DNA from: Eledone cirrhosa
Lineage: Eukaryota
Assembly (NCBI GenBank): GCA_964016885.1
Contig: OZ024747.1
Location: forward strand, 90,520,001 to 90,584,000
Direction of reading: 5' to 3'
DNA length: 64,000 bases
Below, piece by piece: positions 1-64,000 of this stretch. The notes beneath the pieces were generated by a model that ran no database searches, was not told the origin of the DNA, and saw only the letters and a program-made list of their open reading frames with translations. Each line of letters opens with the position of its first letter. Position 1 is the stretch's first letter. A program made the translations under genes and the position numbers.

Positions 1-1520
1 GTGTAACTAGAGTTACTGGTTACTAACAACAGAGCATCAGAACCAGTGTAACTAGAGTTACTGGTTACTAACATCAGAGCCAGTGTAACTAGAGTTACTG
101 GTTACTAACAACAGAGCATCAGAACCAGTGTAACTAGAGTTACTGGTTACTAACAACAGAGCATCAGAGCCAGTGTAACTAGAGTTACTGGTTACTAACA
201 ACAGAGCATCAGAACCAGTGTAACTAGAATTACTGGTTACTAACATCAGAACCAGTGTAACTAGAGTTACTGGTTACTAACATCAGAACCAGTGTAACTA
301 GAGTTACTGGTTACTAACAACAGAGCATCAGAGCCAGTGTAACTAGAGTTACTGGTTACTAACAACAGAGCATCAGAACCAGTGTAACTAGAGTTACTGG
401 TTACTAACATCAGAGCCAGTGTAACTAGAGTTACTGGTTACTAACAACAGAGCATCAGAACCAGTGTAACTAGAGTTACTGGTTACTAACATCAGAACCA
501 GTGTAACTAGAGTTACTGGTTACTAACATCAGAACCAGTGTAACTAGAGTTACTGGTTACTAACAACAGAGCATCAGAACCAGTGTAACTAGAGTTACTG
601 GTTACTAACATCAGAGCCAGTATAACTAGAGTTACTGGTTACTAACAACAGAGCATCAGAACCAGTGTAACTAGAGTTACTGGTTACTAACATCAGAGCC
701 AGTGTAACTAGAGTTACTAGTTACTAACATCAGAGCCAGTGTAACTAGAGTTACTGGTTACTAACATCAGAGCCAGTGTAACTAGAATTACTGGTTACTA
801 ACATCAGAGCCAGTGTAACTAGAATTACTGGTTACTAACAACAGAGCATCAGAACCAGTGTAACTAGAGTTACTGGTTACTAACATCAGAGCCAGTGTAA
901 CTAGAATTACTGGTTACTAACAACAGAGCATCAGAGCCAGTGTAACTAGAGTTACTGGTTACTAACATCAGAGCCAGTGTAACTAGAATTACTGGTTACT
1001 AACATCAGAGCCAGTGTAACTAGAGTTACTGGTTACTAACAACAGAGCATCAGAACCAGTGTAACTAGAGTTACTGGTTACTAACATCAGAGCCAGTGTA
1101 ACTAGAATTACTGGTTACTAACATCAGAGCCAGTGTAACTAGAATTACTGGTTACTAACAACAGAGCATCAGAACCAGTGTAACTAGAGTTACTGGTTAC
1201 TAACATCAGAGCCAGTGTAACTAGAATTACTGGTTACTAACATCAGAGCCAGTGTAACTAGAGTTACTGGTTACTAACAACAGAGCATCAGAACCAGTGT
1301 AACTAGAGTTACTGGTTACTAACATCAGAGCCAGTGTAACTAGAATTACTGGTTACTAACATCAGAGCCAGTGTAACTAGAGTTACTGGTTACTAACAAC
1401 AGAGCATCAGAACCAGTGTAACTAGAGTTACTGGTTACTAACATCAGAACCAGTGTAACTAGAATTACTGGTTACTAACATCAGAACCAGTGTAACTAGA
1501 GTTACTGGTTACTAACATCA
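1..1520. repeat. Tandem satellite of mixed 37-bp and 45-bp units (runs off window start)
   Basis: Unit ga(a/g)ccagtgtaactaga(g/a)ttactggttactaacatca (37 bp) and a variant with an aacagagc insertion (45 bp), repeated with near identity; ends abruptly at 1520. Confidence 0.98.
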
Positions 1521-4326
1521 AAGTAAATAAGGTGAAATGTAATTAAAGGGAAGCTGGCATAAGACATCTCAGAGAGAATGGATCCTAGTTTATCCTCTCT
1601 GAGACTTTCTAGTGAATCTCTTGCCTTATAGTATATCCTTAATATATGTTTCTGTTATTTATTCAGTACATACCCCCCTATAATTTCTTAATTCCAAAGA
1701 TTAATGCAATTTTTCCCTGGCAACCTGATATTGCAAATCTTTTCTCACAGACCAACACACTGACTCCTGTAACCTGCAAGTGGTATGAAATGCCCCCAAT
1801 TTTCAGTTGTACTTCAGATCTATTAAATCATCTATTCTTCTTAGTTTGCTCTTATTATTCTTATGGGAGAAAAAGAAAGAGAATGGATATGAGGTGACGT
1901 GTAGGTTGGGGTAGATAGATACATTGAGAAATTGAAATTCAGAGGCAGAGATTGAGAAAAAGAAAGAGACGATTTATTATCAGCATTAAGTCCACTAGTG
2001 AATAGAAAGGTTGTCAGGAAAATGTATTCTCCATCTTGTAATAATTGTACTAAAATCTATTTTGTCAATGGTCCATCAAACCAACTGGTGAATAGTAGTG
2101 ACATTAATGAGTTATTCATTGATTGTGTGAAACACTGACCAACTTCTCTCTTAATTAGTTTCTCTTGCTTGAATCAAATCACATAGATAATTGCTTTTAT
2201 GTCATGTATGACATAAAACTGGGGTTAAAATTAGATTATTGCTTAGCGCAAGGTCTTTAAACTTTCAGTGCTTAATTTGGATAAGTCTAAGTAGATAGAT
2301 GTGTAAATCAAATGACAATAAAGTTTGCTGTTTAACAGATGAAATACATTAATATGTTTAAAGGATATGTAAAACATATCAGTTAATGTTTTAAACAGCT
2401 CCAAAATTTATTGCCATAAGATTCTCATTTTTGTTTTTAAAGGTGCATAATTGATATTCTAAAATAACTACTTTGAACATAATTTATGTATTGAAGAATT
2501 GAGAATAGCAACAATAGGGTTGTAAAGGAGAGCGGTGGTTTCTTTAAGTTCTGGAGAATGAACTCTACAGATAATGAACACAACCACAAGGATATGGTCC
2601 GAACGTAGAAGAGCTGAACTCCCATTGTCATCGCCTCCATCTCTCTCGTCCTCCCCAATCTGCTGAAAAATGTCAAAGTGCAAAGTGCATGAAGAAAACT
2701 TTTTAATGTTATGATAGAAAATTACATGAAAGGATTTCTGAAAATCCAAAAAGACTCTTTTAATACATTGGCATATTTGGGCATTTATAACCCTTTCCCC
2801 TACTTTCTTATACAGACAGATCTGCCCTTCTTTACGCCTTACCCCTTTTCTTCATTGCTTGGTTTTGTTTTTACCTTTATGTTTTCTTTTTCTTTCATAT
2901 TTCCATCAATGATACACTTGAATATTCAATGTAACACTAATTTGTGTAGTGAGTACTACTTTTATTTTAACTTAAATGTGTTCAATATTTGAATAAACTA
3001 CAGAAACAAGCAAAAATATTGTAATGTTATTTATACAACTGTGAATTGATTTGTTAAAAATAAACTATCTCATTGATACAAAGAACTAGAAGATAGTAAA
3101 TAGAATTATTTTACAGTTTTGAAACTTTGGAAATTTGTTTAATTGAAACAATAGTAAACATTGAAATACTAAAAGAAAATGGAAATTCATATTCCAGAAC
3201 ATTTAAGTTTAACATAAGAATTCTCCTCTGATATTTTGACATATAATTACTATAAATCTATCATTAAAGTATAATTTTTTTTATTGTAATCATATTATTT
3301 GTTTTACTATCAAAGACAACCTTTATATAGCTGCGATTACAGATGTCTATAGCTAAGGATATGAACTCTTAAATTTATCGTCAATATTCTAGCTGATTAA
3401 TTCTAAGATTGTTTTAATATCTAATAAGTATATTTTATCTTCTGAATTATGATAAAAACTGAAGTTAATTGTTTGATGATGAAATACAGTATTGTGAATG
3501 TTACAATTTGTAAAATTGTTAACGAGAACTCCTTTCTATACATATTTAGCAATATATTCTTTTGAGGAATTGGAAAGATGTATTCTATAATCTACTGTTT
3601 ATCATTCTCAGACATATAAGTTATGATTATGAATCAATCTTGTTAAGAGATTTAAGAAAATCCAGTTAAAATTACATGAGAAATCTCTATAAGATAGTTG
3701 AAGCAACTTGTTTTCATGTGATTGGAAACATTTATCTATCTAAGATATCTTAGAATAAGGACAAGCCTAATATAGAATACGTTTCATTACTAATAATTAG
3801 CATTATTAACAGTTTAATAATTAGCTAGTTGAAATACAACTATTACATTTATAGTTTTATTCTTATTACAGCCAACTTATTGTGCACCCAACTAAATGAA
3901 AATAATCCTTCTTGAATCAATCTCACTAGCTGTAGATAGGTTCCATTTAAACTTCACTGTCAAGAGATTGGTATCAAACACATTTCTAGCTGCAAAACGA
4001 TTTGCTTCAATAATATCTAGATATCCATAATTTACTCTACATAAAGATATGTATGTAAAAAAAAATTATAAAATCAAAATTCTCTCTCATTTTTATTTTT
4101 AAATATAGAAACTGGGTTTACAAAATCTCATATCAGAAGTTATAGCTAAGGATGTTTCATAAGAGGAGAGATATTCAATTTATGGAAAAAAATTATTTCA
4201 TTGCAATTGTGAATTTTCATTAACATTTTAGATACCAACCTGCTTGAAACTTCTTGACTTTTATACAAAACGGCTTATTTTAAAGTGCCTATACTTATAT
4301 TAAAACCTTTTATCATAATGTTTTGT

Positions 4327-4505
4327 TTGGCAGTATCGGTAGAGAGTCGGACGCCATGCTTTCCAGCATAGTTACATCCCTTTACGGTCTGAGTTCAAAT
4401 CGCACCAAGGTTAACTTTGCCTTGCATCCTTACGGGGTCGATAAAATAAAGTACCAGTAATGTACTGGGTATTTGCTGGCCTTGTGCCAAAAGTAAAAAC
4501 AATTA
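4327..4505 (+). mobile_element. tRNA-derived SINE, family 1
   Basis: A-box-like ttggcagtatcggtag, B-box-like gagttcaaatc, central gccttgcatccttacggggtcgataaaataaagtaccag, tail gctggccttgtgcc; more than 12 homologous copies in the window. Confidence 0.9.
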
Positions 4506-5934
4506 TTTTATGTTATATTTCGAACATAAGTTGATTAATGAAAACTTTGTTATTTTACTAAATTCTTCCAAATTCTTGATTTTCAAAATGAATCAAAACA
4601 TTTAAGCAGTTGTCTTTCATTAGAAATATGGCAATGAAAGTGTTAACAGAATGCTGATATATAAAGTTATATAGGGATTTGATGTTAATAACTTCCCTTC
4701 TTTGTCATTTGTAATAACTAAAGTAGTAACCATTCTCAAACACATTTCACCAGTGTAATTAATTGTATATGGAATTAATGTTGCTAAAAGCTTAAGTAAA
4801 AATAGCCCCAACCCAAAAAGAAAACACTTACACACAGCCACATTTATATATATATATGTGTGTGTGTGTATGTGTGTGTGTATAAAACCAAAGCAAAACA
4901 AATCATCATTAATTGTTGATAAAACTTATTTTAAATAAATCAATTCTGATGTTTAAAGCTGTTCTGAAGAAATCTGAGGGTACATATTGATATTTTTCCA
5001 CTTAGGTAGACCGAGACAAGCAGAGTAAATAATATGTCATGTTTAAGAGACCAATGGGATGTGTTAAGTAGGTTTTGAGACCATGAAATCAGAGTAAATA
5101 GTGGTGCAGCTTTACCACTCAACAATTGAAAGTCTTCATGTGACTGACAAAGCTGCGAAAACAAAAACAAAAATAAATAAATGAATAAATAAAGTAATTC
5201 CCAGAAAAAATATATTCATTGAGAAAATATTCCTGCAAAAAAAAAAATAATAATTAAATAAAAACTCTAACAGATTCTCAAGATTGAATCTGATAAGAAA
5301 TACTAAATGGATTAATGATGGAAAACCTGCTGGACAGTTAGCATAACCATATTTTGTTGTCTACAAGGAGACTCCTAATTCTAAACAAATTATATAAAGT
5401 AATAAGAATTCACCAGTGACATCATTATTATATGTAATTTATTAACTTAATGAAAATATTATTCTACTTAATTCTCTGTCATTTGTACTTAGTGAAGTAT
5501 TAAGCATTCCTAAAAAAAGTTACTGTGGGTAATAATTAATATAAATCTTCAGAGTGGAAATCCAATTTACCTGTTTTATTTCTTCTTGTTTTCTCTTCAA
5601 CTTACTATGGAGACTGCGATAAAAACAATCTTTTACTCTTACTAGATATAACTTGAGGTCACTATCTCCTGAGATTTGACATTCCATAGACGTATGGCTA
5701 AAACTATTCATAAGAACTTTGCTACAGAACTTTGGGAAAATAAGCAAGAATATTGTTCTTAATCAGTGTAACCATAAGTTAATAAGAATATACAGCTTTC
5801 AAATTATAGTTATAAGTATTGTAGTCCCTCATAGATTTCCTTGAGGATGAACAAGGAGGATAGTAATGAAACATTTATTAAATAAAGCATATATTAGCAC
5901 AGACATTTTAAAACACTCACACACACACACACGT

Positions 5935-6115
5935 GCCATCATCACCATCACCATCACCATCACCATCATAATAGCATCATCATCATCATCATCACCATCA
6001 TCATAATAACATCATCATCACCATCATCGTCACCATCATAATAATAGCAACATCCTTCTCCTCCTCATCATCATCATCATCATAATCACCATCATCATCA
6101 TCATCATCATCATCT
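5935..6115. repeat. (CAT/CAC)n microsatellite
   Basis: Directly visible trinucleotide tract. Confidence 0.95.
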
Positions 6116-6141
6116 TAATAACTTTTTTCATGGTTATGGAT

Positions 6142-6304
6142 TAGTCATGGGCAAACTGGGGCCCACTAGCCGCATGTGGCCCATTGATTTTCTGAATGTC
6201 ACGCCTAATTTCAAAATTGCTTTGAACATTTTAGTAGTGGGGCCCATCTTATAAAGAGTCACATCCTATGCGGCCCACTGCTTGAAAAGGGTTGTCCAGG
6301 CCTG
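6142..6304. mobile_element. hAT (Charlie-like) non-autonomous DNA transposon/MITE
   Basis: Imperfect TIRs tagtcatgggcaaac ... ggttgtccaggcctg; subterminal ggccc/gcggccc motifs typical of Charlie-type MITEs; 8-bp TSD degenerate. Confidence 0.65.
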
Positions 6305-6561
6305 TTTTACATGGTTATGTCTACCATGGCTGCGTGGCTGAATGATGGCGCGTGGCTGAGTTCGATTTGATGAAAGTCGATCGACTGTCGATGTCTGCCA
6401 TACAACATACTGCAATTCATCTTAATCCTGACATCTTATATCAAAGGTACTCACAACAACATAAAAACCCGCTCATTCACTTACTTCACCATTGCTACCT
6501 GCTATTGTTAGGACATAATTGTTCATTTACTTCACATGTCCATAATACCAGTTAGCATGTA

Positions 6562-6835
6562 GGAGGCACATGGCCTAGTGGTAGGGGTGTTGGACTTATG
6601 ATCATAATGTTGTGGGTTAGATTCCTGGGTTGGGTTGCGTGTTGTGTTCTTGAGCAAAACACTTCATTTCACATTGCTCCAGTATACTCAGCTGAAAATG
6701 AGTACAGCAATAACTGGGGGTTTAACCCTGTGATGGACTAGTGTCATGTCCAGGAGGAAGTCTTGTACTCTCAGTCACTTCATGCCATGGAAACTGGGAT
6801 AAGCACCTGCCTAACAAGCCAGACTTTTAGATCTT
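6562..6835 (+). mobile_element. tRNA-derived SINE, family 2
   Basis: tRNA-like head ggaggcacatggcctagtggtag...ttagattcctggg, then ttcttgagcaaaacacttcatttcacattgctccag; homologous to 10315(-), 15085, 38150, 43246. Confidence 0.9.
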
Positions 6836-7170
6836 TAGATGTATGCCATACACTAGTTGATGCCTATAATATTCAGTCACTCTCAGCTTACTTGTGATCC
6901 ACATTTCATACAAATTATCATTGTACAACCAACAGATCATATTCAATTCTTTTCCTGTTTTACACCACATATTTTATGTATCCAATGCTTATGTCTCACA
7001 ATCATACACCCTTACCTTTTTTTTATCTTTCTTACACTGTATCTTTTTCATAGTGTGGACACAGCTATATTTTTCCTAAACTTCTTGACACTTTCTACAT
7101 TGCTTTCATTACAACTATCTTGACACATTGGTTAGGTAGACTAGCTAACAACCAACTATCAGCTACTGAA

Positions 7171-7399
7171 TTAATCCTTTAGCATTCATATTACTCTATA
7201 TATACTATTGTATTTTTGTGGTAAAGGCTTTATCTCACATAATTATCTCACATAATATCGAATCTATGAGATTTTTATGTTATTTATTATGATAACAATA
7301 CCTTAACATCATTTTCTGCAGCTGATTATGACCACTTTGAACAGAAAGAGTTGAAAGAATTCTGGCCAGATATGGCCGGTTTAAAGGCTAAAGGGTTAA
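7171..7399. mobile_element. piggyBac-type MITE (~225 bp)
   Basis: ttaa|tcctttagc ... gctaaaggg|ttaa: TIRs with TTAA at both ends; six copies in the window. Confidence 0.85.
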
Positions 7400-7479
7400 G
7401 GTATGAAGACCATATAGAGAGTTGTTATACTGAGTCATGAGTTAAGTACTATCCCTACCTTCCATTTCTTGAGTGCTAC

Positions 7480-7950
7480 CACCAGCTCTGCTTCTACACC
7501 ATTCTCAGCATCAATTAGAGTGACTTCATTACCAGAATTGAAGTTCTCAAAAAGAAGGTGACGGTTACTAACATTGTGGCCACGTTGCTACACAGCAGCA
7601 CTGGGTAAGTTGATATATTCCCTGAATTGAGGATCATTACATGTTTTTGATTGTTGTGTTGTATGGCAAACTCTTTCCTGGTCGCCATTGTAAGAGAGGA
7701 GCACTGAAGAAAAGATAAAAGTTTCTCTGAAGAGCCCTCTTGGTGCATGTCACACTGACCATCGTCATTGGAATACTATTGTACCTGATTGGAAGGTTTA
7801 GTGATGTATATTCACCAGCTTTCTCCTCCTTTGAAAAATGCATGCAGAGTTAATTTTGAGAACAAAAGGAGTTGAAAGAAGACCTCTGTCAGAACAAAAA
7901 TGAATTTGGAACTGCATTTCATTAGCCAACATTGAATATGTGGTAGATGA
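7480..7950 (-). mobile_element. Decayed LINE AP-endonuclease fragment (RTE-like)
   Basis: Frameshifted minus translations SLNLPIRYNSIPMTMVSV...NFY and VLLCSNVATMLVTVTFF resemble APE motifs (TIVSVYAP...FY; LLxFC...LxxTNTFF). Confidence 0.5.
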
Positions 7951-8188
7951 AGGCAGCCTCTTTTTCAATCATTGTTTGTGACGTAAAGCCAAAAATATAT
8001 ATAAGCCGAAATATATATAGCAGTAATAAACGAAGTAATAAACGAAGCCAAATTGTAAATATTCGATTTATTTATTTTATTTTACATTACTCCAGAGTAA
8101 CCAAACCAACCTGCGCACTTCGTTGAGTGCTCAAATCTGCATACTGAAGTGACGGTAAACAACCAACATATACTCAAAATATATATAT

Positions 8189-8255
<67 letters not shown>

Positions 8256-8638
8256 TAAAGCTTTAAGCAATATTGTTATGCTTTGGGAGGGTCATGTTGC
8301 CAATAAGAAACACACGCACCAGTTGCTTTCACTTTTCTTATTGGCAACATGTCCCTCCCAAAGCATAACAATATCGGTTTCAACACACGTTTTCAGATAA
8401 AGAATCTTGCTAAACAAATTCAGAAACGAAATATATATATATGTATATATATATAGTGCATGGAAAAAATATATATATTTTTTCAAATGGCTAAGAAATC
8501 AAATGATTCAATTTATAATAATTTGTTACAAAATGGATACCTTACAGTGTTATGTTTCATTACATCGTTATTTTTGCAATGGTATAAAAAATAGTGGTGT
8601 ATGCCTCCTGTGTTTGTGTTTGTTTATCTGTGTGTGTA

Positions 8639-8670
<32 letters not shown>

Positions 8671-9910
8671 TGTGTGTGTATGTGTGTGTGTGTGCATGTG
8701 TGTGAATCTGTGAGTGTGTTTGTGTGTGTGTACAAGTATGCACATATAGTGTCTAAAAAACATGTATAGACATTTTATGGTATCATATTTATTATACAGT
8801 AATTCAAACATATGCTATACATAGTGAACAGAGAATCAGTTGATTGTGAAAATAGATTAGAACACTTCAATCTTTTTTTTCTTCATTGACTTTTTTTTTC
8901 TGTTTGGCAGACGATGATTTTGTATAAACAAGAAGGACTGTATGTCCAATATTTGTAAAAGAAAAATGGATATGAAAGAACTACTTCACTGTGAAATTAA
9001 GAATGTATTTGAAGTTTAGAGATATTAGTAGCAGGAATTTGAAACAGAGTTTTAAATGATTTTGCCACTTTAGGCATTTGCCCAGGAGGCTGGGTGGGGG
9101 TGAGGGTGGGGGTAACTAAGTTGTAATGTTAGCAGGAGGGACTACATAACAAAGCATGAAGACACTACATATCAGTATTTATATCAGAATCTAAGGACAC
9201 TAAGTGGATTCAACTATAAATTTCTTTCAGGCTTTAAATATTCCTTCATCCTCTGTAATTTCGTTATGGAATCTCTGACTTTTATATTCTCTCTGCTGTT
9301 TTTATTCCATATTAATAATATAAGGCTTTTAAATCAACTCAATTACTTCATTCCCTATCTGTTTGAAGTGAGATAGATACTCATTTTGTATGTATTTCAT
9401 GTCTTTTTCAAACTGCCCAATCAAACGTGAGCTGTTATCAGATTTAAACTACTTTTCAATAAATATGTGGATAGATTGAAAGTCTTGTCTGGCACACTTA
9501 ACTCCAACATGTAAGATCAACTAAGAGTCTATATGTACTTAGTGTTTGCTGAATATCCTTAATTCATTGCAACATGTTTTATTGTAAAAACTGCAAGTGT
9601 CTTTTATGGTTATGAAGACAGAAAAGGAAGGGAAAGGCAATGGCTCTAGGATCACAGAAGAATTGGAGGGGAAAGGTTCTAGACCAGTGGTATTTCACCT
9701 TCTAGAAGCCTTTATAGAGCAACTACTGCTGCTGTTCCTACTGTTGATATCTAGTAACACAAAGTTACTTTAGAATCAACACAAAAGTTATTGTTGTGTT
9801 GGTTTTCTTTTAATGCCAGAAGATGAAGTAAACTTCTAAAATAAGGTATCAGTACTTTCTAGAGTTCTAAACAATTTAGTTTGAATATTAGAACTCACTA
9901 GGGAAGTAAA

Positions 9911-10102
9911 TTGGCAGTATTGGTAGAGTATCGGACATGCTTTATGGCATAGGGTTATGTCCCTTTATGATCTGGGTTCCTGCCAAGGTTAGTTTTGCCT
10001 GTCATCCTTACAGTTCCTATAAAATAAAGTACCAGTAATGCACTGGTTTGAATTCCCTTCTCCCAAAATTGTTGGCCTTGTGCCTAAATCAGAAACCAAT
10101 AT
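9911..10102 (+). mobile_element. SINE family 1
   Basis: Homologous to the 4327 copy. Confidence 0.85.
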
Positions 10103-10314
10103 TAGAGCTCACTACATCAATTGAAACCAAATTCAATTCATGTGAACAACAGTGCATAAAGAATGGAGTTGAAGGAACTGCCCAACCTTTATTTTAAGAC
10201 CAGATATTTTAATTGACATGATTTTTGTATCATCGTAAAAATTAACCCAAACAGATAATTATTGACTGGTAAAAAAATGTTGAAAAAAATCTGTCTTTGC
10301 TGCAGGTAGCTCAC

Positions 10315-10584
10315 TAAAGTCTAGTATGTTAGATAGGTGCTTATCTTGGTTTCATGGCGTGAAGTGACTGAGAGTACAAGACTTCCCCCTGGATAAGACA
10401 CCAGTCCATTGCAGGGTTAACTCCCCCCAGCTATTGCTGGTACTAGTTTTCAGCTAAGTATACTCGAGCAATGTGAAATGAAGTGTTTTGTTCAAGTACA
10501 CAACACAAAACCCAGCCCAGGAATCAAACCCACAACATTATGATTGTAAGTCCAACACCTTTACCACTAGGCCACACGCCTCCA
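10315..10584 (-). mobile_element. SINE family 2
   Basis: Reverse complement of 6562-6835 (ends taccactaggccacacgcctcc). Confidence 0.88.
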
Positions 10585-10633
10585 CAAATAGTTCACTGCA
10601 TTGTATAAATCAACCACTTGTATTATTGTTTAT

Positions 10634-10732
10634 TGTTGACTTTGCCTTTCATCCTTACGGAGTCGATAAAATAAAGTACCAGTAATGAACTGGGTAATTG
10701 CTGGCCTTGTGCCTAAAAGTAGAAACAATTAT
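10634..10732 (+). mobile_element. SINE family 1, 5'-truncated
   Basis: gactttgcctttcatccttacggagtcgataaaataaagtaccag...gccttgtgcc. Confidence 0.85.
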
Positions 10733-11062
10733 TGTTTATTGTTATTTATCACAAGGATAAAGAAAATTTATCAGTTTTGTTGATATCAATAGTAGAATCA
10801 ACAACTATTGCAAAGTACTGGGAAACCTTGATTTCAGTTATTATGTTTGATAGAAGCTGAGATAATAATAGCAGTATCAGATCATTTTATACATGAGGGT
10901 GAAATATGTGGCATTTTAGTCACTCAGTATATGTTGCTCTAGTAATGTATCATCTTTGGCAAACACCTTAATAAGAATTTAAAAAATAATACTCCTGATG
11001 ACCACAGAATACCAATCTTTATTTCCCAAAATAGATAGCCAAATTAAAAATATGGATTAGAA

Positions 11063-11154
11063 TCACCCTACTTTTCATTCTGATGTTACAGAGCTTGTCA
11101 AGACAATTCACCCTACTTTTCATTCTGATGTTACAGAGCTTGTCAAGACAATTC
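11063..11154. repeat. Perfect 45-bp tandem duplication
   Basis: tcaccctacttttcattctgatgttacagagcttgtcaagacaat at 11063 and 11108. Confidence 0.95.
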
Positions 11155-11874
11155 TGTCATTGAACAAACTAAATTTGGTAAGGAAAATATCTTTCTACAT
11201 TTTTTAATGATTTTCGCTCCTTTCGTGTTTTTCTTTTTTTGTTTTTTTTAAAATTATATGTGTATATTCAACCAGTTTTTGGATCACACCAACAATCTGA
11301 CAGATTTGCAAAAAATGCCAACAAGCAATACAACAAAAAACTTAGCTCAAACTCATCAAGCACTGCCAACTCATATCATTATAGTTATCATCATCATCAT
11401 CACCATCATCATCATCATTATTTATCGTCCATTTTCTCTGCTACCAGTTCACTCTGTAAAGTGGTTGATAAGAAAATGGCATTCTACCATAGAAAACTTA
11501 CCATACAAAGAGTCAAGAGGACTCTTTAACTGTATTAAAGATATGGCAACTTCCCTAGTATATGTGCCATGATAAAATGCAATTGGTAGAACACAGTATT
11601 GTATGTAAGCAAGATGCAGGCATCTGGTCCATCTCAGAGATCAGTGGTTTTATATGAGTACTGTCTTGGTCTGTGAAGACCTGTTCAACCTTTGCTAGAT
11701 GTTGATGATTATGTCTGAATGTCTACTAAAGTTTAATCTTGTAGTATTTATGCATATGTATGTTACATGGGCTTCTGCTAAAGTCAGTTTTGCCCCAATC
11801 TGGATCTATCCATCTTGATTAGTGATCTCCCCCGTCTCAGCACCACAGACTCTCTTTCTATACATATATATAAG

Positions 11875-12067
11875 TTTATCCTGGGTTCAATCAGGGATAA
11901 CCACAGTAAGTAAGGTACTCAATACATAGCAGAGTATAAATATTTAATATAGAAATGGCTTCAGGACTAGAACTGTTTCATGCGGGAGAAATCATCAAGA
12001 AGCCCCTGATGATTTCTCCTGAATGAAACAGTTCTAGTCCTGTAGAAGCCATCTCTATATTAAATAT
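11875..12067. mobile_element. Penelope-like terminal-repeat element, family A, fold-back, with degenerate hammerheads
   Basis: Homologous to 42480-42612; inverted arms ~11940-11999 and 12005-12067; plus arm has ctgatga(12006)...gaaacag ttctagtc ctgta; TA-rich on both sides. Confidence 0.8.
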
Positions 12068-12371
12068 ATATATATATGTATGACAAGGGCAAAGTTCTAT
12101 GAATGTTTGGGAGTATCAGTTTTCTGTAAGACACTACACTGAAGCATAGTAAATTACTTGATACAAGCTAATGTGACTCTAGTTTGAGGCCCAGATCAAG
12201 GAGTTAGAATGAGTCACAGTAAATAAATTCATATGGTCCGAGATTCTCAGATCATATGAGTTTATTTACAGCCTATCAGTCAAGTAGTTCGAAGCAATTC
12301 ACTTCACCTCTGAGAAAACAACTTCTATTCTATTTTGGATCTAATTATTTAATTATAGGAAGACATAAGGG

Positions 12372-12582
12372 TTATTGATTTGGGGCTCAAGGCCAGTAAT
12401 TTGAAGGGAAGGGGAAAGTCGATTAAATCAACCCCAGTGTATTACTGGTGCTTTATTACTTTATTATATCAACCCCATAAGGATGAAAGGTAAAGCTAAC
12501 TTTGATGGGATTGAACTCGGAATGTAAAGGTCTGTAACTCTATGCCACAAAGAATGTTGTCTGACACTCTACCAATTCTGCA
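12372..12582 (-). mobile_element. SINE family 1
   Basis: Reverse complement of the family 1 pattern (aaccccataaggatgaaagg...ttgaactc...ctctaccaattctgc). Confidence 0.85.
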
Positions 12583-13138
12583 AAAAGACATAATACTATA
12601 ATGTAAGTAATATTATATTATTGGTTTGACATTTGCTGCAGTGCTGTCATTTAATACTAAAATTGTGCTTCACAGCATTGTCACTGTGTACTAAGATACT
12701 ATTTTCAGTCTAGTGAGAATTTGTGATTTTAGATTTAAGTTGGTATTTTTAGACTGTACTTCATTAAATTCATACTAGTGTCATGATACTGTGACTAAGG
12801 ATCAAACTGCTATTTTATGACAGTGTGCTTTTAAGTAAAAGTTAAATACAGGAATAAAAAACTTAATTTCTATATCAATGGAAACAACAGTAGCACTTCT
12901 GTGGATTATTATCAGGAAGAGCCACTATAATAACCTTGTGTACCTTCACAGGCCTCATCTGGCACTTTGGACTTACAAGACACCAAAGAAGACATTTTTT
13001 CCATGAGACATAAATCTTTCAACTGTTATTGATGGACCATCGTTGCTGCCCATACTATATTCTAACCAAGCTTCATTATAAAAGGTGGTATCTGTGCAAA
13101 TGTAGTTTTCACTCTTTACATATGATATATAAATGTAT

Positions 13139-13187
<49 letters not shown>

Positions 13188-13659
13188 TCAACATTTAATG
13201 TCTGTTTTTTTCTGCTAGCACAAGAGTTGGACAGGTTTTCACAGACTGAGGCAGTACTGAAGTAGAACCACACACCTCTCAGATGGGCCAAGAGCTCACA
13301 TATGATCCCATGCTCTACCAAATGCATTTCATCATAACACTAACACTAGAGATGTTGTTATATCTTTGATATATGTTGAAGGATAATCCTGACCTTTGGT
13401 TTCACAGTTTTTCTACAGCTGGATGCATGTCCTATCACCAACCACTGAGTGCATTTTTCACATAGATCACCAACGCAAGGGGGTTTGTTATGTCTTTCTT
13501 CCCAACTAAAAGGTCTTCCTGACCCTTTGTTTTGCAAGCTTTCTATGGCTTTATAGCATGTAATGGATGTGTTTATTGTTTAGATAACTAACACTAGAGG
13601 GTAGCTACTAAAGAGTACTAGTGGAAAGGGAGCACAGGGAGGGGGTCATGTCATATCTA

Positions 13660-26815: not shown

Positions 26816-27068
26816 TTAGGGACCTCCATATTGAGAAGACTATAACTAAATAGCGTTTAGAGTCCCAGTGGATATTATTTGAATTTATTGACAAAATGTA
26901 TTGATATTATTTTCCCATGTCCCACCCATCCTTTTAGCAATAACAAATACTATTAACATTTTATTATGAAAATATCTAATGTAGAAGCCAGATTATGAGC
27001 AGAATTATTCAATGATCTTCTCACCATTGAGATTATGTCATCATTAGAAATGTATATGTCATTATACA

Positions 27069-27140
<72 letters not shown>

Positions 27141-27245
27141 GTGTACATACATACAGAGATATAATTATATGCTTATGTATTTGTAGCAAGACATATCTAT
27201 ATATACATATACACACATATATATATATATATATATGTGTATGTG

Positions 27246-27286
<41 letters not shown>

Positions 27287-27572
27287 TTATTTATATGCTT
27301 AAAGATTAATTTAGTTGCAAGAATAGCTTTTTGTTAACTCATATCTGGCGAAAGCTGTAAATGTCAAAGTTTATTAATGAATGTTACAAAGATTTCTTGT
27401 TTATCAGAAGAAGGCAAAAATAAAAATGCCTAAACTCACTGATATAAAAATTTTCAGCCCCACCTGTAACCTTCTTCAGAGAGTTTTCAAAAGAATGCCC
27501 TGTTAGTTTTAGGATAATAGGCCATACACACACACACATTTATATATTTATATAAATATATGTTTGTGTGCG

Positions 27573-27651
<79 letters not shown>

Positions 27652-27730
27652 CATCAAGTTTGAAATATGTAGAAATTTGTTTTTTTTCTGCAAATTTCTA
27701 CAAATTTCATACTTGACGACCTCATATATC

Positions 27731-27779
<49 letters not shown>

Positions 27780-27916
27780 CTAAGTTAAACCGTGAAGAAT
27801 CTTAATTGTTAAACAAAACATGAATGTAATCATAATGATTATGAAATAGAACTATGAAAGTGTGTATCTAATGATACACACTTTTGGAAGTGATATCTTA
27901 CAACAATTATTCTTAT

Positions 27917-27964
<48 letters not shown>

Positions 27965-28444
27965 TAATATACATATATATATATATGTATGTATACATGT
28001 ATGTGTGTTCGTGTGTGTATAGATATGTTTTTATAATTTAGTGTATCAAGTGGATGCAAATTTAATGACCTAATAGAAAATATGTATATCAGGATATTCT
28101 TTCTTTTTTTGCGAGGAGGTGGGAGGTTGTATCCTTTATGTTATTGCAGTTTTGTAATCCGCACATAGTTTAAAAATAAAAACATGTATTACTCTTTTGA
28201 TAATCAATTATTCAACATGAAATATAAAATTAATTTAATCTTATATTTATGCAAACATAAATTACATGCATTGTATGTGTGTGTATATAGACGTTCACAT
28301 GTATGTATCTACCTATATTCTTGAAGAGGGTGGATTTAAAAAAATTAATAATCCAATGAAAATGAGGAAGGTCCTCATGATAGAATTTGGAGATTTATGT
28401 GAGGTTAGCATGGTTAATGTTTTTTTTTTTAACTGTTGTGCATC

Positions 28445-28612
28445 ATATACATACACAATATATATATATATATATATATATACACATGTATATATATATA
28501 CACATGTATATATATATATATATACACATGTATATATATATATATATACATGTATATATATATATATATATATACATGTATATGTGTGTATATATATATA
28601 TATGTATATATA

Positions 28613-28646
<34 letters not shown>

Positions 28647-28710
28647 CTTATATATATATATATTTATATATATATATAAATATATATATATTTATATATA
28701 TATACTTATG

Positions 28711-28778
<68 letters not shown>

Positions 28779-28884
28779 CTTGTATATATATATATTTATA
28801 TATATATGTTTGTCCATATATACTCATATATATATGTGTGTATATATATATATGTGTGTTTGTACATATATACTCATAAATATA

Positions 28885-28930
<46 letters not shown>
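28445..28930. repeat. Interrupted (TA)n microsatellite
   Basis: Directly visible. Confidence 0.95.
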
Positions 28931-28932
<2 letters not shown>

Positions 28933-29656
28933 CTTCAAATATTGTTAAAACAAGATATATAACAAAACAATGACATGTCACATGACATACATTTAATATC
29001 AACTTGTTTCCAGTGTAACATTAGTAGCAACTCATCTTTTTGTTACTGCCTGGAATAATATTCAAACTACAATATATTTAAACTTAAAATTGTTACCATT
29101 TCTCAATAAAAATAGAAAACATAAATAAATGAGGATTTGGAAATTTGCAAAAGAAAAAAAAAAATTCAGTCTGCCAAAGTAACCTTTATTATTATTGTTA
29201 ATTTTTTTTTTCCTTTTTATTTATTAACACAAAGGAAAGAAGATGAAAATCAAATTTTCAGATAATACTTGATGGATATCAAACGATAACTGTTCGAAGT
29301 GTTGTTGTCAGATATAATATAAAAAGAAACCAGTCTTAAATGATTTTCTCATGAGAACAAAGGAGACTGTCCCTGCTTTGGAGAGAAATGTTTGTTGAAT
29401 GTAAGCACAGGAAAAAAAATTGGTTTTGAAAAAAAAAATAATAATTTAGAAAACCCTGTTATAATATGGTATTTGGTGCTGGTGATGTTGATTATTTTTC
29501 TTTCCTTTTTTTTCATTTGAATTAATGAGAAGGAAAAAATATAATGAGTTAGTAAATTGTTTCCCTGCTTTTAAAATAATTTGAAGACAATTCTTGGTAT
29601 TATTCCACAAAGGATTTCCCTGCATTTTGTTCTTAGGAATAATAATATTGATAATG

Positions 29657-29704
<48 letters not shown>

Positions 29705-29764
29705 GTAATAATAAAATAATAATAATATTATGATTAAAATAGTAAATAGTAATAATAATAATGA

Positions 29765-29920
29765 TTTCTTTTCACTATGCATGAGGCTTGACTTTTAAAA
29801 GGAAGAAATATAATCGATATAATTGTCCTCAATAAGTTAATGCTACTTATTTTATCGATCCCAAAGGGATGAAAGGCAAAGTAGACCAAGCGGATTCTGG
29901 ATTCAGAAAGTAAAGGTACC
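29765..29920 (-). mobile_element. Degenerate SINE family 1
   Basis: tacttattttatcgatcccaaagggatgaaaggcaaagt. Confidence 0.7.
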
Positions 29921-29986
29921 AAATTAAATATCTTATTTAATGGATATCATCTGGCTCTTTAAAATCTGCATTATCTATACCGCCAC

Positions 29987-30044
<58 letters not shown>

Positions 30045-30414
30045 ATAGTATCAATAATATAAATAATAATAATAATTATCATTATGACAGTATATATATG
30101 ATATCAATAAATATTAATAGAATATACTAAGTTGAAAATTGTTTACCCAAAATTCCTGTTTAGTATTTGAAATAATAATAAAATTCCCTGCTTCAACAAT
30201 GATTATAATTTCTGGATTGAATGATTGAATGATTGTATGTATGTGTATGTATGTGTATGTATGTATGCATGTGTGTGTAATACCACCAACACATTACTAA
30301 TAGCAGGTTACACACTCTTTATTATTTGTCATTTCCTGTTTATGTATGATTTTGAATATTTATTTTATTCTTTAGATTCTTTGTCTTTTACTGAGGGTTA
30401 AATAAAAAAAAAAC

Positions 30415-30770
<356 letters not shown>

Positions 30771-31394
30771 CCATGTTTAAATGAGTTTCGACATATTCAT
30801 TTGAGGAGAACAAACCATTTTTAAAATCTTGCATCACAATCGTAGTTAGAAATCAGAAAAGAAACAGTAATTAGGGTTATACCAACTTAACAGGAATTTA
30901 AATAAGGTTAAGTTTTCACTTCCTTGGCAACACCATTCATTGGGCTTTGATATATAATGCCACCATTCAAGGAATTTCTCTCACATAGTAATACTTTCTG
31001 TTGAATATGCCTCACAAAATGACACCATTTGTTGGAAAGGTTCACACATACATAGAGTGAACTGCTCCCACTAAGTTTTGTCCATGTAATGACATCACTC
31101 ATAGTGGTCTACTCTAACAGAAGAATCCTTCACCAAAGTACCCTCATGCAGAAATATCACTCACCAAGGCTCACTTTATGCAGTGGCACTTACTCAGGTG
31201 GTGAATCACAATATAAAATAGATTTTCCTCTCTGTTAATATTTTCACTAAGTAAACAGTTGTTTAACATTGTCCCAGAAAAAAAAATATACAAGTCAATG
31301 CCTTTTATTTTATTCATTTTACAAAAGTAAGGAATATTTCCTTTCCATATATATTATCGCTTTTTTGTTTTTCTTTGATATAAGACAGTATATT

Positions 31395-31395
<1 letters not shown>

Positions 31396-31462
<67 letters not shown>
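31396..31462. repeat. (GA)n microsatellite
   Basis: Directly visible. Confidence 0.97.
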
Positions 31463-31469
<7 letters not shown>

Positions 31470-34400
31470 TAAGAGAGGGAGAGAGAAATATAGAGAAAGA
31501 GAAAGGTGGATGCAAACATAAATTTTATGTTACAATTTAAAATATCAAATTTTCTTCCATACATATTTCTTGTTATTTCAGCATATGAAAGAACTAAAGA
31601 ACAGAATTGGTTTTAAAACATGGTATTACTTGACAAATATATAAGTTTATCAGACTTTGACCACACACTACTCTTTTTCCAAAAAATTAAGTACCAAAAG
31701 CAAACATGAAACTTTAAAAAATATCTTGAAACTTGAACATCTACTTAGTAGTCTTTTTGTAGCAGTCAAAATTTCTAATATTCGTAGGAAATAAACTTTT
31801 GAATTAAACAAACAACAGTTTAAAATTTGGTTTTAATTTGGTATTATTTAAAGTGTAATTTGTAGGAAAATAGTAATGGAATAAATAATGGATCATCTTA
31901 AACATAAATCTTAAAGAAATAATGTCATCTTTAAGATATATAATTACTTGAAAATATGTTTTTTTTTTTTAATGATATTGTTATTATATAAAGCAAGTTT
32001 TTTTTAAAATATAAAGTAGGTTTTGCACCAAGAGTTTCAATATCATTTAAATGCCAGAATCTGTATTTAATTTCAATGAACATTTCTAAATTCATTTGCA
32101 TATATTTTTATGACAGAAGCTTCACAAACATTATATATCTAAATGCTAACAACATTCATATTTTTACATAGATTTATAACAATTATGCATGTGACTATTG
32201 AGTTCTTCTGGTTGCAAGTGTTTGGGTTTATGTTTCATAACCATATCATAATTTCACTTTATATAGGTGTGTTCAATGAAGAGGGCATACGTGTAAGGAA
32301 ATATAAAGTAATACAATGAATTGGATGAATGTTTTAATATAACTAAACTGCTACAGCAAACTGTGGTGCTATCAACAGTTCTTATAGATGCTGCAAGATT
32401 GTCTGATTTACAACACAAAATCATAACAGGCTTAGAACTTTGATAAAACAGAAATAAAACATGTAAAACAATATTAACAGGACTGTCACAGACCAAAACA
32501 TTAAAATAAATGAGAAAGGGTTAAAATGAGTATCTAGGGTGGCTGGAAATGAGTTGCATAGTGAAATTAGAAGTAAAAGTATACTAGCTAAAAAAATCGA
32601 TGTAACAAAAGTTATTTTCAGTATGGAATGACAGAGAAAAAAATATTTGACCAAGTAAAGGCTACTTAATGTATTTGGACAGCTCATGCTTTTGTTTTCT
32701 CTTTTTTTCTGGTAGTATTCTAACTATATGAAAACAAAATGTAAAAAAAGTGAAATGACATGCTCACTTCTTTACTTACACAGGTCACATTTATACACTC
32801 AATACATAGGAACAGAAACTCATTTTTATCTTTACAAAATATATAATTTGATTAAGTATAATTTATGTCTATATTATGATGGAATTTTCTTACCCAGAAT
32901 ATTAGCTGTTTTTCAGTCTTTTATGAGAGTTTAGTCATTTGATAAATTAATTACAAGTCATTTCAAAATATATAATTTTAATATATTTTAAGCCAATTTT
33001 TCTAAGAGTTAGGGATATTATTAATTTGATATATTATCTGATCAATACTGAAAATATCTGATGTGGATGAATTTTAATACATAAAGACAAAGGAGTGAAG
33101 CCAGTACAATAAAGTATCTACTGCAGTTGTTTATATACATTAATAAATGAGTTAGTAAAGATGTTTAATAACTGAGTGTTAATTAAACATGTGGTTTAAA
33201 TACCAACCATTTCTGTAGCAGTTATCAGAATACTATAATTATTTTCAAATCTTCAAATCTATGATAAAACACTGTGGTTTAAGTTGATTTATTAGCTTAT
33301 TGAATATTACTGATATAATACTGCTACAGTATTACCATATAAGGATATGTAATATAAGGGATATTTGAATAAAAATATATATTCAAAGTTTGGCATTTCA
33401 CACTTAACATGTTTTCAATGAGAATATTGAACTTTCTAAGTTATTGAAATCAAATGATCTTATTACTGACCTCAATTTAATTAAAACTCGAAATACATCT
33501 ATACAAATATATTGCTTTTTCAAAATATTTTTGCAATCATGGAAGGGGATCAGTAAAGCTGGTCATAGTTACTAAGTCTCTACAGAATATGAAATATTTC
33601 TACTGCTTCTCACAACTGACCTATATAATTACAATTGGAAATATGATTTCTCAATGCTTACTATGTTGCAGTTCCTTCTATTATCTGACCATCATGAAAT
33701 ATGATTATTTTAGAACAGAGATTTGTGGAATGCTGGCTATAGCTTCTAAGCTCATTAGTAAAATTTCTAAACCAGACTTACATTCTTAATTATCCCTTCT
33801 TTCAATATGGCATTAACACTATTGCATATGTAACCTTAAGAGTAAGACAAATATATTCATTTGTTTGAGAAATGGAAGCATATTGAGTTTCAGGCATTGC
33901 AAAGTGATGCTAATATTGAGCATACCAAAATTTTGGCCTTATTTACATTTGAAGTCACTAACATTCAAATATGCCTCTGATTTTAACTGTAGATAATAGT
34001 TTAAAGAAATATGGATTCTGGCTCTACAAGGCTGACTTGTTCTTAATACACACAGAAAAGACAATCTGATACATTCCAAGATATTTCCATTTAATATTTG
34101 ACATCCAGGTTGTTTTATTTTCTGTGAGTTTGATGCCTGCCCAGGTGGCATAAGATAAAATATCAGAGGAAAGTTGATTTTATAGTTTTCTGAAAGTAAT
34201 TCTATGACAAAGTAACTTTAAATATCTCTAACCACCAAAAATAAACAAATTAATTTAATCACCCATGTACAGAATTAGGTTAATGTTTAGCATTTTATCC
34301 TTTTCAGACTTGGCAAATAAAGTACAAGGAAGAATTATGCAATAGCAACATAACACATTTATTTAGTTTGTTTATATGTGTAAATCTATATACACATTTA

Positions 34401-35433
34401 TGCAGTCTTGGTTACTTCTATTCTGTATATATATACAGAAATAACTTTATTTCACACACACATATATAATGCTTACTTGTGTGTTTATAAACTTAGTTAT
34501 ATATGTGCATGCTTACAGTTTATATATGTCTCTACAAACTTAAAGTTTTATAAATACCAGCCCACTCTGGATTATTTTGTAATACAAATGGCCAATTTTG
34601 TCACATTCAGCCTTCCTGATTTGGCCTGAGAATAGCATTAAGGGCGCATGTGCCTGTGGAATGCTCAGCCATTTACTCATTAATTTCACAAATATGAATT
34701 TAATTGATCAAATAACTGAGTATTTATTATTGAGACAAATGGGAGACCCATGACATATAAAGAGGAATCATTATCAAAATCTTTTAACAATATGATGTAT
34801 ATCATAATTATAACTATTTACAAAACCCTATAGAAATTAAAGAAAAAGAAAATAGAATATTTTAAGCTTTTGAAGAAGATCAGCATGTTTCATGGGTGTA
34901 AAGAGGTAAGTTATTCAACATCTTTATATTTTCAGGATAGATTTGTCTAAAATACTAAAGGACCAACAGACAATAAAAGCAAAACTATACTCCATTATTT
35001 AAAATCAGCTACTTAAAAACAACACAGCACTGTTTTCCAAAAGTCAATATATGTCGTTGTTATTTTTCAGTAAACTATATATTAGGTTTATCATGAATGT
35101 TCAATAATATATATTACAAGGAGAGTTTAAAAAAAAGGTTCTTTTGTCACAGAAACTTGGGTCATTTTAGTTAAAACAATATGTCCATATTTTGTATCCT
35201 TGTTATCATATGATAATCTATATAGTACATAACAGTTAGTATTACACCACGGTGCATCACACATACAATACTCCTTGTTTTAGTATGTTACACAGCTGTC
35301 TCAACAATGTTGTCACACATGCAGCACTCCAAAACCACAGTATTTTACAAAGTACTCACTACACTACATCATCATCATATGTATGATAATGTGATAATGA
35401 CAGAAGTAACTATACTTTGGCTTAATGTATACA

Positions 35434-35479
<46 letters not shown>

Positions 35480-35759
35480 CTAAGATAGCCTACTAACAAT
35501 ACATGCTTTCTCTCCTCATTAACTTTTTCCCCATTTTATTTTTTTTTCTGTCTCCCAAACATCCTCTTTTTTCTTTGCTATATTCTGATGAAAATTAGCA
35601 TCTAAAAGGTTAAAACCCCTTTCCAACTATATCAAGCATTTCGCTAATATACCATCATTGTATTGTATTGTTCTCCCCTGTCTTTTTCGTTGTTGACTTT
35701 TCTTATAAATGTGTGTATAAATGCGTAATATATATACACATAAGAATATATATATATAT

Positions 35760-35880
35760 AACAAAGGAATTATGGTACGGAACCAGATGGACCATAACGC
35801 ACCAGAGTACTCAATACTCTGTCCAGAAATAGCCGTCAAAACGGCTTGAGCTCTGCTGTCAGGGTCATACTTTTTCCTAT
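35760..35880. mobile_element. Family C element, internally deleted fold-back copy
   Basis: Left part matches 47578-47636; right part (ccagaaatagccgtcaaaacggcttgagctc...ttcctat) matches 47715-47771; embedded in (TA)n. Confidence 0.85.
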
Positions 35881-35881
35881 A

Positions 35882-35948
<67 letters not shown>

Positions 35949-37164
35949 GTATGTATTGAGTGCTCTACCCTGCATACTAAAGTGTCAGTAACTTACCAAC
36001 ACATACTCAAATTTATATATTATATATATACATGTACATATACATACATCACACCAGAGCCTCCATCTCTTTGATAACAATCATCAAAACTATACCATTT
36101 AGTTACACTGAAAGTAATATAAGCAATTGCTTTGCATACTGAATATACTTCAACATAAATATATTCTAGAAGATTTTTTCAAAGTTTATTTAGTGTAACA
36201 ATGTGTAACAGTTTCTTGTGAACATAGCATTCAAATAACCATTATTACTTTTATAGAACTACTCTGATGCCAAAGTGTATCCATGCATGTTAACAGTGAA
36301 GTGTAAGATAATAGTACTGTCATAAAGCTAAGAGAACAGTGCAATGCTAAGCAAATTTGCACTAGAAATCACAAGAAGCACTGAATAATGTTGATATAGA
36401 AGATGCTAAAGTGGCAAAATTTGTTCCAGGGATAGCAAATGTGGAATGATAGAAACTAGTAGAATATGTAATTTTATATATTTCACTGCACAATCATGCC
36501 TACTGAAATTGATTCCTTGTGTCAGGTAGCATTTGAGGTAGTGCGAAATATCGGCAATAAGTCAAAGAGTACATTCTCTTGTTGAATTTCCATTGATGAT
36601 ATTTACCTTTAAAAGATAATTCCCTGTATGATGTAACAATGCAGTATAATGAATAAATTTTGTATTAGAAAAACTGGCTGGGGTTAGAATATTGTAAAGA
36701 AGGGTTAGTTGAATAACAATATACTGAATGCTATTGTGTATCGAGTCCAGTTTTGGAGTCGATTGAAGTGAACAGGAAATACACTGCTGTTGAAATGTAG
36801 TTAAAACATACATTATTCAAAAATAAGTTTACCTTCAAGACTGATTTTATATCCTTGGAGCAAATATAAATGAATACCCTGCTAATATATCCAATACATA
36901 GAAAACAAAATGAGTTAAGGTTATAACTCAATGAAGCTAATAAGATGAATTTGGATAAATAAGTGGAAAGGTAATGTACTGAGTGTGATAAACAAAACAA
37001 ATCTTAATTAATTGAAATGACCCCTTAGTAGGAAAAAGAAGACAAAATCCTAGACAAAATTGTTAGAGACTCTTAAAGAGAAGGGAGATAATTTCAAGTA
37101 TATTTATATGCTTAAGGGAATGCTTGATGATTGTTTGCAGATAAAGATAGAAATTTTCGTTCCC

Positions 37165-37366
37165 TTAATCCTTTAGCATTTAAACTGGCTGTATCTGGCC
37201 AGAATTCTCTCACCTCTCTCTGTTCAAACCGGCCATAATCAGCAGCTCATATTTATGTTAGAGTATTGTTCTCAAAATAGATAATACCAAAATCTCATAG
37301 ATCCAATATTATGTGAGATGAAAATTCAATAGGAAATATAGAGTAATGTAAATGCTAGAGGGTTAA
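37165..37366. mobile_element. piggyBac-type MITE
   Basis: ttaa|tcctttagcattta ... taaatgctagaggg|ttaa. Confidence 0.88.
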
Positions 37367-37725
37367 AAATGCATTCCTTTACTAGTTCCATTTATTAGAT
37401 TGTGATCTTCATTGATAAATTTGACTTTATGAACTCCAGTACTTGACTGATGTTTGTGAAATTTATAAGAAATGAATGCAAGGTCTTCCTGGTTAGGATT
37501 TGAACTCAGAATATGGTGAGAAGTAACCAAATACCACAAGGTACTTTACCTGATTTTCTACCAATTCTCCCATATATCTTCATATTTGTTTGAAGAGTAA
37601 ACTAAGAACCTGTGGTGTTTATATCTTAATTATGACATTACAAATATTAGTAAAGTAAATCTAATATTAATTTGAAATTGATACATTATTCATTATGAGG
37701 ATGGTAATGATGACAATGATAATAA

Positions 37726-37934
37726 TGGTTTCTGATTTAGGAACAAAACCAACAGTTTCGGGGAGGGGAAAGTTGATTAAATTGACCCCAGTGTGTTACT
37801 GGCACTTTATTTTATCGACTCCGTAAGGATAAAAGGCAAAGCTAACCATTCCAGGATGTGAACTCAGAACACAAAGGGACATAGCTATATACCACAAAAT
37901 ATATTGCCCAATGCCCTACTGATACTCCCAATTC
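37726..37934 (-). mobile_element. SINE family 1
   Basis: Reverse complement of the family 1 pattern. Confidence 0.85.
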
Positions 37935-38149
37935 ACTGACCTCTGTTGACAATGATAATAATAATAACCACCATCCAATAAAATAACACTTCTCTGGTAT
38001 ACCTAACATTATAATACCAACTCACATAAATTACATACTTCATAGCTGTAATGTAATAATATGAAACAACCCCTATAGTACAAACTGTCAATAACAGCAC
38101 ATGAAACATAATTACCATCTAACAAAATAACACATCTTACATTGTACAT

Positions 38150-38440
38150 ATGAGTATTGGGCTTGAGAGTTTGATTCCCGGATTGGGCAGTGTGTTGTGT
38201 CGTTGAGCAAGACACTTTATTTCACATTTTTCTTGTTCACTCAGCTAGCAAAAATGAGTTGCAATATCACTGGTGCCAAGCTGTATTGGCCTTTGCCTTT
38301 CCCTTGGACAACATCGGTGTCATGGAGATGGGAGACCAGTATGCATGAGCAACTGCTGGACTTCCACAAACAAATCTACCTGGATTTGTGCCTCAGAGGA
38401 GAAACTTTCTAGGTGAAAATCTTATGGCTATTTGTGACCT
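38150..38440 (+). mobile_element. SINE with family 2 head and a different 3' body
   Basis: gagtttgattcccgga...gtcgttgagcaagacactttatttcac...cactcagctagcaaaaatgagt. Confidence 0.75.
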
Positions 38441-39055
38441 TAACTTTTATTTTACTTTATTCTACACAAAGAAGAGACAAAACACTATAGAAAAACACCA
38501 GAAATGACAAAGCAAATCCTACAACAAAACAAAACTGATGTATTTGAAAACCATGGGTCTTCATCCCTAAAACATAATACTGATCCCACACTTCAGCAAC
38601 ACAAATGTGTATCAGAAATTCACATGATTTTATGCCACTGAATGATTACTTGGCAAGTTGTACTACAAACACAAGTTTAAAGTGAATTACTTAAATAATA
38701 AAAAATATTATATAATTTAGTGCAAAGTTGTGTGGAAGTTAAATGACTTGCTTAAAGATTAAAGGCAATATTTACAGCAGGATATGCATTATCAACATAG
38801 ATGTTATAACTTTCAAATATTTATATCTTTTTATGAGGCTGAACATCAAGTTTAAAAGCATTAAAATGAAAATTGATCTTTGGAGCATTTGAACTCTTAA
38901 CACTTATTTATGATAATTAAAATTGGAAATTATATAGTCTCGTGCAGTATAGCTTCAGTCTAAACTCCAAATTATTATCTCTATAAGTAATAGGTTTTTC
39001 TCTCCTAGTGTTTACCCGTTTCAATGTAAAATCCTGTCATCAAATTGATATGATT

Positions 39056-39220
39056 GAGATGACACTCCAGCCAACACAGTATTCCATCTGACATTGGGTG
39101 TCTATTACCAGAGATGACACTCCAGCCAACACAGTATTCCATCTGACATTGGGTGTCTATTACCAGAGATGACACTCCAGCCAACACAGTATTCCATCTG
39201 ACATTGGGTGTCTATTACCA
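39056..39220. repeat. Perfect 55-bp tandem repeat x3
   Basis: gagatgacactccagccaacacagtattccatctgacattgggtgtctattacca three times, identical. Confidence 0.97.
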
Positions 39221-40299
39221 TTAGCCAGATTGTGACAAACCAGTTTTCCCAACGATGCTTCAGTTGATGTGTTGCCTCATGTGATATTCATGGCCTATCA
39301 CCATTAGCCATGTCTTAGAAGACCAGTTTCCCTTTCACAAGGAATCCAGTACTAGGAAGAGGAATCTGAATTCAGATTGCAAAGAACAACAACAAAGAAA
39401 TACCACATGGTATCTTGTTTGATTCTCTAGGAATTCAATAGTTCTGCCACCCTAGAATAGTTCTTAATCAAATACAAAAGTTGAACTCAGACATCAAATA
39501 TTACAAACATTCTATCCAACAAGCTAATGACACTGCCAGGTCACCTCTATTTCAATGAGTAATAGATTAATTATTCTAAGTTATTTTACTAAAACTATGT
39601 CACTGATTTAACTGTCTTATAGAATTTAGTGCAGTTGTTTTAATCTTTAGTACAGTTATTCCAATACAGAACCTTCTTCTTTGAATAGTTAAGGTTGAGG
39701 TAGTTCAGTTATGATTCTTCTTATGGTTTTATATTTTCAGCTCAGCTGATGGCATAACAAGAATTGAATGACCATCGCACACTGACTATATCAATACATA
39801 AACCTATAAATGAAATGATTTGTTCCCGACCACCACACACTGACTATACCAAGACATAAACTTATCAATTGTGAGTAAAAATGTTGCTATTTAATACCTT
39901 TATCAAGCAAATATTATAACCAACAGATCTTATAGAAAATTGGATAAGTTTCTAACAATTTTCTTTTTATTGGTGAAAGACAAGCAACCAAATTAAATAT
40001 CTCTATCTAATTATAAATATTAAAGGTTAGAGGACTGGTGCACATTAAATGAGCTGCTCTAAGTAGCACTTGTAATCAGTAGAAATAGACGGATTTGGAA
40101 ATTCTACATTAGTTGTTATACTTAATTATCTCTCAGAACAGAAAGATAGAGCTGATTTGGTCTAATTCCGTGGTTTCTACATTACAAATTAGTAATGGAA
40201 ACTGACTTATTGATACAGAATGAAAGGATCGTCTGTAACAACATGAATTACAGAAATAATAGAACCAAAATTATATAGAAAGGATCAAACATATACTTC

Positions 40300-40450
40300 T
40301 AACAGATGGAAGCAAGCAGATAAAATGTGGAAATGATTTACATTGACTACAGAAAAGCTTACAATTCAGCGGAATGCAGTATTCTTGGGAAATGGGAATT
40401 TTGTTGATATCTGTCAGAATATCATTAGATTCATCTAGAAATCTCTTTAT
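40300..40450 (+). mobile_element. Decayed LINE RT fragment (CR1/L2-like)
   Basis: Plus translation VEMIYIDYRKAYNSAECSILGK matches the RT motif VDxIYxDFxKAFDxVxHxxL. Confidence 0.65.
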
Positions 40451-41211
40451 TAGCATCAACATTGAACCTGAATAAAGTAAACATTTGCAAATATAAATTC
40501 CCAGTAAACTCACTGTTAGTCTTACTTTTCATAATAGGTTTATCTCAGAGAAAAATACATCCCAAAAATATGTAAATAAATTAATGACATGAGAATAATA
40601 TCTATTATGGAAAAGATCAAATGACTTGATGATGCTTATTTCAACAGTTATATGACTGCTTTCCTAATATGTTACTGTCCATGGTATTTCATAACATAGT
40701 ACTTCATAACATAAAACACCAGTCCAATTATCTTATGTAATTATCTAAATTTGCAGCATATTAAAACCTAAGGGACAGATCTATATGTAAAATGTGACCA
40801 ATTAAATATTTTGTTGAGTAAAATAAGCAGAATGCAAAAGAAATTCTATGACAGAAATAATAAAAATATAAAGAAATTAAAAGAAATTAAACTACCTTCA
40901 CTCAAGCTTAATAAATAAATTCACAAATAGAAAATTACATAGAAATCTGAATCGGTTGAATATAGAATCTAGATAGGTACAGATCTGAAGAATTGATATG
41001 CTAAGGTTTTTAAGATAGAGAAAAGACAAATTTAAAGTAGAAAACTACACACACATGATAGTTTTTTTAAACACGAATACATCAGAAAGCATACATACAT
41101 ATATATATATGTAATGTCTGACTGAATATGCATGTTTTTTTTTCTCCAATTTTTTCCTGGTTCCTTCTTCTCACTGTTTTCTTTCTATTGAATCTTCTAT
41201 TTCTAGCTCTA

Positions 41212-41247
41212 TCTTCTGATGACGGACTAGTGTCCGAAATGTTAGGA
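41212..41247 (+). ncRNA. Minimal hammerhead motif, family F (element ~41130-41340)
   Basis: ctgatga c ggac-tagt-gtcc gaaa tgtt; weak stem I tctt/agga; homolog at 53679. Confidence 0.6.
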
Positions 41248-41416
41248 CTCTCTTCTTGCTATTTCAAGTGTTTAACTAATATATTTCTTCAATGTACTGT
41301 GTCGTTTGCTTTGTTATTTCTGTTTACCTTGTAGACACCTATATATATATAATGGTACCATGTGTATCCCAGTTTTAGAATAAGTACACCATGTCCCTGC
41401 ATGGGTGGAAGAGTGG

Positions 41417-42025
41417 ACATAAAATGATGATGACAATGATATATATATGTGGAATTTTAAAACAGAGATACATCTAAATAACGTATATATGTCATGTTAT
41501 ATATACTGAAGGACCATCACCCTTAACTCACGGTTGGGTGTGGATGCATTCATGTATATGTGTGTGTCCGCATGTATCTGTGTGTTTCTAAATATATTGT
41601 TAATAACTCCCTCTGGTTGAGTAATCTTTGAAGTGTGGTGGCTGCTGGAAAGCTGCCATTACTCATACTTCTCGCCTCCTTCACCACCTCTTCTACGGCT
41701 TCGATATAAATACCCCCTCCGCCTCTGTGGTATTTTCTTCGGGGTTATAAGAGGCTTAGCTCTGTTTCTCGACCGTTATATCGCGTGACTATCTCCCCCT
41801 CCGCCTTTTGGGATTCTTTCTCACGTCGTGTAGACGCGTTCTTGAGACTAGTAAAATGAGGTATCCTCTTGATAAGTCGGCAGACCTCGCAGGGACTCTA
41901 TATCTTTATGATGTATTGTTTTTGTTTATGCCACGAAACTACGTAGTCGAGGAATCTAGGAGCAGTTTAGGTATGATACATTTTATTACTAATTATATCT
42001 AAATGTTTCTTCTCTCTTCATAATG

Positions 42026-42098
<73 letters not shown>

Positions 42099-42195
42099 GG
42101 TCCTTCAGTATATATAACATGACATATATACGTTATTTAGATGTATCTTTGTTTTAAAATTCCTCATATATATCATTGTCATCATCATTTTATGT
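41417..42195. repeat. ~100-bp inverted repeat pair (41417-41517 / 42097-42195) enclosing the family G element
   Basis: acataaaatgatgatgacaatg...ctgaaggaccat versus atggtccttcag...cattgtcatcatcattttatgt; about 2 substitutions and a TA indel. Confidence 0.92.
41864..41953 (+). ncRNA. Type I hammerhead ribozyme motif with U3-A8 core variant (family G)
   Basis: Stem I tcctc/gagga; core UUGAUAA 41869-41875; stem II gt(c)ggca/tgccac; GAAA 41935-41938; palindromic stem III actacgtagt; GUC triplet 41946-41948. Confidence 0.82.
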
Positions 42196-42296
42196 ATATA
42201 TATGAAGTATTTCCGTAGGAAAGGTAAAGGAAAAGAGAGTGCTCTATGTAGGCTACAGAGCTTTTTAGTTATGTAATAAATAACATAAAATAATTA

Positions 42297-42360
42297 TTTC
42301 ATTTACCAGTGGTTTCTTGAAGACAGATATTTATGTCTGTCTTCATTCACCAGAAGAAAA
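42297..42360 (-). ncRNA. Family B hammerhead motif with A6G core change (mirror of 43139-43202)
   Basis: Reverse complement reads ctggtga a tgaagacaga...tctgtcttca a gaaa ccactgg ta aatgaaa. Confidence 0.6.
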
Positions 42361-42561
42361 GTTATTTATGAAATAGTAATAGGGATTTGAAAACAGAGTA
42401 TAGGATAAAAGAAAATGAGGCTGAAATAAAATTGTGTATATGTATATATATATATAAACATATATATATATATATACACGTTATTCCGGGTTGAATCGGA
42501 GGTAACCACAGTAAGTAAGGTACTCAATACATAGCAGAGTATAAAAGTTTTAATATAGATG

Positions 42562-42612
42562 AGATTCTACAGGACTAGAACTGTTTCATTCTTTAGAAAT
42601 CATCAGGAATCT
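42562..42612 (-). ncRNA. Family A type I hammerhead motif (mirror of 42881-42931)
   Basis: Exact reverse complement of the plus-strand motif. Confidence 0.8.
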
Positions 42613-42880
42613 GGGTATCAAAAAATAAATATGGTATTTATAGGTCTCTTCAGGTGGTAGGAGAGGGTAGGGAGTGGGATGGGTAGAGGTCATTGGTTGA
42701 TAGAAAAGGGAATTCATTAAAAGCTAATTCTTTGAAGCTAAAATCTAAATTATAGCTTTAAAGAATTAGCTTTTAATGAATTCCCTTTTCTATCAACCAA
42801 TGACCTCTACCCATCCCACTCCCTACCCTCTCCTACCACCTGAAGAGACCTACAAATACCATATTTATTTTTTGATACCC

Positions 42881-42931
42881 AGATTCCTGATGATTTCTAA
42901 AGAATGAAACAGTTCTAGTCCTGTAGAATCT
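42881..42931 (+). ncRNA. Family A type I hammerhead ribozyme motif, intact core
   Basis: Stem I agattc/gaatct; CUGAUGA 42887-42893; short stem II ttc-taaa-gaa with a U.U pair at its base; GAAA 42906-42909; stem III acag/ctgt; GUA 42923-42925. Confidence 0.82.
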
Positions 42932-43138
42932 CATCTATATTAAAACTTTTATACTCTGCTATGTATTGAGTACCTTACTTACTGTGGTTACCTCCGATTC
43001 AACCCGGAATAACGTATATATATATATATATATATGTTTATATATATATATATATACATATACACAATTTTATTTCAGCCTCATTTTCTTTTATCCTATA
43101 CTCTGTTTTCAAATCCATATTACTATTTCATAAATAAC

Positions 43139-43202
43139 TTTTCTTCTGGTGAATGAAGACAGACATAAATATCTGTCTTCAAGAAACCACTGGTAAATGA
43201 AA
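43139..43202 (+). ncRNA. Family B hammerhead motif with A6G core change
   Basis: ctggtga; perfect 10-bp stem II tgaagacaga/tctgtcttca; gaaa ccactgg ta; homologous to 14938-15010. Confidence 0.6.
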
Positions 43203-43245
43203 TAATTATCTTATGTTGTTTATTACATAACTATATATATATATA

Positions 43246-43560
43246 TAGTGGTTAGAGCATTGGCCTTGCAATCAAAAGGTTGTGAGTTCAATTCTCAGAC
43301 CGGGTGATGTGTTGTTTCCTTGAGCAAGACACTTTATTTCACATTGCTCCAGTTTACTCAGCTGTAGAAATGAGATGATAGGGACTGGGGTCCCTATTCA
43401 TTTCCACTGTAAAGTGGACGTGGGGGTGCCACGGCAAAAAAGCACCCAGCACTCACTGTAAATGAAGTTGGTGTTAGGAAGGGCATCCAGCTGTAGAAAT
43501 CAAGCCAGAATCAGTTCCCATCCCACCCTTGCAAGCAGGGAAAAGTGGACGTAAAATGAA
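43246..43560 (+). mobile_element. SINE family 2 head joined to an RTE-related 3' module
   Basis: tagtggttagagcattggcc...gagttcaattctc head; later ggtgttaggaagggcatccagctgtagaaa and tail ggacgtaaaatga, the latter also reversed at ~16800-16885 and ~24305-24355. Confidence 0.75.
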
Positions 43561-46500
43561 ATGTGAAAAATGTGTGTGAAATGTGAATATATATATACAT
43601 TGGTTTGACCTTTAATAATAGGGAGAGCAAATGTTAAATAATGATGATGATTACCTTGATTATATACTAGTTTTGAAACAAGAATGAAGACACCATTTCC
43701 AAGAAAGAATTTGTAAAGCAAACACAATATTGGGAATAATAAATCCAGACAGGATCTACACTCTAATGCATGGATAGCATCACATGAAAAAACAAGAAAT
43801 TCTTACACAATCTAATAGTTAAATGTTATGTGATTATGATACAAATAAATGACTAAATTAATTTACATATTATAAATACTAAAACGTAGAAGATTTTTTT
43901 GAGATTAAATAAGCAATTAGAAAGATGTTCTTTTAGACAAGATACATTACTATGCTTGCAAAAACATATACTTTAACTCCATTCAACATTAGAAGACTGA
44001 TTTCATATAGAAGAACCCAAAGTTTTTTTATGAAAAGACAGAGCAAATGTAGGACAAAGAAAGGAAAATACACAAACAAACGTTCCTATTGCTATATGCA
44101 GCTTTAAGAATTGAAATAATTCTTTGGAAACTCAAGGTAGGACTATTAATAGCTTGGTATATTAATTTTTATAAAGTTATAAGTATTTTGTTACATACTG
44201 TAATTTTTTATCCTAAGCCTGCTTTATTAAAATCAAGATCAAGAATGATTGAAATAAATAGAAAAATTTCCTCTGGATATATTTAATGTTATTTTTATTT
44301 TTTGTCTTTTGTTTTTACTTTACTTGATACTTTTCAATAAGAAACCTGCTAAAGGGTTAAGTTATTACTTTTTAAAAGATTTTCAGTTAGGGATACAGCT
44401 TTATTCTATTAAACATGCTAGCTGCTGTACTGCAAGCAGATTTAAATTTGAACTAAAATCTACATTGAATCAAGCTGTTTTACCCTGCAGGCAAAGGCAA
44501 GAAGATTGTTAAGGAAAATTTTTTCATGTAAACAATGGTTTCATGTACTTAAAGGATTAAATAAGAAACTTTATTTTTGTTGTTAACAATAAATGTAGTC
44601 CTAACAGTTTTAAACCATGAGTGAAATGGCTGAATGTTTAAGCCATTAGAAAAATAAAGTCATAAATCATAGTTTCAAATCATGCTATTTATACTGTTTA
44701 ATACAGTACTATGAGTCGATGTACATAATATTCTGTTTTGTTTCTACTACGTTGAGCAATAACTACCATCAACAAATGTTTCAAAGGATGCCTAGTCATT
44801 ACCTATAATAGAAGTTTATATAAACAGCTAAAAAACATCAAAGCTGTTAATGAAGAGATAAATTTTTAAAATTAAAAAGAATCAGTATCTGTTCTATTAG
44901 AGTGAGAAACATAAATACTTTCAACTTTATTGACGTTCTTTAAACAACCTTTACTTTCAGATCATTCTTTAATAATTCAAAATGAGAAATTTAACTTTTT
45001 GAAACTTCACTTTTTTTTCTAATATAAAATATGTTAACTTAAAATGGATCTTATTTCACTAAAATACATTTTTTCTTCGTTTAACTTTAAATTTTTCAAT
45101 TATTGAATTATAATTGATGTTACTACTACTCACAGACTATATACGAAATAGCAGAGGTTTTTTTTTCATCTAATTTGTTTCCTATCTAATGTCACATTAT
45201 CCATCTTTTTAAGTTCAAATAGATGAAATCTTTAAACTTATAATTAAAAAAGTGGTTTCATTTTCAACCCTCTAACACTAATGAAAACCTAAGTATAGCC
45301 AGTAAATTTTATTTTCAGACTTTTCATCTGTTGTTGTCTATTTGTTCGTAGGTCTGGTTATAACTTTGCTTAAACAGACGCAACTATTGTGGTAGAGGCA
45401 ACCAATACTTGGGAAAACTAACAGGTTAAATATCTCAAGTTGTAGGTATATCAGCTGTGTATGGCATTTTATCCATGGCTGTCATGCCTTAATTAATAAT
45501 ATATTATTTCTGTTTAAAGATAGCAAAGCTTTTGTTGCAGGATTGAATAATTTGTAAGATTATAATAATAATGAAATTATTGTGTACAGTGCTCAGGTGC
45601 ACTACATTATATAGAAGTAAACTCCTGTAAGAGAGATGCTACATAATATAATATAGTGATGATATTAAGAACAATACCTTTACTGCTACCAGCATCATGA
45701 TAAAAACAAAATATGTTAGATTACATGTTAGCTCTGTCTACTTTATCTATCTCATTATACATACTTCTTCTTGGAGTTTCTCTGACTGTTCAGAATAAAG
45801 CAGCTTTCTTCTCGAAAATATTAATCAGAAATTTACTGCTTGTCTTATATCTACTAATTATCGCAAGACACAATATCTAGCAAATTTTCAAACACAATAT
45901 CTAGCAAATTTACTCATCTATTCCAATTTCAGTTTTTCTCTTCTGTTAAATAATTCATAATCTAAATTTTTGCCTTCCATTCTAAATATGGTCAATGTGA
46001 TAAATATTATCAGTTGATTATATTACAATGTAAATTTAACTTTGCATATGTTCTTATCATACATAAAAGTTAAAAAATAAACTTTTACATGCTGTTAACT
46101 CCAGCTTTGATATTACATAACCAAACTATAAGTTGATACCTCATACTATTTAAAACATGATAGAACATTTTGGTAGACATCATTAATGGCTAGCTTTTAG
46201 AGCTAAATAACATGCCAACTTGATAATGAATGTTTGTATGGGAGAAGTTTAATCACATGTGGGCTGTAAACAGAACCAGAGTCTAGATCTAGTGGCAAGG
46301 TAGTAGATTGACAGAGTTGAAGGACTGAGAGTGATTTTTCTATATTCACAGAATAAACTGGAACTCATTGCTGCAAATTTATAACTCACTTGTCAATTAT
46401 ACTATGCTACCACTGCTTACAGTGGTGAGCTGTTCCTATTCTGCAGTACCTAGTTACAACTAGGTGGATTGAGTCATTTGAAAGTAAAACAATTTGGCTA

Positions 46501-47501
46501 GCAGCCCAACATAGCAATGCAGATGCAAATATGATCTACCAGTTCCTTACATGATACTTTATCTACACAGATTTCGATGCTATCACACACTGTTATAAGA
46601 TGTGTTATGGACACATAAGATTGTGAATAAAGTATTGTAGATGAATATTTAAAAGTGGCAAGAAAATTGTTAAATGGTGAAATTTCCTGATTTCTGTTTT
46701 CTTATTATACCAATCTGGCCCCAAACAGTTTCTGGTCCTATGAAATATAACCACTCATTTAAAAGGGTTTCTATTTAAATCAAAATCTCCATCATAATTT
46801 GATATAAGGACCATATGTTAAGTTACTTTATTAGAAATGAAATAAGAAGTAATTTTATTAAATTCTTCAAAATTCTTCATTAATTAGAAATATAATACAA
46901 AAATTTTGAGGCTTTAAGTAGTTGTTTGAAAGATTATCAAAATAATCTTGACAAACATTTAAATTGAGAGCATTGAGGAAGGGGATGAAAATGGCGATTA
47001 TATCAACCCCAATACTTGAGGGACCTCATGTAATAATATAATACCATATAACATATTTTAGAAAAAGCTATGTTACAAAGCAAAGAACAAGAGAAACAAA
47101 AATGCTTTAAATTCAATGGAAATGTTTAATTCTGTTCTAAAAACTAAAAATGTCAAGTGTAACTTAATCACAAAATAAATATAAAGAAATAAATATTTAG
47201 CGTTACCACTCTCCTGAAATAATTTATATTTGAGAAGAGATTGTGATCTTTCAAGTATCTTCCTATTTTGAAAAAAATCTTAAATATAGGGCAACTATAC
47301 AAACACCAACAAGAGTATCAAATACATATATATATATAGAGATCCACATATATTAAGTGAGAAATTGGAGTAGAGAGGTAGAAGGGGATAGAGAATGGAA
47401 GGGTTGTATATACATACATACAGTTTTTAAATAGTTTATTGCACAATTTTATTCAAACTTCTAACTCAAACAATTAACAAATTAAACCTTTATATGCATG
47501 C

Positions 47502-47577
<76 letters not shown>

Positions 47578-47579
<2 letters not shown>

Positions 47580-47766
47580 CGAAGGAAATGTGGTAAGGAA
47601 CCAGGTGGACCATAACGCACCAAAGTACTCAATACTTGAGGTAGTAGAGTGGGTAATAGGAACCAGTAAGACCCCGACAGCTGAGCTCAAGCCGTTTCGA
47701 CGGCTAATTCTGGACAGAATTAGCCGTCGAAACGGCTTGAGCTCAGCTGTCGGGGTCTTACTGGTT

Positions 47767-47771
<5 letters not shown>
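47578..47771. mobile_element. Family C fold-back element with perfect 57-bp hairpin and half-hammerhead
   Basis: Arms 47656-47712 / 47715-47771 are perfectly complementary; right arm has gaaac ggc ttgagctca gct gtc; (TA)n on both sides. Confidence 0.9.
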
Positions 47772-47801
<30 letters not shown>

Positions 47802-48371
47802 ATATATATATATATATGTATGTATATATATATGCATACTCACATATACATGAAAAGCATTGACTACAAAATGAAAGTCCCTTTAGAATGAAGTCTAATT
47901 CACAGGAAATATTGAGGTATATGACTAAACTACATAGTTTATCACTTTATTTCAGCTGCTCATCATTTACAATGCAATACTTTAATTATCACTGCAATAG
48001 ATACAACATCAACTACAAGTGTAAGTAGACTTCTAACTAGGTTTATAAATTAAAAATATAGGGACACAGCAGATTCCTCATTTACTAATATAATCCAAAC
48101 CAAGAGCAGTGTCTATAATATTTCCAGGTGGAGGACTGGATGCAAAAGACTACTGGTTCAAACAGAACCTTTGTCCAAGTATTGGCCACTCTCGGATAGC
48201 TTTGTGGTAGAGCCTGTAGCAGTGGAGATTTCCAGCGTTCTTGCCCCCCCCCCCTCCCCCTCCCCATGACCACATCCCTACTCACTGCTATTGAGATAGA
48301 GTTAGTCACCTGCAGAAGGATACATATTTAAAAATGGAGAACTAAACTTCATTTATTATTAACTCACTGAG

Positions 48372-48828
48372 GGTGGTAGATTGGCAGAATCGGTAGAGCA
48401 TCAGACAACGTGCTTTGCAGCATATAGTCCTGGCCCTTTATGTTCTGAGTTCAAATCCTGCCATGGTTAGCTTAGCCTTCCATTCTTACGGGATCGATAA
48501 AATAGAGTATCAATAATGCACTGGAGTCGATCTTATCGAATTTTCCCTCCCCCCAAATTGTTGGCCTTGTGCCTAAATCTGAAAAATTTTTTGACTCATT
48601 GAAAAGATGAAGGATTGAGAGAATCTGTAGAGCATCATTCAAAATTCTTTGTAATATTTTCTTTGGCTCTTAACTTTCTGAGTTCAAATCCCACATAAGT
48701 CAAATTGTCTTTCATTCTTCTGTGGGTCAATAAAATAAAGTACCAGCCAAATACTGGGGTTTATATAATTGACCTTTTTCCTGCCCTTCCCCAAATTGCT
48801 GGCATTCTGCCTAAAATTAACAACAATT
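48372..48828 (+). mobile_element. Two SINE family 1 copies (48372-48585; ~48676-48828)
   Basis: ggtggtagattggcagaatcggtagag...gagttcaaatcc...gctggc tail. Confidence 0.85.
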
Positions 48829-49085
48829 ATTAACTCATTCAGCATAACTAGTCTATGTGAAGAAAGTATGTTGCATGAGTATGTGCTAAAAAGAAAAATT
48901 GAAATTATTGAGGCAGTCAGTTAAGGTATGAACCTCTTGGATTATTGCACAATAATATTAAAAAGAAATTCATAGCTCTTTTATGAATTTTGTATGCTAA
49001 CACAAGGTCAACATATTTATATATGTATGAATAGGAAATTATGCACACACAATATACATTTAAATATGGTTTGGTGGGCTATTTA

Positions 49086-49147
<62 letters not shown>

Positions 49148-49783
49148 AATATATATATATATATATACACAAATACATATATAATATATATACATTTATA
49201 ATTTATTTATATATACACACATTTATAATTTATATATATATATACACATATGCACACACACATGTACATATGTATATATGTACATTTATGCATACATGTA
49301 TGTGTATAAATACATGGCAAGATTTCATTTCCCTTACATTATACAGTCAGTTCAATAATATTTCCGTTTAAATATTGACCTTACAATGAAGGATTTGGGA
49401 AGCTGCCAGAAAGTATGTTGAAAACTGATTACTGCAATATTGCACATCTTCTACTACTACATTTAATGTATTTAACAGTTAATTTAATAATTAGTGAATG
49501 ATTGATAACATTGGTACTTAAACAATTAATATAACAATTCATTAAACTGAACACTGAGGGGCAGGTAATGTGATGAGAATGTTTGAATAGCAAACTGCCT
49601 AAAATTACCCCTGATTCTATGATACAAAGATTTTTGTTTTAAATGAACCTGCCATTCTAATTTTATGTAAGAGTAATTGTTAAGTTATGTTCCAAACACC
49701 AGCTTAATAATGAGAAAATCTGTTATATTACTAATTTCTTAGTTAAAATACAAAGATCTGGGTGAGACTTTAGTATTTTAACT

Positions 49784-50000
49784 TTAACCCTTTAGCATTT
49801 AAACCTGGCTGTATCTGCCCAGAATTCTCTCAACTCTTTCTGTTCAAACTGGCTGTAACCTGCTGTTCATACTGATGTTAATGTATTGTTTTCCAAATGA
49901 ATAATATCAAAATCTCATAGATTTAATATTATGTGAGGTAAAGACTTTGCCATGAAAATATAATAGTAAATATAGAGTAATGTAGATGCTAAAGGGTTAA
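49784..50000. mobile_element. piggyBac-type MITE
   Basis: ttaa|ccctttagcattta ... gatgctaaaggg|ttaa. Confidence 0.9.
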
Positions 50001-50140
50001 ATAAACCTGCCATTCTAATTTTAAGAACATTTGTAAGATATGTTCCAAACACCAGCTTAATAATGAGAAAATCGGTTATATTACTAAGTCCTTAGTTAAT
50101 GTACTAAGATCTTGATGAGACCTTAGTACTCTAACTTTAA

Positions 50141-50340
50141 GGGTGTTGGATTGGCAGTATCGGTAAAGCTTAGGGGCATAGAATTATTGCCCTTCATGTA
50201 CTGATTTCAAATTCCGCTGAGGTTAGATTTTCATTTCATCCTTTCAAAGTCGATAAAATAAGGTACCAATAATGCACTGGTGTTGATTTAATCGACTTTT
50301 ATCCAAAGTTGTTGGCCTTGTGCCTAAATCAGAAACCATA
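50141..50340 (+). mobile_element. SINE family 1
   Basis: ggattggcagtatcggta...gtcgataaaataaggtacca...gccttgtgcctaaatcagaaacc. Confidence 0.8.
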
Positions 50341-51212
50341 TCACTAAATCCTTTTAAATTCTTGATTATTTTTGAAATGATTTGAAAATTATAGTTAGTG
50401 TCTTTAATTAGAAATATGGTAATAAAAGGGTTAAAACAGTAATGCACAACATAGTCTAGATGGATCAACATCAGTCAATACCAAATCTTTCGTGGTCCAC
50501 AGTGACTTTTATGTCTTTCTTTGTTGTATATTGCAATTAAAAGTTTTGGTGGTCCACAGTGACTTTAATGTTCTATGTTGCATATACAATTAAAAGTGAA
50601 TTTATATTTGTTGGTCTATGAATGTAAAATGATTGTGAATCCTTAAGTAATGATAATTAGGTTGATGTTTCCCAGTTTTTATTGTGTCTACCTAAAGTCA
50701 ATAAAAACTATCTATCAATTGGATTGAGCAAAATTGGACTCTCCCAAAAAATGACCTTCAGTGAGACCCTTGCTCTATACAAGTGTCTAGTTCCAGTTGG
50801 TCAATATACATAATATCAGGTCTTCTTCTGTATCTTTGATCCTAAAAAAGGTTTCCATAGCAATAACTGATTTGTCTATAAACAAGTACCAGTAATATCT
50901 ACCAGTGTACATTTCAAAACAAAAATAAAGCCTATATTACATATATTATTTTATTCTTTTATGGATTTCTGAGGTTAGAGCAGAAGACGGATGCTCCAGG
51001 AGCCAATAGTGGACCTGAACCCAGAACCACATAGTTGTAAAGTAAACTTCTTAACCACAGAGCTATGCCTGCAATATATTAAATTATGTGTATATATTGC
51101 CCATACTAATGTTTGAAGGGTTCATTAAATGAGAAATTCTTTAGTGTAGAAGAAAGCCTTTTGTTTTTTAGAATATTTTTGCTTGAAAATAACACTACCA
51201 CCATAAATACCC

Positions 51213-51263
<51 letters not shown>

Positions 51264-51448
51264 CATCCTCATTGAGTTGGTAAAGTTGTTCAGCTTCAAC
51301 TTATTCCATTCATGACTATTCCACCTTTCTAGGGGTATTTAAGACTACATTATTTCGTTTTCTTCCAATTTTTAAGGATTTGAGGGAGATTTGGTTATTT
51401 GTTACTAAATAAAAAAAATGTTAAACCATACAACAGTAGTAGTAATGT

Positions 51449-51487
<39 letters not shown>

Positions 51488-51971
51488 ATAGTAGTAGTAG
51501 TAATATGTTGTGGTAGTAATATCTTTTAAATGCTTTTAAATACTGACAGAAGCAGCATCAGTGGAGGAGGAGAGAAAGAAAAGAGATGTGTAATCCAAAT
51601 TAAAATGATGAAGAGCCATTAGTTAAGAGCAGCTCATGAATAATTAATTAAGATGTGTAACTTTGAAGAAACATCTAAAGCTAAGTTGAAGATAACACTG
51701 AAGTAGATATTATAGAAGATATATATTTAGTGAAGACAGTAGAAATGAGTGGTGTTAATATTGTTGAGTGATGTTATGATGACTGCTAGAATGAATGTGT
51801 ACATGGAGACGATAGAGGTTCGGTTTGCTACTAGATATATACTTTTTTACCTGTTGCAGCCATCCGGCTGAGGCCATGCTGGGGCACCGCCCTTGTGGAG
51901 GTCTCATTGAGATATATATATACTTTTGAAGTAGATAGTTTTAAATGGTATGTTTGATTTGACCATTTGAG

Positions 51972-52187
51972 TTAACCCTTTAGCATTTAAACTGACTGTA
52001 TCCAGCCAGAATTTTCTAACCCCTTTTTGTTCAAACCAGCCACTCATACTGATGTTAAGGTATTGTTCTTCAAATAGATATCAAAATCTCATAGATTTGA
52101 TATTATATGTGATAACTGTGTAAGATAAACCTTTTACCACAAAAATACAATAGTATATATAGAGTAATGTAAATGGTAAAGGGCTAA
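51972..52187. mobile_element. piggyBac-type MITE
   Basis: ttaa|ccctttagcattta ... taaatggtaaaggg|ctaa (right TSD mutated). Confidence 0.85.
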
Positions 52188-52700
52188 TGAGGTTTATGCA
52201 CAAAAGAAGACAACAGTCCTTCCATATGTGATAATCACAAAACATTAACCTTCTAATTTATAGCCCCCTAATATCTTTCTATATGTTTTATTTGAAATTA
52301 GGAGAGATTCCAATCCAATCCAGGGCTTTCTCACTCCTGATGGAGGAACCCTTCCTTGGTTGATCCCCACCACTTTCTATTTAGTTTTGTGTCATGCCAG
52401 GGGTGTAACCATATTCACCAAGTTTGACCAATTGCAGGTATGGCCTATCATAAAATCAATACATTCATCATAACCTCTTTATCCCACCCCAAAATTTTGG
52501 TGTGGATTTTTGTGAACTCTTCCCTAACAGGGATCACATTTTAAGCTGCATGTTGCAATTCTAAACAGCTCCCTGCCTTAGACAGTGTTACCATACATAC
52601 ACTCAATAACTGATGTTTACTATCTGAAAGTCATAAACACCTTTAATATCATCCTTAAACAGTGAATACCTTTTTGATTTAAGTGTATAGTGTGAAGTAC

Positions 52701-52921
52701 CTTCCTGCTGTTGTTATATAATCCCAATTTACTTTTTAGATAGTATATCTAGAAATACATTATATAAGTGTCCCTCTTATGGTTTCTAAATAGTAGGTTG
52801 TCTTTTAAGGGATAGATAGTTATTTGCTTCCTGTTGTTATATAATCCCAAACTATATTTTATATAGTATATCTAGGAATACATTATACAATGTGTCCCCC
52901 TTATGGTTTCTAAATGGTAGG
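52701..52921. repeat. Diverged ~95-bp direct duplication
   Basis: cttcctg..ttgttatataatcccaa...cttatggtttctaaat at 52701 and 52827. Confidence 0.85.
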
Positions 52922-53010
52922 GCATGTGATCACATAGATATCCCAGCACTGGATGGGATACTTTATTGATTAGATTGTATAAAGTAAGATATACTTCTAA
53001 TCAGATAATA

Positions 53011-53105
53011 GTTGTTTCTACTTTTGGCACAAGGCCAGCAATTACCCAGTGTATTACTGGTACTTTATTTTATCGACACAAAAGGATGAAAGGCAAAGTT
53101 AACCT
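53011..53105 (-). mobile_element. SINE family 1, truncated
   Basis: ttgtttctacttttggcacaaggccagcaattacccagt...ggatgaaaggcaaagtt. Confidence 0.85.
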
Positions 53106-53171
53106 TCTAATCAAATAATAATAATACAGAATATGCTATTGTGCAAGGTGTACATTTCCTCATAGAGGTTT

Positions 53172-53207
<36 letters not shown>

Positions 53208-53416
53208 AAAGAACCGGGCGGTTTTTGTCCCTTGTGATTTGAACATATATATGTATATATCTGTGTTTGTCTCTTGTTATTGAATTATATATATGCATAC
53301 ATACACGAATATATATGTATACACACATGAATATATATATATATATAATGATGGACTCTCCCACCGATTCGACATATGAGGGCTCAACAGTCATTTCAGT
53401 TATATATATATGCACA

Positions 53417-53450
<34 letters not shown>

Positions 53451-53674
53451 TTAAAAATCAGGTGTCAACCAGTCAATACTCAATATGAAGGCTTGACTTA
53501 TGGTGTGGGATGCCAATATTGTAAAACCTGAGACAATTCTAATATCTTCTATTAGTTCAACAAATCCAGGCAAACAATATTCCATTGAATTGGAGTTAAC
53601 ATCCACTATACATATATAACATTTTTTTAATTTCGCCCTGTCTGTCACCTCTACCTTTCTAATTTCTCATTCTT

Positions 53675-53710
53675 TCTTCTGATGAAGGACTAGTGTCCGA
53701 AACGTTAAAA
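53675..53710 (+). ncRNA. Minimal hammerhead motif, family F (element to ~53797)
   Basis: ctgatga a ggac-tagt-gtcc gaaa cgtt with palindromic AACGTT; stem I degenerate; downstream ~90 nt homologous to 41245-41335. Confidence 0.6.
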
Positions 53711-54003
53711 TTCTCTTCCTGCTATTTTAAGCATTAACCTAATATATTTCTTCCATATACTGTACCGATTGTGTTGTTATTTCTATTTATCTTTTATATA
53801 TATATACAGTGTATTGGTGCGTAACATTTAGAAACTGATGGTCTACTATTTTGAGCCCAAAATGCTAACATTTGGTTTCAGTTACTGAATGTGGGATTCT
53901 ATGTTTGGTATTTCCCCATAGTCAGTTTCCTCAAGAAGCAGAGTGTTAATAATAATAATAATAATAATAATGATTTCTTTAATAATAATTATTATTATGA
54001 ATT

Positions 54004-54130
54004 CACATGTCTGATGAGTTAGCAATTCCAGAGTCAAACCCAATCACTACTGAGTGTACCTTGAGCCGATCGATCGTGAAACATGTATAATGATATTATA
54101 TTGATACTTCGTTCCTGCTCATTATTATTA
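54004..54130 (+). mobile_element. Family E element with partial hammerhead
   Basis: cacatgt ctgatga ... gatcgatcgt gaaac, cleavage region deleted; tail tattgatacttcgttcctgctc matches the reverse complement of ~16424-16450. Confidence 0.7.
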
Positions 54131-54243
54131 TTGGCATTGTTATATATATATATATAAATCTGGACAGAACCAGTTTGAAACTAGTTAGACTATTACTCAA
54201 CAGAGTACTCACTATTTGGACTAGCAGAATGTGGATATGTGTG

Positions 54244-54281
<38 letters not shown>

Positions 54282-54467
54282 ATAATAATAAATTTGAAGA
54301 CTAAAATCCAAAGAGGGCTCGATAAGGATAAATATATATCAAATATATAAGAACCGTAGAGCAAACATATATATATATATATATTGTAGGGTGAAATATG
54401 CAAGCATTATCAGCAGAGTAAATATTAATAGTTATGTGATACCTTGAAATTAGTTGAGTGTATTATA

Positions 54468-54600
54468 TGCTACCATACATACTTCTGAATATACATGTAT
54501 GTGCTACCATATAAACTTCTAATGATACATGTATGTGCTACCATACATACTTCTAATTATACATGTATATGCTACCATACATATTTCTAATTATACATGC
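54468..54600. repeat. 34-bp minisatellite x4
   Basis: tgctaccatacatacttctaattatacatgtat(g/a) repeated with few changes. Confidence 0.9.
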
Positions 54601-56106
54601 ATAAATATAAAATATTTAGTAACCCATGCACAAACAAATACATGGTAAATTTAATTTTCAGCAATTGGGATAATTTTCAATAATTACATGCTTATTTTCA
54701 ATAATTATAGTTGTTGTTATTGTTGTATTTTTAGATGTACAAATAATACAGCTAATGATTATACCATATACCACAAAACATAAACATATATTTATGGATA
54801 TAGCATTCTAATTTAGATACCAACATCACTATGAGATATTAAATACCAACATCAGATCAGTATGATATATTAAATATCAACATCAGTAGGAGACATTATA
54901 TATCAATCATTTTCCGTCTCTGTTTATCTTATATTCCCTGAGAAATATCCCTGCCTTTATATAAACAAATCAGGTTTTTCATTATTTTTTTTCAATAATT
55001 TCTGATGTTGTTGTTATTGTCATCATTTACCTGCCAATTCAGTTCTTCACTTGGAAGTTTATAGAAAACCCTGCCAGCTTGATACAAAAGCTAGCAGCGA
55101 AAATATCTAAAAAAAAATTCAAAAGTGTTAGTGATGAAGAATGTTTTACAACAAATTGTAGCAGTGAAGAAGAGTTAACCATTGAATTAAATAGTAGCTA
55201 GCTTTTTAAAAAAAACCCACTCTTCAAAAGTAACTTCTAAAAGAATAGAGAGTTATAGAAATACTGAAGTATCTTTTAAGAGTCTTCAAATCATTAGTGT
55301 TAGATTTTAAGCATCCAAAATGCCCACCTGCCGTAGAGAATAGGTATTTGAATATAGCAAAGAAAATAGTGTATTCTGGCTATAAAGGCTGATCAGTAAG
55401 AAAGTTTGAGAGTATTTCAATTAGAAAGGGCAGTTGTGACACATTTTATAGTAGATTGATGTGATCTCACAATGCTATAGTAGTAGTTGAAGACTTTTGT
55501 TGACAATCTGATTGAAGTTAAAGTTGTATTTAAAATCCATGAGAAATACTACATGTTGGATGTTGGATTATAACAACATCAATAATAAACTAAGTACTTA
55601 ACATAGAGAACTGATGAGGACACAGAATGAAAATAAACAGAAAATGTTATTCAATAGCTTTCAGTATTGATGGGTATGGCTTTCTTGTGAAATTTTATGA
55701 GATTCTCTTTACATATGAGCTAGCAACGTAACCATTATATATTTCTATTTCATCAACTATTCACATGTTCTTATGGTTAAACAACATTTTGTATTGCTAA
55801 ATGCAAGTCAGTTTCTCTCAACAGATTCTTCTTTTATATTTTTATCTTAGTCACATTACACATCCAGCCAATCGTAGTTGGAGCGAGGTAGTTGAGTTAA
55901 CACTAAGAAACAAGACAATAAGACAATATGATAAAAGAGGTAATGTTGAAATTTCATATATAATGTTGAAATTTACATATATATTCATATATATATATTT
56001 ATATATATACATACATACATATATATATATATACATAAACATACATACATATATATACATAAACATACATACATATATATACATAAACATACATACATAT
56101 ATATAC

Positions 56107-56165
<59 letters not shown>

Positions 56166-56667
56166 CATACATATATATACATACATACATTATATATATA
56201 TATGTAATCACACATACACACATATAGATATATGTTTATATATGCATTGAATCATCTGAAATCATTCTGAAACACATGATTCCTCTGGTGGTCATATAAG
56301 AAAACATTCATTCCAGTATGGTTGACTGAGAAACCATGACAGAGCCACATAAGGAACATGGGTTCCAGTCAGTAATGCTTTCAGTTTTCTGAACTACATT
56401 ATTCACACTTTACTCTTCAGCTGTGCTATAGACATGACAACCTCCCTAGTGTTGGTGATCCACACAATAAACAACCACTCAGTACTCTTCTGTAAAGAGC
56501 ATCCAGTCTTGGAAAACCTGCCAAACACAGGGGCAAGAAGACTCTTCAGCTATGTCAAAGACATGACAGATTCCTTAGTATTGATAGCATGATAAAATGT
56601 ACATGGTCTGTGACAACATCTCCAAACCTTGGTAGCAGGCAAAAGGATGTTAAACGATGAGGATGAT

Positions 56668-56755
56668 GATATATATATATATACATACATACATAAATAC
56701 ATATATATATATATACATACATACATACATAAATACATATATATACATACACATA

Positions 56756-56789
<34 letters not shown>

Positions 56790-56878
56790 CATATATATAT
56801 ACATATATATATACATATATATATATACATATATATATATACATATATATATACATATATATATACATATATATATAC

Positions 56879-56909
<31 letters not shown>

Positions 56910-56914
56910 CACAC

Positions 56915-56946
<32 letters not shown>

Positions 56947-56958
56947 GTGTATATATAA

Positions 56959-57008
<50 letters not shown>

Positions 57009-57085
57009 TTATATATGTATATATATATGTATATGTATATATATATGTATATATATATATGTATATATATATGTATATATATGTA
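56668..57085. repeat. Interrupted (TA)n/(TATATATATACA)n microsatellite
   Basis: Directly visible. Confidence 0.95.
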
Positions 57086-57558
57086 CAAGTGTACACTGAA
57101 GAGTCTGTTTCCCTAGAAGAGCTGTTTCACAGGCAAGTGCCCCCCCCCCCCCACTGCTGACCACACAACTATATAAAGAGGAAAGAATGTTAATTTGTCT
57201 AGCCAGACAAACACAGAGATACAATAACACATAGTCTTATTAGATTCTCACTTGATGAAAAATAAAATAAATAAATATTTCAATGTCTCAGACATTAGTC
57301 TTTCATCAGGAAAGAGCAAATTTTTAGAAAAAGAAGTTGGAAGGTTAGAGAAACAACAAAGTTTTTAGGGTGGGTGAGGAGGGCAGTGGAGTGTTTATGG
57401 TACAAAGATGGAAAACACAAACTCAATGAATGATGAGATGCACCATGGGTGTGTTGAAGTTGAAGAATTCCAACGGTGAGCCCACCGCTTTCAGTTTGTT
57501 TCCACAAGTTTTGTCAAGATAACCCTTCAAAAACCCACATATATATATATATATGTAT

Positions 57559-57731
57559 AACAAAGAAGGTGGACCAGAGTACTCGATACTTAGGGTAGTA
57601 GAGTGGGTGCAAGTAAAAGAGTCAGGACCCCGACAGCTGAGCTTCGGCCGTTTCAACAGCTAGATCCGAGTTTGGATCCAGCTGTCAAAACAGCTGGATC
57701 TCAGCTACCGGGCTCCTGACTCTTTTCCCTA
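57559..57731. mobile_element. Family C-related fold-back element, diverged hairpin
   Basis: aaaagagtcaggaccccgacagctgag ... ctcagctaccgggctcctgactctttt; tail ggtggacc..gagtactcgatactt matches 47604-47640; in (TA)n. Confidence 0.85.
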
Positions 57732-57749
57732 TATATATATGTGTATATA

Positions 57750-58096
57750 TATATATACTTACATATTATACATAAATATATTTATATTGCAGCATATATA
57801 TATATATATATATACTTACATATTATACATAAATATATTTATATTGCAGCATATATATATATATGTATATATACTTACATATTATACATAAATATATTTA
57901 TATTGCAGCATATATATATATGTATATATACTTACATATTATACATAAATATATTTATATTGCAGCATATATATATATATGTATATATACTTACATATTA
58001 TACATAAATATATTTATATTGCAGCATATATATATATATGTATATATACTTACATATTATACATAAATATATTTATATTGCAGCATATATATATAT
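57750..58096. repeat. ~58-bp minisatellite x6 with variable TA linker
   Basis: Identical core cttacatattatacataaatatatttatattgcagc six times. Confidence 0.95.
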
Positions 58097-61000
58097 GTGA
58101 GTGTGTGTTTGTGTGTATGAAGGTATGTTGGGGGGAAGCCTGCAAAGGCTATGTGCTCAGCTCTTCTTCCTCTGAGTAATTAGACTAAAGAACAGATTAT
58201 TTAGTCTATCTTGAAGAAAGTCAAAGACTTTCATTTGTTGATCATCTACTTCTGTTTTAAATAGGAATTTATTTAGGTGGCTGTAGTATCAAAGTTCATA
58301 TTTGAAGGTACCTTATATTTGAGGTCAAATTCTACCAGAATAAGTTCAATCTAGGTTAGATATATCCAAAATACCTATTGTGAGAATGTGTATGGGTGTG
58401 TGTATATGTGAGTATGTGTATGAGCATGTGTGATTGTGTGAATGAGTGTGTGTGTGTGAGTATGTATGATTGTGTATGTATAAGATTGTGTCAGCAAGTG
58501 TGCGTGATTGTGTGTATGGTTGTTCGTATGACTATGCACTTGTTTATGGAATTGAGATACATCTTTCAAACCTGAGTTACACACTGATATTACAAGTACC
58601 CTCCCACATCCTGGAATATAGTGGGTCAGATTACCTCCCTTTGAGATCCTAAGCACTTAAAATATTAGGATGCTCCCCCACCAACACATTTATATAAAGT
58701 TTGCTAAAAGAATTTTTTGGGGAAATGACAAATACATTTAATTTGAATATAATATTGCCCCTCTCTCTTTTCTAGTGCCCTAGGCTAGTGCTTATTGTGT
58801 TTAGTGTCTTATCCAGCCTTGGAAATATATAAGACAGTAGGAAAACAATTTCCTATGGTTGTACTTTTATCTCATTTGAAATTGCAGCATAAACCTAGAT
58901 AAAAAAATAAACACTGATTTTCCAAACACATTTGTAATTAACACATTTGTAATTAATTGGTAAATAAATGGTTTGATATGTTATAGTTCTATATCTAACA
59001 GTACCTAAACTGTTTTAAATTGCAGCAATTCTTATCATCCTAGTATAACTTTTATAGAAAGTCAAAAATCTTGATAATTACAGTTCACAACTAATTCATT
59101 ATAACTTGTAGATATAACCCTAATTGAGCTCTGTCTCTCTCTTTCGCTCTACTCAGAGCAGTTTAACCCACACAATTCAAATACAGTTCTTGCCAGCTCA
59201 ACATAAACTATTTAATATTAGTGTATTATGTTTATGTTCTTACTTAATTTTATTATTGTTCTGTACCCTTTAACTAAAACAAATTCCTGAGAATGTCATT
59301 CAACAAGAATACATTTAGTTGAAAGGAACAAAACCACTCTACTGCAGTTACTTCTTGATTCTACAATGTAAATTATCAGGGACCATATTCTGAGAACAGT
59401 TGAAAACTATTTCATAACAAAGTTGGACATATTATAGTCGGTCAAGAGTTCACTATTTACACCAAAAAAAAAAAGAGAAAAAAGCATATTTTAAATTATA
59501 TCTACAATACAAACTATGTTATTTTTTGTTTCTTTGTTCAAAGAAGAATCTTAATTTTTGTTTTCTACGTGTTGAATAAATTTTGTTAGCTGGATGGTAC
59601 CGGAGAGATATTTCAAGACAACCTTAGCACATTTATCCAAATACTTGATTCCATTACACAAAACCATCTAGATTATTTTTCCTGAGTAATTTGTGACAAA
59701 AAACTGTTGTATTTCACATAGTTGAAGTAAAGAAGAGCTTTACTGATAATTACTGTTTTGTCAGCAACTCTAAATATTGCTATGGTTACATTAGCTAAAC
59801 AGTCTAAAATAATTTTCTGCTTATTCAGTGGACACAGCTAAATTTGTGTAATTTCATTTCGTCAACAACATTGCAAAGACGGCCATAATGGAAGAAACAA
59901 TATAACACACACGTCTGTCAAAGACTACAACAACAAACAAAACAACATCAACAACAAACACCAGGTAAAAATCTAATGAGTTTCTATGGAATTATTAATT
60001 AAATCTTACCAAACAATTATATGATAGAACAAAACAAATCTTACCAAACAATTATATGATATAACCAAAACAACAACAACAACAAAAATAGTCAATTGGT
60101 TCACAGCTTTTGGTTCGTTGATTGTAGTTATGATTAGCCAGAAGAGATGAAGGAATGGGAGACATTCACAAATAACAGTTTACAAGTGTAAAATGCAATA
60201 GACGAAATAATAATAATAATATAATAATAGTAATAATACATAAATAAAAATAAAAATAAATTAAACAGTATCTTTATAATCTGGCATTTTAGAAGACTCT
60301 TGGATTGATTTCAAACATTGCTTATTGACTCAAAGTTTACTTTAAAATGTTCATTCTTCTAAGTTTTAGAGTAGAATCTAATAAAACAAATAAAATAATT
60401 TTGGGCAGTTCTACAATAGAATTATCTGTTCCATAGAAATTTTTCAAGAATGTTTTTTTTTTTTTTCCACCTACAATAATCAATGATAAAATAATATAGA
60501 AAAAATAGAAACTTGACTGCAACATGAAGACAAAGTATATTGGAAACTAGGATTAAAATTATACATACCCATTCTGTTTTTGACAGTAGTTGATAAAATA
60601 TCAAAGTGGTGGCAGTTTGTGGAAACAACAAAATAAACCATCACAACAGTAATAACAGAAAACTTATCAATAAAAATGGTGTAGGAGAAAAAAAAACTAC
60701 CTTTTTCGTTTAAATTGATTGACTAACAATCAGTAAATTCAGAATGTTTTGAAACAAACAACAAAAAGAACGATCTGCCTAAAGTTTGCCACCAGATGTT
60801 GGAATGTAAATTTGTATTCATAGGAAAATATTTCATAGAAACCACACTTTTTAAGGAATAGACTCAATTTTGTCATTATTATAAAGCTTAAGAGGAACAG
60901 CGTAAAATGAAGAAATTTATAACACATAAAAATAGAGTAAAAACACAGATTCAAATTTCACAACTGTTAACCCTCCCCCACATATTTTCTCTTCACCTTT

Positions 61001-64000
61001 CAGAGAATTACGAAAACCTGAGAAATGTTGCATACATGATTAAAATAGTGTTCTTGGTGATGTTTTTACTTTGGTATTTTCCAAGTTTGGGAATATTGAG
61101 ATGTGAATATATTATCCAGGTTGCAACGATAAAAGATGAAGAGAACAGAGGAAAAGAATATATATATATTTTTTCATCAACACAAACATGTTCACCTTCC
61201 TTTTTCAAAACTGCTGACAATCAAACAATATCACCATTTTCATTATATATCTGTATGTATGAGTGCATATACATGTGTGTGTATATATATATATATGTGT
61301 GTGTGTGTTTGAGAGGAGATACATATGTATATGAGTGTGGATACATATGTATAAACGCATGTCATTTTTTTTTAAATATTCTTTTATATAGATTTTTTTA
61401 AGATTTTTTTTTAGATTTTCAACTTTTCTTTTGCTAAAAAATACCACAATTTGTAATCTACCTCCAGATGGCAGTAGATAGCAACACAGGAAGAATTTTA
61501 GGCTGAATAAGTATTTAGTACATATATATTTTCTTTTCTTTATATAGATTATTTCTGTCTTTCTTATTCTTTTTACATACAATTTTTCATTAAGAATAGA
61601 GTTTAAGATCCAAGCAAGACCTGTCTTAAACATGGATTCTTCTTGTTGAATACACATATCACAAATTAATATTTTAGGGAAACAAAATTCCTGTTCTCCC
61701 TTCCTTTGCTACAAAAAGAAAAAAAGTTTAAAAACAAGTTTTTTTGAGAAAGGAAACTTTTCAGGTTCTTGACGCCCCCCCCCCCTCCTTTGTGGTTGTT
61801 TTACATCTCAGTTTTCCTGATATAATAATAATAATAATAATATTTTTGTTCTGTGGAAGTGCTTCGTCAGCCATCAGAACTAAATGGTAAGCTAGAAACA
61901 ATGAGGCCAATACTGTTGTCTTCAGGAAAGCTTACAATAAGGGAACATCCAGACTCCCCACATATGATGCTTGATTACTAATTTGGAACACATGAGCAAC
62001 ATTTAAAGACATTATTATCATTATTATTATTAGTAATAGTAGTAGAAGTAGTAGTAGTAGTATTTTTACTTTGTTTTCATCTTTTTGGTGAAGCTTAAAG
62101 TTATAGCCAGCTAAAAACCAGAAATTCAGACATATGGAATAAAAAATACATGAGTTTCAATATGGCTGAATATTAATATGAAACACTCCAAGACCAAAGC
62201 AGTATTACTGGCGTTTTGTTTTTGTTGCTGTATCTTGTTCTAATTTTCATTGAAAATATGCTTTTCCTTCAACACTTGGCTATTGTTGAACATGATGCAG
62301 AAGTCCACCCATTATTGCAAAATCACTAAACGAGAACATTAGCCAAGTTGTGAAATGTAATATATTGAGATAACAGAAAAAAAAAAAAAAAAAAAAATTT
62401 CAAAACTAGTTTACATTGTATCACTCTTGACCACACATAAACCATAAGCATTGAATATAATAGTCAATTGTATTCTATCATTCAAGTACCATAAATTTGT
62501 ACTGATTTCATTTCAACACATCCTTAATTGTGATATCTAGACATTTGCATCCTATTTCATTGTTATATTTGAATTAAGAGAGGTTTTTTGAAATTATTTA
62601 TATTTTGTTTTAAAAAAATGGTAAAAAATAAAAAGAATTCAAATTAGAAGAAAAGAATGTAAAACTTTAGTCTTTTATATTGATGTTATAATGATAAAAG
62701 TAAGATCATCCAAGTTGAACAAACAGAATTGTCCCATGGAAAATAAAATATTAAAAACTTATAGTATATGTGTGTGTGTTTGTATATATATGTATTTATA
62801 TGTACTATTATTTTTTCCAGAAAGCTTCAAACATTCTGCAATTTTCTGCCCTCAGCTAGAGAAACTGGAAAAAATAAAGTAAAATAAAATAAAACTGTGA
62901 AATGCAGAATAACTAAAGTAAATCTGCAGTTGAATATTTAATGACCTGTAAAAATATAATTCATTTCTTGTGAGATAATCAGAATTAAAACATTGGTCTT
63001 TTATTGAGGGAGTGGGGGGAGCATTTACATAAGAGATTTCCAGATTTATCCATACTTTCATCCCCAAAACTCATCATCTGGATATCAGAGTTATTATATT
63101 TAGAGAAAACATTTCATCTTTCCCCATCCCTTTTGAATTTCATTATAACAGCTATAATGTCTTTTCAAAAGTAAGGTTAATTTTTCGTTTATTGTTGTTG
63201 TTGTTTTTTTTTTATTCAATATATTTGGTTGATAAACCTTAAAGTATTTCTGGTCAATGGTTAATGGTATATTTGTGGGATTGAATGAAATAATTGAATG
63301 TAGAGAAAATTCTCCAACATAATTAACAAGAAATAAACAATATTTATAATAACCAATTCACAAATGACTTTACACATCACAGTACTACTTCAACTAATAA
63401 AACTATTATAACAAAGAAATTAATTGTTGTTTGTCTCAATAAAATTATGTAAAATATACCAAAAACATCTAACAAAATATTCCAGTTGAAACCAAAATAG
63501 AGCATGAGGCAATATCTGAAGCTAATCTGATTCTAAATGAAGATCAACAAAGAAATACTGCTTTCTTGCCATATTACTAACAACAGAAGTTGTTAAAACA
63601 AACTATGATAAACTGTTATGATTTACCTGAACTATGTACACTGGAGGAAACGGAACATAAGAATTGGTAAAGAAGTTTGGAATCTTTTTTTTTTTTTTCG
63701 TTTTGTTTTACTCAGAGTAGATTGCAAATGAGTTTTCAAATTAACTACCAATTTTATAATGCCTGAGTTTAGAATTTTCTCTTTAAGAACTGCTTTGGTT
63801 AGGCTCCATTAGGAAGAGAAAGGGAAGATTAATAAGTGAAATACAAAAGCAAATTAGACTTCTTTTTAGAATTATATAAGAAATAAATTAGAAAGAAAAT
63901 TATCTTGGAACTCAAGAGAGTAACTCCATCCTTTTCAGAAAGAAAATATCTGATTGAAAATTTAGACTTATGAATAAACACCTCATGATTTTTGACACCA

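What the first reader, a model, noticed from the sequence alone, without database searches (positions are those of the whole stretch)
42266..43233. ~970-bp palindrome placing two hammerhead motifs on each strand
Arms of ~475-480 bp with a 12-nt spacer duplicate the family A element, the TA tract and part of a neighbouring family B element. Family B continues unpaired to ~42206 on the left only, so the inversion ran past the element into flanking DNA. About six substitutions between arms argue against a read fold-back artefact. Such palindromes are usually unstable; a transcript from either strand would form long dsRNA that competes with ribozyme folding.
Basis: partly seen in the sequence, partly recalled or inferred. 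Interest (0 to 1): 0.75.

Follow-up and report, generated by a model that had tools for sequence, protein, structure and literature searches.

The report
Nested two-family Penelope end palindrome
The 970-base mirror repeat is in the sequence and joins, back to back, the ribozyme-bearing ends of two related Penelope-type jumping genes, a layout common in this genome; its one unusual feature is that an older, already resident piece was likely copied again right beside itself.

Summary
Confirmed: arms 42266-42740 and 42753-43233, a 12-nt spacer, six substitutions and two TA-tract indels. Each arm carries two hammerhead motifs; the family-B one has a core change (CUGGUGA). Families A and B are terminal repeats (pLTRs) of two sister Penelope-like elements with Hydra-clade motifs. 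The left-only 60 nt is not a random overrun. It is the family-B tail: 17 of 29 other B copies stop where the right arm stops and 12 where the left arm stops. Long-plus-short head-to-head pairs are routine here and in print, and this scan noted them before on other DNA. The unusual point is that the arms also duplicate A and a TA tract. No donor for this composite was found in the assembly, and the only other B copy with its private markers lies 59 kb away, so the duplication probably happened in place. Best reading: Penelope reverse transcriptase primed at B's inner start site on a local read-through RNA and the copy was pasted head to head (0.58). Rival: a DNA-level snap-back rejoining at a 5-nt microhomology (0.22). 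Short-read contig depth fits two copies; the centre and right junction were not seen in reads. No RNA evidence.

The parts
42203..42265 (-). Family-B tail (about 60 nt between the short and long ends), left side only; begins with a GCTC...GAGC hairpin
42266..42432 (-). Left family-B pLTR piece (B1-167), 5'-truncated into a TA tract; 7 of 146 sites differ from the family majority
42293..42364 (-). Family-B hammerhead motif, core CUGGUGA (changed at core position 6)
42433..42478 (.). Left TA tract between B and A
42479..42740 (-). Left family-A pLTR piece, long (tailed) end at 42479
42547..42617 (-). Family-A hammerhead motif, core CUGAUGA
42741..42752 (+). 12-nt spacer: upstream family-A sequence in the right arm's orientation; nearly the same centre as the A-only palindrome L039
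42753..43014 (+). Right family-A pLTR piece, also with the long end (A-only palindromes have a short end here)
42876..42946 (+). Family-A hammerhead motif, core CUGAUGA
43015..43066 (.). Right TA tract, 6 nt longer than the left
43067..43233 (+). Right family-B piece, ending at the family's short end (B167)
43135..43206 (+). Family-B hammerhead motif, core CUGGUGA
43234..43247 (.). TA tract at the right junction, followed by a very high-copy repeat (SINE-like by recall) that lacks its first bases compared with the copy in L048
42097..42195 (-). Left flank: inverted copy of 41417-41517 (2 substitutions, one 2-nt indel)

Best explanation
The palindrome is a head-to-head pair of nested ends of two sister Penelope-like retroelements, bounded by family B's two usual stop points, and it likely arose when a Penelope reverse transcriptase acting in trans copied a read-through RNA of this locus and the copy was joined back beside its template. 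Steps: (1) an old, 5'-truncated B end sat in a TA tract (age shown by divergence; residence inferred); (2) a young A end inserted into the TA tract just upstream (shown by structure and age); (3) a minus-strand RNA ran A-TA-B (inferred, no RNA seen); (4) the enzyme nicked the TA tract on the right, primed at B's inner start site and copied B167 back through TA into A (inferred from the end position and from Frangieh 2024); (5) the cDNA joined the resident A at or before the centre, a 3-nt CTA/TAG microhomology (junction shown, order inferred). It is most likely an inert by-product: any through-transcript is predicted to form one long duplex that hides all four hammerheads.
For: B ends are bimodal: 17 short and 12 long among 29 other copies; over all loci 26 of 45 ends at B163-169, 18 at 223-227, 1 elsewhere (window arms included). 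The right arm stops at the short end plus TA. All 8 A-only pairs compared site by site are long+short, while both A arms here are long, so B sets the ends. B and A run from their long end into RT and endonuclease-type ORF pieces (L063, L185) with Hydra motifs RWK, DKT and CxCX5C (PMC8557442 section 11). Two RT start sites make the tail, and uncleaved RNA is the template (PMC11167929, parts 1-2). No donor: the junction 24-mer and the B18/B23 26-mer occur only in the two arms; no other copy scored 98% or more; none in 200 kb of flanking DNA. Local lineage: the B51 24-mer occurs at 2 places and the B72+B83 26-mer at 3, all within 60 kb on C7, against 10 places on 7 contigs for the majority 26-mer. 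The spacer is in the right arm's orientation, against a simple snap-back from the left arm. A and B share an RCTC...GAGY hairpin just after the short end.
Against: B is old (median 5 of 146 sites from the majority; A 2 of 176) and both B ORF copies seen are broken, so a B-type start at A's time needs residual B enzyme or cross-family priming, and PMC3846280 found no cross-mobilisation. The arms share no derived change in A and the centre matches the A-only palindrome L039, as an A-insertion event would give. A's and B's short ends share AACTA, the only one in the 539-nt left template, so a DNA repair switch could also end there. L025 shows a fold-back that crosses element borders without family-typical ends. 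The right arm has the majority base at B51 where the left arm and L098 share a variant, which needs a reversion or a conversion.
Confidence: 0.58

Rival explanations
1. DNA-level overrun. A inserted as an ordinary long+short palindrome; during fill-in or later hairpin repair the right strand switched to the left arm, copied through the A tail, the TA tract and B, and rejoined the old A-short/TA junction at AACTA.
For: Centre as in L039; no shared derived change in A; AACTA is unique in the template and ends both short sites; B probably inactive by then; L025 and the 41417-41517/42097-42195 pair look like DNA fold-backs.
Against: It would have to pass a 46-nt TA tract that matches the right flank far better. 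None of the 8 A pairs compared is long+long. L025 has a TA centre and an arbitrary end (B96), unlike this one. It does not explain the marker-sharing copy 59 kb away.
Confidence: 0.22
2. A new twin-primed insertion of a composite A-TA-B RNA from a donor elsewhere that is now lost, polymorphic or unassembled.
For: Both outer ends are family-B ends next to TA tracts; pLTR-driven mobilisation of passenger DNA in trans is published (PMC3846280).
Against: No donor found; the closest marker-sharing B copy is 59 kb away, unlikely if the source was remote.
Confidence: 0.13
3. Assembly or read fold-back artefact, or haplotype mis-join.
For: No contig was listed across the centre or the right junction; the laid runs X1-X3 are one sample and may be the assembled one.
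Against: Six substitutions and two indels between the arms; the TA/B junction contig is at 1.6-1.7 times flank depth in two runs; the ends fall on biological family ends and the spacer carries A sequence absent from the left arm.
Confidence: 0.05
4. A selected functional element (ambisense ribozyme RNA or dsRNA/siRNA source).
For: A through-transcript is predicted to form a duplex of about 470 bp.
Against: Single locus, no ORF, B core changed in both arms; many similar palindromes nearby; 0 Pfam matches among 120 of 156 candidate open segments of the window.
Confidence: 0.02

Closest known systems
Inverted pLTR plus one-sided tail of endonuclease-bearing Penelope-like elements (PMC3846280, parts 1-4 of 5 read; PMC8557442, passages)
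   Same: Head-to-head 5'-truncated copies, tail on one side only, short asymmetric centre, AT-rich target; passenger DNA mobilised in trans by pLTR ends.
   Different: Tail is 60-67 nt rather than 30-40; both arms carry a second family's end and a TA tract; the evidence points to duplication in place.
Hydra clade of C-terminal-endonuclease PLEs (PMC8557442 section 11 read)
   Same: Parent ORFs of A and B show RWK/RWR, DKT, a CxCX5C linker, hammerheads and (TA)n targets.
   Different: The palindrome has no ORF; no tree against reference Hydra proteins was built.
Two-site internal RT initiation of Poseidon PAc (PMC11167929, parts 1-2 of 4 read)
   Same: Two fixed ends bounding a tail; hammerhead cleavage not needed.
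   Different: Shown there in vitro for one lizard element on its own RNA; priming on another family's site was not described in the parts read.
Minimal PLE hammerheads, including pairs 100-700 bp apart on opposite strands (PMC4209133, part 1 of 4 read)
   Same: Type I motifs in pLTRs; B has a long helix II with an unpaired 5' base; opposite-strand pairs.
   Different: Two families nested per arm; B core changed.
Non-LTR retrozymes (10.64898/2026.07.22.740005, part 1 of 5 read)
   Same: Non-coding, hammerhead-bearing, PLE-related.
   Different: Retrozymes are tandem direct repeats of one unit; this is one inverted pair.

Membership tests
EN+ PLE insertion (inverted pLTR + tail) | Terminal sequence is a pLTR that also precedes an RT/endonuclease ORF | tested here: met
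   B continues into an ORF in L063, A in L185; ORF pieces 34-54% identical between the families
EN+ PLE insertion (inverted pLTR + tail) | Head-to-head inverted 5'-truncated copy | tested here: met
EN+ PLE insertion (inverted pLTR + tail) | Tail on one side, ends at two fixed family sites | tested here: met
   17 short and 12 long of 29 other B copies; 60 nt, longer than the published 30-40
EN+ PLE insertion (inverted pLTR + tail) | Target-site duplication or empty site | tested here: inconclusive
   TA tracts on both sides hide a duplication; no empty-site joint among the listed rows (most rows not shown)
EN+ PLE insertion (inverted pLTR + tail) | GIY-YIG domain in the parent ORF | tested here: inconclusive
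   No Pfam match for the fragments; Atlas feature hits at 0.96 to clusters with GIY-YIG in 23% and HTH_animal in 17% of members; weak blastp to Pfam-confirmed PLE ORFs, E 5e-6 at best
Hydra-clade PLE (parents of A and B) | RWK and DKT motifs | tested here: met
   B: RMRWKA and SDKTK; A: RIRWRA; DKT of A read by eye from the DNA
Hydra-clade PLE (parents of A and B) | CxCX5C linker before a C-terminal endonuclease | tested here: met
   B: CSCRKPEEC; A: CNCLNKEAC
Hydra-clade PLE (parents of A and B) | Placement in the Hydra clade on an RT tree | not tested
   No reference Hydra proteins were in hand; supplements of PMC8557442 not opened
Type I hammerhead ribozyme | Intact core CUGANGA / GAAA / UH | tested here: met
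   Met for A in both arms only; B arms read CUGGUGA
Type I hammerhead ribozyme | Hammerhead fold is the preferred local fold | tested here: not met
   A motif z -0.35, B helix II only, full transcript one duplex; no Rfam match
Type I hammerhead ribozyme | Self-cleavage | not testable with these tools
   needs a cleavage assay
Non-LTR retrozyme | Tandem direct repeats each with a hammerhead | tested here: not met
   only TA tracts are tandem here

The most novel reading that the evidence does not exclude
A young Penelope enzyme can prime at the start hairpin of an older sister family on a nascent read-through RNA and paste the copy next to its template. The dead B end here would then have been retro-copied locally twice (59 kb away, then beside itself): co-transcriptional, cross-family local retro-duplication of flanking DNA, which would also fit intron retention by these elements.
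Probability: 0.25. Interest if true: 0.62.

Novelty: new variant of a known kind. Interest (0 to 1): 0.32.

Why it matters
The palindrome and its hammerheads are ordinary Penelope by-products. If the local re-copying holds, old element ends act as handles by which Penelope enzymes duplicate neighbouring DNA in place and possibly across families, which gives a genomic test of the still unresolved Penelope insertion mechanism (which RNA is used, where, and how the inverted arm forms).

Tried and rejected
Rfam scan: 0 matches. Two patterns meant to find copies running past the long end: 0 hits for A, 15 for B with no ORF continuation seen. GIY-YIG loci: of 30 loci plus 20 longer stretches, none linked A or B in sense to their ORFs; the 1218-aa ORF upstream of A in L068 is a separate element with its own hammerhead. 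Dating the left junction by the 41417-41517/42097-42195 pair: I first counted 4 differences, and the test used that; the alignment shows 2 substitutions and one indel, no older than the arms, so the argument was dropped. Editing signature: the five arm-private changes in A and B are mixed (2 T>C, 1 C>T, 1 G>A, 1 A/C), no case for hyper-editing. Host gene: 0 Pfam matches in 120 of 156 candidate segments. Searches for a printed account of local or cross-family Penelope re-copying (listings and abstract starts only) showed none; many subscription papers are outside the library, and supplements were not opened. Look-ups of earlier findings by sequence, by near place and by one word set returned nothing.

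Full report
Observation. The arms are 42266-42740 and 42753-43233 with a 12-nt spacer, six substitutions and two indels in the TA tract. Each arm reads, centre outwards, family A, a TA tract, family B. A motif scan finds four hammerhead-like motifs, two per strand; Rfam finds none at its cut-offs. The A motifs have the full core. Both B motifs read CUGGUGA where 24 of 29 other B copies have A; that this core change cripples cleavage is recalled knowledge, not tested. The genome is a 3.0-Gb assembly rich in TA repeats; an octopus is my recalled impression and that of earlier notes, not a tool result.

Is it real? Logan contigs of runs X1-X3 (one sample, perhaps the assembled one) cover the left junction at depth 9.6 with no differences. 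The private TA/B junction is at 16.4 against 9.6-10.9 for flank contigs in X1, and 14.3 against 8.3 in X2. By my arithmetic two arms with one popped difference predict about 1.7-1.8 times single copy and one arm about 1.1; 1.6-1.7 was seen. The centre and right junction were not seen, which proves nothing either way.

What A and B are. First-look candidates number 1,664 for B and 1,116 for A, of which 40 each were scored. Both families end at two fixed places next to TA. Of 29 other B copies, 17 stop at the short end and 12 about 60 nt further on. Over all loci fetched, 25 of 80 A ends fall at A189 and 46 at A254-256. Head-to-head long+short pairs are common: 8 of 8 A pairs compared site by site, and B pairs L008/L015 and L018. 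In L063 the B long end runs on into a broken RT/endonuclease ORF, and in L185 the A long end does the same; further A-linked ORF pieces lie in L191, L192, L197 and L199. The pieces show RWK/RWR, DKT and a CxCX5C linker, the Hydra-clade features of PMC8557442 (section 11 read), though Pfam does not recognise the fragments. So A and B are pLTRs of sister Penelope-like elements. The inverted copy with a one-sided tail is described in PMC3846280 (parts 1-4 of 5) and PMC8557442 (passages). PMC11167929 (parts 1-2 of 4) traces the tail to two RT start sites and finds hammerhead cleavage unnecessary. PMC4209133 (part 1 of 4) already notes hammerhead pairs on opposite strands 100-700 bp apart. Earlier notes of this scan reached the same reading on other DNA. 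Palindromes are not scarce: 58 self-centred ones of 200 nt or more in 1.12 Mb of fetched DNA (mostly chosen for these elements), and 6 in the 264 kb around and including the window.

What is different here. Both A arms are long, and the outer ends are B-long and B-short, so B defines the unit and A plus TA is a passenger. The arms share four changes from the B majority and none in A; the left arm has three further B differences and one in A, the right one in A. B is old (median 5 of 146 sites from the majority; the left arm 7) and A young (median 2 of 176; the arms 0-1) (both samples are best hits and lean young). The duplication therefore followed A's arrival closely.

In place or from a donor? 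The TA/B junction 24-mer and the B18/B23 26-mer occur only in the two arms. No other copy scored 98% or more, and none lies in 200 kb of flanking DNA. The B51 variant occurs at two places and the B72+B83 pair at three, all within 60 kb: the arms and L098, a small B insertion 59 kb away that lacks the B18, B23, B144 and B152 changes. The majority 26-mer lies at 10 places on 7 contigs. The simplest reading is an old resident B copy whose lineage was copied locally; gene conversion between neighbours is an alternative, and the right arm's majority base at B51 needs a reversion or a conversion.

Mechanism. I favour priming at B's inner start site on a read-through RNA of the locus (0.58). The right end is a family start site; the spacer is A sequence in the right arm's orientation, which a snap-back from the left arm would not give; and a repair strand would have met a long TA tract first. 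A and B also share an RCTC...GAGY hairpin just after the short end, seen in 11 of 26 scorable palindromes (40 of the 58 were picked by hand, several from the same family, and the motif was defined after seeing some of them) against 0.9% of random positions, which makes cross-family priming plausible. Against it: B looks inactive by then; the centre matches the A-only palindrome L039; A's and B's short ends share AACTA, unique in the template; and L025 shows a fold-back centred on a TA tract that crosses element borders and ends at an arbitrary point. A DNA-level overrun gets 0.22, a lost donor 0.13, an artefact 0.05.

Function. A through-transcript is predicted to be one duplex of -801 kcal/mol that buries the hammerheads; locally the A motif does not fold better than shuffles. 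No RNA holder was listed, which says nothing on expression. No Pfam domain was found in 120 of 156 candidate open segments of the window. It is most likely inert.

Verdict. A known kind of structure with an unusual nested, probably locally copied make-up. Three searches (listings only) showed no account of local or cross-family re-copying; PMC3846280 reports trans-mobilisation of passenger DNA but no cross-mobilisation. Interest 0.32.

Noticed in passing
L025 897-1602 (G000:C14, about 43,440,060-43,440,760): 706-nt palindrome, 99.7% identical arms, centred on a TA tract; arms hold another hammerhead family's end, a TA tract and part of B; one arm stops at B96. Looks like a DNA fold-back across element borders or an artefact.
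   Followed up: partly
L098 (G000:C7:90,503,223-90,503,420): Small B insertion 59 kb from the palindrome that shares three otherwise private variants with the left arm.
   Followed up: yes
window 41417-41517 and 42097-42195: 100-nt inverted duplication of a repeat tail and flank around a 508-nt repeat and a TA tract; possibly a fold-back at the TA tract.
   Followed up: partly
window 41518-42025; L148 2285-3264; L185 3246-4389: A third high-copy family that also forms long+short head-to-head pairs in TA tracts.
   Followed up: partly
L028, L035, L037, L039, L091, L092, L004, L196 and window 42948-42985: A short RCTC...GAGY hairpin follows the short end in about six different families; candidate shared signal for the inner RT start.
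   Followed up: partly
L011, L028, L098, L192: Insertions whose long arm is only the tail and does not overlap the short arm, so neither arm can be a fold-back copy of the other; fits two primings on one RNA.
   Followed up: partly
L153 2309-5122 (-), L068 5469-9122 (-), L168 2260-5525: Long uninterrupted Penelope-type ORFs (938 and 1218 aa, the latter with an asparagine-rich stretch as described in Adineta) and a 3.3-kb, 99.7% palindrome with ORF halves.
   Followed up: no
window 14945, 15775, 41215; 11859-12064: Further hammerhead motifs of related families and a diverged A-like long+short pair.
   Followed up: no
window 1-1520: Tandem array of 37/82/119-nt units at the window start.
   Followed up: no
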